A stretch of 38,252 bases of DNA, taken from sequence record MZ043897.1. One strand, written 5' to 3'. This document shows positions 1 through 38,252 of this stretch, piece after piece (within the stretch, counting starts at the first letter, position 1; the number at the start of each line of letters is the position of its first letter). Origin of the DNA: Escherichia phage E212. A program made the position numbers and the translations under genes. The notes beneath the pieces are model-generated. The model made no database searches. It was given only the letters and a program-made list of their open reading frames with translations, and was not told the origin of the DNA.

Positions 1-489
1 TTATTTGATAAGAAGTGAAGGTTTCCCAACTTTGAGTTGAGCGCCGGGGATATTTATTCCTGCTTTTAGTTGGTGTTTGATTGCCAGTTTGTCGGCTTTA
101 ATTGTCGTTTCAAACTCAACGTATTCAGGAGGAATGGCGCTTGAGTCGATGATTTCTACAATTTCTGACGGTTTGCGGATTGTTACCTGGTGAATACCTG
201 CTCGAATATTTTTCTTGCCAACCATTTCAAGCGATGACGCTATATATGATTTGATGCTGTCAATCTTATTTTGAATTACTGCGGCTCGCTCATTCAGCGA
301 CTTTGCCTCGTCCTTGAGGCGTTCAGCATAACCAGATTCATTTTTAATAATGGCAAGAAGTTGCTCTATTTTATCGGTAAATTCTCCTTCCATGCCTTCT
401 ATTGTGTCAGCAATCATCTCTGGCTCTAAATCTGAATCCATCAGCTTTGCGTATTCATTGGCTATTTCATACAGTTTGCTCACTGGCAA
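1..489 (-). CDS. Putative DNA-end-binding host-nuclease inhibitor (Mu Gam-like / Gp157-like), recombination module
   Basis: Complete 162-aa ORF with stop at 1-3; coiled-coil-like N-terminal half and a C-terminal region resembling Gam-type end-binding proteins; start overlaps the recT 3' end on the same strand. Confidence 0.4.
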   Translation of the reverse strand: MPVSKLYEIANEYAKLMDSDLEPEMIADTIEGMEGEFTDKIEQLLAIIKNESGYAERLKDEAKSLNERAAVIQNKIDSIKSYIASSLEMVGKKNIRAGIHQVTIRKPSEIVEIIDSSAIPPEYVEFETTIKADKLAIKHQLKAGINIPGAQLKVGKPSLLIK

Positions 490-1369
490 CCTCCAGTTTC
501 GCTTTGCATTCTATGTAAATGGCTTGTACGTTCTGCTGCAATTTCATTCCAGATGTCAGGCGATATGCTTCTGCAAAATATCGCTTCAAATCATCCATGT
601 TTTCTGCCTGAGCCATTTCATCGCAAAGAAGTTGTGCTTTATCCATTATTTCCTGCTGGAGTTTCCGTTCATCTTCGCGGATATCTTCCTCTGATTTGTG
701 CGGCATAACTGGTTCCTGATGCATACCTTCATCTTCGTTAAGCAGGTGAATGGCATTATCCAGTCGCTGGGCTTTAGGCCAGTATTTGCTGGCGCGTTTA
801 ACTATTGTTTTACGCGCCATCTCTTCCCAGAATGTTTTCCACGGTCCATTCTTTGCCTTGCTCGTTGCTTCCACTGCTTTAATTTCTGCCAGACTCATTT
901 CTTCAGTCAGGTAGTCACCATCTGCTGTTTTTACCGTGCAATAACCACCAACAATAGAGCCTCGCTCTCCAAATGCGTTGTATTTGTGAGTTGGTGCTGA
1001 ATCAAGGCCATTTGATTCATAGGTGTCGTTTGAGTACACCAGTTTGCATTGCCCCCACTTAATTGAGCCTGTCGATTGCGCAAGATGAAGTAATCCCATA
1101 TAGCTGATATCAAGGCAAACCATGCCGTCGCGCGGAACTAGATAAGCAAGTTTGCTGGCCGGGTTTAAGGTGATGCCGATCGCCGCAACATTGATGATGG
1201 CGTTCTGTGCGCTGGTTGGATTTGCCAGTGCCGTTTTAGCCAGGTAATCGTTTTTCTGGAAATACTGAATTGCAAACTGGCTTTCCTTAGCCCATGTCAC
1301 CGTCTGTTCAGTCAATGCTCCGCAGAATAACTGCTCCTGCTGTTTAACGAATTCAACGATATTGCTCAT
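467..1369 (-). CDS. recT: RecT-family single-strand annealing recombinase
   Basis: 300-aa ORF; C-terminal segment GPWKTFWEEMARKTIVKRASKYWP matches the conserved RecT motif (E. coli RecT GPWVTHWEEMAKKTAIRRLFKYLP). Confidence 0.85.
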   Translation of the reverse strand: MSNIVEFVKQQEQLFCGALTEQTVTWAKESQFAIQYFQKNDYLAKTALANPTSAQNAIINVAAIGITLNPASKLAYLVPRDGMVCLDISYMGLLHLAQSTGSIKWGQCKLVYSNDTYESNGLDSAPTHKYNAFGERGSIVGGYCTVKTADGDYLTEEMSLAEIKAVEATSKAKNGPWKTFWEEMARKTIVKRASKYWPKAQRLDNAIHLLNEDEGMHQEPVMPHKSEEDIREDERKLQQEIMDKAQLLCDEMAQAENMDDLKRYFAEAYRLTSGMKLQQNVQAIYIECKAKLEVASEQTV

Positions 1370-1677
1370 GCTGCTTCTCCAAAAATGTGTCTGCGCTTGA
1401 ATATTGCGAAGGCATATTCAGCCTTAACTCTTTCGGTTATTGCATCCCAGAACCATTCAGCGGCTTTTTCCTGATAGTTACAGTCATCATCTTCCAGCCA
1501 GTCGATAGCGTCCTTAGTGTGTTCATCTGGTTTATATGAGCGAAGCATTTCGCTTATTGGGTCGCAACGTTTGCAGAGGCGATCAACTTCACTGTTGATT
1601 CGTTCGTAATCTTCATCAGTAAAACTTGCGATTATTTGCGATATTTCACGCTTATCATTCAGAGTCAGAATCATCAT
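1366..1677 (-). CDS. Hypothetical early protein (103 aa), overlaps recT start
   Basis: ORF on the same strand whose stop overlaps the recT start by 4 nt; no recognisable domain. Confidence 0.5.
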   Translation of the reverse strand: MMILTLNDKREISQIIASFTDEDYERINSEVDRLCKRCDPISEMLRSYKPDEHTKDAIDWLEDDDCNYQEKAAEWFWDAITERVKAEYAFAIFKRRHIFGEAA

Positions 1678-1762
1678 CTTTCTCCTGTTCTTTGTGCTGA
1701 TTGAGCATTTTGTTCATCTGACGAATGAATTCTTCGTCTGACCAGTTATCCGTAAAACTCAT
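1655..1762 (-). CDS. Hypothetical small acidic protein (35 aa)
   Basis: ATG at 1762 overlaps the stop of the cIII-like ORF (ATGA); reads MSFTDNWSDEEFIRQMNKMLNQHKEQEKDDDSDSE; 3' end overlaps the next ORF by 23 nt; below the ORF-track size cutoff. Confidence 0.25.
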   Translation of the reverse strand: MSFTDNWSDEEFIRQMNKMLNQHKEQEKDDDSDSE

Positions 1763-1929
1763 GGACGGCCTTGTTGTTTCAAAATATCCCAAAGCTTTTC
1801 GAGCAAACTTTTCATTCTTGGTTGTTTAAAGTCTGCTCCGGTTAAAATATTTTTTCGTGAATGCTGTACCGATAAAATCGGGTTGAAAGGGCGAACCGAT
1901 GCCGCCCCTGCAATAGCGAACTGTTGCAT
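1759..1929 (-). CDS. cIII-like small regulatory protein (tentative)
   Basis: 56-aa ORF starting MQQFAIAG (lambda CIII starts MQYAIAG) with a C-terminal SLLEKLWDILKQQG segment resembling the CIII helix; strong RBS AAGGAG 6 nt upstream; internal Met of track ORF 1759..2034. Confidence 0.4.
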   Translation of the reverse strand: MQQFAIAGAASVRPFNPILSVQHSRKNILTGADFKQPRMKSLLEKLWDILKQQGRP

Positions 1930-1995
1930 AGGATGCTCCTTCTGTTTGATTGCATAACGAAAACGCCTCGAGTGAAGCGTTATTGGTATGCATAT

Positions 1996-2019
1996 AAAAA
2001 GGCCCCCACATCGGAGGGC
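1996..2019 (-). terminator. Intrinsic terminator candidate (tL1-like) between N and the cIII-like gene
   Basis: On the minus strand GCCCUC-CGAUGU-GGGGGC (6-bp stem with one G-U pair) followed by CUUUUUAUAU. Confidence 0.45.
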
Positions 2020-2236
2020 AAAGAAGATTTCCAATAATCAGAACAAGTCGGCTCCTGTTTAGTTACGAGCGACATTGCTCCGTGTATTCACTCGTTGGAA
2101 TGAATACACAGTGCAGTGTTTATTCTGTTGTTTATGCCAAAGATAAAGGCCACTATCAGGCAGCTTTGTTGTTCTGTTTACCAAGTTCTCTGGCAATCAT
2201 TGCCGCCGCTTGAATTGTCCACACCATTGATTTTTA

Positions 2237-2323
2237 TCAATAGTCGTAGTCATACGGATAGTCCTGGTATTGTTCCATCACATCCTGAGGATGCTCTTCG
2301 AACTCTTCAAATTCTTCTTCCAT
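2237..2323 (-). CDS. Highly acidic 28-aa peptide
   Basis: ORF MEEEFEEFEEHPQDVMEQYQDYPYDYDY with a strong RBS (GAGGTGA, 4-nt spacer), directly downstream of the N-like gene; below the ORF-track cutoff. Confidence 0.3.
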   Translation of the reverse strand: MEEEFEEFEEHPQDVMEQYQDYPYDYDY

Positions 2324-2381
2324 ATCTCACCTCAAATAAGTGGTTTGCTGCCTAATTTCATTTTCTGGCGACCAACACAAG

Positions 2382-2654
2382 TCATCTTGCTGTCAGCTGT
2401 TTGGATTTCCTGTAGCCTGCCGCGTAAATGGCTACATTTGGAAGACAAGTTGAGCCTTCATATTTTCTGGTCAACGTTGTCAGTGTTATTACTTCTGCTC
2501 TCATTACTGGTTTGCGTTTGCATTGTAAGACCACTCGTGAAGGGGTTGGCCTGTGTAGCTTGTCAGAGCTGATCGCCTCCTGACTTTGCAGGTTTGCACG
2601 ACGAGCTCTACGGCGAGAAGCTGCGGTGCCTTTAAATTCTGTTTTTCTGGACAT
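2382..2654 (-). CDS. N-like transcription antiterminator (P22 gene 24-like)
   Basis: 90-aa ORF from the internal Met of track ORF 2382..2726; N-terminal arginine-rich motif (GTAASRRRARRA); C-terminal YAAGYRKSKQLTAR resembles P22 gp24; RBS GGGAGG 5 nt upstream. Confidence 0.7.
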   Translation of the reverse strand: MSRKTEFKGTAASRRRARRANLQSQEAISSDKLHRPTPSRVVLQCKRKPVMRAEVITLTTLTRKYEGSTCLPNVAIYAAGYRKSKQLTAR

Positions 2655-2679
2655 AGATTCCTCCCGAATAAACTTTGGC

Positions 2680-2727
2680 GATGCAATCTCGAAGCTCCTC
2701 CTGAGACGGTTGCTTCGGCATTGCATC
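2680..2727 (-). promoter_or_regulatory. Large imperfect inverted repeat in the N leader (candidate RNase III-type processing hairpin)
   Basis: GATGCAATCTCGAAGC ... GCTTCGGCATTGCATC, about 15-bp arms around a 16-nt loop, between the nutL-like site and the N RBS. Confidence 0.4.
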
Positions 2728-2752
2728 CCACAGCTTATATGGTTGGGTGATC

Positions 2753-2799
2753 TGGCTTTTCAGCCACGTAGTCGAGTGTTCGACGTTGTTTAAAGAGCC
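2753..2799 (-). promoter_or_regulatory. nutL candidate (boxA-like plus two hairpins, the second with a GAAAA-type loop)
   Basis: Transcript reads GGCUCUUUA-AACAAC-GUCGAACACUCGAC-UACG-UGGCUGAAAAGCCA; the same architecture recurs at the nutR candidate. Confidence 0.45.
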
Positions 2800-2844
2800 T
2801 GCCAGTCTGCTCCGTTTGGCTTACAGCGTCCTGCTGACGGTTAA

Positions 2845-2873
2845 ATAGTACGATATGTACTTTATTGGGTCAA
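2845..2873 (-). promoter_or_regulatory. pL candidate promoter
   Basis: Minus-strand TTGACC, 17-bp spacer, TACTAT, about 40 nt upstream of the boxA-like element; overlapped by a palindromic operator candidate. Confidence 0.4.
2847..2861. promoter_or_regulatory. oL operator candidate (AGTAC-N5-GTACT)
   Basis: AGTACGATATGTACT inverted repeat overlapping the pL -10 and spacer; related half-sites occur in the cI-cro intergenic region. Confidence 0.4.
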
Positions 2874-3060
2874 TACAATTTGTTCTAAAATGGGGTGATT
2901 TTTTATAACGCTTTGTATTTAATAGTGTTGTTTTTTAGCGTGGGTGTATCGCCTCGGCGATGTAAGGAGAGATCAGAATTGCGTGGTTTAGTGAGTTGTA
3001 TCTATTTATTTTTCAATAAATACATTTGGTTATGTGTCTTTAGGTGGGGGCGTGAGGCAA

Positions 3061-3086
3061 AGAAAACCCGGCTCGGTGGCCGGGTT
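3061..3086 (-). terminator. Intrinsic terminator candidate just downstream of the NYN-domain gene
   Basis: AACCCGGC/GCCGGGTT 8-bp stem with 6-nt loop; on the minus strand it is followed by UUUUCUUU. Confidence 0.45.
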
Positions 3087-3093
3087 GATGGGA

Positions 3094-3951
3094 TTATCGT
3101 TTATTTCTTTGATGTTTCTTTGCAGACTCAGCTTGAGTGTTTCCATACCTGCGTTTACCGCTATTGTTTTTTCCTCTAGGCTTGCCTTTTTTTCGATCTT
3201 CCCACCAGTCAGGTGCCGGGTCTGGCTCAACATGTAAAGCATCGGCAAGTCCTGATATCAAGCTGTATGACTGAACTCCATCAATGTGCTCTGACAGTGA
3301 TGGGGTAACATTCTGTCTTAGTGGATCAAGAATAAAATCAATACCTTTAATTCTGGCGTGTTTGGCGGCAGGCACAAAGTCTGAGTCCCCAGCAACAAGG
3401 ACAATTACATCAACAAGTTTTTCATAAGCTAAAGTCGTGATATCCATCCCTAGCTTGATATCAACTTGTTTTTGTTTGATGTCATAGTAAAAATCATCAT
3501 TTGTCAGTTCATCCCATTTTTTCGTTCCTTTCATCAGAGCATCAAGGGAGAATGTAGTTAGTTGCCATCGCTTATTATCAACAAGATTCCCTAATCTTAA
3601 GGCTGTTTTTCGAGTTTTTCTTAACTCTTCATGCAGCTCCGTTCTCAGAATATATGATTTTTCGAGTTTGAAATTCTTGCGACCAGGCGTCTTATTGCCA
3701 GGCTCAGGAAGTGGAAGGCGTGTTTGAATGTCGAGTGGTGGACAGTCATAGAAGTAAATTCTATAAAGCTCAAGCGGTTCCCTACGTTCTTGTGATTGAC
3801 GTTTTCCATTAAGATGGGAAAGAACCATTGACCATATTACTTTCATTATGCATTGCGCAGTCAGTTCATGCTCGGCGAAGTGTTTACGATGCGTAGCATG
3901 AACACGCTGCATGAAAAAACCCGCATCAATTAAAATTGCTGCTTTCTTCAT
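3094..3951 (-). CDS. NYN/LabA-like (PIN-like) domain protein with basic C-terminal tail; putative nuclease in the rexAB position
   Basis: 285-aa ORF; N-terminal AAILIDAGFF and downstream IVLVAGDSDFVPAAK motifs are typical of NYN/LabA-like domains; Lys/Arg-rich C-terminal 40 aa; immediately downstream of cI on the same strand. Confidence 0.6.
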   Translation of the reverse strand: MKKAAILIDAGFFMQRVHATHRKHFAEHELTAQCIMKVIWSMVLSHLNGKRQSQERREPLELYRIYFYDCPPLDIQTRLPLPEPGNKTPGRKNFKLEKSYILRTELHEELRKTRKTALRLGNLVDNKRWQLTTFSLDALMKGTKKWDELTNDDFYYDIKQKQVDIKLGMDITTLAYEKLVDVIVLVAGDSDFVPAAKHARIKGIDFILDPLRQNVTPSLSEHIDGVQSYSLISGLADALHVEPDPAPDWWEDRKKGKPRGKNNSGKRRYGNTQAESAKKHQRNKR

Positions 3952-3960
3952 AAGAGTCCC

Positions 3961-4022
3961 AAAAAAATAGCCCAGAGCCGTTATGCAGATATTAACAATT
4001 GTCTGCGAACGGGGCTGGGCTT
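3961..4022 (-). terminator. Long structured hairpin with U-tract between cI and the NYN gene (terminator or attenuator candidate)
   Basis: Minus-strand arms AGCCCAGCCCCGUU / AACGGCUCUGGGCU (12 pairs with a 2-nt internal loop) enclosing an inner hairpin GCAGA...UCUGC, followed by AUUUUUUU; sits 60 nt after the cI stop, and its U-tract ends 10 nt before the NYN start codon. Confidence 0.5.
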
Positions 4023-4078
4023 GGTTTAATTAATCTATGCCAAGTTGACTGTGCCGTCAACATAAAACTTACTTCCTA

Positions 4079-4738
4079 TCACCCAAACGTCTCTTCAGGC
4101 CACTGACTAGCGATAACTTTCCCCACAACGGAACAACTCTCATTGCATGGGATCATTGGGTATTGTGGGTTTAGTGGCTGTAGAAACACCTGACCGCTAT
4201 CCCTGATCAGTTTCTTGAAGGTAAACTCATCACCACCAAGTCTGGCTATACAGAAATCGCCTGGCTCAACAGCCTGCTCAGGGTCAACCAGAATTAACAT
4301 CCCGTCAGGAAAGCTGGGCTTGGATCCTGTTGGTGCGGTCATGGAATTACCTTCAACCTCAAGCCAGAATGCAGAGCCACTGGCTTTTTTGGTTGTGCTT
4401 ACCAATCTCTCCGCATCGCCTTTGGTAAAGGTTCTGAGTTCTGGAGAGAACATCCCAGCCTGAACATGAGAAAATACAGGGTACTCATATTGTTTTTTAA
4501 CTGGGGCCGATGAGTATTCGCCAACAGGTGAAAATGTCCCGTCGTGGTTGAATGATATGTTATCAATACCAAGGTATTTAAACACCACACCAATATCACT
4601 AAGAGATGGATGACGAGATCCGCGCAACCAGTGTCCAATCCCACCCTGCGTCATACCTAGCTCTTCGGCTAACTTCTCTTGAGTTATGCCGAGCTCTTTC
4701 ATTCTGGATCTAGCCAGTTCATACCATTTCATTTTCAT
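4079..4738 (-). CDS. cI: CI repressor, hybrid: novel N-terminal HTH domain fused to a lambda-cI-type C-terminal S24 (LexA-like) domain
   Basis: C-terminal about 135 aa ([13 protein letters not shown]...[12 protein letters not shown]) near-identical to lambda cI; N-terminal about 85 aa ([37 protein letters not shown]...) unrelated to lambda cI; start taken at the internal Met with RBS AAGGA. Confidence 0.9.
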
Positions 4739-4773
4739 GTCCTTATTATTACGCTCTGTACTGGAACCATCCA

Positions 4774-4820
4774 TGCACAATGTGTATTTTTGCTTGTATT
4801 TGGAAAGTACATATTGTATT
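4774..4820. promoter_or_regulatory. oR operator candidates in the cI-cro divergent region
   Basis: TGCACAATGTGTATT (4774-4788) and AGTACATATTGTATT (4806-4820) resemble the oL palindrome AGTACGATATGTACT; exact pR/pRM hexamers not resolved. Confidence 0.35.
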
Positions 4821-4848
4821 TTTTATTCGAGGTTACTATGGAGGGCAT

Positions 4849-5064
4849 ATGAGCAACCTACGAAAATATCGAGAGTCACTGAATATCTCTCAAACAACAC
4901 TTGCTAAGGCAGTTGGATGCACACAGGGAGCTATCGGACATTGGGAATCTGGTCGTCGCTTCCCAGACCTTAAAACATGCCGTGCTCTTGTTGCGTGCCT
5001 AAATAAGTTAGGCGCAAAAGTAAGTCTTGATGACGTGTTCCCGCCGGAACACAAAGCCGCTTAA
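4849..5064 (+). CDS. cro: Cro-like HTH repressor
   Basis: 71-aa ORF divergent from cI; HTH segment ISQTTLAKAVGCTQGAIGHWESG shares its type with the cI N-terminus; RBS GGAGGG. Confidence 0.8.
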   Translation: MSNLRKYRESLNISQTTLAKAVGCTQGAIGHWESGRRFPDLKTCRALVACLNKLGAKVSLDDVFPPEHKAA

Positions 5065-5074
5065 TAAGCGGAGC

Positions 5075-5120
5075 CGCTCTTTGTAACAACGGACATTCGT
5101 CCTACGTCGCTGAAAAGCGA
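5075..5120 (+). promoter_or_regulatory. nutR candidate (boxA-like CGCTCTTTG plus two hairpins, the second with a GAAAA-type loop)
   Basis: CGCUCUUUG-UAACAAC-GGACAUUCGUCC-UACG-UCGCUGAAAAGCGA; parallels the nutL candidate element for element. Confidence 0.45.
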
Positions 5121-5205
5121 GTCCCAAGATATCTGACCAACTAAGGCCATATGCGTTTCCACGCATACCTTTCAACTAACTATTCACTATTGGAAATCTT
5201 AAGAA

Positions 5206-5502
5206 ATGGAACGAACAAGTTACAGCAAACTATCACAGCGTGACGTTGATCGCGCAGAAACAGATTTACTCATCAACCTATCAACGCTTACCCAGCGCGG
5301 TCTGGCAAAGATGATTGGCTGTCATGAATCGAAGATAAGCAGAACGGACTGGAGATTTATTGCTTCGGTCTTGTGTGCTTTCGGAATGGCATCAGACATC
5401 AGTCCGATTAGCAGGGCTTTTAAGTATGCGCTTGATGAAATCACAAAGAAAAAATCCCCGGCCGCCACCGAGGATTTTAAGCAAATTGATATGCAATTCT
5501 GA
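5206..5502 (+). CDS. cII: CII-like transcriptional activator
   Basis: 98-aa ORF; C-terminus KKKSPAATEDFKQIDMQF resembles lambda CII KKRPAATERSEQIQMEF; HTH in the middle. Confidence 0.8.
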   Translation: MERTSYSKLSQRDVDRAETDLLINLSTLTQRGLAKMIGCHESKISRTDWRFIASVLCAFGMASDISPISRAFKYALDEITKKKSPAATEDFKQIDMQF

Positions 5503-5534
5503 GGGAATTACTGGATCAATCTACAGGGGTCATT

Positions 5535-6434
5535 ATGACAAATACAGCAAAAATACTCAACTTCTGCAGAGGTAACTTTGCCGAACAGGAGCGTAATGTG
5601 GCAGATCTCGATGATGGTTACGCCAGACTATCAAATATGCTGCTTGAGGCTTATTCAGGCGCAGATCTGACCAAGCGACAGTTTAAAGTGCTGCTTGCCA
5701 TTCTGCGTAAAACCTATGGGTGGAATAAACCAATGGACAGAATCACCGATTCTCAACTTAGCGAGATTACAAAGTTACCTGTCAAACGGTGCAATGAAGC
5801 CAAGTTAGAGCTCGTCAGAATGAATATTATCAAGCAGCAAGGCGGCATGTTTGGACCAAATAAAAACATCTCAGAATGGTGTATCCCTCAAAACGAGGGA
5901 AAATCCCCTAAAACGAGGGATAAAACATCCCTCAAATTGGGGGATTGCTATCCCTCAAAACAGGGGAACACAAAAGACACTAATACAAAAGAAAAAAGAA
6001 AAGATTATTCGTCAGAGAATTCTGGCGAATCCTCTGACCAGCCAGAAAACGATCTTTCTGTGGTTAAACCGGATGCTGCAATTCAGAGCGGCAGCAAGTG
6101 GGGAACAGCAGAAGACCTGACCGCCGCAGAGTGGATGTTTGACATGGTGAAGACCATCGCGCCATCAGCCAGAAAACCGAATTTTGCTGGGTGGGCTAAC
6201 GATATCCGCCTGATGCGTGAACGTGACGGACGTAACCACCGCGATATGTGTGTGCTTTTCCGCTGGGCCTGCCAGGACAACTTCTGGTCCGGTAACGTGC
6301 TGAGTCCGGCCAAACTCCGCGACAAGTGGACCCAGCTCGAAATCAACCGTAACAAGCAACAGGCAGGCGTGACAGCCAGCAAACCAAAACTCGACCTGAC
6401 AAACACTGACTGGATTTACGGGGTGGATTTATGA
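5535..6434 (+). CDS. O: Replication initiation protein O (lambda-type)
   Basis: 299-aa ORF essentially identical to lambda O (MTNTAKILNF...DWIYGVDL); contains the ori iterons. Confidence 0.95.
   Translation: MTNTAKILNFCRGNFAEQERNVADLDDGYARLSNMLLEAYSGADLTKRQFKVLLAILRKTYGWNKPMDRITDSQLSEITKLPVKRCNEAKLELVRMNIIKQQGGMFGPNKNISEWCIPQNEGKSPKTRDKTSLKLGDCYPSKQGNTKDTNTKEKRKDYSSENSGESSDQPENDLSVVKPDAAIQSGSKWGTAEDLTAAEWMFDMVKTIAPSARKPNFAGWANDIRLMRERDGRNHRDMCVLFRWACQDNFWSGNVLSPAKLRDKWTQLEINRNKQQAGVTASKPKLDLTNTDWIYGVDL
5883..6010. repeat. ori-lambda-type origin: four iterons plus AT-rich tract inside O
   Basis: Four copies of TCCCTCAAAACGAGGGA-like inverted-repeat iterons (5883-5962) followed by an A-rich stretch. 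Confidence 0.85.
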
Positions 6435-7132
6435 AAAACATCGCCGCACAGATGGTTAACTTTGACCGTGAGCAGATGCGTCGGATCGCCAACAACATGC
6501 CGGAACAGTACGACGAAAAGCCGCAGGTACAACAGGTAGCGCAGATCATCAATGGTGTGTTCAGCCAGTTACTGGCAACTTTCCCGGCGAGCCTGGCTAA
6601 CCGGGACCAGAACGAACTGAACGAAATCCGCCGCCAGTGGGTGCTGGCTTTCCGGGAAAACGGGATCACCACGATGGAACAGGTTAACGCAGGAATGCGC
6701 GTAGCCCGTCGGCAGAATCGACCATTTCTGCCATCACCCGGGCAGTTTGTTGCATGGTGCCGGGAAGAAGCATCCGTTACCGCCGGACTGCCAAACGTCA
6801 GCGAGCTGGTTGATATGGTTTACGAGTATTGCCGGAAGCGAGGCCTGTATCCGGATGCGGAGTCTTATCCGTGGAAATCAAACGCGCACTACTGGCTGGT
6901 TACCAACCTGTATCAGAACATGCGGGCCAATGCGCTTACTGATGCGGAATTACGCCGTAAGGCCGCAGATGAGCTTGTCCATATGACTGCGAGAATTAAC
7001 CGTGGTGAGGCGATCCCTGAACCAGTAAAACAACTTCCTGTCATGGGCGGTAGACCTCTAAATCGTGCACAGGCTCTGGCGAAGATCGCAGAAATCAAAG
7101 CTAAGTTCGGACTGAAAGGAGCAAGTGTATGA
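6431..7132 (+). CDS. P: Replication protein P (helicase loader, lambda-type)
   Basis: 233-aa ORF matching lambda P along its length; start overlaps the O stop. Confidence 0.95.
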   Translation: MKNIAAQMVNFDREQMRRIANNMPEQYDEKPQVQQVAQIINGVFSQLLATFPASLANRDQNELNEIRRQWVLAFRENGITTMEQVNAGMRVARRQNRPFLPSPGQFVAWCREEASVTAGLPNVSELVDMVYEYCRKRGLYPDAESYPWKSNAHYWLVTNLYQNMRANALTDAELRRKAADELVHMTARINRGEAIPEPVKQLPVMGGRPLNRAQALAKIAEIKAKFGLKGASV

Positions 7133-7419
7133 CGGGCAAAGAGGCAATTATTCATTACCTGGGGACGCATAATAGCTTCTGTGCGCCGGACGTTGCCGCG
7201 CTAACAGGCGCAACAGTAACCAGCATAAATCAGGCCGCGGCTAAAATGGCACGGGCAGGTCTTCTGGTTATCGAAGGTAAGGTCTGGCGAACGGTGTATT
7301 ACCGGTTTGCTACCAGGGAAGAACGGGAAGGAAAGATGAGCACGAACCTGATTTTTAAGGAGTGTCGCCAGAGTGCCGCGATGAAACGGGTATTGGCGGT
7401 ATATGGAGTTAAAAGATGA
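7129..7419 (+). CDS. ren: Ren protein
   Basis: 96-aa ORF matching lambda Ren (MTGKEAIIHYLGTHNSFCAPDVAALTGA...). Confidence 0.85.
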   Translation: MTGKEAIIHYLGTHNSFCAPDVAALTGATVTSINQAAAKMARAGLLVIEGKVWRTVYYRFATREEREGKMSTNLIFKECRQSAAMKRVLAVYGVKR

Positions 7420-7492
7420 CCATCTACATTACTGAGCTAATAACAGGCCTGCTGGTAATCGCAGGCCTTTTTATTTGGGGGAGAGGGAAGTC

Positions 7493-7933
7493 ATGAAAAA
7501 ACTAACCTTTGAAATTCGATCTCCAGCACATCAGCAAAACGCTATTCACGCAGTACAGCAAATCCTTCCAGACCCAACCAAACCAATCGTAGTAACCATT
7601 CAGGAGCGCAACCGCAGCTTAGACCAAAATCGGAAGCTTTGGGCTTGCCTTGGTGACGTTTCGCGTCAGGTTGAATGGCATGGTCGCTGGCTGGATGCAG
7701 AAAGCTGGAAGTGTGTGTTTACCGCAGCATTAAAGCAGCAGGATGTTGTTCCTAACCTTGCCGGGAATGGCTTTGTGGTAATAGGCCAGTCAACCAGCAG
7801 GATGCGTGTAAACGAATTTGCGGAGCTATTAGAGCTTATACAGGCATTCGGTACAGAGCGTGGCGTTAAGTGGTCAGACGAAGCGAGACTGGCTCTGGAG
7901 TGGAAAGCGAGATGGGGAGATCGGGCTGCATGA
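7493..7933 (+). CDS. ninB: NinB (Orf-family recombination protein)
   Basis: Starts MKKLTFEIRSPAHQQNAIHAVQQ..., matching lambda NinB; internal Met of track ORF 7475..7933. Confidence 0.9.
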   Translation: MKKLTFEIRSPAHQQNAIHAVQQILPDPTKPIVVTIQERNRSLDQNRKLWACLGDVSRQVEWHGRWLDAESWKCVFTAALKQQDVVPNLAGNGFVVIGQSTSRMRVNEFAELLELIQAFGTERGVKWSDEARLALEWKARWGDRAA

Positions 7934-8457
7934 CTATCAAATCAAATACGCCAGCACACGACAAGGACTGCTGGCAAACGCCGCTTTGGCTTTTTGATGC
8001 ACTGGATATTGAGTTTGGATTCTGGCTGGATTCGGCAGCGAGCGACAAAAATGCTCTGTGTGCTCACTGGCTAACTGAGGCCGACGACGCGCTCAATTCT
8101 GAGTGGGTAAGCCACGGTGCAATCTGGAATAACCCACCGTACAGCAATATCAGGCCGTGGGTGGAAAAAGCCGCTGAGCAGTGCATACAACAGCGACAGA
8201 CGGTAGTGATGCTTGTGCCAGAGGATATGTCAGTCGGATGGTTCAGCAAGGCTCTGGAGAGTGTCGACGAAGTTCGCATTATCACTGATGGACGGATTAA
8301 TTTTATCGAACCATCGACGGGGCTGGAGAAGAAGGGAAACAGCAAAGGCTCCATGCTGCTGATTTGGCGACCGTTCATCAGTCCTCGACGGATGTTTACT
8401 ACCGTATCCAAAGCGGCATTGATAGCGATCGGGCAGGGCGTCAGGAGGGCGGCATGA
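7930..8457 (+). CDS. Phage DNA N6-adenine methyltransferase (Dam-like)
   Basis: NPPY motif (WNNPPYS) and DKDCWQTP N-terminal motif typical of phage Dam-family methyltransferases; ATGA overlap with the ninB stop. Confidence 0.75.
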
Positions 8458-8630
8458 GGCGACAGCGACGAAGTTTCACCGACATCATCTGCGAAAACTG
8501 CAAATACCTTCCAACGAAACGCTCCAGAAATAAACGCAAGCCAATCCCAAAAGAATCTGACGTAAAAACCTTCAACTACACGGCTCACCTGTGGGATATC
8601 CGGTGGCTAAGACATCGTGCGAGGAAATGA
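8454..8630 (+). CDS. ninE: NinE
   Basis: [52 protein letters not shown] matches lambda NinE; RBS AGGAGGG; ATGA overlap with the Dam stop. Confidence 0.8.
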
Positions 8631-9034
8631 CAATGCTTTTAATTCAACCTGGATTTGGCCTTAGCATCAAAAAAGGACACATGTTTGGCGAGAAAGAGTC
8701 ACAACGAAAAATGGTGTCTATCCGGTTGCCATTTATCAGTATTTATTGGCTAAACAGGGAGGCAACAAATTATTGGTATACATGCGCCAGAGCAGCATTT
8801 AACGACCCTGACTGGTTTGTGAAAAACCACCATGCGGTTCGTCAGGCAAAGAGAAAGGCCAATACGACATACATGAAGGCGTATCGAAAAGCATGGAAAG
8901 AACACCGCGATCGATACCAGCAAGACATGGAAAAGCTTGAATCAGAAAACATGGAATTAAGACGAAAGCTTGGTGAAGCAAAACGAGACATTGATGCTTA
9001 CAAGCGACTTTTTAATGGTGAAAGCCATGCTTAG
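8627..9034 (+). CDS. Hypothetical nin-region protein (135 aa) with C-terminal coiled-coil
   Basis: ORF between ninE and ninF with ATGA overlap at its start; no recognisable family; lambda has no gene at this position. Confidence 0.45.
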
Positions 9035-9203
9035 CCCATCCCAAACCCTTCAATACCAGAAAGAAAGCGTCGAGCGAGCTTTAACGTGCGCTAACTGCGG
9101 TCAGAAGCTGCATGTGCTTGAAGTTCATGTGTGTGAGCACTGCTGCGCAGAACTGATGAGCGATCCGAATAGCTCAATGTACGAGGAAGAAGACGATGAA
9201 TGA
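9027..9203 (+). CDS. ninF: NinF
   Basis: [51 protein letters not shown] matches lambda NinF. Confidence 0.8.
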   Translation: MLSPSQTLQYQKESVERALTCANCGQKLHVLEVHVCEHCCAELMSDPNSSMYEEEDDE

Positions 9204-9918
9204 GTTAATAAATGGCAATGCCATCAAAATGACAAGCATTGAAATCGCTGAGTTGGTGGGTAAGCGTCATGACAATGTGAAACGTACCATCGAAACGCTG
9301 GCTAAAAATGGTGTTATCCGGCTTCCTCAAATTGAGGTTTCCGAAAGAATCAATAACTTAGGGTTCAATGTTCAGTACGAGCATTACGTCTTCGAAGGCG
9401 AACAAGGTAAGCGAGATAGTATTGTTGTTGTTGCCCAGTTGTCGCCAGAGTTCACCGCTCGCCTTGTTGACCGCTGGCGAGAGCTTGAAGAAACTGCGGC
9501 TAATATCCCCAAAACGCTACCAGAAGCGTTGCGCCTTGCTGCTGATCTTGCTGAGCAGAAAATGCAACTGGAAAACCAGCTCGCAATTGCCGCACCTAAA
9601 GTTGAGTTTGCCGATCGCGTTGGCGAGGCCAGCGGAATTTTGATTGGAAACTTTGCAAAGGTTGTTGGAATTGGTCAAAACAAACTGTTTGCGTGGATGC
9701 GCGATCACAAAATCCTTATTGCTTCAGGTTCCCGGCGCAATGTGCCAATGCAGGAATATATGGATCGCGGCTATTTCACAGTGAAAGAAACAGCGGTCAA
9801 TACAAATCACGGAATACAGATATCGTTCACCACAAAAATCACCGGGCGTGGCCAACAGTGGCTGACCAGAAAGCTGCTCGATAACGGAATGCTGAAAGTA
9901 ACAGGGGAGGCTGCTTAA
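9196..9918 (+). CDS. Antirepressor-like protein (Rha-type N-terminus, Ant/KilAC-type C-terminus; Roi-like)
   Basis: 240-aa ORF; N-terminal SIEIAELVGKRHDNVKRTIETL resembles the phage Rha/regulatory N-domain; C-terminal half resembles antirepressor domains; nin-region location as for HK022 Roi. Confidence 0.6.
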   Translation: MNELINGNAIKMTSIEIAELVGKRHDNVKRTIETLAKNGVIRLPQIEVSERINNLGFNVQYEHYVFEGEQGKRDSIVVVAQLSPEFTARLVDRWRELEETAANIPKTLPEALRLAADLAEQKMQLENQLAIAAPKVEFADRVGEASGILIGNFAKVVGIGQNKLFAWMRDHKILIASGSRRNVPMQEYMDRGYFTVKETAVNTNHGIQISFTTKITGRGQQWLTRKLLDNGMLKVTGEAA

Positions 9919-10208
9919 TGGCCAATCTACGCAAAGAAGCACGCGGCAGAGAATGTCAGGTACGTATTTACGGCGTATGCAATGGCAATCCTGAAACTAC
10001 AGTTCTGGCACATTACCGGATGGCTGGAATTTGCGGAACGGGAATGAAGCCTGACGACCTGATCGGCGCATGGGCTTGTAGCGCGTGTCACGATGAAATC
10101 GACCGACGCACCCATAATCTCGACAACAAAGACGCCAGACTTTACCACCTCGAAGGCGTGATCAGGACGCAGGCGATACTGCTGAAGGAGGGGAAGATTA
10201 AGCCATGA
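9918..10208 (+). CDS. YbcO-like (DUF1364) Cys/His-rich nin-region nuclease-like protein
   Basis: 96-aa ORF resembling DLP12 YbcO (RECQVRIYGVCNGNPETTVLAHYR...CSACHDEIDRR). Confidence 0.7.
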   Translation: MANLRKEARGRECQVRIYGVCNGNPETTVLAHYRMAGICGTGMKPDDLIGAWACSACHDEIDRRTHNLDNKDARLYHLEGVIRTQAILLKEGKIKP

Positions 10209-10567
10209 ACGAATATCAGTTTGTGCTTCCTTACCCGCCGTCGGTGAATACCTACTGGCGAAGACGGGGAAGCCAATACTACATCAGCGATAAAGGCCAG
10301 AAATACCGAAAAGACGTTCAGCAAATCATTCGCCAACTCAAGTTAGACATTTTCACCAAATCACGAGTCCGTATCAAAGTCATCGCAGACGTTCCAGACT
10401 CCCGCCGCCGCGACCTCGACAACATCCTGAAAGGTTTACTCGACTCCCTTATCCACGCCGGATTTGCGGAAGACGACGAGCAATTCGATGACATTCGCGT
10501 AATTCGTGGTGTGAAAGTACCAGGCGGAAGGCTTGGAATAAAAATCACCGAACTGGAGAACGTATGA
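10205..10567 (+). CDS. rusA: RusA-family Holliday junction resolvase
   Basis: 120-aa ORF with PYPPSVN...RRRDLDN...DD motifs matching RusA. Confidence 0.85.
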   Translation: MNEYQFVLPYPPSVNTYWRRRGSQYYISDKGQKYRKDVQQIIRQLKLDIFTKSRVRIKVIADVPDSRRRDLDNILKGLLDSLIHAGFAEDDEQFDDIRVIRGVKVPGGRLGIKITELENV

Positions 10568-10752
10568 ACGCCACAATTCAAACGATACCAGAACTTCTTA
10601 TCCAGACACGAGGCAATCAGACCGAAGTGGCGAGGAGGCTTTCCTGTGCAAGAGGAACAGTGCTCAAGTACAACAGAGACAGCAAAGGCGAGCGTCACGC
10701 AATAGTTAACGGCGTCCTGATAGTCAAACAGGGCAAGAGGGGAAGACGATGA
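10564..10752 (+). CDS. ninH: NinH
   Basis: TIPELLIQTRGNQTEVARRLSCARGTVLKY matches lambda NinH. Confidence 0.8.
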   Translation: MNATIQTIPELLIQTRGNQTEVARRLSCARGTVLKYNRDSKGERHAIVNGVLIVKQGKRGRR

Positions 10753-11372
10753 GACTCGAAAGCGTAGCTAAATTTCATTCTCCAAAAAGCCCGATGATGA
10801 GCGACTCACCACGGGCTACAGCTTCTGACTCTCTTTCCGGTACTGATGTGATGGCTGCTATGGGGATGGCGCAATCACAAGCCGGATTCGGTATGGCTGC
10901 ATTCTGCGGTAAGCATGAACTCAGCCAGAACGACAAACAAAAGGCTATCAACTATCTGATGCAATTTGCACACAAGGTATCGGGGAAATACCGTGGTGTG
11001 GCAAAGCTTGAAGGAAATACTAAGGCAAAGGTACTGCAAGTGCTCGCAACATTCGCTTATGCGGATTATTGCCGTAGTGCCGCGACGCCGGGCGCAAGAT
11101 GCAGAGATTGCCACGGTACAGGCCGTGCGGTTGATATATCAAAAACAGAGCTGTGGGGGAGAGTTGTTGAGAAAGAATGCGGAAGATGCAAAGGTGTCGG
11201 CTATTCAAGAATGCCAGCAAGCGCCGCATATCGCGCTGTAACGATGCTAATCCCAAATCTTACCCAACCAACCTGGTCACGCACTGTTAAGCCGCTGTAT
11301 GACGCTCTGGTGGTGCAATGCCACAAAGAAGAGTCAATCGCAGACAACATTTTGAATGCGGTCACACGTTAA
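10749..11372 (+). CDS. Q: Late gene antiterminator Q (lambda-type)
   Basis: 207-aa ORF essentially identical to lambda Q (MRLESVAKFHSPKSPMMSDSPRATASDSLSGTD...). Confidence 0.95.
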   Translation: MRLESVAKFHSPKSPMMSDSPRATASDSLSGTDVMAAMGMAQSQAGFGMAAFCGKHELSQNDKQKAINYLMQFAHKVSGKYRGVAKLEGNTKAKVLQVLATFAYADYCRSAATPGARCRDCHGTGRAVDISKTELWGRVVEKECGRCKGVGYSRMPASAAYRAVTMLIPNLTQPTWSRTVKPLYDALVVQCHKEESIADNILNAVTR

Positions 11373-11414
11373 CAGCATGATTGCCACGGATGGCAACATA
11401 TTAACGGCATAATA

Positions 11415-11443
11415 TTGACTTTTTGAATAAAGTTGGGTAAATT
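11415..11443 (+). promoter_or_regulatory. Late promoter pR' with overlapping qut site
   Basis: TTGACT, 17-bp spacer, TAAATT immediately downstream of Q, as in lambda. Confidence 0.8.
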
Positions 11444-11449
11444 TGACTC

Positions 11450-11642
11450 AACGATGGGTTAATTCGCTCGTTGTGGTAGTGAGATGAAAAGAGGCGGCGC
11501 TTACTACCGATTCCGCCTAGTTGGTCACTTCGACGTATCGTCTGGAACTCCAACCATCGCAGGCAGAGAGGTCTGCAAAATGCAATCCCGAAACAGTTCG
11601 CAGGTAATAGTTAGAGCCTGCATAACGGTTTCGGGATTTTTT
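11450..11642 (+). ncRNA. Short pR'-initiated leader transcript (lambda 6S RNA equivalent) ending at tR'
   Basis: About 190 nt between the pR' start and the tR' hairpin, no ORF, arrangement as in lambda. Confidence 0.55.
11587..11642 (+). terminator. tR' intrinsic terminator
   Basis: CCCGAAAC ... GTTTCGGG long hairpin followed by ATTTTTTAT. Confidence 0.8.
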
Positions 11643-12084
11643 ATATCTGCACAACAGGTAAGAGCATTGAACCCGCAGACCTCGCGGAATTGGTGAAAGG
11701 TGCCGCGCAGTGCTCTTATCGTTGTGGTGAATGCACAGGCTGATGTGTAAGGGCAAGAATCTTTCGCTGGATTCGGTGTGGCCACGTAGCCCGCTGTAGG
11801 CAGTTGCAGCAAACCGGAGATCAGCACCGGTCGCCACAATCCAAACTGAGCCGTAGCCACTGGCTATCCTGAATTCATCAGTGATAGTTACGCTGCGGCC
11901 TTCTACACATGATCTTCGTGAAAGCGGGCGGCATGAGGTTGCGCTAACAACCTCATGCCGTTTTGCCCGTGCATATCGGTCACGAACAAATCTGATTACT
12001 AAACACAGTAGCCTGGATTTGTTCTATCAGTAATCGACCTTATTCCTAATTAAATAGAGCAAATCCCCTTATTGGGGGTAAGAC

Positions 12085-12408
12085 ATGAAGATGCCAGAAA
12101 AACATGACCTGTTAGCCGCCATTCTCGCGGCAAAGGAACAAGGCATCGGGGCAATCCTTGCGTTTGCAATGGCGTACCTTCGCGGCAGATATAATGGCGG
12201 TGCGTTTACAAAAACAGTAATCGACGCAACGATGTGCGCCATTATCGCCTGGTTCATTCGTGACCTTCTCGACTTCGCCGGACTAAGTAGCAATCTCGCT
12301 TATATAACGAGCGTGTTCATCGGCTACATCGGTACTGACTCGATTGGTTCGCTTATCAAACGCTTCGCTGCTAAAAAAGCCGGAGTAGAAGATGGTGGAA
12401 ATCAATAA
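12085..12408 (+). CDS. S: Holin S (lambda-type, dual-start motif MKMPEK)
   Basis: 107-aa ORF matching lambda S107. Confidence 0.95.
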
Positions 12409-12868
12409 TCAACGTAAGGCGTTCCTCGATATGCTGGCGTGGTCAGAGGGAACTGATAACGGACGACAGAAAACCAGAAATCACGGTTATGACGTCATTG
12501 TTGGCGGAGAGCTATTCACTGATTACTCCGATCACCCTCGCAAACTTGTCACGCTAAACCCCAAACTCAAATCAACAGCAGCCGGACGTTACCAGCTTCT
12601 TTCCCGTTGGTGGGATGCTTACCGTAAGCAGCTTGGCCTGAAAGACTTCTCTCCCAAAAGCCAGGACGCTGTTGCGCTGCAGCAGATTAAGGAGCGTGGC
12701 GCTTTACCGATGATTGATCGCGGTGATATTCGTCAGGCAATCGACCGTTGCAGCAATATCTGGGCTTCACTGCCGGGGGCTGGTTATGGTCAGTTCGAGC
12801 ATAAGGCTGACAGCCTGATTGCAAAATTCAAAGAAGCTGGCGGAACGGTCAGAGAGATTGAGGTATGA
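12392..12868 (+). CDS. R: Endolysin R (lytic transglycosylase, lambda-type)
   Basis: 158-aa ORF matching lambda R. Confidence 0.95.
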
Positions 12869-13302
12869 GCAGAGTCACCGCGATTATCTCCGCTCTGGTT
12901 ATCTGCATCATCGTCTGCCTGTCGTGGGCGGTCAATCATTACCGTGATAACGCCATCGCCTATAAAGAGCAGCGCGATAAGGCCACATCCACAATCGCTG
13001 ACATGCAGAAGCGTCAACGTGATGTAGCAGAACTTGACGCCAGATACACAAAGGAGCTTGCTGATGCTAACGCGACTATCGAAAGTCTCCGTGCTGATGT
13101 TTCTGCTGGTCGTAAGCGCCTGCAAGTCGCCGCCATCTGTGCAAAGTCAACGACCGGAGCCAGCAGCATGGGCGATGGAGAAAGCCCAAGACTTACAGCA
13201 GATGCTGAACTCAATTATTACCGTCTCCGAAGTGGAATCGACAGGATAACCGCGCAGGTTAACTACCTGCAGGAGTACATCAGGACGCAATGCCTTCGAT
13301 GA
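12865..13302 (+). CDS. Rz: Rz i-spanin
   Basis: N-terminus [31 protein letters not shown] matches lambda Rz; C-terminal half diverged. Confidence 0.85.
13064..13249 (+). CDS. Rz1: Rz1 o-spanin lipoprotein embedded in the +1 frame of Rz
   Basis: [24 protein letters not shown]... signal peptide with lipobox-like VSAC and Pro-rich mature part, wholly inside Rz. Confidence 0.7.
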
Positions 13303-13475
13303 TAGCGATAATTTTACTCATCATCCTTCACATCTGGCTCTGTAGACAGGGTGATGATCACTTCTGGAGTGAATCCAGATTAAACATCTCATTGCTGATG
13401 CTTGATATTGAGCATCTGGCGCGCGGTAAGGGGCTGCGTTGAGATAAGAGCCAGTCATCAAAAACACCAGGATTT

Positions 13476-13500
13476 AGCCTCGCATTCGCGGGGCTTTTTT
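13476..13500 (+). terminator. Intrinsic terminator candidate downstream of the lysis cassette
   Basis: AGCCTCGC-ATTC-GCGGGGCT hairpin (one G-U pair) followed by TTTTTT. Confidence 0.55.
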
Positions 13501-13646
13501 ACATCTGCAGTAAACAGCGCATCGCAGCGCGTAACAATCCCGAGTCTTTCAGAAAGCTGAGCCTGAGAACTGCCGTATATGGTGGCGACCATCTCGGGGC
13601 GGCTTTTCTGTGCGAACAGGCTCATCTTTCTAAAAGGTAAGACGCT

Positions 13647-14168
13647 ATGAATATCGTTCCACTGAATTACAAAGGCGAACCTATCCGCTTCAATACGGAT
13701 GGCTGGATTAATGCCACTGATATTGCAAAACGTTTCGGGAAGCGTCTGGATCACTGGTTGTCCAACGCTGAAACTCTCGAATACGTTAGAGCTCTGGATG
13801 AGGTTTATTCAGGTGAACCATCGAAAATTCTACATACCCGTGATTCCGGGTATGTAAAAACAAGCAAGGCACGAAAGGACAGGGGAGGCGGAACATGGCT
13901 GCACCCAAAGTTATCAGTTGCCTTTGCAAGATGGTGCGATCCGAAATTCTCCGTATGGTGCGACCTGCACATTGATAGTCTGCTTCGCGGTGAACTGACT
14001 GAGCAGCAGAAATATGAGCAAGCATGTCGCATTCGCGATGACCGGAAATCAAAAGCCAGCAATGGGGCAAGAGAGATGGCTCGCTGGCGATGGGATAAGC
14101 CGGTTATTGAAGCAAATGTCGAGTACTGGCGCGAGCAACTGCAGCTGACTCTCGATATCGCGTGCTGA
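13647..14168 (+). CDS. KilA-N domain protein (moron between lysis and packaging genes)
   Basis: 173-aa ORF; N-terminal GWINATDIAKRFGKRLDHWL ... GTWLHPKLSVAFARWCDPKFSVWCD pattern typical of KilA-N domains. Confidence 0.6.
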   Translation: MNIVPLNYKGEPIRFNTDGWINATDIAKRFGKRLDHWLSNAETLEYVRALDEVYSGEPSKILHTRDSGYVKTSKARKDRGGGTWLHPKLSVAFARWCDPKFSVWCDLHIDSLLRGELTEQQKYEQACRIRDDRKSKASNGAREMARWRWDKPVIEANVEYWREQLQLTLDIAC

Positions 14169-14525
14169 TGGCAAACGCAAAACTGCGTTATCGGAAAAAT
14201 CAAAGCATTACGAGAACTGAGCAACAGCTATCCATTACAAAGCCCATCTACGGGTGGGCTTGATAATGAAACCGGAATTTATTCTGGGAAACCAGTTACG
14301 GCAGTACAGCGAAACAACCCAAGCCAGTAAGTGGGGAAATAACACTGGCAGCCACTGAAAGATGAACCTCCTGCCTTATGGCAAAAAAGATTCTTTGTGG
14401 TGGCGGACTGATGGAAAGACATCGGTTATTGCAGAGACCATTCAATGAGTGGTCTCGACAATGGCTTATACCCTACACGGGATAACTTAACTGATATCCC
14501 TTTTAACGGATAAACGGAGCCAACA

Positions 14526-14768
14526 ATGGCAGAGATTATTCCCATGACTGAAGAACAGAAATTCCAGCTAGAGATTTACAAACTGGTCATGAACCAGAAC
14601 GCAGCCGCAGAAGAAGCATTTCAGTTCATTGGCACTGACGAGCTGAAGCTTGAGCTATTCAAAATTCACTTCCAGTCAGGCGGCGCTAATTCAGATATCA
14701 CGACCCGCACAATCGAAGCGGTGCGTAAATCGAAGGAAGCGTTAGACCTGTTCACTACCGGAGCATAA
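14526..14768 (+). CDS. Hypothetical protein (80 aa) upstream of the small terminase gene
   Basis: ORF in the position P22-like genomes reserve for a small conserved ORF ahead of gene 3. Confidence 0.5.
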   Translation: MAEIIPMTEEQKFQLEIYKLVMNQNAAAEEAFQFIGTDELKLELFKIHFQSGGANSDITTRTIEAVRKSKEALDLFTTGA

Positions 14769-14847
14769 ACATGGCAACTCAAGGTTTCGACAACCCATCC
14801 AAATTCCGCGATGAATGGGATAAGCAAGCAGAAGGGAAATAATCAAT

Positions 14848-15336
14848 ATGGCAGCACCAAAGGGCAACCGATTTTGGGAGGCCCGCAGTAGTCATGGGCG
14901 AAATCCTAAATTCGAATCGCCTGAGGCGCTGTGGGCTGCTTGTTGTGAATACTTCGAGTGGGCTGATGATAACCCGCTATGGGAGGGTAAGGTATTTTCA
15001 TATCAGGGAGAAATAATTAAGGCTAATGTCCCTAAGATGCGAGCCATGACTATTTCAGGATTGTGTACCTTCCTTGATATCACCAGGCAAACATGGGGAA
15101 CCTTCCGGTCAATGGAAGGTTTTTCTGACGTCACATCACGAGCGGAAGACATCATCTACGACCAGAAATTCTCTGGCGCAGCCGCTGACCTTCTCAACGC
15201 TAACATCATCGCCCGTGATTTGGGCCTCAAAGAGCAGTCGCAAGTTGAAGACGTGACACCTGATAAGGGAGATCGCGATAAGCGGCGCTCTCGTATCAAG
15301 GAGCTATTCAACCGTGGAACTGGACGCGATTCTTGA
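14848..15336 (+). CDS. Terminase small subunit (P22 gp3-like)
   Basis: 162-aa [51 protein letters not shown]... closely matches P22 gp3. Confidence 0.85.
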
Positions 15337-16810
15337 TAACTTGAGCGACGAAGAGCAAATCGAATTGCTCGAGCTACTCGAAGAAGAAGAGAACTACCGT
15401 AACACACACCTGCTATATGAATTTACGCCATACAGCAAACAGCGTGAGTTCATCGACGCCGGGCATGACTATCCAGAGCGATGTTTTATGGCTGGTAACC
15501 AGCTTGGTAAGTCATTTACTGGTGCTGCTGAAGTCGCGTTTCACCTTACCGGGCGTTACCCGGGCACAAAAGGCTATCCTGCTGATGGTAAATATGGCGG
15601 TGAGTGGAAAGGTAAGCGTTTCTATGAGCCTGTTGTCTTCTGGATTGGCGGCGAGACAAACGAGACTGTAACCAAAACGACTCAACGCATCCTGTGTGGT
15701 CGTATCGAAGAGAATGATGAGCCAGGCTACGGTTCCATACCTAAAGAAGACATCATTAGCTGGAAGAAGTCTCCTTTCTTTCCGAACCTTGTTGATCATC
15801 TTCTGGTTAAGCATCACACGGCTGATGGCGTTGAAGATGGCATTTCAATCTGCTACTTCAAACCATACTCGCAAGGCCGCGCTCGCTGGCAGGGTGACAC
15901 AATCCACGGCGTGTGGTTTGACGAAGAGCCACCATACAGCATTTATGGCGAAGGTCTTACCCGTACCAACAAATACGGGCAATTCTCAATTCTGACGTTT
16001 ACCCCGCTGATGGGGATGTCTGACGTTGTTACCAAGTTCCTGAAGAATCCCAGCAAGTCGCAGAAAGTGGTCAACATGACCATCTATGACGCTGAGCACT
16101 ACACAGACGAACAGAAAGAGCAAATCATCGCATCCTATCCCGAGCATGAGAGAGAGGCGCGTGCTCGCGGTATTCCTACGATGGGTAGCGGTCGAATCTT
16201 CCAGATACCGGAAGAGACGATTAAGTGTCAGCCGTTCGAGTGTCCTGATCACTTCTACGTCATCAATGCAATGGACTTCGGATGGGATCACCCACAGGCA
16301 CATATCCAGCTTTGGTGGGATAAAGACGAGGACGTGATTTATCTTTCTCGCGTCTGGAAGGCCAAACAGAAGAAGGCGACAGAGGCATGGAGTGCTGTTA
16401 AAGCATGGAGCAAAAACACCCCTACGGCTTGGCCTCATGACGGGCATCAGCACGAAAAGGGAGGCGGCGCTCAGCTCAAGGAACAATACGCCGAAGCTGG
16501 GTTCGACATGTTGCCAGATCATGCAACATGGCCTGATGGAGGTAATGCGGTCGAACCCGGGATAGCAGAGATACGCGACATGATGCTCGACGGTCGTTTC
16601 AAGGTATTTAACACCTGCGAGCCATTCTTTGAAGAGTTTCGTCTGTATCACCGCGATGAGAACGGGAAGATCGTCAAGCTAAATGACGACATCCTTTCTG
16701 CTGTTCGCTATGGCTACATGATGAGGCGTTTTGCAATACAGATGCGAGACATCAAAGATCCTAAAGAGATTGATTACTCAAGCTACAACATACCTTGCGG
16801 AGTTGGATGA
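15314..16810 (+). CDS. Terminase large subunit (P22 gp2-like)
   Basis: 498-aa ORF with Walker A-like GNQLGKS; overlaps the small-subunit 3' end. Confidence 0.9.
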
Positions 16811-19011
16811 TGGCTGATGATAGAAAGATGACTGACTGGCATCGCAAGGTGCTGTGCAACTTTGATAATGCCTGGTCAGCAACGAAGGATATGCGTGAGC
16901 AGATTATTGAGGCTCAACGTTTCGTCCGGGTGTCCGGCGCACAGTGGGAAGGCAGCACAAACGCTGGTTACTCATTTGATGAAGGCAGGTTTGAGCATTA
17001 CCCGCGCTTTGAACTGAATAAGATTGCCCGTGAATGTGATCGCATCATTGGCGAGTATCGACAGAATCGCATCAGCGTTAAATTCAGGCCTAAGGACGAT
17101 AAGGCATCGGAAGCGTTAGCCGAAAAGATGAACGGCAAATTCCGCGCTGACTATCAGGAAACATCCGGTGGCGAAGCGTGTGATAACGCATTTGATGATG
17201 CTGTAACGGGCGGATTCGGTTGTTTCCGCATGTGTGCCGATTACGAAGATGAAATGGATCCGAGTAACGAGCAGCGACGCATCAGCCTTCTTCCTGTTTA
17301 CGACCCAGCGACATGCGTCTTCTTTGATCAGGACAGCAAGCAATATGACCGCTCTGATGCTATGTGGGCTATGGAAATGTTCTCCATGACGCCCAAAGCG
17401 TTCGAGGCTGAATACCCTGATTCCACCGCGGCAAGCCTTTCTCGTGATAACACTGGCACTCAATATGACTGGTCAACGCCAGATGCCATCTATGTTGGAC
17501 GCTACTACGAAGTTCGCATAGAGAAGGTGAAGATCACGGCGTGGCGCAACCCTGTTAGCGGAGAAACGGCAATCTATGATGAAGAGCAAATAAAAGATAT
17601 TGTCGACGAACTGACCGATGGTGCATTCGAACTGATTGGCGAGCGAACGGTGAAGAAGCGCCGCGTTTATTGCGGTCTTCTGTCTGGCGCTGAATGGCTG
17701 GAAGAACCGAAGCGTATTCCGGGCGAACATATTCCTCTCATCCCGGTATATGGGCGTCGCTCATTTGTTGATAATCAGGAGCGAATTGAAGGACACGCAG
17801 CAAAAGCGATGGATGCACAGCGTCTTGAGAACCTGATGGTTTCCATGATTGCAGATAACGCTACTCAGGCTGGCGGTGATGGCATTCCTGTAGTTGATGT
17901 TGACATGATTCCTGGTCCTCTCGCCACTCATTGGGCGGAGCGCAACAAAAAGCGCCCGGCGTTCCTGCCGATGGTCAGTCTGAAAAACAAAAACGGAGAT
18001 ATTACTGCGCAGGCTCAGGTCAGCAGTTATACGCCTCCGACACAAATGCCTCCAGCTCTTGCCGGGCTATTGCAGTACACCGGAACGGCTATTCAGCAAA
18101 TTACAGGTGCGTCGCAGCTTGAGAACATGCCGAGCAACGTCGCTACTGATACCGTTGATAGCATTTTTAACCGGATGGACACGCAGTCCTATATCTACAT
18201 GGACAACATGGCTAAATCTATGCGTCGCGCTGGCGTTGTGTGGCTTTCTATGGCGCGTGAAGTCTATGGCAGCGATACGCCGATGCGTATCGTTAATGAG
18301 GACGGCAGCGATGACGTGGCGCTGATGACTGGTGAAGTGGTTGACCGTCAGACAGGGCAGGTTATCGCGCTTAACGACCTTTCGCAGGGTAACTATGAAG
18401 TGACTGTCGATGTCGGTCAGTCGTTCGCTACTCGCCGTGACGCAACGGTTAAGTCGTTACTTTCCATGCTGGCACTTATCCCACCAGGAACGCCGAAGCA
18501 CGACCTTGTATCGTCGATGATTCTCGACAATATGGACGGCGAAGGGATGGACGACCTGAAAGAATACAACCGCAATCAGTTGCTTCTGTCTGGCGTTATC
18601 AAGCCGAGAACGCCTGAAGAACAGCAGATGGTTGAACAGGCGAAACAACAACAGGCCAGTCAGCCAGATCCGGCTATGGTTGCAGCGCAAGGTCAGCTTC
18701 TTGCTGGTCAGGCTGAATTGCAGAAAGCGCAGAACGAGCAGGCAGCCATTCAGGTTAAAGCATTCCAGGCACAGACGGATGCTCAGGTTGCAGCGGCAAA
18801 TGTTGTGAAAATCCTCGCATCTGCCGATAGCCAGCAAAAATCTGATATCCGTGAGGCGCTGAAACTGCTCGGACAGTTCCAGCAACAGCAAGGAGATAAT
18901 GCCCGTGCTGATGCAGAGCTTGTCCTGAAAAGTCAGGCGCAAGGCCATGCGCAGCGCATGGACATCAGCAGCATCCTGCAAAAATCAACTCAGCAACAAC
19001 CACAGCAGTAA
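16810..19011 (+). CDS. Portal protein (P22 gp1-like)
   Basis: EHIPLIPVYG core and Gln-rich C-terminal helical region (PEEQQMVEQAKQQQASQPDPAMVAAQGQLLAGQAELQKAQNEQ) match the P22 portal; start at the ATG overlapping the terminase stop (track ORF begins at an upstream TTG). Confidence 0.9.
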   Translation: MADDRKMTDWHRKVLCNFDNAWSATKDMREQIIEAQRFVRVSGAQWEGSTNAGYSFDEGRFEHYPRFELNKIARECDRIIGEYRQNRISVKFRPKDDKASEALAEKMNGKFRADYQETSGGEACDNAFDDAVTGGFGCFRMCADYEDEMDPSNEQRRISLLPVYDPATCVFFDQDSKQYDRSDAMWAMEMFSMTPKAFEAEYPDSTAASLSRDNTGTQYDWSTPDAIYVGRYYEVRIEKVKITAWRNPVSGETAIYDEEQIKDIVDELTDGAFELIGERTVKKRRVYCGLLSGAEWLEEPKRIPGEHIPLIPVYGRRSFVDNQERIEGHAAKAMDAQRLENLMVSMIADNATQAGGDGIPVVDVDMIPGPLATHWAERNKKRPAFLPMVSLKNKNGDITAQAQVSSYTPPTQMPPALAGLLQYTGTAIQQITGASQLENMPSNVATDTVDSIFNRMDTQSYIYMDNMAKSMRRAGVVWLSMAREVYGSDTPMRIVNEDGSDDVALMTGEVVDRQTGQVIALNDLSQGNYEVTVDVGQSFATRRDATVKSLLSMLALIPPGTPKHDLVSSMILDNMDGEGMDDLKEYNRNQLLLSGVIKPRTPEEQQMVEQAKQQQASQPDPAMVAAQGQLLAGQAELQKAQNEQAAIQVKAFQAQTDAQVAAANVVKILASADSQQKSDIREALKLLGQFQQQQGDNARADAELVLKSQAQGHAQRMDISSILQKSTQQQPQQ

Positions 19012-19101
19012 TTAACCCATAACGTGCAATGGCTGTCTTTATGAGGCCTGGCACCCTATTGCCTTCCGATGGGCTGAACATCGAGTAAACAGGGGTAACA
19101 A

Positions 19102-19995
19102 ATGGACCAGATGGCAGAAAACACACCAGAAGTTGAAATCGAAACCGACGCGTCAGAGCAGATTCCTGATGATGTCGAACTGGCTGAAGAAGTCGAAACA
19201 GAAGATGGCAGTGAGTCCTCCGGCAATGATGCAGAGGAAGCTACTGAAACTGATGACGACGAATCAGAACAGGAATTCTACTTTGGTGACGAAAAGCTGG
19301 ATTCGCCAACCAGCGAAGATGGCGCAGAGCATGGACTGGTAAAACACCTGCGCAAGACGATTAAAGAGAAAGACCGCGAGCTGAAAGAGCTGATGCGTCA
19401 GTCTCAGAAACCCGTCGAGCAGCAGCCGGTAATCACTCAACCACCGCGAATGCCAAAACTGGATGATGAGGACATCGGTTTCGATGAAGAAATCTACCAG
19501 CAACGCATGGCTAAGTGGGCAGAGGATAACGGCAAGTACCAGCAACAGGAGATGGCTCGCAAGCAGAAGGAGCAGGAGCTTCAGGCTGCCTATCAAGAGC
19601 GATTATCCAAATATCAGCAACGTGTTAAGGCTCTCAAGGTTCCTGGCTATCAGGAAGCAGAACAGGCCGTACTCGAGGAAATCCCCATCGAGACACAAAA
19701 CGCGATCTTGTTTGAGTCAGAGAAGCCGGAAATCGTTGTTCTGGCACTCGGCCGCAACGCTGAACTGCGCAAGCAACTGGCAGAAGCTACCAACCCCGTA
19801 GCAATTGGTCGTCTGCTGGAACGTATCGAATCGAAGGCCAGAATCATGCCAAAAGCAAAAACCACGGCAGCCACAACCCCGACAGTTAAGGGGAGCAACG
19901 GCGCAGTAATCAACAACCTCGACAAATTGAAAGCCAAGGCGCTGGAAACTGGTGACTGGACGCCGTATTTCGCCGCTAAAAAGGCAAAAAAATAA
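19102..19995 (+). CDS. Scaffolding protein (P22 gp8-like)
   Basis: 297-aa acidic, helix-rich ORF between portal and coat genes. Confidence 0.75.
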   Translation: MDQMAENTPEVEIETDASEQIPDDVELAEEVETEDGSESSGNDAEEATETDDDESEQEFYFGDEKLDSPTSEDGAEHGLVKHLRKTIKEKDRELKELMRQSQKPVEQQPVITQPPRMPKLDDEDIGFDEEIYQQRMAKWAEDNGKYQQQEMARKQKEQELQAAYQERLSKYQQRVKALKVPGYQEAEQAVLEEIPIETQNAILFESEKPEIVVLALGRNAELRKQLAEATNPVAIGRLLERIESKARIMPKAKTTAATTPTVKGSNGAVINNLDKLKAKALETGDWTPYFAAKKAKK

Positions 19996-20013
19996 CCTAT
20001 CGGAGCATTAAGC

Positions 20014-21267
20014 ATGGCTAACCAATTAGCAAAAGACCTTGAAATCATGTTCGAAAACTACGTTGAAGGCTTTGAGGCCGCCTGCGTAGTTTCCCGTAAC
20101 GCTAAAAAATTCCGTCCCGGTGATACAGCAATGCAGCGAGCAGGTGATGTTCTGTATCGTCCGCAGCATTACCACATGAACATTGAGGAAGGCCTCGATC
20201 TCAGCAGCAAAACGCCTACAGCACTGGTTCAGCGCCTTGTTCCTTCTGTGTTCAAGGAGCCGAAAAACATTCTGTACACTCTGGATGCGCGTGAAATGCG
20301 TGACCCTGAGCATAAAACTGAAGCTGGTCGCGCCGCAGGTATGCGCCTTGCTGCACAGATTGACTCTGACCTGATTTCCATGGTTACGCAGCGTGCTACT
20401 AACGTGATCACAATGTCTGACTCAACCACAGGTACACAGGGCCGTGATTTGTGGAACTGTGCGGCAGGTATTGATGCCACCATGACGGCGATTGGTGTAC
20501 CGCAGGGTATCAACCGTCGCTCTTTCTGGAACCCCTTCAACTACAAAGACCTTGCTGGCGAGCTTGGTCACCGTGCCTACGCTCAGGGCGCAACCCTGAC
20601 AGCATACGAAAAAGCGCAGATCCCTCCGGTTGCTTCCTTTGATAGCTACAAGACCGATATTTCTGGTCGATTACCGAAAGGAAGCGCTGAATCCTTGACA
20701 GTATCAGGCCAACCTGAACACAAGGTTGAAGCGAAAGATTCAAATGGTATGCCAGTTGATAACCGACAGGGGACTATTACGGTATCTGCATCTGGCTTGC
20801 AGGTTGGTGATGCGTTCACCATTGCCGGTGTGAATTCCGTACACCAGATCACAAAAGATACCACCGGGCAACCGCAGGTATTCCGTGTTCTGGCTGTTAG
20901 CGGAACTACCGTAACAATCTCTCCAAAGATTCTCCCTGTTGAAAATACCGATGTTGCGAGTCGTCCATATGCAAACGTCGATGCCAAACCGGCAGAATCA
21001 GCAGCAATCACCATTCTCAACAAGAACGCAGCACCTGCTAACCTGTTCTGGGCTGATGGTTCTGTTGAGCTGATGTACGGCAAACTAGCGTTCCCGACTG
21101 GTCAGGGTCCACAGGTAATGACAGCAACCACCGAGCAGGGCGCTACGCTGATCATGTCTTACGCCTTCGACCACATCAAAGGCGTAACCACTGCTCGTTT
21201 CACCACTCTGTACGGTTGCTCTGTACTTGTTCCTGAATATACGGGCATCGTTATTGCCGGGCAGTAA
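20014..21267 (+). CDS. Major coat protein (P22 gp5-like fold)
   Basis: 417-aa ORF following the scaffold gene; P22-like gene order. Confidence 0.8.
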   Translation: MANQLAKDLEIMFENYVEGFEAACVVSRNAKKFRPGDTAMQRAGDVLYRPQHYHMNIEEGLDLSSKTPTALVQRLVPSVFKEPKNILYTLDAREMRDPEHKTEAGRAAGMRLAAQIDSDLISMVTQRATNVITMSDSTTGTQGRDLWNCAAGIDATMTAIGVPQGINRRSFWNPFNYKDLAGELGHRAYAQGATLTAYEKAQIPPVASFDSYKTDISGRLPKGSAESLTVSGQPEHKVEAKDSNGMPVDNRQGTITVSASGLQVGDAFTIAGVNSVHQITKDTTGQPQVFRVLAVSGTTVTISPKILPVENTDVASRPYANVDAKPAESAAITILNKNAAPANLFWADGSVELMYGKLAFPTGQGPQVMTATTEQGATLIMSYAFDHIKGVTTARFTTLYGCSVLVPEYTGIVIAGQ

Positions 21268-21308
21268 TTTTGGTGGGGCTTCGGCCCCATTTTTATTGGG
21301 AGAAGACA

Positions 21309-21497
21309 ATGGCACGAACAATGCTCTATAAGCCTGGCAACATGATCACCTGTGGTCAGTTTGCTGTCGATTACATCATTGTTGATGACGAAGAAGTTAA
21401 ATCTCACCTGAAAAAAGGTTGGGTAAAAACTCCTGAAGAAACCGCAACGAAGCAAAAAGTGGCTAAGGCGGAAGAAGATGGCGAAAACGAAGGGTGA
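21309..21497 (+). CDS. Hypothetical small protein (62 aa) between coat and gp4 genes
   Basis: Internal Met of track ORF 21270..21497 with RBS GGGAGAAG; overlaps the gp4-like start by 20 nt. Confidence 0.4.
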   Translation: MARTMLYKPGNMITCGQFAVDYIIVDDEEVKSHLKKGWVKTPEETATKQKVAKAEEDGENEG

Positions 21498-21939
21498 TCT
21501 CGTTCTAAAGGCTTTACGAAAAGCCGGGCTGTATTCCAATGCCACGTTGACAGATGCCGACCCTCAGGCAATTGAAGATGCCATTAATGACCTTGAAGAC
21601 ATGATGGCAGCATGGCAGGCGAAAGGTATCGAGCTTGGATATCAGTTTGCGGATACAGAAAACGGCATCATGCCGTTACCTGACGATGATTCAGGTATCC
21701 CTGCATGGGCAAATGATGGCGTCGCTTTGAAGCTCGCTGTGCAAGTGTGCATGGATAACGTCATTCAGCCGTCGGATGCTCTCCTGACCGCTGCTGACAG
21801 TGCATATCAGACAATCTGTATCGCTTTAACCAAAATACCACCACTTGAGCGACGAAATGACATGCCTCGCGGTAGTGGTAACAAAAGCGCGTTTACGTGG
21901 AATCGGTTTTACATCGAGAAAGATGATCCGAGTACGTGA
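21478..21939 (+). CDS. Head completion / tail accessory factor (P22 gp4-like)
   Basis: N-terminus KTKGDLVLKALRKAGLYSNATLTDADPQAIEDAINDLEDMMAAW resembles P22 gp4. Confidence 0.75.
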   Translation: MAKTKGDLVLKALRKAGLYSNATLTDADPQAIEDAINDLEDMMAAWQAKGIELGYQFADTENGIMPLPDDDSGIPAWANDGVALKLAVQVCMDNVIQPSDALLTAADSAYQTICIALTKIPPLERRNDMPRGSGNKSAFTWNRFYIEKDDPST

Positions 21940-21948
21940 GGTGAATAA

Positions 21949-23367
21949 ATGCCGATTCAGCAACTTCCGCTTATGAAAGGTGTCGGCAAAGACTTCCGAA
22001 ATGCCGACTATATCGACTATCTGCCAGTGAATATGCTGGCTACACCCAAAGAAATCCTGAACAGCAGCGGATATCTTCGCTCATTCCCGGGCATTGCAAA
22101 ACGTTCTGATGTGAACGGTATATCGCGCGGCGTCGAGTACAACATGGCGCAGAATGCTGTTTATCGCGTGTGTGGTGGAAAGCTCTACAAAGGCGAAAGC
22201 GAAGTCGGTGATGTTGCCGGAAGTGGTCGTGTATCAATGGCGCATGGTCTGACATCTCAGGCTGTAGGCGTTAATGGTCAACTGGTCGAGTATCGCTATG
22301 ATGGCACGGTTAAAACCGTCTCAAACTGGCCTGCGGACAGCGGATTCACGCAGTATGAGTTAGGTTCAGTTCGCGACATTACGCGCTTACGTGGGCGTTA
22401 TGCGTGGTCAAAAGACGGAACTGATTCATGGTTTATCACTGACCTTGAAGACGAATCACATCCTGACCGTTACAGCGCACAATATCGCGCAGAATCGCAG
22501 CCGGACGGTATCATCGGCATCGGAACATGGCGAGACTTCATCGTCTGCTTTGGTTCATCGACGATTGAATATTTCTCCCTGACGGGCGCAACCACTGTTG
22601 GTGCCGCTTTATATGTCGCACAGCCATCGCTGATGGTGCAAAAAGGCATCGCCGGAACTTACTGCAAAACGCCGTTTGCTGATTCCTATGCGTTTATCAG
22701 CAATCCGGCAACAGGTGCGCCGTCTGTGTATATCATCGGCTCCGGTCAGGTATCACCAATCGCCAGCGCGAGCATTGAGAAAATACTACGCTCCTACACT
22801 GCTGATGAACTGGCTGATGGCGTGATGGAATCGCTGCGGTTTGATGCGCATGAGTTGCTGATTATCCATCTTCCGCGCCATGTACTCGTGTACGACGCAT
22901 CTTCAAGCGCCAATGGTCCGCAATGGTGTGTGCTGAAAACAGGCCTGTATGACGATGTGTACCGCGCTATCGATTTCATTTACGAAGGCAATCAGATAAC
23001 GTGCGGCGATAAGCTGGAGTCCGTGACCGGGAAATTGCAGTTCGATATCAGCAGCCAGTACGACAAGCAACAGGAACACCTTCTGTTTACTCCGTTGTTC
23101 AAAGCGGATAACGCCAGAGTTTTCGACCTTGAAGTTGAATCGTCAACTGGCGTTGCGCAGTACGCCGACCGCCTTTTTCTCTCTGCAACCACTGACGGCA
23201 TCAATTACGGACGTGAGCAGATGATTGAGCAGAATGAACCGTTCGTTTACGACAAACGCGTTTTGTGGAAGCGAGTTGGGCGCATCAGGAAAAATGTCGG
23301 CTTCAAATTGCGCGTTATTACGAAGTCACCAGTCACTCTGTCTGGCTGCCAGATAAGGATTGAGTAA
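21949..23367 (+). CDS. Tail accessory factor (P22 gp10-like)
   Basis: 472-aa ORF near-identical to P22 gp10 along its length. Confidence 0.9.
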
Positions 23368-24068
23368 TGGCTGATTCATCACTGAATGATCCTGTCGTGG
23401 TTCAGGCTACGCGCCTTGATGCTTCAATTTTGCCACGCAATATATTCAGCCAGTCTTACCTGCTGTATGTCATAAATCAGGGAGCTGATGTCGGTGCAAT
23501 TGCTGGGAAGGCAAATCAGGCTGGTCAGGGCGCTTACGATGCTCAGGTAAAAAACGATGAACAGGACGTCGAACTGGCAGATCACGACGCAAGAATCACC
23601 GCAAACACAAAAGCGATAAATCTCCTTGAGGTCAGGTTAACAACCGCCGAAGGGAAGATAGTCGTACTGCGTAGCGATGTTGATTACTTGCTGGATGAGG
23701 TTATCGATATTCAGGCGCATCTGGTCACTGTTGACCAAAGACTGGATAACGTAGAAAACGATGTCTCTGGCATTAAGAGTGATTACGTATCGAAAACCGT
23801 AACCGAATCGCAGTCTCTTGCGTCACCGCTGGATGTAAAAACATCATATTCAGTTGATGGAATTCAGGTCGTTGGAGCAAGGCAGACCGGATGGACTGCA
23901 GCCACAGGTACACCTCTTCTTGGCTCATTCAACGCTAACCAGTCATACACGGTCGGCACTACGTACACACAATCCGAAGTCGCGGCTCTCGCTACAGGTT
24001 TGCAGCAGGCGCGGCAGCGTATTCTGGCGCTTGAAACGGCACTTAGATTACATGGGCTGATTGACTGA
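23367..24068 (+). CDS. Tail needle (P22 gp26-like)
   Basis: 233-aa ORF; N- and C-terminal segments match P22 gp26. Confidence 0.85.
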
Positions 24069-24523
24069 TGATTACATTCAAACCAACGCGAAATATCGAC
24101 CTGATCGAAGCAGTCGGAAATCACCCTGACATTATTGCCGGAAGCAACAACGGTGATGGATACGACTACAAGCCTGAATGCCGTTACTTTGAGGTTAACG
24201 TGTACGGTCAGTTTGGCGGCATTGTTTACTATCAGGAGATTCAGCCGCTGACATTCGATTGCCACGCCATGTACCTGCCAGAGGTTCGTGGCTTCAGCAA
24301 GGAAATCGGGCTGGCGTTCTGGCGATACATTCTGACTAACACCACCGTTCAGTGCATCACATCGTTCGCCGCACGCAAATTCCGCCACGGGCAGATTTAC
24401 TGCGCAATGATTGGCCTTAAGCGTGTCGGAACCATCAAGAAATACTTCAAAGGCGTGGATGACGTGACTTTTTACAGCGCCACACGCGAAGAACTAATCG
24501 ACTTCCTGAATCACGGGAGATAG
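24068..24523 (+). CDS. gp14-like virion/ejection-associated protein
   Basis: 151-aa ORF in the P22 gene-14 position. Confidence 0.65.
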   Translation: MITFKPTRNIDLIEAVGNHPDIIAGSNNGDGYDYKPECRYFEVNVYGQFGGIVYYQEIQPLTFDCHAMYLPEVRGFSKEIGLAFWRYILTNTTVQCITSFAARKFRHGQIYCAMIGLKRVGTIKKYFKGVDDVTFYSATREELIDFLNHGR

Positions 24524-24525
24524 CC

Positions 24526-25218
24526 ATGTTATATGCATTTAAGCTGGGCAGAAAACTGCGCGGCGAGGAACCTTATTGCCCTGAAAAGGGTGGGAAAGGT
24601 GGCAGCTCTGATAAAAGCGCAAAGTATGCAGCAGAAGCTCAGAAGTATGCCGCAGACCTGCAAAATCAGCAGTTCAACACCATCATGAACAACCTGAAGC
24701 CGTTTACTCCTCTGGCTGATAAGTATGTCGGCAGCCTCGAGAACTTATCGTCTCTGGAGGGGCAAGGTCAGGCACTTAACCAGTATTACAACTCTCAGCA
24801 GTACAAAGATCTTGCTGGTCAGGCTCGCTATCAGAGTCTGGCGGCAGCGGAAGCAACTGGTGGATTGGGTTCCACCGCAACCAGTAATCAGTTAGCAACA
24901 ATCGCACCAACGCTTGGTCAGCAATGGCTATCTGGACAAATGAACAATTACAACAACCTGGCAAATATCGGTCTTGGCGCTCTTCAGGGACAGGCAAACG
25001 CCGGGCAAACATATGCCAACAACATGAGCCAGATTTCACAGCAAAGCGCGGCGCTGGCGGCGGCAAACGCCAACCGACCGTCAGCATTGCAGCAGGGTGT
25101 TAGTGGTGCTGCATCCGGTGCGCTTTTGGGTGGTGGCATAGCCAGTGCTCTCGAGCTATCAACTCCGTGGGGTGCTGGTATCGGTGCTGGTCTTGGTCTG
25201 CTTGGTTCACTGTTTTAA
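24526..25218 (+). CDS. Ejection (internal virion) protein, P22 gp7-like
   Basis: 230-aa ORF with low-complexity Gln/Ala/Gly-rich C-terminal half, in the gene-7 position. Confidence 0.75.
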   Translation: MLYAFKLGRKLRGEEPYCPEKGGKGGSSDKSAKYAAEAQKYAADLQNQQFNTIMNNLKPFTPLADKYVGSLENLSSLEGQGQALNQYYNSQQYKDLAGQARYQSLAAAEATGGLGSTATSNQLATIAPTLGQQWLSGQMNNYNNLANIGLGALQGQANAGQTYANNMSQISQQSAALAAANANRPSALQQGVSGAASGALLGGGIASALELSTPWGAGIGAGLGLLGSLF

Positions 25219-25228
25219 GAGGTAATCA

Positions 25229-26578
25229 ATGGCTACGTGGCAACAGGGTATTAATTCTGGTGGTTTTCTGGCTGGCATCGGTACGCAAAATGAGAATGCG
25301 CCAAAGGCAAGCGACATTAACGCAACGCTTGGTCTGATCCGCGAAAACAATGAACTGGCTCGCTCAGGTGCAAATAACGTTGGTCTGACCGCGTTACGTG
25401 GTCTGGCTGGAGTTGCTGATATTTATAAGCAGGAACAGCAACAGAAAGCGATTAGTGCGTTCAATAAGGTTCATGCTGATGCATGGGCTTCTGGTGATCC
25501 ATCGGGACTATTTAAGTTTGCCCAAGAAAATCCAGCGTTTGTTGCACAGGCACAACAGGCGTTTTCCGGTCTTAATGAACAGCAACGCAACGATATGGGC
25601 GATTTAGCCATGAGGGCTAACGTCGCTCTTTCTCAGGGACCTGAAGCCTACAGTAAATTCATTACTGATAACAAGGACAGGTTAAATCGCGTGGGGGCGA
25701 ATGCTGACTGGATGATTCAGACAGGTATCCAGAATCCAGAGCAGCTATCACACATGCTGACCACTATGACGCTAGGGGCTGTTGGTCCGGATAAAATGCT
25801 GGATTATCAGGATAAGATGGTTGGTCGCCAACTTGAGAAAGGGCGATTGGATGAAAGCATCCGTCAGGCTGACATGGAGAACGCGAGAGGATGGGCAAAT
25901 ATCCAAAACGCTCAACTAGACAGGGCTCAGCGGGCACAAATGCATAATGATAACGTAGCCCTGAAGTTGCAGGAATTAGGGATGAAACAACAGGAAAGCG
26001 GAAAGATTGACCCAAAACTTGTTCGAGATCTGAATAGTGATATTAATGGGTTCTCAAAGAATTATTCTGCAATGCGCAGTGCTTCTGACAACCTACAAGC
26101 CCTTGGGAAGCGCAACACTCCAGCCGCGCAGTTGGGAATGATTTTCAACTATATGAAATCGCTGGATCCGCAATCTGTGGTACGCGAAGGTGAGCAAGTG
26201 CAGGTAAAACGCACTGATGGAATATTCGGCACACTTGGTAACTATGTTAGCCAATTATCTAACGGCAAGATGCTGAATAATGAGCAAGTCCAAGACTTAA
26301 TCAACACCTCAAAACTGATGGCAAATACTGAAGGCGAAAAGTTTAACCAGCAAATGGATGATTATCTTTCAACTTATGGAGATTCTCTCCCCAGCGGACT
26401 AACTAAGCAATTGCAATCCAGAAAAGCCAAGCTGTATGAAGATATTCAGCAGCCTGCGCAACAACAGACACAACAAGCAACATCTGGCGGTCAAACATTT
26501 CGAGAAGGTATGACCGCGAAAAATCCTAAAACTGGTCAGAAAATTATTTACAGGAACGGACAATGGCAACCAATGTAG
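25229..26578 (+). CDS. Ejection protein, P22 gp20-like
   Basis: 449-aa ORF in the gene-20 position. Confidence 0.75.
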
Positions 26579-28686
26579 GTTTACCAGAGGGATTTGTTCT
26601 GGATGAACAGCCTGATAACTCACAGCTTCCTGATGGCTTTGTGCTTGATGCCCAACCAGAACAGCAGCAATCTCCTTTGGTTTCACCAGAGGAAAATTCC
26701 AGACAGGAAAATGTTGTTAATAATGCTAACGGTTTCGACCGTTTTATGTATGGCGTTCTCAGTGGATTGATGGATGTTGGTAAAGGTGTTGGTCTATTTC
26801 AGGATATGACACCAGAAGAGCAAGCCGCAATTCAGTCTCTACAGCAGAAGTTAGCGGCAAAACCATCAACCGCACAAGATGTTGGTGAGTTCGTTGGACA
26901 AGCAGCACCATTTGTTAGTGGTGGTGGGATTATTTCTCAGGTTCCGAAAGGGGCGGCAAGGCTGGCTGCCGCCGCAGGGCTTGGTGCTGGAGAAGGGGCT
27001 ATTGTAGCCAATGGAACAAATAGCGATGTTGCTTCTGGAGCTGCTATTGGCGCTGTGGCTGGCCCTGTAGCAGAGATTGTTGGTCCAGCTCTTGGGAAGA
27101 TTGCAGGAAAAATTAAAAATAGTGCCGGAGATATTTATCGCTCATCCGTAGGGATGGGGAGTAAATCATCTAAAGCAACGTTAAAGAAAGCTGCTGGCGC
27201 AATGGACAATAAATTTATCGGCGGCCAACGAGCTATTCAAGATTTCGCCGATGAAGTTAATCCTGATTTTAACGCGATAAATGCTATTCGTGAGCTAGAA
27301 CTGGAAAATTATGCCACTCCAGGCATGATCTCCAATAATCCTGCTGTCAGGGCTCTTGATAATGCAGTGGCAAGTCTCCCTGGAACAGAGATTAGTGAGG
27401 CGCATAAGCGTTTTATTACTGAATTAGGAAGAAAAGCTGATGAAATGATAACTTCATTTGGGGGAAGCCTTGATAAGCAACTGGTTTCTGACAGGCTTGC
27501 AGATAATTTTGATAAAACCATTTCATCATTACAAAATCAGTCAGATAACATCTACAACAAAATTGCCGAAAAGGTTCCTGTAAGAGACCGGATTGAGGCA
27601 ACTAATACATTGAATTTTTTAGAGGATTTTGCTGATGATATAGGTGGAATTGATGAATTATCTCCAATAATGAAGCGGACATTGAACCGACTTGATCCAA
27701 ACACCTTGCCAACGTATGGGCGTTTAGATCTCGCTAGAAAGCAGGTTGGACAAGCTATTGGCAAAGGCTCTGGTCCATTCAAGGATGAAGAAACAGGTGT
27801 TCTTAAAAAGTTATATGCAGCCATAACAGATGACCAACAGGCTGTCGCAGAAAAATATGGCGCAGGGGAATTATGGACGCTTGGTAAGGAGTTGGTAAAA
27901 AAACGAAAATCCATTGAAGATGATGCTGTAACCGTCTTGGGTAGAAAACTTCAGCAATCAGCAATTCCAAAAGTTGAAAGTGCTGTTGTTAATATGGCAA
28001 AAGGAAACGGTGGCGACTTTAGGCAATTAATGAAGTCGATTCCAAAGGATATGCGGCAGGAAGTTGCGCTCACCTCAATGAATAAAGCATTTACCAGCTA
28101 TGCCAAATCACCTGGTCAGCAATTAGGAGTTGATGGATTTGTAAAATGGTATAACGGAATGTCACGCAATGGGGCCAATATGAAGGCTCTCCGTGATGCT
28201 ATTGGCACAGATGCATCAAAGCGCCTTGATACGATTTATCAAGCAGCTAAGGCTATGAATAGACTCAATACTGGTAAGCAGTATGCTAGTAGTCTTGTGG
28301 ATCAGCAAGTTAATAACTTTCTGAAAGAAAAGGGTAGTCTCGCAAAAATTTATGGAATAGCCTCAAAAGCTGCTGCGGCGGAAGGTATTACAAGCTTATC
28401 TGGTCTTCCTGGTGTAGGTGCAACAGGGGTGATAACGTCAGCATTGATGTCAGGGAAAACAAGTAGGATAAAGGCTGCTGATGCTCTACTGTCTTCTCCT
28501 GAGTTTAAATCAATGCTATTTCGCCTGCAAAACGCACCAGTAGACAGAGCAGAAGTGAGACGCGCAATAGAAAGGAAACTGATGCAATCTGGGGCATTTA
28601 AGAGATGGGAGAAAACCTTATCAACAGATGAAGCAAAAACCATTGCCCGCACGGGGATTATTACATGGCTCGCTAGTGACAGTTAG
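26563..28686 (+). CDS. Ejection protein, P22 gp16-like
   Basis: 707-aa ORF in the gene-16 position; N-terminus carries a tandem [11 protein letters not shown] / [11 protein letters not shown] repeat. Confidence 0.7.
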
Positions 28687-28910
28687 TCAACTTTGGTTAT
28701 TTTGCCTTCTTTTTCTTGATGAACTTTGCATCCATCATCTTTTGATAGCCAAACTAAAAACTTTAAAACCTTAAACACAAGTACGGCTACTGCAATGAAA
28801 GCACCAATTGCAATTATTGCAAGCGAAATTATTTGCATTGGTGCTTTTAATGCAGGGAAAATAGTGTAAATGATCGCGAAAACAGTAATTATGAGGAACC
28901 ATCGCTTCAC
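28683..28910 (-). CDS. Small membrane protein (75 aa, two predicted TM helices)
   Basis: GTG start with strong RBS AAGGAGG (5-nt spacer); two hydrophobic stretches (LIITVFAIIYTIF and IISLAIIAIGAFIAVAVLVF); divergent from the Panacea gene. Confidence 0.55.
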   Translation of the reverse strand: MKRWFLIITVFAIIYTIFPALKAPMQIISLAIIAIGAFIAVAVLVFKVLKFLVWLSKDDGCKVHQEKEGKITKVD

Positions 28911-28972
28911 ACCAACCTCCTTAGTTTTGAGCAGGATACCAGATGATACTGTATTGGTGGAGTGGTGTGTGA

Positions 28973-29169
28973 AAACGTGTCAACGACAAACCATCCACAA
29001 CTTGGACGAATGATTTAGCAAAAAGTGCTATTTTTGGTGTTTAGTGTCATAGAAAAGTGAATAGCTCACTTTTCAACATTGCATGAAACTTGCAGGAAAT
29101 GTGACATTACCTTATAGGTAACTTCGGCGAAAATGCAGTAAATGTGAAACGTAATGATTTAAACGTGTC
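28973..29169. repeat. Four copies of an AAAYGTGWM motif plus a 15-bp palindrome in the divergent intergenic region
   Basis: AAACGTGTC (28973-28981 and 29161-29169), AAATGTGAC (29097-29105), AAATGTGAA (29140-29148); palindrome TTACCTTATAGGTAA (29107-29121). Confidence 0.4.
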
Positions 29170-29284
29170 GAGAAAGTGGTTGTAAGTTAGCCTCTGAAGG
29201 ATTGATGACAGCTTTGTTATGGTATTAAATGCAACTTGACACAGTTGTATACATAGCTGCGGCTATCAAGATGGAGGTATGTTT

Positions 29285-29728
29285 ATGCTCACTTGTTTTG
29301 ATGTCGCCGACTACTTCTTGGCGCATTGCGATGAAGAAAGTGGCGACATTATCTCTAACCTAAAAATTCAGAAGTTGACGTATTATGCCCAAGGGTTTTC
29401 TCTGGTTCTTCTGGGTAAACCGCTATTTAATGAGAAAATTGAAGCCTGGATGCATGGGCCAGTAGTTCCTGAATTGTATCGTAAATATAGGGACTGTGGT
29501 AACGGAGCTTTACCTGCGCCAGAAAACTTTGACGCTAAAAAATTCAGTGAAGATGAAATTGAATTGCTGGATGAGGTGTATAAAGTTTATGGTCAGTTTT
29601 CTGCCTGGAAACTGCGCAATATGACTCACGAAGAGCAGCCATGGAAAGATGCTTACATTGAGGGTGCGGTTAGCCAAGAAATCACACTTGATTCTATGAA
29701 AGGTTTTTTCAAAACGTTAATTAACTGA
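29285..29728 (+). CDS. Panacea-domain (DUF4065, GepA/SocA-like) protein; putative antitoxin or regulator
   Basis: DVADYFL...ISNLKIQKLTYYAQGFSLVLLGKPLFNEKIEAWMHGPVVPELY matches the Panacea/COG3600 signature; start at the second ATG (7 nt after GGAGG; track start is 29279). Confidence 0.7.
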   Translation: MLTCFDVADYFLAHCDEESGDIISNLKIQKLTYYAQGFSLVLLGKPLFNEKIEAWMHGPVVPELYRKYRDCGNGALPAPENFDAKKFSEDEIELLDEVYKVYGQFSAWKLRNMTHEEQPWKDAYIEGAVSQEITLDSMKGFFKTLIN

Positions 29729-29733
29729 CGTGT

Positions 29734-30156
29734 ATGTCTAGAGTTAAGGGAAGAATAAAACAGAGGGATAAAGAGAGCTCTGCTACTGTTGGCCTCTCTA
29801 TCCATCACGAATCTCATGATGTAGACAAAAGTCCGCCTGTATTTTCTCTTAGATACCTACAAAAGGGGTATTGCCTAGATTGCTGCCAAAAGCATGAAAA
29901 GGCAGCATTTGCAGATAGGCTGTTCAGGTTAAGTCAGATGTCATGGGATGAGATACGAAAATCTGATAAACACGGGCTTGGGACGGAAAAAATTGCCAGA
30001 AACGCGATAAAGGCTCCGATTCCTAAGCATGTTACTCAAGATGTGGATTTCATTGCGTTCAGATTTTGCTCTAAGGCACCTATGGTTGGTTATAAGATAG
30101 GAGCCACTTTTTATGTCTTATGGCTCGACAGGGAGTTCAAGCTATACAAGCACTAA
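29734..30156 (+). CDS. Hypothetical protein (140 aa), candidate partner or toxin of the Panacea protein
   Basis: Starts 5 nt after the Panacea stop on the same strand (likely co-translated); basic; no family recognised by eye. Confidence 0.5.
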   Translation: MSRVKGRIKQRDKESSATVGLSIHHESHDVDKSPPVFSLRYLQKGYCLDCCQKHEKAAFADRLFRLSQMSWDEIRKSDKHGLGTEKIARNAIKAPIPKHVTQDVDFIAFRFCSKAPMVGYKIGATFYVLWLDREFKLYKH

Positions 30157-30157
30157 T

Positions 30158-30184
30158 AAAACCCACCGTCAGGTGGGTTTTTTA
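30158..30184. terminator. Bidirectional intrinsic terminator between the convergent Panacea operon and ClpP-like gene
   Basis: AAAACCCACC-GTCA-GGTGGGTTTTTT, A-tract upstream and T-tract downstream. Confidence 0.7.
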
Positions 30185-30208
30185 TAAGGAGTAATCATGA
30201 TTTACCCA

Positions 30209-31250
<1,042 letters not shown>

Positions 31251-31269
31251 CAGATAACCAACGCAACGA

Positions 31270-31292
31270 CCCAGCTTCGGCTGGGTTTTTTT
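31270..31292 (+). terminator. Intrinsic terminator upstream of the tailspike gene
   Basis: CCCAGC-TTCG-GCTGGG followed by TTTTTTT. Confidence 0.75.
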
Positions 31293-31350
31293 ATGCCCAA
31301 AATTCACCGTAGCCATGCTGCGGCCATTCCTTGTATCTGGAGCAAATCAA

Positions 31351-33156
31351 ATGACAGATTCAATAAATGCCAATGTTGTAGTGAGTATGCCTTCGCAACT
31401 CTTCACTATGGCGCGTTCTTTTAAAGCCGTAGCTAATGGCAAAATTTATATCGGTAAAATTGACACTGACCCGGTAAATCCTGAAAACCAGATTCAGGTT
31501 TATGTAGAGAACGAAGACGGTTCTCACATTCCTGTTTCGCAACCAATAATCATTAACGCTGCCGGATATCCGGTATATAACGGACAGATTGCCAAATTCG
31601 TTACCGTGCAAGGCCATTCTATGGCTGTTTATGATGCGCATGGTTCGCAGCAGTTCAATTTTCCCAATGTGCTGAAGTATGATCCTGATCAGCTTCGCCA
31701 GGAAATAACATCGACTGGAGATGGAAAGGGGGCTGACATGATACCCCTAACACAAGGAGGAACAATTCAGAATGCTGTGTTCGCAGTAACACCTCAGGCT
31801 TATGGCGCAACATGCGATGGTGTGGCTGATGACTCAGATGCTGTTGAAGAAATGATGGCAGCCTATCCAAATCATTTGATTATTACAATCCCACCTGGTT
31901 CAGTGCTTACAATTAAACGAAAGCTCGTATATGGAGGTAGGCGCTTTGAGATTCGTGGATATTCTGGCGATATGACTAATAAGGTTATAGGAGCGGAGTC
32001 AAGTCAATTATATTGTGACGTTCCTGGGGACTATGCTATTCAATGCGAAAATTCGGATGTTTTTTTATCTGATGTCATTGTAAAGGGAATTCCACAGTAT
32101 GGAAACGGTACTATCGGTACGAATAAAGGAATATCGACATTAAATGGTAATATTAAAACAAACCGCACTTCTTGGCTTGGGTTTGACGTTCCATGTCAAG
32201 GTATCAATTCTTTTTACGTAACATTTATAGATACAGATTGGCTTGCAATTAAAAATGGCCCAGATATACAGCGGGCATATAACATTAAGTTTATAGGCGG
32301 AAGATCTGTTGATTTTGATACATTTTTCAAAATATCAGGCGCTGCTGGTAATGGTCCGATTAATTTTATTGCCATGGCGTTTGAACGGTGGACGAATTAC
32401 GTTGTTGGTACTGATTCTGCTGCACTTATTCGACCGCAAAATATAGCGTTTAAATTTTGTTACTTTGAAAATATGGATGACCAATCTATTTATAACGGTC
32501 TTACTGGGCGGGGCGGTGCTGCAACTCCAGGTGATGCATTTTATAAAAAGTATGCTTATGCCCGCATACTGGTCGGTACGCCAACGTCTTTCAGCATGGA
32601 CGAAACTAACACTGTATATGCTAAAGGGCTTGAAAACGGATGTATAGCAATTGATTCTTGGGGTATACGAGATCTTGTGTTCAAGCCTAAAATTGTTACT
32701 CCAGCAGACTCATGGAATAGTAACCAGAGGCCATTAAGCATGGTTAGGGCAACCTATCTTGACCATGTCGATGTTTTTAATAATAACACCTCACCAGATG
32801 GTGACTTAGGGTTTCCATTTATATCATCTGATAACTCTACACTGTTACCAACAATAAGATCAGGCGTTGGTGTATCCCATGGGAAAACAGTATTGTTTAA
32901 TGGTTTCTACAATCAGACTATAACATTCCAAGATGTTCCAGCAGGTGTCAATGTATATCAAGATATAACAACAACAGAAAAGTTAGACATGGTAAATGCA
33001 AGTGTTAAGATAACATCAAGAAGTGCAGCTTCTGCTATTGCCACAACTCAATTGCAGGTGTTATCTTCAAATAAAATTCGCGTACACATAACAAATGGTC
33101 ACAGTAACCCTGTAACATTTTCTGTGGCAATTGTAATTCCATATTTATTCAAATAA
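31351..33156 (+). CDS. Tailspike protein (P22-like head-binding N-terminal domain, divergent receptor-binding body)
   Basis: N-terminal about 110 aa ([12 protein letters not shown]...[26 protein letters not shown]...[17 protein letters not shown]...VLKYDPDQ) match the P22 tailspike head-binding domain; remainder unrelated in sequence. Confidence 0.85.
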
Positions 33157-33189
33157 TCTAAAAGCCCATTACTGAGCTTTTTTATTTTC

Positions 33190-33213
33190 AGCACACCAAT
33201 CGAGGTGTGCTTT
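33190..33213 (+). terminator. Terminator-like hairpin downstream of the tailspike gene
   Basis: AGCACACC-AATCGA-GGTGTGCT 8-bp stem followed by TTGCAAAT (weak U-tract). Confidence 0.35.
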
Positions 33214-33693
33214 GCAAATAGCTTTAACATTTCTTCTATCAGCTAATAATCAAAGGCATGAAGTCTATCATCCAAGTCTCAATCGATCGATACTTGCTAT
33301 GGTTGATGAGACAAAACTTAGACACACAAAGCTTTGCACTGGATTACTAGGTTTTGTGCTCTTCGATAGTGTTTAAGGTGGATCACTCCACCTTTTCATC
33401 AATCCAGTCCGACCATCACTGCATCATTTCTCTGCGCTTAACGTAGCGGATGCCTCACTATCACACGGTGATGGTTCATTACTGCTTTGTAGAATGGATA
33501 GAGAACTGAGGATAAAAAGATATCCCAAAACCCCAAAATCTCATCTTTAGGATTTGCAGAAAGGGAGGCGTGAACAGATACCTGCGCATGAAGACGGAAC
33601 TAGTCCAGATGTGATATTTGTGGTGATCACATACATCATTAACGATGCTCGTTATGGTGAGTTTGATGACTACCCGCTGAAGTGAAAATTGTG

Positions 33694-33992
33694 TTGTGTA
33701 CCAAATTGCGTACCAAACTAAAATCACAAATCATGAAACCCTTGTTCATGGCGGTTCTCAGGGGCGTTTCGCGTAATCGTGAAAGAGGAAGGTAGGTTGT
33801 TTATCTGTGTCTGTCATTGTCTAGCATTGTCCACTGTAGTTAATTAACTGTCTGTTATAACTCGAAAAACAACCATTTTTTCACCTGAGTATGTCTACGA
33901 ACGTCAAATATAGTTGTTTACTGTGCGCTGTTGTCCATGTGATATTGTGTACCAGATGTGTACCAAACTATTATTTCTGAGCGTACCAAATA
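33694..33992. other. attP-like region: arm-type direct repeats (GTACCARAY, five copies) flanking a candidate core with a 12-bp perfect palindrome
   Basis: Repeats at 33698, 33710, 33949, 33960 and 33983; palindrome AGTTAATTAACT at 33838-33849; immediately upstream of int. Confidence 0.5.
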
Positions 33993-33998
33993 TTATTT

Positions 33999-35177
33999 AT
34001 GGCTATAAGCGACACAAAACTGCGTACTATTTATGGTAAACCATATTCGGGCCCACAAGAAGTGGCTGATGCCGATGGCCTCAGCGTACGAATTTCACCG
34101 AAGGGTGTCATCCAGTTCCAGTACCGCTATCGCTGGCATGGCAAGCCTAATCGACTTGGGCTTGGTCGATACCCATCCCTGTCTTTGAAGGATGCCAGAC
34201 AGATCACTGCTGACTTGCGAAAGCTCTATTTCTCAGGAACGGATCCACGCACCTATTTTGAAGAGAAGGTGGAGAACTCCATGACGGTCGCTCAGTGTCT
34301 CGACTACTGGTTCGACAACTACGTCTCTACAACTCTCAGAGAAAAGACCCAGGCACTTTACCGATCAACGGTTATGAAGCGCATGCATGACGCCTTTCCT
34401 AATCGTCCGGCATCTTCTATCACGGTTAAGCAATGGGTTGACCTGCTTACCGAAGAAGAAAGAGATAATCCACGCCGAGCAAGGCAGGTGCTAAGTCAAC
34501 TAAGATCAGCAATAAGTTGGTGCATGCGGCGTCAGTTGATAGATAGTTGCGCAATTATGAGCATCCAACCAAGGGACTTCGGCTCCCGCGCTGAGGTAGG
34601 GGATCGGGTACTGTCGTATCACGAACTGGCTAAGATTTGGCTTGCTATTGAAAGAAGCCGTGCGTCTACGTCAAATAAGCTCCTTCATCAGATGCTTATG
34701 CTGTGGGGGGCGAGGCTCTCAGAGCTTAGGCTGGCAACAAAGACAGAATTTGACCTGCTGGACAACGTATGGACCGTACCGAAAGAGCATAGCAAGATGG
34801 GTAATGTTATCCGCCGTCCAATCTTCGAACAAATTAAGCCTTTTCTCGAAAAGGCCATGACAACGTACAATGATGTTCTTTTCCCTGGAGAAGACATAAA
34901 CAAACCGATCAGCATCGCTGCAGCCAACCGATTCGTAAATAGAATAAGGGGAGGGATGGATCTGGGTTACTGGCGAACACATGATTTCAGAAGAACGCTT
35001 GTTACACGTCTGTCCGAGATGAATGTCGAGCCTCATGTTACTGAGCGAATGCTCGGTCATGAACTTGGCGGGATAATGTCCGTGTACAATAAACACGACT
35101 GGATAGAGGCTCAGCGCAAAGCGTATGAGCTTCACGCTGATAAATTGTTCTGGCACATCAGGAGCATTTCTGATTAA
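33999..35177 (+). CDS. int: Tyrosine integrase, P4-type (N-terminal arm-binding domain)
   Basis: N-terminus SDTKLRTIYGKPYSGPQEVADADGLSVRISPKGVIQFQYRYRWHGKPNRLGLGRYPSLSLKDARQ typical of P4-like integrase arm-binding domains; C-terminal catalytic region with HDFRRT and a conserved Tyr. Confidence 0.85.
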   Translation: MAISDTKLRTIYGKPYSGPQEVADADGLSVRISPKGVIQFQYRYRWHGKPNRLGLGRYPSLSLKDARQITADLRKLYFSGTDPRTYFEEKVENSMTVAQCLDYWFDNYVSTTLREKTQALYRSTVMKRMHDAFPNRPASSITVKQWVDLLTEEERDNPRRARQVLSQLRSAISWCMRRQLIDSCAIMSIQPRDFGSRAEVGDRVLSYHELAKIWLAIERSRASTSNKLLHQMLMLWGARLSELRLATKTEFDLLDNVWTVPKEHSKMGNVIRRPIFEQIKPFLEKAMTTYNDVLFPGEDINKPISIAAANRFVNRIRGGMDLGYWRTHDFRRTLVTRLSEMNVEPHVTERMLGHELGGIMSVYNKHDWIEAQRKAYELHADKLFWHIRSISD

Positions 35178-35349
35178 CGCCACCGTTAAGAATCCACCCT
35201 TCAACAGCTTCACGAAGGTATGATTTGGGGTGGGTTCTGACTGGCTTCGGAAATCCGTGCCGTTTGGTATAGTTCCAGATTGTCTGACGTGATGAAACAC
35301 CGAGCTTGTTCATCACTTCTTTCTCAGGAATCAGGCTGGTATCGGTCAT
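35158..35349 (-). CDS. AlpA/Xis-like small HTH protein (putative excisionase or regulator)
   Basis: 63-aa ORF; KEVMNKLGVSSRQTIWNYTKRHGFPKPV...EAVEGWI matches the AlpA-family pattern; RBS GGAG; 3' end overlaps the int 3' end by 20 nt. Confidence 0.6.
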   Translation of the reverse strand: MTDTSLIPEKEVMNKLGVSSRQTIWNYTKRHGFPKPVRTHPKSYLREAVEGWILNGGVNQKCS

Positions 35350-35428
35350 CTTAATTCTCCAGGCAAAAATAAACCGCCATACAGCGGCTCTATCAGATAT
35401 GAACAGGCCTCATCGAGTGTGAGGCGGG

Positions 35429-35773
35429 TTAGTCCTTGCGTAGCTCGCTGATTCTTCTGTAAGTCTCTGGTGCTTTGTTCCCGTACGTCTTCATTTCAGA
35501 CTTCAACAGAGCAACGAGTGAATCCCATTCGTTGAGGATTCCTTTGAATGCCGGAACGCGCTTTGCAACCTTGTCGAATGAATCTCTGATTTCTGGAATC
35601 TGCTCAACAAGTGCAACGCATCGCCGGAAATCGGCTGCGTCATGTGGAGCGCCGAAGTGATGACCATAGATATTCTTTTTCAGTCCACACGCGATTGAGG
35701 CAAGAGTTGCGCTACTGATGCCGACATCGCCAGTTGATTGCCATTTCAAAACCTTCATAGCCAAATCTGACAT
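35429..35773 (-). CDS. Hypothetical early protein (114 aa)
   Basis: Start at the internal Met with RBS GGAG; an alternative upstream ATG at 35800 overlaps the stop of the preceding small ORF. Confidence 0.5.
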   Translation of the reverse strand: MSDLAMKVLKWQSTGDVGISSATLASIACGLKKNIYGHHFGAPHDAADFRRCVALVEQIPEIRDSFDKVAKRVPAFKGILNEWDSLVALLKSEMKTYGNKAPETYRRISELRKD

Positions 35774-35799
35774 TTCTTGTCTCCAATAAAAAACCGCCA

Positions 35800-35967
35800 T
35801 CAGGCGTCTTGGTGTTCTTTCAGTTCTTCAATTCGAATATTGGTTACGTCTGCATGCGCTATCTGCGCCCATATCATCCAGTGGTTATAGCAGTCGTTGA
35901 TGTCCTCTGCTTCGATAACCCTGTCGAATGGCTCTCCATTCCATTCACCTGTGACTCGGAAGTGCAT
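35800..35967 (-). CDS. Hypothetical small protein (55 aa)
   Basis: ORF MHFRVTGEWNGEPFDRVIEAEDINDCYNHW... with RBS GGAG 7 nt upstream. Confidence 0.4.
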   Translation of the reverse strand: MHFRVTGEWNGEPFDRVIEAEDINDCYNHWMIWAQIAHADVTNIRIEELKEHQDA

Positions 35968-35980
35968 TTATCATCTCCAT

Positions 35981-36003
35981 AAAACAAAACTCGCCGTAGC
36001 GAG
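35981..36003 (-). terminator. Intercistronic terminator-like hairpin in the leftward early operon
   Basis: Minus strand CUCGC-UACG-GCGAG followed by UUUUGUUUU. Confidence 0.4.
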
Positions 36004-36068
36004 TTCAGATAAAAGAAATCCCCGCGAGTGCGAGGATTGTTAGTTGCGCTCTGCTGCTGCCTTAGCCA

Positions 36069-36155
36069 TTACCATATCCACCAAACTTCACCAGACATGA
36101 TTCTCGCAATCACTATCATCACCAAAGTGATAATCACAACTTTAACTGGCGGCAT
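36069..36155 (-). CDS. 28-aa hydrophobic peptide (putative small membrane peptide)
   Basis: MPPVKVVIITLVMIVIARIMSGEVWWIW; its ATG overlaps the stop of the upstream 232-aa ORF (TGATG); below the ORF-track cutoff. Confidence 0.3.
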   Translation of the reverse strand: MPPVKVVIITLVMIVIARIMSGEVWWIW

Positions 36156-36853
36156 CATTCACCATCCTGCTGCGGTTCTGCTGGATATGCTTTTCTCATC
36201 CAATGCGTGGCGTCATGAATAACGAACTGATATTCATCATCAGTAAACATCGAGCCATCCCACTGTAGCCCGTCAATAACGCCTCTGGATGGAGAGAATA
36301 CCCAGATATCGAAATCGTATTTCTCCGGCATTCGCTCACTACAGCTTATCCAGCCATCCGGAGTTACCGGAGAATTGCCATTTACCAAGTCAGCTCGAAC
36401 ATATAGCGTGTCATCATGGTGCTGATTGTGGCTGCACCACGTTAATTCGCTTAACTCGCCATCTTCTGGCCATACTCCAGCTGTTTGCAGCCAGATATGG
36501 GCTGGCGCATCTTGGCAAGGTGTATTAACTGGCAACTTGTAAGTTTGGCTTACAGGTTGGCTACCCTGAAGCATGGCAGCGTGGCAGGCATCCTCTACGC
36601 CCTTTACTGCATCTGCGCAGTAGTTATAGCGATTGCATTCCACTAACTTCTGCTTGAGATTTTCAATTGCTTGCGCGACATCAGCCTGTATTTCCGGAAA
36701 TGGCGGTTCTGCCCGGCCTTTCCAGCCTTCCCACATGGCAGCCATCATCACGAACCAAGCGTTTCCACAGCCATCTTTTTTGTTATCAAAGAACCAGTCA
36801 GCGAACTCTAGGCTCATGCCATTTTGTTCTGCTATTTCATATCGATTATCCAT
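36155..36853 (-). CDS. Hypothetical early protein (232 aa)
   Basis: Long ORF in the leftward operon; Trp/Cys-rich; start overlaps the stop of the upstream ORF. Confidence 0.55.
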   Translation of the reverse strand: MDNRYEIAEQNGMSLEFADWFFDNKKDGCGNAWFVMMAAMWEGWKGRAEPPFPEIQADVAQAIENLKQKLVECNRYNYCADAVKGVEDACHAAMLQGSQPVSQTYKLPVNTPCQDAPAHIWLQTAGVWPEDGELSELTWCSHNQHHDDTLYVRADLVNGNSPVTPDGWISCSERMPEKYDFDIWVFSPSRGVIDGLQWDGSMFTDDEYQFVIHDATHWMRKAYPAEPQQDGE

Positions 36854-37307
36854 TGTTCTCCTCCTTGTTTAGCATGGCGGCGCGGCAGGCGTTCCATATT
36901 TCGGCAGCAATATCGCGCTCGCTATCGGTTAATTTGTACGTGGAAACATAGCCAGAGAGCATTTCTACGTTTTCCGGAGTTGCTTCTTCCGGCACTACCG
37001 GCGCTGGCAAGGCAGCGTGATAGTAGAGTGGCATAGTTTTGTACAGTGGTTCGCCAGGACTTCCGTCAACCTGATTCCATTCTTCAACCCAGGCATCAAC
37101 AACCGCTTTGCTGGTTGATACATGTTCTTCTGAATCTACATTTTGTCCTGATATACAGAACATAACTGCCTCTGCTTCCAGCGATTCCAGAGCAATTCGT
37201 GCCAGTTCTTCCGCTTCTTCTGCTGGCAGTACAACGTTGCTACCAGGTCCGTATGTTTCGCGCCACTGCTTGATTGTCAGCAGTCGCTCTTTGGTAATAG
37301 TGGTCAT
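36846..37307 (-). CDS. Hypothetical early protein (153 aa)
   Basis: ORF with ATGA-type overlap to the upstream gene; acidic. Confidence 0.5.
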   Translation of the reverse strand: MTTITKERLLTIKQWRETYGPGSNVVLPAEEAEELARIALESLEAEAVMFCISGQNVDSEEHVSTSKAVVDAWVEEWNQVDGSPGEPLYKTMPLYYHAALPAPVVPEEATPENVEMLSGYVSTYKLTDSERDIAAEIWNACRAAMLNKEENNG

Positions 37308-37513
37308 TTGTTAATCCTCAAAACTTTATGCCCGGGCGCAAAAGCACGCGTTTTGTCTTTGCTTATTCGCCAGCCATCCTTGCGCGCCTCTTTTGCACAG
37401 CCAGCCCATGACGTACCGATATATTCACCGAAGTCTGGCGTTTGATATTTACCATTTGTACACTGGCGACAATCACAGTAGAGATGCATGGTGTAACTTG
37501 CGGCAATAGCCAT
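37304..37513 (-). CDS. Hypothetical small Cys-containing protein (69 aa)
   Basis: ORF with a CDCRQC cluster; tightly packed between neighbours. Confidence 0.45.
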   Translation of the reverse strand: MAIAASYTMHLYCDCRQCTNGKYQTPDFGEYIGTSWAGCAKEARKDGWRISKDKTRAFAPGHKVLRINK

Positions 37514-37514
37514 A

Positions 37515-38111
37515 TCACTCTCCTTTGATGCGAATGCCAGCGTCAGACATCATATGCAGATACTCAACTGCATCCTGAACCCATTGACCGCCAATCCCGT
37601 AATAGCGATGCGTAATGATGTCGATAGTTACTAACGGGTCTTGTTCGATTAACTTCCGCAGAAACTCTTCCAGGTCACCAGTGCAGTGCTTGATGACAGG
37701 AGTTTTCCCAGGATGGCGAACAACAAGAAACTGATTTCCGACTTCACGGACTTCGTTGCTTTCCAGTTCTGCAATGCGCTTTTTTGCTGCTTCCAGTTCA
37801 TCCAGTAATTCCAGCACGGTAGCCGGATTAGCCTTGGCAACAAAATCCCGGACTGGCTTACAATCAATCTCCGCAATGGGTTGATACGATGTGTAGCCAT
37901 GCTGTCTTGTATAGCTACCGTGACGAATAACGAAAAAATCACCATTTATTTTTTTAGCCTGCCACTTATCTTCACCGGCTTTCTCTGCCTTTTCACGCAG
38001 TGCCTGATAGTCAATCTTGTTCACTTTCTTCTGCGGAGAACTTACCGAAAAGTGATACTTCGGCTCTTGTCCAGCGTCTTCCACGAAGTCGGCTAACAAT
38101 GTCAGCGCCAA
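37515..38111 (-). CDS. Hypothetical early protein with central coiled-coil (Ea22-like?)
   Basis: 198-aa ORF; segment ATVLELLDELEAAKKRIAELE resembles the coiled-coil motif of Ea22-like prophage proteins; the true start may be the GTG at 38023. Confidence 0.45.
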   Translation of the reverse strand: MALTLLADFVEDAGQEPKYHFSVSSPQKKVNKIDYQALREKAEKAGEDKWQAKKINGDFFVIRHGSYTRQHGYTSYQPIAEIDCKPVRDFVAKANPATVLELLDELEAAKKRIAELESNEVREVGNQFLVVRHPGKTPVIKHCTGDLEEFLRKLIEQDPLVTIDIITHRYYGIGGQWVQDAVEYLHMMSDAGIRIKGE

Positions 38112-38241
38112 TCCTTGTTGCTTTCGCCATTACTGCTTTTTCAGTCCTTTCCAGTTTTTCAGCGATAACTTCAACTGGCATTGTCGCCGCTACTTCGCGC
38201 AAGAAATCGACTTCCCATTTCTCCCATGGAGTCTTTTTCAT
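38011..38241 (-). CDS. Hypothetical small protein (76 aa)
   Basis: ORF overlapping the annotated 5' end of the next gene by 100 nt; which of the two is real there is unresolved. Confidence 0.35.
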   Translation of the reverse strand: MKKTPWEKWEVDFLREVAATMPVEVIAEKLERTEKAVMAKATRIGADIVSRLRGRRWTRAEVSLFGKFSAEESEQD

Positions 38242-38252
38242 AGTCGATACCG

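What the first reader, a model, noticed from the sequence alone, without database searches (positions are those of the whole stretch)
13476..14168. KilA-N domain moron after the lysis cassette, downstream of a terminator
The 173-aa KilA-N ORF occupies the slot where lambda carries bor. It is preceded by a hairpin-plus-T-tract terminator (13476-13500) and a 150-bp spacer, which suggests an independently expressed moron. The function of stand-alone KilA-N proteins is poorly defined.
Basis: partly seen in the sequence, partly recalled or inferred. Interest (0 to 1): 0.45.

Follow-up and report, generated by a model that had tools for sequence, protein, structure and literature searches.

The report
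Swappable phage gene behind conserved RNA leader
The KilA-N gene and the terminator are real, but the terminator and 146-base spacer are not this gene's own control region: they form a conserved, structured RNA leader that sits after the lysis genes of many lambda-like phages and precedes interchangeable DNA-binding or nuclease genes.

Summary
A 173-aa KilA-N ORF lies at 13647-14168 (Pfam E 2.8e-24). An intrinsic terminator lies at 13476-13501. The spacer between them is 146 nt.

The "independently expressed moron" reading is not supported. No sigma-70-like promoter lies in the spacer and no terminator follows the gene. The gene is co-oriented inside a lambda-type late operon (Q, then a PR'-like promoter).

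Terminator plus spacer form a conserved ~175-nt module found in 167 phage records and at least 120 IMG/VR contigs. In 102 of 121 cases it follows Rz. The gene after it varies: Rha (72), KilA-N (45), T5orf172/GIY-YIG (8), HNH+AP2 (6) and others. Homology to the Rha and GIY-YIG phages breaks 2-4 nt after the ATG.

The spacer folds into a long hairpin supported by covariation: 91.7% of cells paired against 33-52% in slid controls, and 20 pairs with compensatory changes against 3-6. Its base pairs with the Shine-Dalgarno sequence. Rfam has no matching family.

Best reading: a late-operon "Bro-network" accessory gene, a Rha analogue, kept under tight control by a portable terminator plus translation-lock leader. 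The gene is ordinary. The leader is a candidate new cis-regulatory RNA motif. The protein's role remains inferred.

The parts
10749..11372 (+). Context: lambda-type late antiterminator Q
   Evidence: Pfam Antiterm PF03589, E 1.2e-57.
11415..11443 (+). Context: PR'-like late promoter (TTGACT-17-TAAATT)
   Evidence: The only sigma-70-like site in 11300-12200. The hexamers match lambda PR' as I recall it.
12865..13302 (+). Context: Rz spanin, last gene of the lysis cassette (Rz1 embedded at 13034-13249)
   Evidence: Pfam Phage_lysis, E 2.1e-36. In 102 of 121 leader instances an Rz-like gene ends a median of 137 nt upstream of the leader core.
13290..13442 (+). Conserved 50-aa ORF with a hydrophobic N-terminus, between Rz and the terminator. 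Present only in some phages.
   Evidence: phrog_11822, E 5.5e-38. Annotated as a hypothetical protein in Sf101, epsilon34 (gp67, Sf6 gp65-like) and CurroJimenez. Absent in HK544, Emek and ABTNLsp11242, where the terminator follows Rz directly.
13476..13501 (+). T1: intrinsic terminator, the first element of the conserved leader module
   Evidence: 8-bp stem (6 G-C) plus U6. Compensatory changes across phages (columns 12-29). Annotated as a terminator in 5 phage records.
13517..13530 (+). H2: small conserved hairpin GCGC-AUCGCA-GCGC
   Evidence: Helix 1: 100% of cells paired, 3 of 4 pairs with changes on both sides (GC to AU, CG to UA).
13545..13637 (+). Long leader hairpin. P0 13545-13549/13633-13637 (anti-SD/SD); P1 13551-13565/13617-13631; P2 13566-13569/13606-13609; P3 13572-13575/13600-13603; P4 13580-13583/13588-13591, loop GGCG.
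   Evidence: MFE -40.2 kcal/mol, z -3.0 against shuffles. Covariation. The duplex is kept in all 46 P1 sequence variants. G-U pairs place the structure on the + strand RNA.
13633..13638 (+). Shine-Dalgarno sequence (AAAGGU), 9 nt before the AUG, at the base of the hairpin
   Evidence: Predicted unpaired probability 0.07-0.28 per base in the window. The median of the mean unpaired probability of the 4-base SD core is 0.04 over 95 unique leaders. P0 pairs vary with compensation (columns 83-87/233-239).
13647..14168 (+). KilA-N ORF, 173 aa. KilA-N domain at residues 7-114 (nt 13665-13988). C-terminal helical hairpin (ORF11CD3-like) at residues ~118-170 (nt 13998-14156).
13652..14290 (+). The segment actually specific to the KilA-N allele: the ORF plus 122 nt of 3' flank
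   Evidence: Homology to Sf101 (Rha) and epsilon34 (GIY-YIG) ends at 13651/13653 and resumes at 14291/14298.
14291..14525 (+). Conserved, apparently non-coding 3' frame of the slot, shared with phages that carry other cargo
   Evidence: 93-98% identical to mEp234, HK106, HK022, Sf6 and epsilon34. Only ORFs shorter than 50 aa here. Annotated in epsilon34 as a remnant of ST64T orf118.

Best explanation
The KilA-N gene is one allele of a hot-swappable accessory slot at the 3' end of the lysis cassette of a P22-like lambdoid phage. It is transcribed as part of the Q-dependent late operon, not from a promoter of its own.

The terminator (T1) and the 146-nt spacer form a conserved, portable cis-regulatory leader.
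- T1 stops any RNA polymerase that is not Q-modified (inferred).
- The spacer RNA folds into a ~90-nt rod-like hairpin whose base pairs with the Shine-Dalgarno sequence. Translation of whatever gene follows would then be throttled (structure shown by covariation; effect on translation inferred).

Cargo genes are exchanged by recombination between the conserved leader, right up to the ATG, and a conserved 3' region. This explains why the same leader precedes Rha, KilA-N, T5orf172/GIY-YIG, HNH+AP2 and ANT genes.

The protein has a KilA-N (APSES-like) DNA-binding domain plus a C-terminal helical hairpin that it shares at profile level with the Rha proteins of the same slot. It is therefore most likely a functional analogue of P22/phi80 Rha: a late-made, dose-sensitive DNA-binding 'Bro-network' protein. 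What it targets is unknown.
For: Shown by tool results:
- Gene and domain.
- Late-operon context, with lambda-type Q and a PR'-like promoter upstream on the same strand.
- No promoter-like site on the + strand in 12800-15000 and no terminator after the gene.
- The leader is shared at 97-98% identity with the Rha and GIY-YIG alleles, with the breakpoint at the ATG.
- The leader occurs in 167 phage records and in at least 120 IMG/VR contigs.
- Cargo census over 139 leader instances: Rha 72, KilA-N 45, T5orf172 8, HNH+AP2 6, long Rha 3, ANT 2; 3 had no cargo ORF called.
- Leader subtypes A, B and C each precede Rha, KilA-N and nuclease-type cargo, so leader and cargo assort independently.
- 102 of 121 leaders lie just after an Rz-like gene.
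- Covariation: 91.7% of cells paired against 33-52% when slid; 20 pairs with changes on both sides against 3-6; 0 of 500 shuffles reach the observed score. An independent MAFFT/RNAalifold run gave 10 of 27 pairs with compensation.
- Hairpin z-score -3.0.
- SD predicted mostly paired.
- AF2 model, pLDDT 87, with an N-terminal domain plus a helical hairpin; the best PDB folds are the Mbp1 and PCG2 APSES DNA-binding domains.
- C-terminus aligns to the Rha cargo C-terminus, hhalign E 1.6e-5; phrog_518 'Rha-like regulator' E 2.3e-8 over residues 118-170.

From the literature:
- Bro-network domain swapping among KilA-N, ORF11CD3, Phage_pRha and ANT: PMC10111431.
- P22/phi80 rha is a late-operon gene that is detrimental without IHF: cited in PMC4936722.
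- RBS-sequestering hairpins restrain selfish nuclease genes in T4: PMC2988022.
Against: - No expression data exist for this locus. Read-through of T1 by Q-modified polymerase is inferred from textbook lambda biology, not tested here.
- The consensus scan can miss weak or activator-dependent promoters.
- Predicted SD accessibility (0.15) is only at the 20th percentile of other genes in the window by a crude measure. Occlusion is therefore plausible but not exceptional.
- In the model-fitted alignment, about 20 type-C sequences are mis-registered in P1 ('other' cells).
- Pairwise BLASTP of KilA-N against Rha is not significant. The window protein's own ORF11CD3 score (16.5 bits) is below Pfam's cut-off of 25.
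- The fold matches to APSES domains are weak (E about 0.1).
- The protein's function is purely by analogy.
Confidence: 0.6

Rival explanations
1. Classical moron. KilA-N is expressed on its own in the lysogen from a promoter in the 146-nt spacer. The upstream terminator insulates it from the late operon, and it gives the host or prophage a fitness trait.
For: The gene is variable among related phages. An upstream terminator exists. Accessory genes in this area of lambda, such as bor, are expressed in lysogens (PMC7067206 introduction).
Against: No promoter-like site was found. No -10 or -35 element is conserved in 77 aligned leaders; in HK639 and ENT1 only 'AT' separates T1 from H2. There is no downstream terminator. 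The same leader precedes nuclease-type genes that are unlikely lysogenic-conversion factors. The spacer is a paired RNA structure that occludes the SD.
Confidence: 0.1
2. Selfish mobile cassette. Leader plus ORF is a unit that spreads among co-infecting or resident lambdoid phages by homing-like or marker-exclusion mechanisms. KilA-N/ORF11CD3 would be a nuclease-less or DNA-targeting member, with little benefit to the phage. The leader exists to minimise cost to the carrier.
For: Cargo includes HNH_3+AP2 and T5orf172/GIY-YIG-type nucleases. Divergent second leader copies occur in tandem behind a first cassette (L031, L099) and upstream of Ant inside a Stx-phage lysis cassette (L009:145-293). 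Leader and cargo assort independently. T4 free-standing homing endonucleases use RBS-sequestering hairpins (PMC2988022). [quoted passage not shown]
Against: KilA-N+ORF11CD3 has no recognisable nuclease domain. Exchange is equally explained by ordinary homologous recombination in the conserved flanks. No cleavage site or homing has been demonstrated.
Confidence: 0.18
3. Anti-phage defence or superinfection exclusion protein of the BstA type: a KilA-N protein that aborts infection by competitors.
For: BstA has a KilA-N-like N-terminal domain and is prophage-encoded (PMC8585504). A weak PADLOC hit to the candidate PDC-S22, E 3.4e-6 over about 30 residues.
Against: The protein is 173 aa with an ORF11CD3-type C-terminus. 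[quoted passage not shown] No named defence system was hit in PADLOC. Its position in the late operon behind a terminator argues against expression in the lysogen, which a prophage defence protein needs.
Confidence: 0.06
4. The conserved hairpin is mainly a processing or stability element rather than a translational lock. For example, an RNase III site could separate lysis and packaging mRNAs, or cleavage could activate translation. Alternatively it is a DNA-level recombination site for cassette exchange.
For: A rod of about 31 bp with bulges is the kind of substrate RNase III uses. Cleavage of a leader hairpin that masks the SD activates lambda N synthesis (from my own knowledge). The apical part (P2-P4) varies freely while staying paired. 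The inverted core CCUUUCAG...CUGAAAGG lies at the base and cassettes occur in tandem.
Against: None of this was tested. G-U pairs favour an RNA-level rather than a DNA-level structure. No recombinase is linked to the element. Processing and SD masking are not mutually exclusive.
Confidence: 0.15

Closest known systems
P22 / phi80 Rha (P22 orf201), a Phage_pRha protein of the late operon
   Same: Same slot (Rz, then leader, then gene). The same conserved terminator plus leader is present in P22 itself (L008). Shared C-terminal ORF11CD3-type helical region at profile level. Similar size.
   Different: The N-terminal DNA-binding domain is KilA-N, not Phage_pRha. The Rha phenotype (block of phage growth in IHF-deficient hosts; cited in PMC4936722) has not been tested for KilA-N.
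Pseudomonas phage D3 Orf11 and the 'Bro network' of shuffled phage regulator domains (Iyer, Koonin and Aravind 2002, from memory; PMC10111431)
   Same: The same KilA-N + ORF11CD3 architecture. The Emek annotation names D3 Orf11 as a homolog. Homologs at 48-60% identity occur in Pseudomonas and other genera.
   Different: Nothing beyond sequence divergence. The family has no assigned function.
RBS-sequestering hairpins of T4-type homing endonuclease genes (I-TevI, segB, mobE; PMC2988022)
   Same: A stable hairpin immediately 5' of an accessory or selfish gene inside a phage operon, with the SD in the stem. Part of the cargo here is HNH or GIY-YIG-like.
   Different: No internal late promoter that would bypass the hairpin was found. 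Here the hairpin is one conserved, portable sequence family combined with an upstream intrinsic terminator, not an idiosyncratic structure for each gene.
lambda bor / classical morons (Juhala and Hendrix definition, as restated in PMC2629481)
   Same: Position after the lysis genes. Presence or absence varies among related phages. Dispensable for morphogenesis.
   Different: Co-oriented with the late operon. No promoter of its own and no downstream terminator.
BstA abortive-infection proteins (PMC8585504)
   Same: KilA-N(-like) N-terminal domain; prophage-borne.
   Different: BstA has a second, separate C-terminal domain. The protein here has instead a 55-aa helical hairpin and sits in the late operon.
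Regulatory RNAs linked to antirepressor or Bro genes (P1/P7 C4, P4 CI/seqA, Gifsy-1 IsrK; PMC10111431, PMC4825925)
   Same: A terminator plus structured leader upstream of a Bro-network or antirepressor-type gene. Read-through mRNA is translationally inactive in the IsrK case.
   Different: No Rfam C4, isrK or any other family matches, even at E up to 10. No trans-acting partner has been identified.

Membership tests
KilA-N domain (Pfam PF04383) | Profile match above the curated cut-off | tested here: met
   85.5 bits against a cut-off of 23.8, E 2.8e-24, residues 7-114.
KilA-N domain (Pfam PF04383) | APSES-like DNA-binding fold | tested here: inconclusive
   AF2 pLDDT 87. The top Foldseek PDB hits are the Mbp1 and PCG2 APSES domains, but only at E about 0.1 and target-normalised TM-score 0.36-0.38.
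KilA-N domain (Pfam PF04383) | Binds DNA | not testable with these tools
   Needs EMSA, DAP-seq or ChIP-seq.
ORF11CD3 domain (Pfam PF10549) | Profile match above the curated cut-off | tested here: inconclusive
   The window protein alone scores 16.5 bits, below the cut-off of 25. The 99%-identical cluster P0001 and nearly all listed homologs carry a precomputed PF10549 hit. hhalign to the Rha+ORF11CD3 cargo gives E 1.6e-5.
Moron (independently expressed insert in a phage operon) | Present in some related phages and absent or replaced in others | tested here: met
   Rha, GIY-YIG and other genes occupy the same slot.
Moron (independently expressed insert in a phage operon) | Own promoter upstream of the gene | tested here: not met
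   No sigma-70-like site on the + strand in 12800-15000. No conserved promoter hexamers in 77 leaders. This consensus scan cannot exclude weak promoters.
Moron (independently expressed insert in a phage operon) | Own terminator downstream of the gene | tested here: not met
   No + strand terminator-like site between 14168 and 14900.
Moron (independently expressed insert in a phage operon) | Expressed from the repressed prophage | not testable with these tools
   Needs RNA-seq or TSS mapping of a lysogen.
Rho-independent terminator | G+C-rich hairpin followed directly by a U-tract | tested here: met
   Stem 13476-13495 (8 bp, 6 G-C) plus U6.
Rho-independent terminator | Structure conserved through compensatory change | tested here: met
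   Columns 15-18/23-26 have 1-3 sequences each with both sides changed.
Rha (Phage_pRha PF09669) | N-terminal Phage_pRha domain | tested here: not met
   No PF09669 hit at E up to 0.1. It works in the same slot but is not a family member.
BstA abortive-infection family | Two-domain protein with a BstA-specific C-terminal domain and a match to a defence-system model | tested here: not met
   173 aa with an ORF11CD3-like C-terminus. PADLOC gives only a weak 30-residue hit to PDC-S22. BstA's two-domain description is from PMC8585504.
RBS-sequestering leader hairpin (T4 homing-endonuclease type) | Shine-Dalgarno sequence base-paired in a stable hairpin | tested here: met
   In prediction only. P0 pairs 13545-13549 with 13633-13637. 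SD unpaired probability is 0.07-0.28 in the window and the median is 0.04 in 95 leaders. Covariation at P0. Not exceptional against other genes in the window.
RBS-sequestering leader hairpin (T4 homing-endonuclease type) | Internal promoter that yields a transcript lacking the 5' arm | tested here: not met
   No promoter-like site inside the hairpin.
Known RNA families (Rfam 15, including C4 and isrK) | Covariance-model match | tested here: not met
   Nothing near a gathering score. The best hit is 15 bits against cut-offs of 41-70.

The most novel reading that the evidence does not exclude
The terminator plus hairpin leader is an undescribed, widespread class of portable cis-regulatory RNA. 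It defines promoterless 'late-operon gene cassettes' for Bro-network and homing-nuclease-type genes in lambdoid phages, including P22 and Stx phages. It would keep these dose-sensitive genes doubly locked, by termination and by SD masking, until a specific cue opens the lock. Candidate cues are Q-modified polymerase together with RNase III cleavage, a trans-acting RNA, or a host factor such as IHF. Its conserved sequence would also serve as the recombination joint that lets cargo be swapped exactly at the start codon.
Probability: 0.3. Interest if true: 0.65.

Novelty: new variant of a known kind. Interest (0 to 1): 0.42.

Why it matters
The gene alone is routine: an already-annotated KilA-N protein found in about 3% of complete E. 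coli genomes.

The useful result is the reframing. A feature that looks like a private insulator for one gene is a conserved RNA leader shared by hundreds of lambdoid phages. These include the model phage P22 and Shiga-toxin phages.

The leader marks a slot where DNA-binding and nuclease genes are exchanged exactly at the start codon. If it is a terminator plus translation lock, three things follow.
- It explains how phages tolerate potentially toxic Bro-network genes inside their late operon.
- It gives a concrete handle on the old, unexplained Rha/IHF phenotype.
- It offers a simple sequence tag for finding such accessory cassettes in prophages. It also corrects start-codon and spurious-ORF annotations.

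Tried and rejected
- Rfam scans of 11300-15000 (E up to 1) and 13440-13700 (E up to 10) found no family.
- NCBIfam gave no hit. A PDB sequence search gave nothing meaningful.
- The promoter scan found none on the + strand. Manual inspection of aligned leaders found no conserved hexamers.
- Pairwise BLASTP of KilA-N against Sf101 Rha was not significant. Only profile methods link the C-termini.
- IHF consensus WATCARNNNNTTR: one site at 14198-14210, just after the stop codon. The 6 sites in the window against 4 expected are not above chance. None lies in the leader, so this gives no support for an IHF link.
- P3/P4 plus UUUUCU as a second terminator: rejected. The U-run is not conserved and instead covaries as the 3' strand of P2 (AGAA/UUCU, AGGA/UCCU, GGGAAA/UUUCCC, GGCAAA/UUUGCC).
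- SD accessibility compared with other genes in the window: low but not an outlier.
- The minus-strand ORF 13458-13754, annotated in some phages as hypothetical, is judged spurious because it overlaps the covarying RNA structure.
- The covariance-model alignment left type-C P1 arms one column out of register, so P1 support rests also on per-sequence duplex predictions.
- I could not obtain Henthorn and Friedman 1995 on rha/IHF. That work is cited only through PMC4936722.
- An integron attC-like reading of the hairpin was considered but not tested.
Full report
**1. What is at the coordinates**

The window is a P22-like lambdoid phage genome.
- It encodes a P22-type portal, a gp3 small terminase and a large terminase.
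- The stretch 13250-14600 is 100% identical to Escherichia phage EC.P3.
- The local order on the + strand is as follows.

| Feature | Coordinates |
|---|---|
| lambda-type Q | 10749-11372 |
| PR'-like promoter TTGACT-17-TAAATT | 11415-11443 |
| holin | 12085-12408 |
| endolysin | 12392-12868 |
| Rz (Rz1 embedded) | 12865-13302 |
| conserved 50-aa ORF | 13290-13442 |
| hairpin plus U6 | 13476-13501 |
| spacer | 146 nt |
| KilA-N ORF | 13647-14168 |
| stretch without a credible ORF | about 355 nt |
| DUF2560 gene | 14526-14768 |
| small terminase | 14848-15336 |

**2. The gene**

- The 173-aa protein matches Pfam KilA-N over residues 7-114 (E 2.8e-24).
- It matches ORF11CD3 weakly at the C-terminus (E 0.01, below the cut-off).
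- PHROGs places it in phrog_129 ('transcriptional regulator'). Its residues 118-170 also hit phrog_518, 'Rha-like transcriptional regulator' (E 2.3e-8).
- A search of 5.8 billion proteins found 509 homologs. Of the 120 listed, all carry KilA-N and nearly all also carry ORF11CD3. They come from enterobacteria, Pseudomonas and Halomonas, among others. None has a name more specific than 'KilA-N domain-containing' or 'DNA-binding protein'.
- The Emek record names phage D3 Orf11 as a homolog. From memory, D3 Orf11 is the protein after which the ORF11CD3 domain was named.
- The gene is in 155 of 5426 complete E. coli genomes, always chromosomal.
- An AF2 model (pLDDT 87) shows an N-terminal alpha/beta domain (residues 1-113) and a C-terminal helical hairpin (119-137 and 141-172).
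- The best PDB fold matches are the APSES DNA-binding domains of Mbp1 and PCG2. This fits the known KilA-N/APSES link, but the matches are statistically weak (E about 0.1).

As a protein, this is a known architecture of the 'Bro network' of shuffled phage regulator domains (PMC10111431).

**3. The terminator and spacer are not specific to KilA-N**

- Aligning the region upstream of the ATG showed the same terminator plus spacer, 97-98% identical, in front of Rha in Sf101 and of a GIY-YIG-type gene in epsilon34.
- Pairwise BLAST places the breakpoints precisely. Sf101 and epsilon34 match the window from 12800 to 13651/13653, which is 2-4 nt past the ATG. The match resumes at 14291/14298.
- The segment truly specific to KilA-N is therefore 13652-14290.
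- Conversely, Salmonella phages with a different Rz share 13477-14477 at 98.2%, starting exactly at the terminator.
- A blastn search with the 181-nt leader alone found it in 167 phage records. These include P22-like podoviruses, HK97-like and lambda-like siphoviruses, Stx1 and Stx2 phages, and Klebsiella, Enterobacter, Hafnia and Providencia phages.
- P22 itself carries it upstream of rha.

Across 139 leader instances, the ORF that starts at the leader's ATG is:

| Cargo after the leader | Instances |
|---|---|
| Phage_pRha, with or without ORF11CD3 | 72 |
| KilA-N + ORF11CD3, or KilA-N + P63C | 45 |
| T5orf172/MUG113 (GIY-YIG-like) | 8 |
| HNH_3 + AP2 | 6 |
| longer Rha | 3 |
| protein ending in ANT/KilAC | 2 |
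| no cargo ORF called | 3 |

- Leader sequence subtypes A, B and C each occur with Rha, with KilA-N and with nuclease-type cargo, so leader and cargo assort independently.
- In 102 of 121 instances with enough upstream sequence, an Rz-like gene ends a median of 137 nt before the leader core on the same strand.
- The downstream modules vary: P22-type terminase follows in only 13 of 75.

**4. The spacer is a structured RNA**

- The window's spacer folds into a long hairpin (13545-13637), -40.2 kcal/mol, z = -3.0 against dinucleotide shuffles.
- From the 18- and 77-sequence alignments I defined these elements:
  - T1, the terminator.
  - H2: GCGC...GCGC.
  - P0: UCUUU pairing with AAAGG, which is the Shine-Dalgarno sequence.
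  - P1: 15 nt per arm, with one internal mismatch.
  - P2: AGAA/UUCU.
  - P3: GCCG/CGGC.
  - P4: UGGU/ACCA, with loop GGCG.
- RNAalifold on an unfitted MAFFT alignment recovered T1, P2, P3 and P4. Ten of 27 predicted pairs had compensatory changes.
- I built a covariance model from my structure and used it to realign 86 matches. Counting on that alignment gave:

| Measure | Observed | Partner slid by 1-3 columns |
|---|---|---|
| Cells forming a standard pair | 91.7% | 33-52% |
| Pairs with changes on both sides | 20 | 3-6 |
| Covariation score | 0.21 | 0.03-0.07 |

- No shuffle out of 500 reached the observed covariation score.
- The alignment is fitted to the model, so these numbers lean towards the structure. 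The unfitted result and the per-sequence duplex predictions agree with them: all 46 P1 variants keep a long duplex.
- P1 is entirely different in sequence between subtypes yet stays paired: AGAAAGCUGAGCCUG/CAGGCUCAUCUUUCU against GGAAUGGGCCUUUG/CAAAGGUUCAUUUC.
- Many pairs use G-U on the + strand. That fits an RNA read from the + strand and not a DNA cruciform.
- Rfam 15 has no family for this element. Four full-text searches aimed at the gene or the slot turned up no description of it.

**5. Divergent second copies**

The model also found weaker copies (55-80 bits) elsewhere in some loci.
- One lies upstream of an Ant gene between the endolysin and Rz in the Stx phage Lyz12581Vzw (L009:145-293).
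- Some lie in tandem directly after a first HNH+AP2 cassette (L031, L099), in front of a 141-aa protein that I did not scan against any domain library.
- Others precede HNH-type genes or proteins of unknown type (L048, L064, L020, L119).

These copies keep the frame: usually a terminator, then GCGC...GCGC, CCUUUCAG, the P1 arms, CUAAAAGG and ATG. Their apical parts are replaced, again with paired changes. The leader therefore behaves as a portable 5' module of accessory-gene cassettes. It is not merely a fixed feature of one position.

**6. How it most likely works**

Shown:
- The gene lies inside a late operon headed by a lambda-type Q and a PR'-like promoter.
- An intrinsic terminator precedes it.
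- A conserved RNA hairpin lies between the two, and its base pairs with the Shine-Dalgarno sequence. The predicted unpaired probability is 0.07-0.28 per base here, and the median for the SD core is 0.04 over 95 leaders.
- No promoter-like sequence lies in the spacer and no terminator follows the gene.

Inferred:
- Q-modified polymerase reads through T1, which is established lambda biology. KilA-N would then be made late in lytic growth and not in the lysogen.
- The hairpin limits translation.
- The combination exists because the cargo proteins are dose-sensitive or selfish.

Precedents:
- P22/phi80 Rha, which sits behind the same leader, is a late-operon gene that blocks phage growth when IHF is missing (cited in PMC4936722).
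- T4 restrains its free-standing and intron-borne homing endonuclease genes with RBS-sequestering hairpins (PMC2988022).
- Read-through past a terminator yields a translationally inactive mRNA at the isrK locus of Gifsy-1, whose anrP gene is one of those affected (PMC4825925).

Caveats:
- By a crude comparison, the SD of KilA-N is only at the 20th percentile of accessibility among genes of this window. The translational-lock idea rests more on conservation and covariation than on thermodynamics.
- How the lock would be opened is unknown. Candidates are RNase III cleavage of the rod (as in the lambda N leader, from memory), a trans-acting RNA, or nothing at all (constitutively low expression).
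- The shared C-terminal helical hairpin of the KilA-N and Rha cargo (hhalign E 1.6e-5) suggests the two are functional analogues with different DNA-binding heads. What they bind is not known.

**7.

- 'Moron' is right only in the loose sense of a variable accessory insert.
- The defining features of a classical moron were tested and not met at sequence level. These are a promoter of its own, a downstream terminator of its own, and expression from the prophage, as the term is used in PMC2629481.
- The terminator-plus-spacer argument for independence fails because that module is shared by unrelated cargo genes.
- A BstA-like defence role is unlikely. The protein is 173 aa with a different C-terminus, and PADLOC gives only a weak partial hit to a candidate family.

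**8. Novelty and score**

- The gene is already known and annotated.
- The conserved terminator plus hairpin leader, and the exact-ATG cargo swapping it frames, appear undescribed. I found nothing in Rfam or in the searchable literature.
- Mechanistically it would be a new variant of known kinds of control: intrinsic terminators inside antiterminated operons, and SD-masking leader hairpins.
- Interest is moderate (0.42). The finding as written is ordinary, and the leader is a worthwhile lead that simple experiments in P22 can test.

Noticed in passing
L008:1076 vs L008:1146 (P22 NC_002371, rha): The annotated GTG start of P22 rha (orf201) lies inside the conserved leader hairpin. The leader-consistent start is the ATG 70 nt downstream, preceded by GAAGG. 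The 201-aa annotation is therefore probably about 23 codons too long.
   Followed up: partly
window 13290-13442 (+): A conserved 50-aa ORF with a hydrophobic N-terminus ([18 protein letters not shown]...) overlaps the end of Rz by 13 nt. It matches phrog_11822 and is an Sf6 gp65 / epsilon34 gp67 homolog. It is present in some P22-likes and absent in others, where the terminator follows Rz directly. It may be a small membrane protein linked to lysis.
   Followed up: partly
window 14291-14525 (+): An apparently non-coding stretch of about 235 bp is 93-98% identical in phages with different cargo and different virion types (mEp234, HK022, HK106, Sf6, epsilon34). Parts are annotated elsewhere as a remnant of ST64T orf118. 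It forms the 3' conserved flank of the swap slot.
   Followed up: partly
L009:145-293 (Stx phage Lyz12581Vzw, NC_049917): A divergent second copy of the leader (73.7 bits) sits between the endolysin and Rz, directly upstream of an 'anti-repressor Ant' gene. A small annotated ORF (H3H22_gp17) lies within it and is probably spurious.
   Followed up: partly
L031:4555-4709(-) and L099:10360-10514(+) (IMG/VR contigs): Tandem cassettes in the order leader, HNH+AP2 gene, terminator, second divergent leader, 141-aa protein (not scanned against any domain library). This suggests arrays of leader-tagged accessory genes.
   Followed up: partly
window 13458-13754 (-): A 98-aa minus-strand ORF overlaps the leader. 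Its counterparts are annotated as hypothetical proteins in SPN3UB (F482_gp70) and ABTNLsp11242 (QXH32917). It is probably not a gene, since the region is a covarying + strand RNA structure.
   Followed up: no
window 14198-14210 (+): A perfect IHF consensus (AATCAAAGCATTA) lies 30 nt after the KilA-N stop codon, in the cargo-specific 3' flank. The 6 sites in the window against 4 expected are not above chance. It is of interest only because rha is reported to be IHF-regulated.
   Followed up: partly
window 13647-13652 and aligned loci: Conservation runs into the second codon. KilA-N, Rha and GIY-YIG cargo nearly all begin ATG AAY (Met-Asn). The recombination joint or translation-initiation context therefore extends just past the start codon.
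   Followed up: no
NZ_CP065613.1 (E. coli FDAARGOS_944): This genome has five separate matches to the KilA-N gene, suggesting several prophages with the same cargo allele in one strain.
   Followed up: no

What the first reader, a model, noticed from the sequence alone, without database searches (positions are those of the whole stretch)
26578..26660. Tandem peptide repeat at the N-terminus of the gp16-like ejection protein
[11 protein letters not shown] and [11 protein letters not shown] are encoded back to back at the start of a gp16-like protein that is unusually long at 707 aa. This suggests a repeat expansion or an added N-terminal module in an injected protein.
Basis: seen in the sequence. 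Interest (0 to 1): 0.2.

Follow-up and report, generated by a model that had tools for sequence, protein, structure and literature searches.

The report
Docking motif pair joining phage ejection proteins
The two near-identical peptides are real, but they are the normal two-copy N-terminal motif of a widespread, undescribed class of phage DNA-ejection proteins, and the motif almost always occurs with one particular tail on the neighbouring ejection protein, which suggests a plug-and-socket joint between the two.

Summary
The repeat is real. [11 protein letters not shown] (26581-26613) and [11 protein letters not shown] (26626-26658) are residues 7-17 and 22-32 of the 707-aa gp16-position ejection protein. 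They are separated by DNSQ, so they are not strictly back to back.

It is not a recent expansion. The copies share 9/11 residues but only 2/11 third-codon bases. Two copies is the norm (93 of 114 cluster representatives), and 707 aa is the family's normal length.

The first ~36 residues form one of at least five interchangeable N-terminal cassettes on P22-like gp16 proteins. Each cassette occurs only with one C-terminal tail type on the upstream protein gp20 (77 loci, no mismatch).

For this cassette the partner tail is EG.TA.NP.TG.KII[FY]R.G.W (window 26504-26575). The pair recurs in 73 distinct junctions from viral contigs of 33-68% GC, where the rest of both proteins is no longer alignable.

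AlphaFold2 predicts the cassette as disordered and the tail as a tethered three-strand beta unit. Published P22/Sf6 gene swaps show that gp16 and gp20 must be cognate after assembly.

Best reading, inferred and not shown: the cassette docks gp16 onto the gp20 tail when the ejection channel assembles. The window element itself is ordinary. The motif pair appears undescribed.

The parts
25229..26578 (+). gp20-type ejection protein gene (449 aa)
   Evidence: PF16928 Inj_translocase at residues 12-219, E=2.7e-106. phrog_917 'released from the phage upon host infection'.
26447..26497 (+). Predicted disordered Gln-rich linker of gp20 (residues 407-423), tethering the tail to the helical body
   Evidence: AF2 pLDDT below 50 for residues 407-423.
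26504..26575 (+). gp20 C-terminal tail [24 protein letters not shown] (residues 426-449), the proposed socket
   Evidence: AF2 predicts three short strands (429-431, 438-442, 445-448) at pLDDT about 76. The tail is conserved in 73 distinct junctions next to the cassette.
26552..26555 (+). Shine-Dalgarno-like AGGA, 7 nt upstream of the gp16 start codon
   Evidence: Read directly from the sequence.
26563..26578 (+). 16-nt overlap of gp20 and gp16. The gp16 ATG is built on the conserved tail Trp codon of gp20 (CA-ATG-G).
   Evidence: Overlaps of -9, -15 or -18 nt are typical of pair-bearing loci. 85 of 114 cassette proteins have Ala at position 2.
26563..28686 (+). gp16-position ejection protein gene (707 aa)
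   Evidence: ORF. phrog_6704 matched 1-707/707 and phrog_770 'DNA transfer protein' at 2e-26. 100% identical in Escherichia phage EC.P3.
26563..26670 (+). N-terminal cassette (residues 1-36): MATNVG, copy 1, spacer, copy 2, EQQQ. Predicted disordered.
   Evidence: AF2 gives coil at pLDDT about 28 for residues 1-40. The cassette boundary is taken from homologues that carry other N-termini.
26581..26613 (+). Motif copy 1, [11 protein letters not shown] (residues 7-17)
26614..26625 (+). Spacer DNSQ (residues 18-21)
   Evidence: Start-to-start spacing of the copies is 12-25 residues across the family, most often 14-15.
26626..26658 (+). Motif copy 2, [11 protein letters not shown] (residues 22-32)
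27250..28272 (+). Confidently predicted all-helical core of gp16 (residues 230-570)
   Evidence: AF2 pLDDT mostly 83-93. No solved structural relative was found.

Best explanation
The two peptides are the two copies of a conserved short motif, LPxGFxLD. Together they make up a roughly 35-residue N-terminal cassette on the third ejection protein (the gp16 position), and the cassette is predicted to be disordered on its own.

Shown:
- The cassette is ancient and kept by selection on the protein sequence.
- It is one of at least five interchangeable N-terminal cassettes in P22-like phages.
- Each cassette type occurs only with one type of C-terminal tail on the upstream ejection protein gp20.
- For this cassette the partner tail is about 22 residues, (E)G.TA.NP.TG.K[IM]I[FY][RK].G.W, predicted as a small three-strand beta unit on a flexible linker.
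- The tail-plus-cassette pair is conserved across very diverse phages in which the rest of both proteins has diverged beyond recognition.

Inferred:
- Tail and cassette are socket and plug. After ejection, the disordered gp16 N-terminus binds the tail at the distal end of the gp20 periplasmic tube, probably by adding its two LPxGFxLD strands to the gp20 beta unit.
- This joins the inner-membrane component gp16 to the tube and sets which gp16 works with which gp20.
- The 16-nt gene overlap additionally couples translation of the two genes.
For: 1. Protein-level selection. The copies share 9/11 residues but only 2/11 third-codon positions.
2. Modularity. The same body carries cassettes A-F, and cassette A sits on several bodies.
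3. Strict pairing in P22-like loci. There are 5 tail types and 5 cassette types in 77 loci with no off-diagonal case, and each pair has several different flanking contexts. HK620 and Sf6 share FSSLWGD* with MAKAWKDV....
4. Forward scan anchored on the cassette. 28 of 30 divergent IMG/VR loci show the NP.TG...G.W tail immediately upstream. One locus (L153) lacks it and one (L156) has the GP.NG variant.
5. Reverse scan anchored on the tail. Nearly all loci where the tail ends a protein have a downstream gene that starts with two LPxGFxLD copies.
6. Junction census. Of 174 distinct junctions, 64 carry both tail and cassette, and 3 more were regex misses. 4 have the tail with one copy and 1 has the cassette without the tail.
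7. The pair persists with gene gaps from -18 nt to +27 nt, so it does not depend on the overlap.
8. 73 pair-bearing junctions sit on 16 upstream and 20 downstream body groups that BLASTP does not link. Locus GC ranges from 33 to 68%.
9. AF2 predicts the cassette as coil at pLDDT about 28. It predicts the tail as three strands at pLDDT about 76 behind a disordered linker.
10. Experiments in PMC10883804. P22 carrying only Sf6 gene 16, or only Sf6 gene 20, gives fewer than 1e4 PFU/ml, while both together give 5e10. Sf6 gp16 is still packaged, so the two proteins must be cognate after assembly. P22 and Sf6 carry different tail/cassette pairs.
11. Removing the C-terminal 33 residues of P22 gp20 gives non-functional virions, yet the N-terminal 314 residues suffice for incorporation.
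12. Precedent. The T7 gp16 N-terminal part stabilises the C-terminal domain of gp15 in the periplasmic tunnel (PMC8954989).
13. The hybrid P0004 has cassette B, a B-type gp20 tail and a single degenerate PPNGFALD remnant.
Against: - There is no direct evidence of contact.
- Tail and cassette are encoded next to each other, and here they overlap by 16 nt. Co-inheritance is therefore partly expected from linkage alone.
- Exceptions exist. L153 has the cassette without the tail. L210, L216 and L234 have the tail, extended by a Gly-rich segment, without a cassette gene downstream. Four junctions have only one clear copy.
- Tails of the YGYLP type go with three different gp16 N-termini (SLT domain, 2x NFFDQFD, 2x WEERRxQF), so pairing is not one-to-one for every type.
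- The Sf6/P22 swap data do not locate the incompatibility to these segments.
- The full text of the 2026 in situ cryo-EM preprint on the P22 channel could not be read.
Confidence: 0.6

Rival explanations
1. Recent tandem duplication, or an extra module added to an otherwise standard gp16, making this protein unusually long.
For: Two similar 11-mers lie 15 residues apart at the N-terminus. The protein is 98 aa longer than P22 gp16.
Against: Nucleotide identity between the copies is 22/33, with 2/11 third positions conserved. All relatives have two copies and the same start. phrog_6704 has 707 positions. Lengths of 604-722 aa are normal for this gene position. Two copies is the norm in 93 of 114 representatives.
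Confidence: 0.02
2. The tail and the cassette do not bind each other. Each binds the same third partner, such as a host periplasmic or inner-membrane component, peptidoglycan, or another virion or channel protein such as gp7 or gp10. They co-occur because both must match that partner.
For: Co-occurrence alone cannot separate direct from indirect coupling. SieA-escape mutations map to both gp16 and gp20, which suggests a shared interaction surface at the inner membrane.
Against: The pair occurs in phages spanning 33-68% GC, hence very different hosts, which argues against a host-specific partner. Several orthogonal pairs coexist among phages of the same hosts, E. coli and Salmonella, that have near-identical gp7 and gp10. 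Sf6 gp7 works with P22 gp20 and gp16, so matching to gp7 is not type-specific.
Confidence: 0.15
3. The cassette is a virion-incorporation (capsid-targeting) signal for gp16, analogous to the N-terminal targeting peptide of T4 internal proteins. Its link to the gp20 tail is incidental.
For: It is a short, disordered N-terminal peptide. N-terminal parts of P22 gp7 and gp20 suffice for incorporation, and the 10-residue T4 IpIII N-terminus targets fusions into heads (PMC8402733).
Against: E-proteins from Sf6, L, HK620 and CUS-3, which have different gp16 N-termini at least in Sf6 and HK620, are all packaged into P22 heads. Sf6 gp16 is packaged without its cognate gp20 yet is non-functional. A targeting signal would be expected to covary with coat or scaffold proteins, not with the last 22 residues of gp20. 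A 171-residue N-terminal amber fragment of P22 gp16 was not detected in particles.
Confidence: 0.1
4. Pure genetic linkage. The tail and cassette travel together only because they are adjacent and overlap, and because the overlap serves translational coupling. There is no protein-level relationship between them.
For: There is a 16-nt overlap in which the gp16 ATG is built on the gp20 Trp codon. Overlaps of -9, -15 or -18 nt are common.
Against: The pair persists in loci with non-overlapping genes, up to +27 nt apart. Both peptides are conserved at the amino-acid level over about 20 and about 30 residues, far beyond the overlap, while both protein bodies diverge beyond BLASTP detection. Recombination breakpoints lie on both sides of the pair but were not seen between its halves in 77 P22-like loci.
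Confidence: 0.1

Closest known systems
T7 gp15 / gp16 N-terminal region in the periplasmic tunnel of the DNA ejectosome (reviewed in PMC8954989)
   Same: The N-terminal part of the third ejection protein binds and stabilises the C-terminal part of the second. The gene order (small, middle, large ejection protein) is the same, and assembly happens after ejection.
   Different: T7 gp16-N is a folded region of about 230 residues that includes a lytic transglycosylase. Here the candidate interface is a disordered cassette of about 35 residues with two 8-residue motifs, plus a tail of about 22 residues. There is no SLT domain and no detectable sequence similarity.
P22 gp16 (609 aa) and its own gp20 tail / gp16 N-terminus pair
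   Same: Same gene position and same operon. There is weak homology of the body (BLASTP 23% identity over 271 aa, E=0.028; phrog_770 at 2e-26). The logic of a type-specific pair is also the same: tail ...SYTSKSGIKFTVE* goes with [21 protein letters not shown].
   Different: P22 has a different, single-copy cassette and a different tail, and its genes overlap by 1 nt rather than 16. The P22 protein is 98 aa shorter, and the difference lies in the body, not the cassette.
Sf6 and HK620 gp16/gp20 (cassette MAKAWKDVIASPQYQAL with tail FSSLWGD*)
   Same: These are members of the same set of interchangeable pairs in Lederbergvirus. Experiments show that Sf6 gp16 and gp20 must be supplied together to work in P22.
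   Different: Their cassette has a different sequence with a helical character, and it is not repeated.
Escherichia phage EC.P3, Salmonella phage S.Kent 1-2-1, Escherichia phage Kapi1 and Salmonella phage SEN22
   Same: These are the only GenBank phage records found with this cassette. Identity of the whole protein is 100%, 97.7% and 52% for the first three. SEN22 shares only the first 34 residues, at 80% identity, on a different body.
   Different: They are annotated as 'hypothetical protein' or 'DNA transfer protein', with no mention of the motif.
SpaA / Cna-B prealbumin-like domains (PF17802), motif APxGYxL
   Same: A similar 7-residue string. These proteins scored in the motif search.
   Different: The string is part of a folded domain of about 90 residues, repeated with that period in Gram-positive surface proteins. 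It is not N-terminal and not phage-related. This is a look-alike, not a relative.
HU/IHF beta-arm motif (GRNPxTGExI)
   Same: The gp20 tail contains NPKTGQKI and gives sub-threshold hits to Bac_DNA_binding and to IHF chains. This is consistent with a beta-hairpin turn.
   Different: E-values are 0.09-1, so these are chance-level matches. There is no evidence of homology or of DNA binding.

Membership tests
P22-like gp16 ejection protein (third E-protein of Lederbergvirus) | Last gene of the gp14-gp7-gp20-gp16 block, upstream of the accessory region and the tailspike | tested here: met
   The gene order is gp10, gp26, gp14, gp7 (PF25688), gp20 (PF16928), this ORF, then the tailspike with a Head_binding domain.
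P22-like gp16 ejection protein (third E-protein of Lederbergvirus) | Sequence homology to characterised gp16 proteins | tested here: inconclusive
   phrog_770 'DNA transfer protein' at 2e-26 over residues 106-635. BLASTP E=3e-7 to HK620 gp16 but E=0.028 to P22 gp16. The local Pfam copy gives no family even for P22 gp16 itself, so PF26808 could not be applied.
P22-like gp16 ejection protein (third E-protein of Lederbergvirus) | Present in virions and ejected into the host before the DNA | not testable with these tools
   This needs proteomics or ejection assays.
LPxGFxLD N-terminal cassette proteins (undescribed family defined here) | At least two LPxGFxLD copies beginning within about 12 residues of the start, 12-25 residues apart | tested here: met
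   The copies start at residues 7 and 22, a spacing of 15. For the family distribution.
LPxGFxLD N-terminal cassette proteins (undescribed family defined here) | The upstream gene ends with (E)G.TA.NP.TG.K[IM]I[FY][RK].G.W | tested here: met
   Window gp20 ends [24 protein letters not shown].
LPxGFxLD N-terminal cassette proteins (undescribed family defined here) | Cassette disordered in isolation and followed by a low-complexity linker | tested here: met
   AF2 gives coil at pLDDT about 28 for residues 1-40, and [10 protein letters not shown] follows the cassette.
T7 gp16-type N-terminal domain (lytic transglycosylase plus gp15-binding region) | SLT / lysozyme-like domain at the N-terminus | tested here: not met
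   No Pfam family at E<=0.01. Sf101 and some metagenomic relatives do carry an SLT domain at this position.
T7 gp16-type N-terminal domain (lytic transglycosylase plus gp15-binding region) | Binds the C-terminal domain of the middle ejection protein in the assembled tunnel | not testable with these tools
   Only covariation evidence is available.
Recent tandem DNA duplication / repeat expansion | High nucleotide identity between units, and copy number that varies among close relatives | tested here: not met
   22/33 nt identical, with 2/11 third positions. All close relatives have two copies. The DNA repeat finder did not report the units.
SpaA / Cna-B prealbumin-like repeat | A PF17802 domain of about 90 residues surrounding the motif | tested here: not met
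   No Pfam hit in the window protein. PF17802 was found only in the giant look-alike hits P0045, P0095 and P0145.
T4-type capsid-targeting sequence | An N-terminal peptide that is necessary and sufficient for packaging into proheads | not testable with these tools
   Indirect evidence argues against it: E-proteins from other phages, with different N-termini where checked, are packaged into P22 heads (PMC10883804).

The most novel reading that the evidence does not exclude
Podophage ejectosomes may use a small set of orthogonal, exchangeable connector pairs. Each pair would be a C-terminal tail on the middle ejection protein and an N-terminal cassette on the large one, folding together by strand or helix complementation. 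The LPxGFxLD x2 cassette with the NPxTG..G.W tail would be the most widespread pair, and its two motif copies would let one gp16 clamp two gp20 tails, or two edges of one tail. On this reading, these connectors of about 20-35 residues, rather than the protein bodies, decide which ejection proteins are compatible. That would explain the extreme mosaicism of genes 16 and 20, and why single-gene swaps are lethal.
Probability: 0.4. Interest if true: 0.65.

Novelty: new variant of a known kind. Interest (0 to 1): 0.45.

Why it matters
How short-tailed phages build a DNA channel across the cell envelope is still being worked out. Genetics shows that P22-type gp16 and gp20 must be a cognate pair, but not which parts decide this.

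The covariation found here points to two very short, easily swapped segments as the candidate specificity determinants. It also shows that the same pair is used far beyond P22-like phages, by proteins that current annotation calls 'hypothetical'.

This gives three things:
- a directly testable hypothesis, by peptide binding, cassette or tail swaps, and complex prediction;
- a practical sequence signature for recognising the middle and large ejection-protein genes in unannotated phage genomes;
- a rule for engineering hybrid phages: move the tail and the cassette together.

For the window itself the conclusion is modest. The repeat is a normal, conserved feature, not an anomaly.

Tried and rejected
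- DNA repeat search over 26500-26800 found nothing relevant, because the units are too diverged at the DNA level.
- Sequence searches of the PDB with window gp16, P22 gp16, window gp20, the cassette profile and the tail profile gave no significant hit.
- A Foldseek search of the gp16 AF2 model against the PDB gave nothing below E=0.4.
- A word-indexed homology search with the 42-residue cassette profile returned only four short fragments, which cost one capped search.
No natural tail-plus-cassette fusion protein was found among the fetched proteins.
- I considered whether cassette plus tail could form a split WW-like domain. Pfam scans of the tail and of chimeric strings gave no WW hit, only sub-threshold EGF_Tme5 and Bac_DNA_binding matches, so I dropped the idea.
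- The genome-contig scan used only one very specific pattern and returned two loci, in Symbiopectobacterium and Providencia. Both carry the pair.
- Casjens & Thuman-Commike 2011 and Casjens & Grose 2016 are not held. For the 2026 P22 channel preprint only the abstract is readable. Phrase probes show that it mentions 'N-terminal region of gp16' and 'gp16 interacts with' once each.
- A literature search for the motif string found no relevant paper.
- I did not pursue residue-level coevolution between tail and cassette, because the variants seen (for example GPNG tails with FTLD motifs) are confounded by relatedness.
Full report
**Observation**

The window is a P22-like (Lederbergvirus-type) prophage or phage. 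The gene order is gp10, gp26, gp14, gp7 (PF25688), gp20 (PF16928 at its N-terminus), then a 707-aa ORF at 26563-28686 in the gp16 position. The ORF begins [36 protein letters not shown].

The two 11-residue peptides are residues 7-17 (26581-26613) and 22-32 (26626-26658). Nine of 11 residues match. None of 200 shuffles of the protein reached 9/11.

One correction to the finding: the copies are separated by DNSQ, so the unit is 15 residues and the copies are not strictly back to back.

**Not a recent expansion and not an unusual length**

- At the DNA level the two units are 22/33 identical. Codon positions 1 and 2 match at 10/11 each, and position 3 at 2/11. Only 2 of the 9 conserved residues use the same codon. 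This is an old duplication held by selection on the peptide.
- phrog_6704 is a 707-position profile that the protein matches from end to end.
- Escherichia phage EC.P3 encodes the identical protein, and Salmonella phage S.Kent 1-2-1 one that is 97.7% identical.
- In 80 related IMG/VR loci the gp16-position protein is 604-722 aa long, most often 707 or 722. P22's 609 aa is the short extreme.
- The junction DNA is present in 139 of 5,426 complete E. coli genomes.

**The N-terminus is a swappable cassette**

Homologues with the same body ([22 protein letters not shown]...) carry different N-termini:

| Cassette | N-terminal sequence |
|---|---|
| A | two LPxGFxLD copies (this window) |
| B | REQLMTALRNADAAGD... 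|
| C-like | MNVTLPNGNVITDVPD... |
| D | MAKAWKDVIASPQYQQL... |
| E | two NFFDQFD copies |
| F | two WEERRxQF copies |

Sf101 has a lytic transglycosylase domain at this position. Conversely, cassette A sits on unrelated bodies. SEN22 matches the window protein only over the first 34 residues, at 80% identity. Kapi1 is nearly identical for about 140 residues and then drops, giving 52% overall.

**Each cassette goes with one gp20 tail**

Tabulating the end of gp20 against the start of gp16 in P22-like loci gave five tail types and five cassette types in 77 loci. There was no off-diagonal case, and each pair had several different flanking contexts.

- The A cassette goes with ...NPKTGQK[IL][10 protein letters not shown].
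- P22's [16 protein letters not shown] goes with ...KSGI[KQ]FTVE*.
- REQLMTALRNADAAGD goes with ...LSDDxLxxKYLG.
- MAKAWKDV... goes with ...FSSLWGD*, including HK620 and Sf6.

More distant prophages with cassette A keep the tail (L089-L091). The hybrid P0004 has cassette B followed by one degenerate PPNGFALD remnant, and it has a B-type tail.

Pairing is not one-to-one for every type. YGYLP-type tails go with an SLT domain, with NFFDQFD, or with WEERRxQF N-termini.

**The pair extends far beyond P22-like phages**

An exhaustive profile search of 1.84 billion cluster representatives found 229 proteins at E<=1e-3. Of the 149 listed, 114 carry the tandem motif at the extreme N-terminus of otherwise diverse proteins. 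For those of at least 300 aa the median length is 608 aa and the range is 326-2258.

Copy number by the counting rule used (consecutive copies no more than 30 residues apart) is:

| Copies | Representatives |
|---|---|
| 2 | 93 |
| 3 | 15 |
| 4 | 2 |
| 7 | 1 |
| 1 | 3 |

Most of the other 35 are giant repeat proteins. The three tested are SpaA/Cna-B surface proteins with a look-alike APxGYxL string, and are unrelated.

Three scans tested the pairing outside P22-like phages:

- A cassette-anchored scan of viral contigs gave 30 divergent informative loci. In 28 of them the upstream protein ends with (E)G.TATNP.TG...G.W. One locus (L153) lacks the tail and one (L156) has the GP.NG variant.
- A tail-anchored scan gave the reverse result. 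Where the tail ends a protein, the next gene almost always begins with two LPxGFxLD copies.
- A census of 174 distinct junctions counted 64 with both tail and cassette, plus 3 regex misses. Four have the tail with one copy, one has the cassette without the tail, and the remaining hundred or so have neither.

Gene spacing ranges from an 18-nt overlap to a 27-nt gap, so the association is not an artefact of the overlap. With the tail and cassette removed, the 73 pair-bearing junctions fall into 16 upstream and 20 downstream groups with no BLASTP link between groups. Locus GC spans 33-68%.

The upstream proteins mostly have no Pfam family. A few give weak PHROG hits to ejection proteins or carry an SLT domain.

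**Structure predictions**

- AF2 on gp16 with 25 homologues gives coil at pLDDT about 28 for residues 1-40, low confidence up to residue 229, and a confident all-helical core at residues 230-570. That model has no solved structural relative.
- AF2 on gp20 gives a long helical body and a disordered linker at residues 407-423. The last 20 residues form three short strands (429-431, 438-442, 445-448) at pLDDT about 76.
- Neither motif occurs in any PDB chain.
- The tail's NPxTGxxI resembles the HU/IHF beta-arm, but only at chance level.

**Published experiments that bear on function**

- In P22, the three ejection proteins enter procapsids independently. The N-terminal 314 residues of gp20 suffice for its incorporation (PMC8402733).
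- Removing the last 33 residues of gp20 gives non-functional virions (PMC10883804).
- P22 hybrids with only Sf6 gene 16, or only Sf6 gene 20, are dead (fewer than 1e4 PFU/ml). With both genes they give 5e10. Sf6 gp16 is still packaged. The authors conclude that gp16 and gp20 must interact in the virion or during delivery. P22 and Sf6 carry different tail/cassette pairs.
- In T7 the N-terminal part of gp16 stabilises the C-terminal domain of gp15 in the periplasmic tunnel (PMC8954989).
- A 2026 preprint reports sequential assembly of gp10, gp7*, gp20 and gp16 into the P22 channel. Only its abstract was readable.

**Interpretation**

Shown:
- The repeat is a conserved two-copy short motif in a disordered N-terminal cassette.
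- The cassette is modular.
- It is co-inherited with a specific gp20 tail across very wide divergence.

Inferred, at confidence about 0.6: the cassette is the plug and the tail the socket that dock gp16 onto the distal end of the gp20 tube after ejection, probably by beta-strand addition. The 16-nt overlap places the gp16 ATG on the conserved tail Trp codon, preceded by an AGGA Shine-Dalgarno sequence. This adds translational coupling.

Rivals:
- Tail and cassette both bind a common third partner.
- The cassette is a packaging signal.
- The association is pure linkage.
- The repeat is a recent expansion. The data exclude this.

**Novelty**

No Pfam family covers either segment. No held paper contains the motif. 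RefSeq calls the protein 'hypothetical'. The general idea of contact between the middle and large ejection proteins is known. This particular motif pair and its strict covariation appear undescribed.

For the window itself the feature is ordinary. As a family-level pattern it is moderately interesting and directly testable.

Noticed in passing
window 26552-26578: gp20 and gp16 overlap by 16 nt, and the gp16 ATG (26563) is formed on the conserved tail Trp codon of gp20 (CA-ATG-G). An AGGA lies 7 nt upstream. The same arrangement, with overlaps of 9, 15 or 18 nt, recurs in most pair-bearing loci. It explains why 85 of 114 cassette proteins have Ala as residue 2.
   Followed up: partly
window 28683-28910 (-): A 75-aa hydrophobic protein lies directly downstream of gp16 on the opposite strand. 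This is the position where P22 has sieA and HK620 has hkcB. It has no Pfam family. It could be a superinfection-exclusion or other membrane accessory gene.
   Followed up: no
window 29279-30156 (+): A SocA/Panacea antitoxin-domain protein (PF13274, 2e-24) is followed 5 nt later by a 140-aa protein with no Pfam family. This looks like a toxin-antitoxin or defence pair in the accessory region between gp16 and the tailspike.
   Followed up: no
window 30209-31014: A ClpP-like protease gene lies on the minus strand (PF00574, 4e-12). It abuts and slightly overlaps a C-terminal fragment of an IS21 IstB protein (PF01695, 1e-34), which is a remnant of an insertion sequence.
   Followed up: no
P22-like loci L001-L092, L251, L252: At least four further matched pairs of gp20 tail and gp16 N-terminus exist: KSGIxFTVE* with [16 protein letters not shown]; LSDDxLxxKYLG with REQLMTALRNADAAGD; FSSLWGD* with MAKAWKDVIASPQYQ; and R[YF]NPxTGxxE* with MPIEVELPNGDIAEFPD. 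The last recurs in high-GC metagenomic contigs L215 and L239.
   Followed up: partly
L210, L216, L234 (IMG/VR contigs): Here the A-type tail is followed by a Gly-rich C-terminal extension (...GGQWQPIGGAVSNGGSNFQ*). Where a downstream gene was found (L210, L234; none in L216), it is not a cassette protein; in L210 it looks peptidase-like (SGFRTQAHQNALKAQG). These loci are exceptions to the pairing rule.
   Followed up: no
L085 (Erwinia tracheiphila prophage), L086 (Providencia), L003 (Sf101): gp20 tails of the ...YGYLP type go with three different gp16 N-termini. The Erwinia gp20 ends ...KYGYLPEGFE*, so an LPEGF string sits on the gp20 side, while its gp16 starts with two NFFDQFD repeats.
   Followed up: no
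P0004 / L087: This is a natural recombinant. It has cassette B followed by a single degenerate motif copy (PPNGFALDSQP) and then the window-type body, with a B-type gp20 tail. The breakpoint seems to fall between the two motif copies, and the orphan copy seems to be decaying.
   Followed up: partly
proteins P0191, P0208, P0211 and others: Many NCBI records name gp20 homologues 'acyltransferase'. This is probably a propagated annotation error, since they carry PF16928 (injectosome translocase).
   Followed up: no
P0111, P0177: In some proteins a lytic transglycosylase domain comes before the two LPEGFVL[DE] copies in the same polypeptide. The cassette therefore need not be at the extreme N-terminus.
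   Followed up: no

What the first reader, a model, noticed from the sequence alone, without database searches (positions are those of the whole stretch)
29285..30156. Panacea-domain protein plus unknown 140-aa partner: candidate toxin-antitoxin or defence module
The first ORF carries the Panacea/DUF4065 signature (DVADYFL, KLQKLTYYAQG, IEAWMHGPVVPELY), a domain described as a promiscuous antitoxin module paired with many unrelated toxins. A basic 140-aa ORF follows 5 nt later on the same strand and the pair ends at a strong bidirectional terminator. The pair sits in the hypervariable slot between the ejection genes and the tailspike, where P22 carries sieA and immI. I could not assign the second protein to any family by eye.
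Basis: partly seen in the sequence, partly recalled or inferred. Interest (0 to 1): 0.8.

Follow-up and report, generated by a model that had tools for sequence, protein, structure and literature searches.

The report
Prophage Panacea antitoxin with RelE-like RNase
This is a two-gene cassette in a P22-like E. coli prophage, a Panacea-domain protein followed by a RelE-fold ribonuclease-like protein, that belongs to an already catalogued family of predicted toxin-antitoxin pairs whose closest tested relatives were, puzzlingly, not toxic.

Summary
panA (29285-29728, 147 aa) passes the Pfam Panacea profile (87 bits, cutoff 25.7). A basic 140-aa ORF (29734-30156) follows 5 nt later, and a 10-bp bidirectional terminator closes the pair.

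Panacea lies directly upstream in 143 of 148 informative loci (84 of 84 dereplicated clusters) from bacteria, archaea and phages, and there is no conserved third gene.

The family is toxin cluster T1 of Kurata et al. 2022 (PanAT). Its Salmonella phage Emek and E. coli members were reported non-toxic in E. coli, and a Clostridium member was toxic. The Emek construct carried a mis-annotated 22-aa N-terminal extension.

Verdict: this is a new member of a known, predicted toxin-antitoxin or defence family, sitting in the P22 sieA/immI moron slot. Its activity is unproven. Interest is modest.

The parts
29202..29228 (+). Weak candidate promoter for the pair (TTGATG, 15 nt, TGgTATTAA as an extended -10)
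   Evidence: Read from the sequence. GGTATTAAAT is conserved in the window and L095, and GTATTAAAT also in Emek and phiv205-1. The consensus scan found no plus-strand promoter in the intergenic region upstream of panA. Inference only.
29273..29277 (+). Shine-Dalgarno GGAGG for panA, 7 nt before the ATG at 29285
   Evidence: Sequence. The GAGGT core is invariant across six related loci.
29285..29728 (+). panA: stand-alone Panacea-domain protein, 147 aa, pI 4.8 (an alternative ATG at 29279 would give 149 aa)
   Evidence: Pfam PF13274 at E 2.1e-24, 87 bits, cutoff 25.7. phrog_1281 at E 3e-59. RefSeq names it 'Panacea domain-containing protein'. The AF2 model has 7 helices and a beta-hairpin, as described for Panacea (PMC10440598). 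dN/dS is about 0.08-0.25 where measurable.
29734..30156 (+). panT (cluster T1): 140 aa, pI 9.6. It has a disordered basic tail (residues 1-32) and a RelE-fold, PB-BECR1-like putative RNase core (residues 33-140)
30158..30181 (.). Bidirectional intrinsic terminator shared with the convergent ClpP-like gene
   Evidence: 10-bp stem, dG -15.8 kcal/mol, z -3.68, with U-runs on both strands. An equivalent terminator is annotated in phage Emek.

Best explanation
The locus is a PanAT cassette of toxin cluster T1, carried as a moron in the sieA/immI slot of a P22-like E. coli prophage.

Shown:
- Gene 1 is a stand-alone Panacea protein.
- Gene 2 has a RelE/YafQ-type (BECR) fold and is homologous in sequence to the C-terminal part of the profile for the Menshen effector NsnC, where the Menshen paper places the PB-BECR1 RNase domain.
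- The two genes are almost always adjacent and in the same order, typically -20 to +15 nt apart, across bacteria, archaea and phages.
- Both genes are under purifying selection.
- No third gene is conserved with them.

Inferred:
- The two genes are co-transcribed and translationally coupled.
- The acidic PanA binds the basic PanT directly and keeps it inactive, possibly through PanT's disordered N-terminal tail.
- When PanA is lost, or is perturbed by an infecting phage, PanT cleaves RNA. The target is most likely mRNA on the ribosome, as for RelE, YoeB and YafQ.
- Catalysis uses an acid-base set drawn from H80, E85, R110, Y138 and H140.
- Cleavage stops translation, which aborts superinfection and/or stabilises the prophage.
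For: - Panacea profile match well above the cutoff.
- 46 of 47 family members hit the PADLOC NsnC model, best E 1.4e-11, over its C-terminal part (for ORF2, profile positions 185-280 of 284). That domain is described as a YafQ-like BECR RNase with an H-R-H triad (PMC12065111). H80, R110 and H140 are conserved at 81%, 97% and 94% in 143 diverse representatives, alongside E85 at 98%, D132 at 97% and Y138 at 97%.
- Panacea is directly upstream in 143 of 148 informative loci and in 84 of 84 clusters at 90% identity. Examples include a cyanobacterial chromosome and a Methanosarcinaceae MAG.
- Divergence of PanA and PanT is correlated: r 0.64, 0 of 999 permutations reach it. dN/dS is about 0.1-0.25.
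- No flanking gene is shared by more than 4 of 84 loci.
- The charges are complementary, pI 4.8 against 9.6.
- The fused PanA-linker-PanT model gives pTM 0.66. The pLDDT of the PanT tail (residues 4-13) rises to 69 from about 50 alone.
- The family is listed as PanAT cluster T1, predicted 'mRNase', and a T1 member from C. cadaveris is toxic in E. coli (PMC8832971).
- Other PanA proteins bind and neutralise their toxins directly.
- The slot holds the superinfection-exclusion gene sieA in P22.
Against: - The two closest relatives that have been tested, Emek YP_006560566.1 and E. coli MOD1 WP_077635758.1, were 'not toxic' in E. coli BW25113.
- The one toxic T1 member was not rescued by its own PanA.
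- An intact PanT gene persists in Xenorhabdus khoisanae without any Panacea domain.
- No sequence-level link to RelE, YoeB or YafQ could be obtained, and Foldseek found nothing significant. The catalytic-residue mapping therefore rests only on fold topology and the published H-R-H description.
- No convincing sigma-70 promoter was found.
- No PAE or contact data support the modelled interface.
- PADLOC has no model matching PanA, and the pair is not a recognised defence system.
Confidence: 0.5

Rival explanations
1. Sensor-effector pair rather than a classical TA. PanT is a latent RNase that is harmless on its own. PanA is not mainly an inhibitor. It acts as a folding partner or as a sensor that switches PanT on when it meets a phage cue, as in the fused CapRel system and as Ernits et al. 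hypothesise for Panacea.
For: - Close homologues are non-toxic alone.
- An intact orphan PanT is tolerated in X. khoisanae.
- The pairing is obligate and the genes are tightly spaced, consistent with coupled translation.
- The same domain is a regulated effector in Menshen.
- The Panacea-as-sensor hypothesis is published (PMC10440598).
Against: - A T1 member from C. cadaveris is toxic alone.
- The Emek construct carried a spurious N-terminal extension, so its non-toxicity may be an artefact.
- In X. khoisanae the last 22 or so codons of panA survive as a fusion and might still neutralise the toxin.
- No trigger is known.
Confidence: 0.25
2. Addiction or stabilisation module only. The pair kills or arrests cells that lose the prophage and has no role against other phages.
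For: - The architecture is that of a classical type II TA, with the antitoxin first and acidic/basic partners.
- The cassette is mobile and sits in unrelated contexts, including plain chromosomal sites.
Against: - An integrated prophage gains little from post-segregational killing.
- The slot is one used for superinfection exclusion.
- The same non-toxicity data apply here too.
Confidence: 0.1
3. Domesticated, non-toxic RelE-fold RNA-binding or RNA-processing protein that serves the phage's own gene regulation, with PanA as its regulator.
For: - Enterobacterial members are non-toxic.
- Conservation is very strong, suggesting a conserved macromolecular target.
Against: - The pair is just as common in non-phage chromosomal contexts of cyanobacteria and in archaea.
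- The conserved His, Arg, Glu and Tyr residues look catalytic.
- One family member is toxic.
Confidence: 0.08
4. SocAB-like type VI system. PanA acts as a proteolytic adaptor that feeds PanT to a Clp protease, perhaps the ClpP-like protein encoded convergently next door.
For: - ORF1 weakly matches the NCBIfam SocA model (61.9 bits).
- A ClpP-like gene abuts the pair in this window, in L001, in L155 and in phiv205-1.
Against: - The SocA equivalog cutoff of 190 bits is not met.
- PanT is unrelated to SocB.
- The ClpP-like gene is absent next to the pair in Emek, in ETEC1749 and in nearly all other loci.
- Kurata et al. showed direct complexes for the PanA proteins they tested.
Confidence: 0.03
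5. ParE-like gyrase poison rather than an RNase.
Against: - PanT is homologous to the Menshen BECR RNase domain.
- It has a conserved terminal Y-x-H together with conserved Glu and Arg, which is typical of the RNase branch (established knowledge of YoeB and YafQ; inference).
Confidence: 0.03

Closest known systems
PanAT toxin-antitoxin pairs, toxin cluster T1 (Kurata et al. 2022, PNAS; PMC8832971)
   Same: Both have a stand-alone Panacea protein ('noNTD') immediately upstream of a roughly 140-aa 'hypothetical protein' predicted to be an mRNase. The Emek orthologue pair, in the same P22-like slot, is listed by accession in Dataset S1. Gene order and spacing are the same.
   Different: PanT of this E. 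coli variant is only 57% identical to the Emek protein over the 113 aligned residues, and it is unannotated in most RefSeq genomes. No T1 pair has been validated as a true TA: two members were non-toxic and one was toxic but not neutralised.
RelE/YoeB/YafQ/HigB ribosome-dependent mRNA interferases (RelE/ParE superfamily, BECR fold)
   Different: There is no detectable sequence similarity. PanT has an extra basic disordered tail of about 32 aa and longer loops, giving a 108-aa core. Its partner is Panacea, not a RelB-, YefM- or DinJ-type antitoxin. Close homologues are not toxic.
Menshen NsnC effector, C-terminal PB-BECR1 domain (Li et al. 2025, NAR; PMC12065111)
   Same: Sequence-profile homology covers the whole core: ORF2 residues 40-137 align to profile positions 185-280 of 284, and 46 of 47 family members hit the profile. 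A His-Arg-His set is conserved, consistent with the published H-R-H triad.
   Different: PanT stands alone. It has no inPIN N-terminal domain and no NsnA (ParB-DUF262) or NsnB (ABC ATPase) neighbours, and it is regulated by Panacea instead. The Menshen paper does not mention Panacea.
SocAB (type VI TA, Caulobacter)
   Same: The antitoxin carries the same Pfam domain (SocA_Panacea).
   Different: The SocA equivalog score is not reached (61.9 against 190 bits). The toxin is unrelated to SocB, which blocks the DnaN clamp.

Membership tests
Panacea (PF13274 / DUF4065) PanA antitoxins | Match to the Pfam Panacea profile above the gathering threshold | tested here: met
   E 2.1e-24, 87 bits against 25.7, covering profile positions 1-113 of 113.
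Panacea (PF13274 / DUF4065) PanA antitoxins | Compact fold of helices a1-a7 with a b1-b2 hairpin (Ernits et al. 2023) | tested here: met
   The AF2 fused model has 7 helices of at least 4 residues and strands at 53-55 and 58-60, with pLDDT mostly above 90.
Panacea (PF13274 / DUF4065) PanA antitoxins | Neutralises its cognate toxin and forms a complex with it | not testable with these tools
   Only indirect hints are available: pTM 0.66 for the fused model and a rise in the tail's pLDDT.
PanAT toxin cluster T1 (Kurata 2022) | Homology to listed T1 members and conserved adjacency to panA within 100 nt | tested here: met
   57% identity over 113 aligned residues to the listed Emek PanT. Adjacency holds in 143 of 148 informative loci, mostly with gaps of -20 to +15 nt.
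PanAT toxin cluster T1 (Kurata 2022) | Toxic on expression and rescued by PanA (the paper's criteria for a bona fide TA) | not testable with these tools
   From the literature on relatives: Emek and E. coli MOD1 members were not toxic, and the C. cadaveris member was toxic but not rescued.
RelE/ParE superfamily (BECR fold) mRNA interferases | RelE-type fold: strand, two helices, then an antiparallel sheet | tested here: met
RelE/ParE superfamily (BECR fold) mRNA interferases | Sequence membership of a RelE, YoeB, YafQ or ParE Pfam/NCBIfam family | tested here: not met
   No Pfam hit. No PDB sequence hit with the single sequence or the profile. hhalign against YafQ, YoeB and RelE sequences and against a YoeB profile gave nothing.
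RelE/ParE superfamily (BECR fold) mRNA interferases | Catalytic acid-base residues at the positions seen in RelE, YoeB and YafQ | tested here: inconclusive
   E85, R110, Y138, H140, H80 and D132 are conserved at 81-98%. They could not be superposed on known active sites because no coordinates or alignments were available.
Menshen defence system (NsnABC) | C-terminal effector domain of NsnC (PB-BECR1) | tested here: met
   PADLOC NsnC at E 1.8e-7 for ORF2. 46 of 47 members hit it, best E 1.4e-11.
Menshen defence system (NsnABC) | Three-gene nsnA (ParB-DUF262), nsnB (ABC ATPase), nsnC operon, with an inPIN N-terminal domain in NsnC | tested here: not met
   Neighbours are phage ejection genes, a ClpP-like gene and immI genes. 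ORF2 has only a 32-aa disordered tail at its N-terminus. No recurrent flanking gene exists.
SocAB type VI TA | SocA equivalog score in NCBIfam NF047745 | tested here: not met
   61.9 bits against a cutoff of 190.

The most novel reading that the evidence does not exclude
PanAT-T1 is not a classical toxin-antitoxin pair. It is a minimal two-protein phage sensor-effector. The PB-BECR1 RNase, the same effector domain used by Menshen, is harmless alone, and Panacea licenses it when it senses an infection cue. On this reading, P22-like prophages deploy the pair from the sieA/immI slot as an abortive-infection or superinfection-exclusion device. This would explain both the non-toxicity of the enterobacterial members and the obligate pairing.
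Probability: 0.22. Interest if true: 0.65.

Novelty: new member of a known kind. Interest (0 to 1): 0.35.

Why it matters
T1 is numbered first among the Panacea-associated toxin clusters. My profile search found 1,476 clusters at 50% identity (E <= 0.001), spread across bacteria, archaea and temperate phages. Even so, T1 has no Pfam family, is not annotated for this variant in most of the RefSeq E. coli records I looked at, and has no demonstrated activity.

This analysis ties its core to the effector domain of the Menshen defence system. It also shows that at least one of the published negative toxicity tests used a mis-started protein. Together these make a clean re-test worthwhile. A positive result would add a widespread RNase effector to the prophage-encoded defence repertoire and would help settle whether Panacea is an inhibitor or a sensor. 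If the re-test is also negative, the locus remains an ordinary, already catalogued, predicted TA pair.

Tried and rejected
1. Sequence-level links of PanT to solved RelE-family toxins all gave nothing. These were phmmer and profile hmmsearch against PDB sequences, hhalign of the family profile against verified YafQ, YoeB and RelE sequences, and profile-profile comparison with a YoeB alignment that turned out to be narrow, at least 82% identical. The catalytic mapping is therefore topology-based inference only.
3. I tested whether PanA's variable C-terminal tail co-varies with the toxin more than the Panacea core does. It does not: partial r is 0.29 for the tail against 0.45 for the core. This gives no support for a C-terminal-specific interface.
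4. I looked for a conserved third gene, including the adjacent ClpP-like gene. No flanking family occurs in more than 4 of 84 loci, so the ClpP/SocA-adaptor idea was rejected.
5. The promoter scan found no plus-strand sigma-70 match upstream of panA. An Rfam scan of 28600-31400 returned only sub-threshold terminator-like hits.
6. I tried to identify the tested E. coli MOD1 protein WP_077635758.1. It was not found among annotated relatives, so its exact relation to ORF2 is unresolved. It is probably the Emek-like variant with a longer annotated start.
7. dS is saturated in most pairwise comparisons, so dN/dS could be computed for only a few pairs.
8. I searched for later literature on T1, PanAT or DUF4065 in prophages and found nothing beyond the two PNAS papers.

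Full report
**1. What is in the sequence**

ORF listing and direct reading show two same-strand ORFs. ORF1 runs from 29279 or 29285 to 29728. ORF2 runs from 29734 to 30156. Five nucleotides separate the stop of ORF1 from the ATG of ORF2.

A GGAGG at 29273-29277 lies 7 nt before the ATG at 29285. That ATG and the GAGGT core are conserved in six related loci, whereas the codon at 29279 is GTG or missing in them.

The pair ends at a 10-bp stem-loop (30158-30181, dG -15.8 kcal/mol, z -3.7) flanked by U-runs on both strands. The stem-loop also closes a convergent ClpP-like gene.

ORF1 is acidic (pI 4.8) and ORF2 basic (pI 9.6). The GC content of the cassette (0.41-0.42) is below the window mean of 0.47.

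**2. ORF1 is a Panacea protein**

Pfam PF13274 matches over its full length at 87 bits against a cutoff of 25.7. RefSeq names the identical protein 'Panacea domain-containing protein'. In an AlphaFold model it shows seven helices and a beta-hairpin, which is the architecture Ernits et al. describe for Panacea (PMC10440598). It has no extra N-terminal domain. The SocA equivalog model is not reached (61.9 against 190 bits).

**3. ORF2 can be assigned**

ORF2 has no Pfam hit and no sequence match in the PDB. It does match three other resources:

- phrog_8366, over its full length;
- the PADLOC model of NsnC, the Menshen effector (E 1.8e-7, ORF2 residues 40-137 against profile positions 185-280 of 284);
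- NCBIfam MAG6450_fam, below its cutoff.

These weak hits are robust. 46 of 47 family members hit NsnC independently (best E 1.4e-11), and 41 of 47 hit MAG6450_fam. Li et al. [quoted passage not shown]

Across 143 representatives that are 30-59% identical to ORF2, the conserved polar residues are:

| Residue | Conservation |
|---|---|
| K/R79 | 94% |
| H80 | 81% |
| E85 | 98% |
| D/E103 | 93% |
| R110 | 97% |
| K/R121 | 94% |
| D132 | 97% |
| Y138 | 97% |
| H140 | 94% |

This composition fits an RNase active site of the YoeB/YafQ kind and the published H-R-H triad. I could not superpose structures, and all sequence alignments to RelE, YoeB and YafQ failed, so the residue-by-residue mapping is inference.

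The basic N-terminal tail is always present (median 31.5 aa; K+R 7 against D+E 3), but its sequence varies.

**4. The pair is a conserved, autonomous cassette**

The family is large. There are 260 hits in the word-indexed search and 1,476 clusters at 50% identity at E<=0.001 in the exhaustive search. Members come from enterobacteria, pseudomonads, cyanobacteria, sulfate reducers and a Methanosarcinaceae archaeon.

This holds for all 84 clusters at 90% identity, and the gaps are mostly -20 to +15 nt. It includes non-phage chromosomal contexts and archaea.

Divergence of PanA and PanT is correlated (r 0.64; 0 of 999 permutations reach it). That shows co-inheritance, not necessarily physical contact. 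Where synonymous sites are not saturated, dN/dS is 0.08-0.25 for both genes. No flanking gene recurs in more than 4 of 84 loci.

**5. Context in the phage**

The window is a P22-like (Lederbergvirus-type) E. coli prophage. Across the region compared (28000-32000) it is identical to phage EC.P3 apart from a deletion of the immI region.

Upstream are the ejection (DNA-transfer) genes and a 75-aa membrane ORF on the minus strand. Downstream in intact relatives are a ClpP-like gene and an Mnt-like gene (minus strand), then arc, ant and the tailspike. P22 has gene 16, sieA, a gap, orf59a-mnt, arc-ant and gene 9 in the same interval.

Within E. coli, the full-length variant seen here occurs in at least 34 of 5,426 complete genomes. 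A second variant, Emek-like and 57% identical in PanT, occurs in 48.

**6. What was already known**

Kurata et al. 2022 list this family as PanT cluster T1. The Emek pair (YP_006560565.1 / YP_006560566.1) and an E. coli MOD1 pair are named there. Their Table S1 gives the predicted mode of action as 'mRNase' and reports both proteins as 'not toxic' in E. coli BW25113. The T1 member from C. cadaveris was toxic but was not neutralised by its PanA. I found no later work on T1.

One caveat emerges from this analysis. The Emek accession that was tested is 161 aa. The family-typical protein starts at MARKSK... (139 aa), and RefSeq annotates the near-identical E. coli protein (dN 0.003 against Emek) that way (WP_024173453.1, starting 4 nt after panA). 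The tested protein thus carried a hydrophobic 22-aa extension translated from the 3' end of panA in another frame.

**7. Interaction hints**

I predicted a fused PanA-(GGGGS)x6-PanT chain from a paired alignment of 38 natural pairs. Both domains stayed confident, and pTM was 0.66 despite 43 disordered or linker residues. The pLDDT of PanT residues 4-13 rose to 69, from about 50 in the toxin-alone model, and isolated beta-bridges appeared at PanA Q131-E132 and I146 and at PanT I8. Without PAE this is only a hint that the basic tail docks on PanA. It does resemble the mode Ernits et al. validated for another stand-alone PanA.

In Xenorhabdus khoisanae the Panacea domain has been deleted. The last 22 or so codons of panA survive, fused in-frame to a tail-assembly-like gene, and PanT is intact with all conserved residues. 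Either PanT is tolerated without PanA, or the C-terminal peptide of PanA is enough to neutralise it. A crude covariation test did not favour the C-terminus.

**8. Mechanism and verdict**

The best-supported reading is a PanAT-T1 cassette: a Panacea partner controlling a RelE-fold, PB-BECR1-type RNase, carried as a prophage moron that probably acts in superinfection exclusion or abortive infection and/or prophage stabilisation.

- Shown: family membership, fold, homology to the Menshen effector domain, obligate pairing, purifying selection and location.
- Inferred: RNase activity, direct neutralisation, the trigger and the biological role.

The main rival is that PanT is latent and Panacea acts as a sensor or activator rather than a simple inhibitor. 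It is kept alive by the published non-toxicity of close homologues and by the Xenorhabdus orphan.

The locus is not a Menshen system, because it has no NsnA, no NsnB and no inPIN domain. It is not SocAB. At sequence level it is not a member of any curated RelE, YoeB, YafQ or ParE family.

Novelty: a new member of a known, predicted kind. Interest is modest. It lies mainly in the unresolved activity of a very widespread family and in the link to Menshen, which neither source paper mentions.

Noticed in passing
window 30766-31078: A C-terminal fragment of an IS21-family IstB helper ATPase (PF01695, E 1e-34) replaces about 1.5 kb that holds the mnt-like, arc and ant genes in phage EC.P3 and prophage L001, which are otherwise identical or near-identical over the compared stretch. 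This prophage has therefore lost its immI region.
   Followed up: partly
window 30209-30745 (-): A 178-aa stand-alone ClpP-like protein (PF00574, E 4e-12; phrog 'head maturation protease'). In related E. coli prophages it is the distal gene of the Mnt-like repressor operon, so it is likely expressed in lysogens. It converges on panAT and shares its terminator. In this window it has lost its upstream gene and promoter to the IS remnant. It is not a conserved partner of the pair.
   Followed up: partly
window 28683-28910 (-): A 75-aa strongly hydrophobic ORF (phrog_7294, E 3e-49) sits directly after the gene 16-like ejection gene. This is the position and orientation of sieA in P22, so it may be a small membrane superinfection-exclusion protein.
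   Followed up: no
RefSeq E. coli genomes, e.g. L001 4630-5109: PGAP annotates the Panacea gene but leaves ORF2 of this variant unannotated in most of the RefSeq records listed; the locus-tag numbering skips one in L001. The Emek-like variant's partner is annotated (WP_024173453.1). In the protein collection, the 90%-identity cluster containing ORF2 (representative P0001, 99% identical) has Logan assemblies as its only source.
   Followed up: partly
L003 (Salmonella phage Emek) 3767-4252: The annotated 161-aa product YP_006560566.1, which was the construct tested for toxicity by Kurata et al., starts 62 nt inside panA. The conserved start (MARKSK..., 139 aa) lies 22 codons downstream.
   Followed up: yes
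L021 / L106 (Xenorhabdus khoisanae) 2676-3411: The Panacea domain is deleted. The last 22 or so codons of panA are fused in-frame to the end of a lambda-like tail-assembly ORF, and an intact 143-aa PanT keeping all conserved residues follows immediately. No PanA remnant was detectable by tblastn.
   Followed up: partly
window 29052-29074: A perfect 9-bp inverted repeat (GAAAAGTGA-n5-TCACTTTTC) lies in the 370-nt divergent intergenic region between the 75-aa ORF and panA. It is identical in Emek and phiv205-1. It could be an operator or a terminator.
   Followed up: no
window 29646-30081 against L003 and L153: Nucleotide homology to the Emek-type cassette (83-87% on both flanks) is interrupted across the C-terminal 27 or so codons of panA and the first 116 or so codons of panT. 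This looks like a mosaic block, suggesting cassette-internal replacement or faster divergence of this segment.
   Followed up: partly
L118-L131 and phage records MK5109xx: A 40%-identical PanAT-T1 pair is carried by a group of Pseudomonas aeruginosa temperate phages (vB_Pae_CF60a and others), so the cassette recurs in unrelated temperate phage lineages.
   Followed up: no

Follow-up and report, generated by a model that had tools for sequence, protein, structure and literature searches.

In the attachment site of phage lambda, the core is flanked by two arm sites to its left and three to its right (P1, P2 - COC' - P'1, P'2, P'3). The attP requirements of another phage, Phi24B, are described as poorly understood. 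Its attP fragments of 140, 237 and 350 bp are inactive, while one of 427 bp recombines, which places the minimal attP between 350 and 427 bp, and its integrase works without IHF (Mohaisen et al.). By 5'RACE, transcription of Phi24B int begins 46 bp inside the 1,245-bp ORF that had first been predicted for this gene (Fogg et al.). In KplE1, attL overlaps the integrase promoter, and it was demonstrated experimentally that IntS is repressed through P' sites overlapping this promoter; both Int and the RDF repress int. The attL of KplE1 also contains five TorI sites (GTTCG/GATCG/GTCCG), arranged in two blocks in the interval from the core to the P' sites. As for the phages that insert into sbcB, the core was published for Sf101 and 2851 (Sf101 paper), and prophages at this locus serve in the typing of E. 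coli O157.

The DNA analysed here, further referred to as the window, is the 38,252-base sequence of Escherichia phage E212 (MZ043897.1). It contains an attP of type 2851, targeting sbcB, of which the core, the target gene and the integrase have already been published or annotated. With high confidence, positions 33698-33991 represent the complete attP of a non-integrated P22-like phage, with the core at 33772-33784 and five repeats that the arm-binding part of the integrase is predicted to bind (Table 1). What is added to the existing knowledge is modest: a base-pair map of the likely arm sites (2+3 GTAC) and a phased series of GTYCA units, neither of which is mentioned in the database records or the literature compared (the original 2008 description of phage 2851 by Strauch et al. 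was outside this comparison). The map can be transferred directly to Phi24B, an Stx phage. In other respects the site is an ordinary, textbook-type attP.

Table 1. Features of the E212 attachment region (window coordinates) and Phi24B attP constructs placed on the Phi24B-type locus L118
Feature	Position	Strand	Sequence or product	Remarks
P1, candidate arm-type site	33698-33706	+	GTACCAAAT	counterparts at offset 0: GTACAAAA in L071/L191, GTACATAA in Phi24B-type L118
P2, candidate arm-type site	33710-33718	+	GTACCAAAC	12 bp start-to-start from P1
Core (crossover region O)	33772-33784 (13 bp)	.	CGTAATCGTGAAA	identical to sbcB codons (F)HDY on minus strand
Phage-borne sbcB 5' end	33772-33817	-	MTDTDKQPTFLFHDY	ATG at 33817-33815; in-frame fusion to host sbcB in lysogen
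Block A, 10-bp-phased GTYYR units	33799-33854 (33799, 33809, 33819, 33829, 33839, 33850)	+		candidate RDF or bending-protein sites
12-bp palindrome	33838-33849	.	AGTTAATTAACT	probably incidental
Block B, 10-bp-phased GT units	33893-33937 (33893, 33903, 33913, 33923, 33933)	+	GTCTA (33893), GTCAA (33903), GTCCA (33933)	candidate RDF sites and/or int promoter -35 region
P'1, candidate arm-type site	33949-33957	+	GTACCAGAT	GTAC invariant in 20/20 aligned loci
P'2, candidate arm-type site	33960-33968	+	GTACCAAAC	by homology overlaps int promoter -10 region
P'3, candidate arm-type site	33983-33991	+	GTACCAAAT	8 bp before int ATG
int	33999-35177	+	tyrosine integrase, P4 type, 392 aa	Pfam Arm-DNA-bind_3 and Phage_integrase; PHROG 1 integrase
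xis	35158-35349	-	AlpA/HTH_17-like excisionase (RDF), 63 aa	weak Pfam AlpA/HTH_17 matches; PHROG 66 excisionase
attP237 (Phi24B)	L118 2150-2386			P1, P2, core; no P' repeat; does not recombine
attP350 by primers (Phi24B)	L118 2111-2460			P1, P2, core, P'1; without P'2 and P'3; does not recombine
attP427 (Phi24B)	L118 2066-2492			all five repeats; ends 1 bp after P'3; recombines

Integration genes and the int promoter

A P4-type integrase gene had been proposed directly downstream of the repeats in the initial annotation, which was made from the sequence alone, and it is indeed there: the ORF starts at 33999, and its product has the Pfam architecture of this type, with Arm-DNA-bind_3 at residues 4-85 (E 8e-18) and Phage_integrase at residues 204-366 (E 1e-16). 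The motifs HDFRR and VYNKH are seen in its translation. The xis gene is convergent with int and overlaps its end; its product is 47% identical to the experimentally validated Xis of Phi24B.

The sigma-70/terminator scan of positions 33100-34100 revealed no promoter-like site, and a more lenient promoter scan gave only 8-of-12 matches on either strand; thus, neither the int promoter nor an outward sbcB promoter can be placed from the sequence alone. The 1,245-bp ORF of Phi24B corresponds to positions 2426-3670 of the homologous locus L096, which puts the transcription start of int near 2472, between P'2 and P'3 and about 12 nt after the start of P'2, so the P' repeats sit on the int promoter and leader. 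By homology, the int promoter of the window would span roughly 33936-33972. Since P'1-P'3 sit on this predicted promoter and the 5' leader, Int probably represses its own gene via these three sites.

Candidate arm-type sites

The five GTACCARAY repeats reported initially, two on the left and three on the right, were all found (33698, 33710, 33949, 33960 and 33983). They are the only matches to this motif in the window, all of them on the plus strand and within 294 bp, and in a repeat search they come out as copies of a longer unit, approximately TGYGTACCAAAY. P1 and P2 are located 74 and 62 bp to the left of the core, and P'1-P'3 177-211 bp to its right, the gap between the core and P'1 being 165 bp.

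Integrases 55-74% identical to that of E212 were found in Buttiauxella, Erwinia, Pantoea, Tatumella, Rosenbergiella, Rahnella, Orbus, Gilliamella and others, and many of these loci lie beside the 5' end of sbcB, with the interval to the int start unchanged at about 212 bp. When 20 such loci from approximately ten genera (Int 57-100% identical) are aligned, the GTAC of the three int-proximal repeats is invariant, and the DNA between the repeats is essentially randomised. The bases following GTAC differ by lineage (GTACCAAA, GTACAGAA, GTACATAA), usually changing together within one locus. The sequence GTCCATG..ATATTG upstream of P'1 is also conserved in the relatives. A degenerate two-repeat pattern searched against IMG/VR recovered true P arms, as well as about 25 matches in unrelated coding sequences (e.g., a helicase-like gene), which were discarded.

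The best single test of the arm-site reading is the intact attP L071/L191 in IMG/VR, which is accompanied by an integrase 73% identical to that of E212. Its repeats have offsets of 0, 12, 251, 262 and 285, with the core at 74, which are the offsets of the window; all five repeats carry GTACA instead of GTACC, indicating a concerted change on both arms, and the spacer of the P arm is barely alignable. The 12-bp spacing of P1 and P2 is kept in L071/L191 (GTACATAA) as well as in L118, a locus of the Phi24B type (GTACGGAT). Position, the constant GTAC and the concerted change support the earlier suggestion that the repeats on both sides are of arm type, and, judging from this comparison, the five repeats are very probably the arm-type sites of the integrase.

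It is improbable that the GTAC repeats are instead operators through which some other regulator (Xis/AlpA, a phage repressor or a host factor) controls the int promoter. This might be suggested by the overlap of P'1-P'3 with the likely int promoter and leader, but two of the copies are 250 bp away, beyond the core, where there is no promoter to regulate, and their distance is conserved to the base pair in the 73% identical relative. Moreover, the 2+3 geometry matches the arm sites of lambda and KplE1, the integrase has a dedicated arm-binding domain, and the GTYCA repeat family described below is a better candidate for RDF binding than the GTAC repeats.

Two other loci seem to carry degraded forms of the site. 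In Klebsiella sp. BIGb0407 (L032, around 2925-3000), an int gene with 59% identity has no normal start codon, and upstream of it a single GTACCAAAT repeat is accompanied by five or more tandem GTTCACT units of 7 bp, which looks like a decayed or rearranged P' arm. In L189 (IMGVR_UViG_2864700891_000004), a P arm (GTACATAA/GTACATAA) is found from position 9996 on, together with an sbcB-type core and a P' arm that extends for its initial ~75 bp, after which the sequence diverges and contains neither P' repeats nor int; this is an attP remnant of an L071-type phage.

Phased units between the core and the P' sites

The DNA between the core and P'1 contains two blocks of units in 10-bp phase, the second of which (block B) ends just before P'1. 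GTCCA, GTTCA and GTTCG are the most enriched 5-mers of this stretch (17 loci; z 9-12) and often form exact 10-bp runs. The ATTGTC repeats noticed initially between the arms are present in two copies (33816 and 33826) and are part of a TGTC run (33808, 33812, 33818, 33828, 33849); both copies, together with the palindrome discussed below, lie in block A.

By analogy with the TorI sites of KplE1, the phased GTYCA units are most likely binding sites for the AlpA-type Xis or a bending factor, and a host bending factor or intrinsic curvature is a possible alternative. The reading as Xis sites is one of analogy only, because TorI and the Xis of the window are not detectably similar. A scan for the IHF consensus WATCAANNNNTTR gave one match at no more than one mismatch versus 0.57 expected, i.e., nothing above chance.

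Genome context of the attachment site

In phage EC.P3, the last 400 bases of the window run directly into its first 400, with 100% identity. The window therefore represents the whole phage genome, circularly permuted and free of host DNA, and attP is expected to be intact in it. Its genes follow a P22-like order and include those for terminase, portal, coat, a tailspike with a head-binding domain, and early genes. Both flanks of the attachment region are of phage origin, the tailspike gene being upstream and int, xis and early genes downstream, and no sbcB or dacD sequence is adjacent to it. The region had been taken for an intact attP rather than attL or attR, and this assignment holds: bacterial chromosome was looked for beside the arms, and phage genes were found on both sides.

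It is very unlikely that the region, instead of being a free attP, stems from a bacterial chromosome, either as attL or attR at the end of a prophage or as a junction of tandem prophages. The full P-O-P' arrangement does occur in three E. coli chromosomes, O157:H7 MB9-1 among them, but the continuity of the window termini in EC.P3 and the exclusively phage gene content in P22-like order, with no adjoining sbcB or dacD, argue against such an origin of the E212 sequence. In the MB9-1 chromosome (NZ_CP040107.1, 2014991-2015431; L194 4001-4441), P-O-P' is located between nleG7, at the end of one prophage, and int of the next one. This looks like two prophages in tandem at sbcB, an arrangement seen in 3 of the 592 E. 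coli genomes with matches to the region.

The attachment region is 100% identical to that of EC.P3 and 97-99% identical to those of mEp234, Sf101, HK140, HK544 and the Stx2c phages 2851 and 1717, and the DNA of the att-int module is 97.4-100% identical to that of EC.P3, mEp234, Sf101, HK544 and 2851. The closest record, EC.P3 (PQ657771.1, 33,378 bp), is 100% identical where aligned, is about 4.9 kb shorter and matches in four pieces; an insertion or deletion in one of the two distinguishes this record from the E212 window. The DNA to the left of approximately 33615 (33400-33615) is common to mEp234, Sf101 and EC.P3 and is absent from HK140, HK544 and APC_JM3.2; thus, the shared att module begins about 83 bp left of P1. 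Just outside the module, other phages and prophages carry variable cargo, e.g., UmuD/HumD-like genes.

No tRNA-like 3' end had been recognised in the region initially, in agreement with the scan of the whole window for tRNA and tmRNA genes, which found none, and with the Rfam scan of 33100-34200, which gave no family at threshold. The reason for this is that the integration target is a protein-coding gene. A P4-type attP directed at a tRNA, with a core corresponding to a tRNA or tmRNA 3' end, can thus be ruled out, there being no tRNA in the window and the core matching sbcB.

The crossover core and its target

The crossover falls in the 13-bp identity block at 33772-33784, which matches the 5' coding end of sbcB. 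A four-way alignment compared attP (the window), attL of two lysogens, attR of two lysogens and attB, the last taken from MG1655, where the site is empty. Nothing but this block is common to all of them; to the left of it attP matches attR, and to the right it matches attL. The same 13 bp are annotated as 'prophage attachment site (type 2851)' in the GenBank records of mEp234 and HK544, and as an insertion-created duplication in the record of the Stx2 phage 1717.

Matches to the region were found in 592 of 5,426 complete E. coli genomes. Most of them are split into a left piece, which ends at window position 33801 and adjoins dacD, and a right piece, which starts at 33772 and adjoins sbcB; accordingly, sbcB is found beside attL and dacD beside attR in the prophage flanks. 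The 30-bp overlap of the left and right pieces is explained by the sbcB start, of which the phage has a version of its own. Inverted repeats, considered as possible core-type sites, can be seen by eye around the core both in attB (GTTTC-N8-GAAAC) and in attP (TTTC-N10-GAAA); since their geometry differs between the two, no cleavage positions are derived from them.

The initial annotation had regarded a perfect 12-bp palindrome as the candidate core. The palindrome is present, although such palindromes are not unusual (four in the window versus a mean of nine in shuffled sequences), and it is not the core, as the crossover is 54 bp to its left. The search of host genomes that had been proposed as a check gave the same answer, the chromosomal matches breaking at 33772 and 33801 and not at 33838. 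An exchange of strands within AGTTAATTAACT, flanked by the arm repeats, would suit its place roughly midway between the two repeat clusters, but it is hardly credible any longer, being already refuted by the junction alignment: the palindrome is kept in attL with all DNA rightwards from 33772 and is absent from attR and attB. Its symmetry is also lost in L071 (TGTTCGTTAACT; Int 73% identical) and in more distant relatives.

Dinucleotide-preserving shuffles of the window contained 0.64 GTACCARAY matches on average and 3 at most, none having five or more; the motif was defined after the data had been seen, and the real test is its conservation in relatives, which it passed. The chance that the repeats are accidental, or remnant duplications without function, is negligible: the motif was picked after viewing the sequence, and its looser two-repeat form also matched those ~25 unrelated coding sequences in IMG/VR, but five matches on a single strand within 294 bp are far from the 0.64 expected, and the GTAC columns are invariant over 20 divergent loci while adjoining columns vary.

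The phage-borne 5' end of sbcB

With respect to the window, sbcB is read from the minus strand. The similarity of attP and attB does not end at the core: over approximately 35 bp to its right it is still about 70%, and in this DNA the phage supplies an N-terminus of 15 residues, MTDTDKQPTFLFHDY, in place of the native MMNDGKQQSTFLFHDY (read from attB/attR). The reading frame of sbcB is restored in lysogens. In the lysogen L005, for example, PGAP annotates a full-length, intact sbcB that starts in phage DNA. The QPTF(L/Y)F sequence and an in-frame start codon (ATG, TTG or GTG) are kept in 21 lineages, and the differences are mostly synonymous, a pattern of retention that indicates selection for a functional sbcB. 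It appears that sbcB stays intact in lysogens, with its N-terminus and upstream region coming from the phage. As the phage substitutes the start of the gene, the promoter region of sbcB is replaced in lysogens by P'-arm DNA.

A model of integration and its implications

Based on these data, the following scheme can be suggested. The integrase would act as a heterobivalent protein, its catalytic and core-binding domains contacting the core and the N-terminal Arm-DNA-bind_3 domain contacting the five repeats. Int monomers would bridge arm sites and core, and attP would be folded into an intasome, as in lambda, with strand exchange occurring within the 13-bp identity CGTAATCGTGAAA shared with sbcB. 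Integration would then leave sbcB'-attL-int at one end of the prophage and P arm-attR-native sbcB start-dacD at the other end. The native start of sbcB would be cut off by this event, and the P' arm would provide a new start codon and the 15-residue N-terminus, leaving sbcB intact. Int bound at P'1-P'3 probably limits its own transcription, while excision is probably driven by the binding of Xis, a product of the early-left operon, to the phased units.

The integrase family of 2851 and Phi24B consistently targets the 5' ends of genes and carries a replacement 5' end, which is mildly unusual. It is conceivable, though doubtful at present, that the members of this family are 5'-end specialists (sbcB in Enterobacterales and Orbales; argW for Phi24B), whose P' arm carries a selected replacement 5' end with upstream DNA, so that lysogeny swaps the promoter region of the host gene. 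If so, the replacement would consist of a start codon and an N-terminus or of the first 24 nt of a tRNA, and the host promoter region would become phage DNA packed with Int and Xis sites. The expression of exonuclease I could then come under phage control, and the arm map would also explain the unusually large minimal attP of Phi24B.

Comparison with known systems

The type-2851 phages (Stx2c phage 2851, Stx2 phage 1717, Sf101, mEp234, HK544 and HK140) have a core identical to the 13 bp of E212, and their att-int-xis DNA is 97-100% identical. E212 differs from them in that the module resides in a P22-like podovirus backbone closest to that of EC.P3. Arm-type sites are not described in the records of the type-2851 phages or in the Sf101 paper (the term 'arm-type' has 0 occurrences), where only the 13-bp core is marked.

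The integrase of Phi24B (vB_EcoP_24B), which is grouped here with the argW-inserting Stx2a phages (Stx2-86, P27, VT2phi_272), is 56% identical to that of E212, and the Phi24B excisionase is 47% identical. The Phi24B-type attP also has 2+3 direct repeats of the GTAC type, with 12 bp between P1 and P2, 11 bp between P'1 and P'2, and 24 bp between P'2 and P'3 compared with 23 bp in E212. In L118, whose integrase is 97% identical to that of Phi24B, P1 and P2 are at 2205 and 2217, the core occupies 2282-2305, and P'1, P'2 and P'3 are at 2449, 2460 and 2484. In both phages int points away from the core, its promoter (predicted in the case of E212) is within the P' arm, and integration takes place at the 5' end of a host gene, for which the phage supplies a replacement. 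The differences concern the core, which in Phi24B comprises 24 bp of the 5' end of the tRNA gene argW and in E212 13 bp of sbcB, and the arms, which carry GTACA/GTACG in the Phi24B type versus GTACC in E212. The Phi24B-type crossover sequence TTATATCCATTTAACTAAGAGGAC (L118 2282-2305; L096 and L100 upstream of int; Phi24B itself, L195, 17-40) corresponds in reverse complement to nt 1-24 of the tRNA-Arg gene argW, so that this phage family replaces the argW 5' end and upstream region. The 3' end of the same tRNA gene is occupied by KplE1/CPS-53.

The attP constructs of Mohaisen et al. were placed on L118 by mapping their primers (Table 1). The outcomes for attP237 and attP427 fit the arm model. 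The primer list and the plasmid table agree for attP600, attP427 and attP237, whereas attP350 has arms of 171/155 bp by the former and of 187/139 bp by the latter. In the version of the plasmid table, attP350 keeps all five repeats and yet fails to recombine, so this construct is not decisive for P'2 and P'3; if that version is the true one, additional distal DNA would be required for the recombination of Phi24B.

The IntS-TorI modules of KplE1 (CPS-53), HK620 and Sf6 have three P' arm-type sites just upstream of the int ATG, as predicted for E212, and Int and the RDF are transcribed separately in KplE1 as well as in E212. In E212, int runs away from the core, the predicted P' sites are on its promoter, and the RDF gene is transcribed separately, which are the features of a KplE1-type module. 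KplE1 differs by its target, the argW 3' end, and by the sequence of its arm sites; besides, the E212 integrase is only 22% identical to IntS, and the comparison of Xis with TorI (E 1.1) reveals no detectable similarity. The KplE1 module is thus a functional analogue of that of E212, not a close homologue. Lambda shares with E212 a heterobivalent integrase and the 2+3 layout of arm sites, predicted in the case of E212. However, lambda int is co-transcribed with xis from PL, unlike int in modules of the E212 type, IHF is needed, attB measures 21 bp, and no host gene has its end replaced. Taken together, Phi24B is the closest characterised homologue of the E212 integration module, and KplE1/HK620/Sf6 and lambda are its closest mechanistic analogues.

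What the first reader, a model, noticed from the sequence alone, without database searches (positions are those of the whole stretch)
36069..36155. Translationally coupled 28-aa hydrophobic peptide in the early operon
MPPVKVVIITLVMIVIARIMSGEVWWIW starts at a TGATG overlap with the upstream 232-aa gene and is predicted to form a single membrane helix. Small hydrophobic early peptides in phages often act as host-killing or division-inhibiting factors.
Basis: partly seen in the sequence, partly recalled or inferred. Interest (0 to 1): 0.4.

Follow-up and report, generated by a model that had tools for sequence, protein, structure and literature searches.

The report
Conserved 28-residue phage membrane microprotein gene
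The 28-codon reading frame is a real small gene for a very hydrophobic, probably membrane-embedded peptide, kept under purifying selection in prophages of E. coli, Shigella, Citrobacter and Enterobacter, but what it does is untested and it belongs to a large, already recognised class of small bacterial and phage membrane proteins.

Summary
On the minus strand, 36155..36069 encodes MPPVKVVIITLVMIVIARIMSGEVWWIW. Its ATG overlaps the TGA of the 232-aa DUF551 gene (TGATG), in the early-left recT-to-xis operon of a P22-like or lambdoid prophage.

It is more than a chance ORF:
- 79 related loci carry it, and 77 are intact at exactly 28 codons.
- Divergent copies in Citrobacter, Enterobacter and unassigned prophages keep the frame while synonymous sites are near saturation. 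Median dN/dS is 0.18. Five disjoint pairs give pN/pS 0.22 (p = 2e-10). The part free of search bias gives 0.42 (p = 0.003).
- A Shine-Dalgarno sequence sits 4-7 nt upstream behind unrelated upstream genes.
- The stop overlaps the next gene's start (TAATG or TGATG).

R18, G22 and W28 are invariant, E/D23 is conservative, and residues 12-20 vary only among hydrophobic residues. Pfam, PHROGs, NCBIfam and Rfam give no match. PGAP never calls the ORF in the records read, and a few GenBank records call it "hypothetical protein".

The most likely reading is a translationally coupled small inner-membrane protein made early in lytic growth, acting through sequence-specific contacts in the membrane. The host-killing or division-inhibitor idea is untested and has no specific support. 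I rate it a new member of a known kind, of moderate interest.

The parts
36069..36155 (-). 28-codon ORF plus TAA stop: MPPVKVVIITLVMIVIARIMSGEVWWIW. This is the conserved small membrane-protein gene.
   Evidence: Sequence and translation. Of 79 loci, 77 are intact at exactly 28 codons. Median dN/dS is 0.18 in this frame, against 0.38 or more in the other five frames. Disjoint-pair tests give p = 2e-10 for codons 2-28 and p = 0.003 for codons 12-28.
36156..36158 (-). Extra in-frame ATG that gives the 29-aa form. It is not conserved.
   Evidence: It becomes ATA in the TAATG alleles and GTG in the divergent homologs. The 29-aa form is the one present in protein databases as 'hypothetical protein'.
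36159..36168 (-). Shine-Dalgarno-like AGGATGGTGA, embedded in the last codons (..QDGE) of the upstream gene.
   Evidence: Duplex with the 16S rRNA 3' end is -7.8 kcal/mol with 4-nt spacing. Relatives have AGGAGGTGA (-11.6), GGAGGTGA, GGGGGTAA, AAGGGGAT or TGGGGAT at 5-7 nt, behind unrelated upstream genes.
36155..36853 (-). Upstream 232-aa gene with a C-terminal DUF551 domain. Its TGA (36157..36155) overlaps the small ORF's ATG.
   Evidence: Pfam PF04448, E = 1.6e-9. PGAP annotates it as 'DUF551 domain-containing protein'. The upstream partner differs between loci.
36040..36069 (-). 9-codon remnant MAKAAAERN*. Its ATG overlaps the small ORF's TAA (TAATG). It is the truncated 5' end of a 112-aa phrog_536 gene that is full length in other phages.
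35977..36038 (-). Two tandem intrinsic terminators, with stems at 36038-36017 and 36006-35987, each followed by a T-tract. They close this transcription segment.
   Evidence: One search found 6 terminator-like sites against 1.1 expected in shuffles. The segment is conserved in lambda, 434, HK022 (annotated tL4 terminator), Sf6 and Stx phages.

Best explanation
The ORF is a genuine protein-coding gene for a 28-residue, very hydrophobic peptide that most likely sits in the host inner membrane as a single helix.

It is transcribed as part of the early-left (PL-type) operon, in the accessory recT/exo-to-xis region. It is translated from its own Shine-Dalgarno sequence and/or by ribosomes that terminate on the overlapping UGA or UAA of the preceding gene and restart (UGAUG). 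In many relatives its own stop in turn overlaps the start of the next gene.

The peptide itself, not merely the act of translating it, is the selected product. I infer that it works like the bacterial small membrane proteins that bind and modulate a larger membrane protein or complex through helix-helix contacts. The invariant N-terminal MPPVKVVIITL, R18, the small-residue pair S/T/A21-G22, the acidic residue 23 and the terminal I/V-W would provide those contacts. It would act during early lytic development rather than in the lysogen.

Shown: the frame, the coupling signals, purifying selection, hydrophobicity, and modular movement between different neighbouring genes.
Inferred: translation, membrane insertion, the existence of a specific partner, and the timing of expression.
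For: 1. Frame and length are conserved. Of 79 loci from E. coli genomes, phage records, IMG/VR and metagenomes, 77 have exactly 28 codons.
2. Divergent copies come from a Citrobacter braakii/freundii-complex prophage and an Enterobacter soli prophage. They differ at most synonymous sites (dS up to about 2) but little at the protein level. Pairwise dN/dS is 0.07-0.37, median 0.18. The antisense shadow frame gives 0.38 and the other frames 0.6 or more. Serine 21 switches between TCT and AGC.
3. Five disjoint pairs give pN/pS 0.22 (p = 2e-10). Codons 12-28, which are not constrained by my search pattern, give 0.42 (p = 0.003).
4. Replacements at positions 12-20 are all among A, C, F, I, L, M and V. 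R18, G22 and W28 are invariant and position 23 is E or D.
5. A Shine-Dalgarno sequence lies 4-7 nt upstream in every lineage even where the upstream gene is unrelated. The stop-start overlap with the upstream gene is present in all lineages but one.
6. The stop overlaps the next start (TAATG or TGATG) with four different downstream partners.
7. The ORF stays intact where the downstream gene has been reduced to 9 codons plus terminators, as in this window, so it is not just a coupling bridge.
8. GRAVY is 1.56 and the apolar core is 12-15 residues.
Against: There is no direct evidence of translation, membrane insertion or any phenotype.

The uninterrupted hydrophobic run is only 12 residues, and a conserved Arg sits inside the predicted span, so a canonical bitopic topology is not assured.

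The family is narrow. The phage collection holds 9 of 50,697 records, E. coli complete genomes 224 of 5,426, and species-representative genomes 0 of 185,579 with the N-terminal pattern.

The invariance of residues 1-11 is partly an ascertainment effect, because the distant copies were found through N-terminal words or patterns. A relaxed pattern found no extra variants.

Some copies are damaged: start ATG changed to ATT (L015), W28 changed to stop (L023), a frameshifted 3' end (L066), and the 5' third replaced (E. coli BY68). The gene is therefore dispensable.

No constant neighbouring gene points to a partner.
Confidence: 0.6

Rival explanations
1. Host-killing or growth-arresting membrane toxin. 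The peptide would oligomerise in the inner membrane and depolarise it, or otherwise arrest growth or division, helping host takeover early in the lytic cycle.
For: Its size, hydrophobicity and single predicted helix resemble type I toxins such as IbsC, ShoB, TisB and DinQ, which depolarise the membrane when expressed (review PMC12648545). It sits in an early operon that is repressed in the lysogen. A conserved Arg and an acidic residue within a short helix could line a pore.
Against: No sequence relationship to any toxin model in Pfam or NCBIfam. The strict position-specific conservation and fixed length are more than generic membrane damage would require; this is an inference. Known lambdoid early killers (Kil, KilR, DicB) are soluble proteins (general knowledge). 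Nothing here tests toxicity.
Confidence: 0.2
2. Translation-only element. The ORF would exist to carry ribosomes from the upstream gene to the downstream gene as a coupling bridge, or to act as a regulatory leader for the terminators. The peptide itself would have no function.
For: It overlaps stop and start on both sides. Stop-start overlaps of this kind are the signature of termination-reinitiation coupling. Huber et al. 2019 (PMC6728339) appears in the reference list shown, but I did not read it.
Against: The amino-acid sequence is under purifying selection, not only the frame. The ORF is kept intact where the downstream gene is deleted to 9 codons, and with four different downstream partners. 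In this window the stop lies 31 nt before the first terminator stem, too far for a terminating ribosome to occlude it.
Confidence: 0.06
3. Toxin of a type I toxin-antitoxin module, with an antisense RNA made from the plus strand.
For: It is a small hydrophobic peptide in a prophage. One sigma-70-like site lies antisense inside the ORF, at plus-strand 36092-36119.
Against: That single site is fewer than the shuffled expectation (1 found against 2.9). There is no Rfam match. Synonymous sites are nearly saturated between lineages, so no overlapping antisense RNA or promoter is conserved. The gene is embedded in an operon with stop-start overlaps rather than being a stand-alone locus with a long structured 5' UTR.
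Confidence: 0.03
4. The ORF is not a gene. It would be a chance ORF in the spacer between the DUF551 gene and the terminators, the shadow of the plus-strand 64-aa ORF (36028..36222), or a C-terminal extension joined to the upstream protein by frameshifting.
For: ORFs of this length are common by chance. PGAP and most phage annotations do not call it. Its third codon positions coincide with those of the plus-strand ORF.
Against: dN/dS is lowest in this frame, 0.18 against 0.38 for the shadow frame. The shadow frame acquires a stop in one of the two open antisense frames in L064. The SD and ATG are conserved. For frameshifting, the ORF is in the -1 frame but there is no slippery heptamer, and in this window an in-frame TGA lies two codons before the conserved ATG, directly before the extra ATG.
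Confidence: 0.04

Closest known systems
Bacterial small membrane proteins that modulate larger membrane proteins: MgtR (30 aa), MgtS (31 aa), KdpF (29 aa), and AcrZ and PmrR from general knowledge (review PMC12648545)
   Same: About 30 residues, essentially one hydrophobic helix with very short tails. Conservation is concentrated on a few polar or small residues inside or next to the helix. The size is the same as KdpF's 29 aa.
   Different: No sequence similarity (Pfam and NCBIfam negative). This peptide is phage-encoded in an early lytic operon. No partner is known and no constant neighbouring membrane-protein gene exists. The apolar run is shorter, at 12-15 residues.
Type I toxins (IbsC 19 aa, ShoB, TisB, DinQ, Hok; PMC12648545)
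   Same: A small hydrophobic single-helix peptide. Some of these systems sit in prophages.
   Different: There is no antisense RNA signal, no stand-alone locus and no family match. The peptide is translationally coupled inside an operon. Synonymous sites are free to vary.
Proteins of the exo-xis region of lambda and Stx phages: Orf60a, Orf61, Orf63, Orf73, Ea22, Ea8.5 (PMC10834534, PMC8614690)
   Same: The genomic compartment is the same: non-essential accessory genes between the recombination genes and xis, transcribed early from PL. Ea22 variants and other neighbours carry the same portable DUF551 C-terminal domain that ends just before this ORF.
   Different: The described exo-xis proteins are soluble, and the modelling survey of the region mentions no membrane peptide. 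This ORF is absent from lambda itself, where only the downstream terminator segment matches.
Conserved intergenic small ORFs of Enterobacteriaceae, the 'Entero67K' set (PMC11188072)
   Same: A 15-70-codon ORF that standard annotation misses, hydrophobic and under purifying selection. That study reports tens of thousands of such clusters, mostly hydrophobic.
   Different: I could not check whether this particular family is in that catalogue. This one is phage-borne, and it overlaps its neighbours rather than lying free in an intergenic region.

Membership tests
Translationally coupled operon gene (termination-reinitiation type) | The start codon overlaps or abuts the stop codon of the upstream gene on the same strand. 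| tested here: met
   The window has TGATG. Relatives have TGATG or TAATG. Only L060 differs, with the stop 11 nt upstream.
Translationally coupled operon gene (termination-reinitiation type) | A ribosome-binding sequence lies at a functional distance from the start. | tested here: met
   Anti-SD duplex energies are -3.7 to -11.6 kcal/mol with spacing of 4-7 nt in 8 lineages.
Translationally coupled operon gene (termination-reinitiation type) | Downstream translation depends on upstream translation. | not testable with these tools
   This needs reporter fusions with an upstream premature stop codon.
Protein-coding gene under selection | dN/dS is well below 1 in this frame and lower than in the alternative frames. 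| tested here: met
   Median dN/dS is 0.18, against 0.38-3.3 in the other frames. Binomial tests give p = 2e-10 for codons 2-28 and p = 0.003 for codons 12-28.
Single-pass small membrane protein | A hydrophobic segment long enough to span the bilayer. | tested here: inconclusive
   GRAVY is 1.56. The apolar core is 12-15 residues and has a negative Hessa-scale sum. The 19-residue window gives +2.2 kcal/mol with the position-independent scale, because of R18 and E23. No dedicated topology predictor was available, and the peptide is too short for the structure tool.
Single-pass small membrane protein | The peptide is found in the membrane fraction and binds a larger membrane protein. | not testable with these tools
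   This needs fractionation of a tagged peptide and pull-down or two-hybrid assays.
Type I toxin-antitoxin system | An antisense or divergent small RNA antitoxin with its own promoter and terminator. | tested here: not met
   One weak plus-strand promoter-like site was found against 2.9 expected by chance. There is no Rfam hit, and synonymous sites are near saturation between lineages.
Type I toxin-antitoxin system | Sequence membership of a known toxin family (Hok, Ldr, Ibs, ShoB, TisB, DinQ, Zor and others). | tested here: not met
   No Pfam or NCBIfam match, even at E up to 10 for NCBIfam.
Type I toxin-antitoxin system | Toxicity on expression. | not testable with these tools
   This needs an induction experiment.
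Holin, antiholin or spanin lysis proteins | The gene is located in the late lysis cassette next to the endolysin. | tested here: not met
   The ORF lies in the early-left operon on the minus strand. The late genes are on the plus strand from about position 12,000 onwards.
Lambdoid early killers and division inhibitors (Kil, KilR, DicB) | Sequence homology to one of these families. | tested here: not met
   No Pfam, PHROG or NCBIfam match for the peptide.
Regulatory leader peptide or upstream ORF | The ORF is tied to one downstream gene or attenuator, and the peptide sequence is usually free to vary. | tested here: not met
   There are four different downstream contexts, the peptide sequence is constrained, and in this window the stop lies 31 nt from the terminator stem.

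The most novel reading that the evidence does not exclude
The peptide founds an undescribed family of phage transmembrane microproteins. Together with the second coupled mini-ORF (MPNPFD..) seen in Enterobacter-type relatives, it would dock onto a specific host inner-membrane machine, for example a protease, a transporter used for DNA entry, or a divisome component. That would make it the first membrane-acting effector of the exo-xis region, tuning the lysis-lysogeny decision or superinfection during early development.
Probability: 0.2. Interest if true: 0.6.

Novelty: new member of a known kind. Interest (0 to 1): 0.35.

Why it matters
The recombination-to-xis ("exo-xis") region of lambdoid and Shiga-toxin phages influences the lysis-lysogeny decision and prophage induction, yet it is still described as under-characterised. 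All of its described products are soluble proteins (PMC10834534, PMC8614690).

A conserved, selected, membrane-directed 28-residue product in that region is missing from RefSeq annotation. It is present in about 4% of complete E. coli genomes, including many O157:H7 strains carrying Stx2c-type phages. It is therefore a concrete, cheap candidate to test for effects on induction, burst size, superinfection or host physiology.

It is also a clean worked example of a real gene that annotation loses through length cut-offs. Gene callers only caught it at the 30-codon limit or when an upstream frame happened to be open.

Tried and rejected
I worked around this by doubling the peptide, which found the divergent homologs. 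A profile of 11 doubled variants found nothing further.
2. tblastn of the peptide against 50,697 phage records found only 9 near-identical copies.
3. The scan of 185,579 species-representative genomes with the N-terminal degenerate pattern gave 0 hits. The family is absent from the representatives, so that route gave no taxonomy.
4. A flank-anchored pattern, unbiased for the ORF interior, gave only the known alleles plus 10 chance hits. A relaxed N-terminal pattern gave no new variants.
5. Within the E. coli clade alone, the 13 haplotypes and roughly 12 segregating sites were too few to decide on coding. The divergent copies were needed.
6. Pfam, PHROGs and NCBIfam gave no family for the peptide. 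Rfam gave only a sub-threshold chance hit.
7. A full-text search for the peptide string found 0 papers. The exo-xis literature mentions no membrane peptide.
8. The programmed-frameshift fusion to the DUF551 protein was considered and rejected, because there is no slippery site and an in-frame stop lies upstream.
9. The antisense 64-aa ORF was considered and rejected on dN/dS and for lack of start signals.
10. Structure prediction was not possible because the tool's minimum is 30 aa.
11. Hosts of L070, L072, L074 and L096 could not be assigned. L070 shares only short segments with Klebsiella and Citrobacter phages, and L072 has no close phage.

Full report
**What is there.**
The finding's coordinates are correct, but the ORF is on the minus strand. 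Window 36155..36069 reads ATG CCG CCA GTT ... ATA TGG TAA and encodes MPPVKVVIITLVMIVIARIMSGEVWWIW. The upstream minus-strand ORF, 36853..36155, is 232 aa with a C-terminal DUF551 domain (Pfam E = 1.6e-9). It ends in TGA at 36157..36155, so stop and start share one base (TGATG). A second in-frame ATG one codon upstream (36158..36156) gives the 29-aa form.

Immediately downstream, the TAA overlaps an ATG (TAATG) that opens only a 9-codon remnant, MAKAAAERN* (36069..36040). Two tandem intrinsic terminators follow, with stems at 36038-36017 and 36006-35987.

**Genomic setting.**
The window is a P22-like or lambdoid temperate phage genome. It carries a repressor (4079..4780, minus), RecT (467..1369, minus), O-like replication protein, terminase, portal, tailspike, integrase (33999..35177, plus) and an AlpA/excisionase-like gene (35158..35349, minus). 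The minus-strand genes 38241 to 35158 are an Ea22-like gene, 69-aa and 153-aa genes, the DUF551 gene, the small ORF, a 55-aa gene, a 123-aa gene and xis. They continue the early-left operon that begins at the repressor-proximal end.

The ORF therefore lies in the accessory recombination-to-xis ("exo-xis") region. That region is described as early-transcribed, non-essential and under-characterised (PMC10834534).

**Is it more than chance?**
A 28-codon ORF is not above chance on its own, since 73 ORFs of at least 20 aa overlap these 4.2 kb. The case rests on comparison.

*(a) Distribution of close copies.*
- 224 of 5,426 complete E. coli genomes carry the segment, and PGAP lists only the DUF551 gene there.
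- 9 of 50,697 phage records carry it: EC.P3, Stx2 phages 1717 and 2851, and three Stx2a_* phages (F349, WGPS4, WGPS8).
- 41-45 IMG/VR contigs and 22 metagenome contigs carry it.
- None of the annotated records I read calls the ORF.
- The 29-aa form does exist in protein databases as "hypothetical" or "uncharacterised" protein, for example BBC51094.1 (E. coli O157:H7), SRY66074.1 and SRN41510.1 (Shigella flexneri).

*(b) The segment moves as a module.*
In E. coli it follows a DUF551 protein, an Ea22-like protein or a dATP/dGTP pyrophosphohydrolase. All of these share only the last few codons (..PEPPEQDGE*) that contain the ribosome-binding site. This fits the published description of DUF551 as a portable C-terminal domain.

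*(c) The close alleles are uninformative alone.*
Within the E. coli clade there are only 13 haplotypes. Changes in the hydrophobic core are all at third codon positions, and those positions coincide with those of a plus-strand shadow ORF.

*(d) Divergent homologs settle the question.*
A doubled-peptide query found five divergent homologs, and an N-terminal degenerate DNA pattern found six more. Host assignment by neighbouring genes gives a Citrobacter braakii/freundii-complex prophage next to pgsA (L060) and an Enterobacter soli prophage (L064).

All intact copies are exactly 28 codons. Of 79 loci, 77 are intact, and they give 14 protein variants:

MPPVKVVIITL-[VAI]-[MLI]-[IVLM]-[VAIL]-[IVLA]-[AC]-R-[IMFL]-[MLI]-[STA]-G-[ED]-[VIMT]-[WGV]-x-[IV]-W

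Selection statistics:
- Pairwise dN/dS in this frame is 0.07-0.37 with dS up to about 2.
- The median is 0.18, against 0.38 for the antisense shadow frame and 0.6-3.3 for the other frames.
- Ser21 switches between TCT and AGC.
- Five disjoint pairs give pN/pS = 0.22 (44 synonymous against 29 non-synonymous differences, binomial p = 2e-10).
- Codons 12-28, which my search patterns did not constrain, give 0.42 (p = 0.003).

*(e) Translation signals are conserved independently of the upstream gene.*
An SD lies 4-7 nt from the ATG in eight lineages: AGGAGGTGA, GGAGGTGA, GGGGGTAA, AAGGGGAT, TGGGGAT, AGGTGA, and AGGATGGTGA in the window. Duplex energies are -3.7 to -11.6 kcal/mol. The TGATG or TAATG overlap with the upstream stop is present in all but one lineage.

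*(f) The stop overlaps the next gene's start in several contexts.*
The downstream partner is one of the following:
- a 112-aa phrog_536 "transcriptional regulator";
- a 94-aa phrog_625 protein;
- a second mini-ORF of 25 aa;
- nothing but a remnant and a terminator.

The ORF remains intact in the last case, as in this window. It is therefore not merely a coupling bridge.

**What the peptide looks like.**
GRAVY is 1.56. The uninterrupted apolar run V6-A17 is 12 residues, or 15 residues (V6-M20) with the invariant R18 inside. An S/T/A-G-E/D motif and an I/V-W C-terminus follow. Position-independent Hessa sums are negative for 12-17-residue windows and slightly positive for 19 residues. I read this as a short membrane-embedded helix with a snorkelling Arg.

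K5 and the N-terminus favour an N-in orientation by the positive-inside rule, but this is inference only. Replacements in positions 12-20 are exclusively hydrophobic. The invariant positions are polar, small or aromatic. That pattern suggests specific helix-helix or interfacial contacts rather than bulk hydrophobicity.

**Alternatives examined.**
- Type I toxin-antitoxin. There is one weak antisense promoter-like site, fewer than the shuffled expectation. There is no Rfam hit and no toxin-family match. Near-saturated synonymous sites argue against a conserved overlapping RNA.
- Programmed frameshift fusion to the upstream protein. The ORF is in the -1 frame but there is no slippery heptamer. 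In the window a TGA lies two codons before the conserved ATG in the ORF's frame, directly before the extra ATG.
- Leader peptide. The downstream context is variable and the stop is 31 nt from the terminator stem.
- Antisense 64-aa ORF (36028..36222, plus strand). Its dN/dS is higher and it has no start signals.

Damaged copies exist: ATG changed to ATT in L015, W28 changed to stop in L023, a frameshifted 3' end in L066, and the 5' third replaced behind an anti-RecBCD gene in E. coli BY68. The gene is dispensable, as expected for this accessory region.

**Function.**
Nothing here tests function. My best-supported mechanism is a translationally coupled small inner-membrane protein. It would be made from the PL transcript early in lytic growth, since no promoter-like site on its strand was found between it and the upstream genes. 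It would act through sequence-specific contacts with a membrane partner, in the manner of MgtR, MgtS, KdpF and AcrZ (PMC12648545).

The known lambdoid killers are soluble proteins (general knowledge), and no homology links this peptide to them.

**Novelty and interest.**
The family has no Pfam, PHROG or NCBIfam model, and I found no paper mentioning it. However, conserved hydrophobic small ORFs missed by annotation are now known to be very numerous in Enterobacteriaceae: 67,297 clusters under purifying selection, mostly hydrophobic (PMC11188072).

It is therefore a new member of a known kind. It is solidly real, of unknown role, and of moderate interest mainly because it would be the first membrane-directed product described in the exo-xis region of Stx-type and P22-like prophages.

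Noticed in passing
window 36040..36069 (-): A 9-codon remnant, MAKAAAERN*, whose ATG overlaps the small ORF's TAA. It is the truncated 5' end of a 112-aa phrog_536 'transcriptional regulator' gene that is full length in L046, L011, L006 and L072. A deletion or recombination joined it to the terminator segment.
   Followed up: yes
L063:3261-3347, L064:570-647, L071 (minus strand), directly after the 28-aa ORF: A second translationally coupled mini-ORF, MPNPFD[AVF][IV]MF[VA]LLTWGVIDQ.GW.W (25 aa, TGATG overlap), follows the first in Enterobacter-type relatives. A 68-88-aa MVSKLK.. gene then overlaps it (ATGGTGA). It is reduced to 3-7 codons in L096 and L066. It may be a second small hydrophobic peptide family.
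   Followed up: partly
window 35977..36038 (-): Tandem intrinsic terminators whose roughly 50-nt segment is nearly identical in lambda (about 29310-29360), 434, HK022 (annotated tL4), Sf6, mEp phages and many Stx phages. This is a widely shared mosaic boundary between the ea genes and the xis-proximal genes.
   Followed up: partly
L004:1495-1570 (E. coli BY68; also PEC411): A copy whose first third is replaced lies right after an anti-RecBCD (abc) gene. It has a new in-frame ATG (MTEEFTILVMIV..) that ends just before that gene's TGA, with one base between them (ATGACTGA), and no SD. It is probably a deletion remnant.
   Followed up: partly
L001:3424-3551 (Escherichia phage EC.P3): EC.P3 is 100% identical across the ORF but lacks the terminators and the 55-aa gene, so the small ORF is followed directly by the gene for the 114/123-aa protein.
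   Followed up: no
window 36028..36222 (+): A 64-aa antisense shadow ORF shares third codon positions with the small ORF and overlaps the DUF551 3' end. Its dN/dS is 0.38 against 0.18, so it is not the selected frame.
   Followed up: yes
window 33999..35349: The integrase gene (plus strand) converges on the AlpA/excisionase-like gene (minus strand), and the two overlap by 20 nt at their 3' ends. The same layout is seen in Stx2 phages 1717, 2851 and F349.
   Followed up: no
window 36155..36200 (-) and L002, L003, L005, L065, L068, L094: Proteins with different N-terminal parts (232-aa DUF551 protein, Ea22-like protein, dATP/dGTP pyrophosphohydrolase) share the same DUF551 C-terminal tail, ..THWMPLPEPPEQDGE* or ..AAPQQEVK*. 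The recombination junctions therefore lie inside the domain, just upstream of the small ORF's ribosome-binding site.
   Followed up: partly
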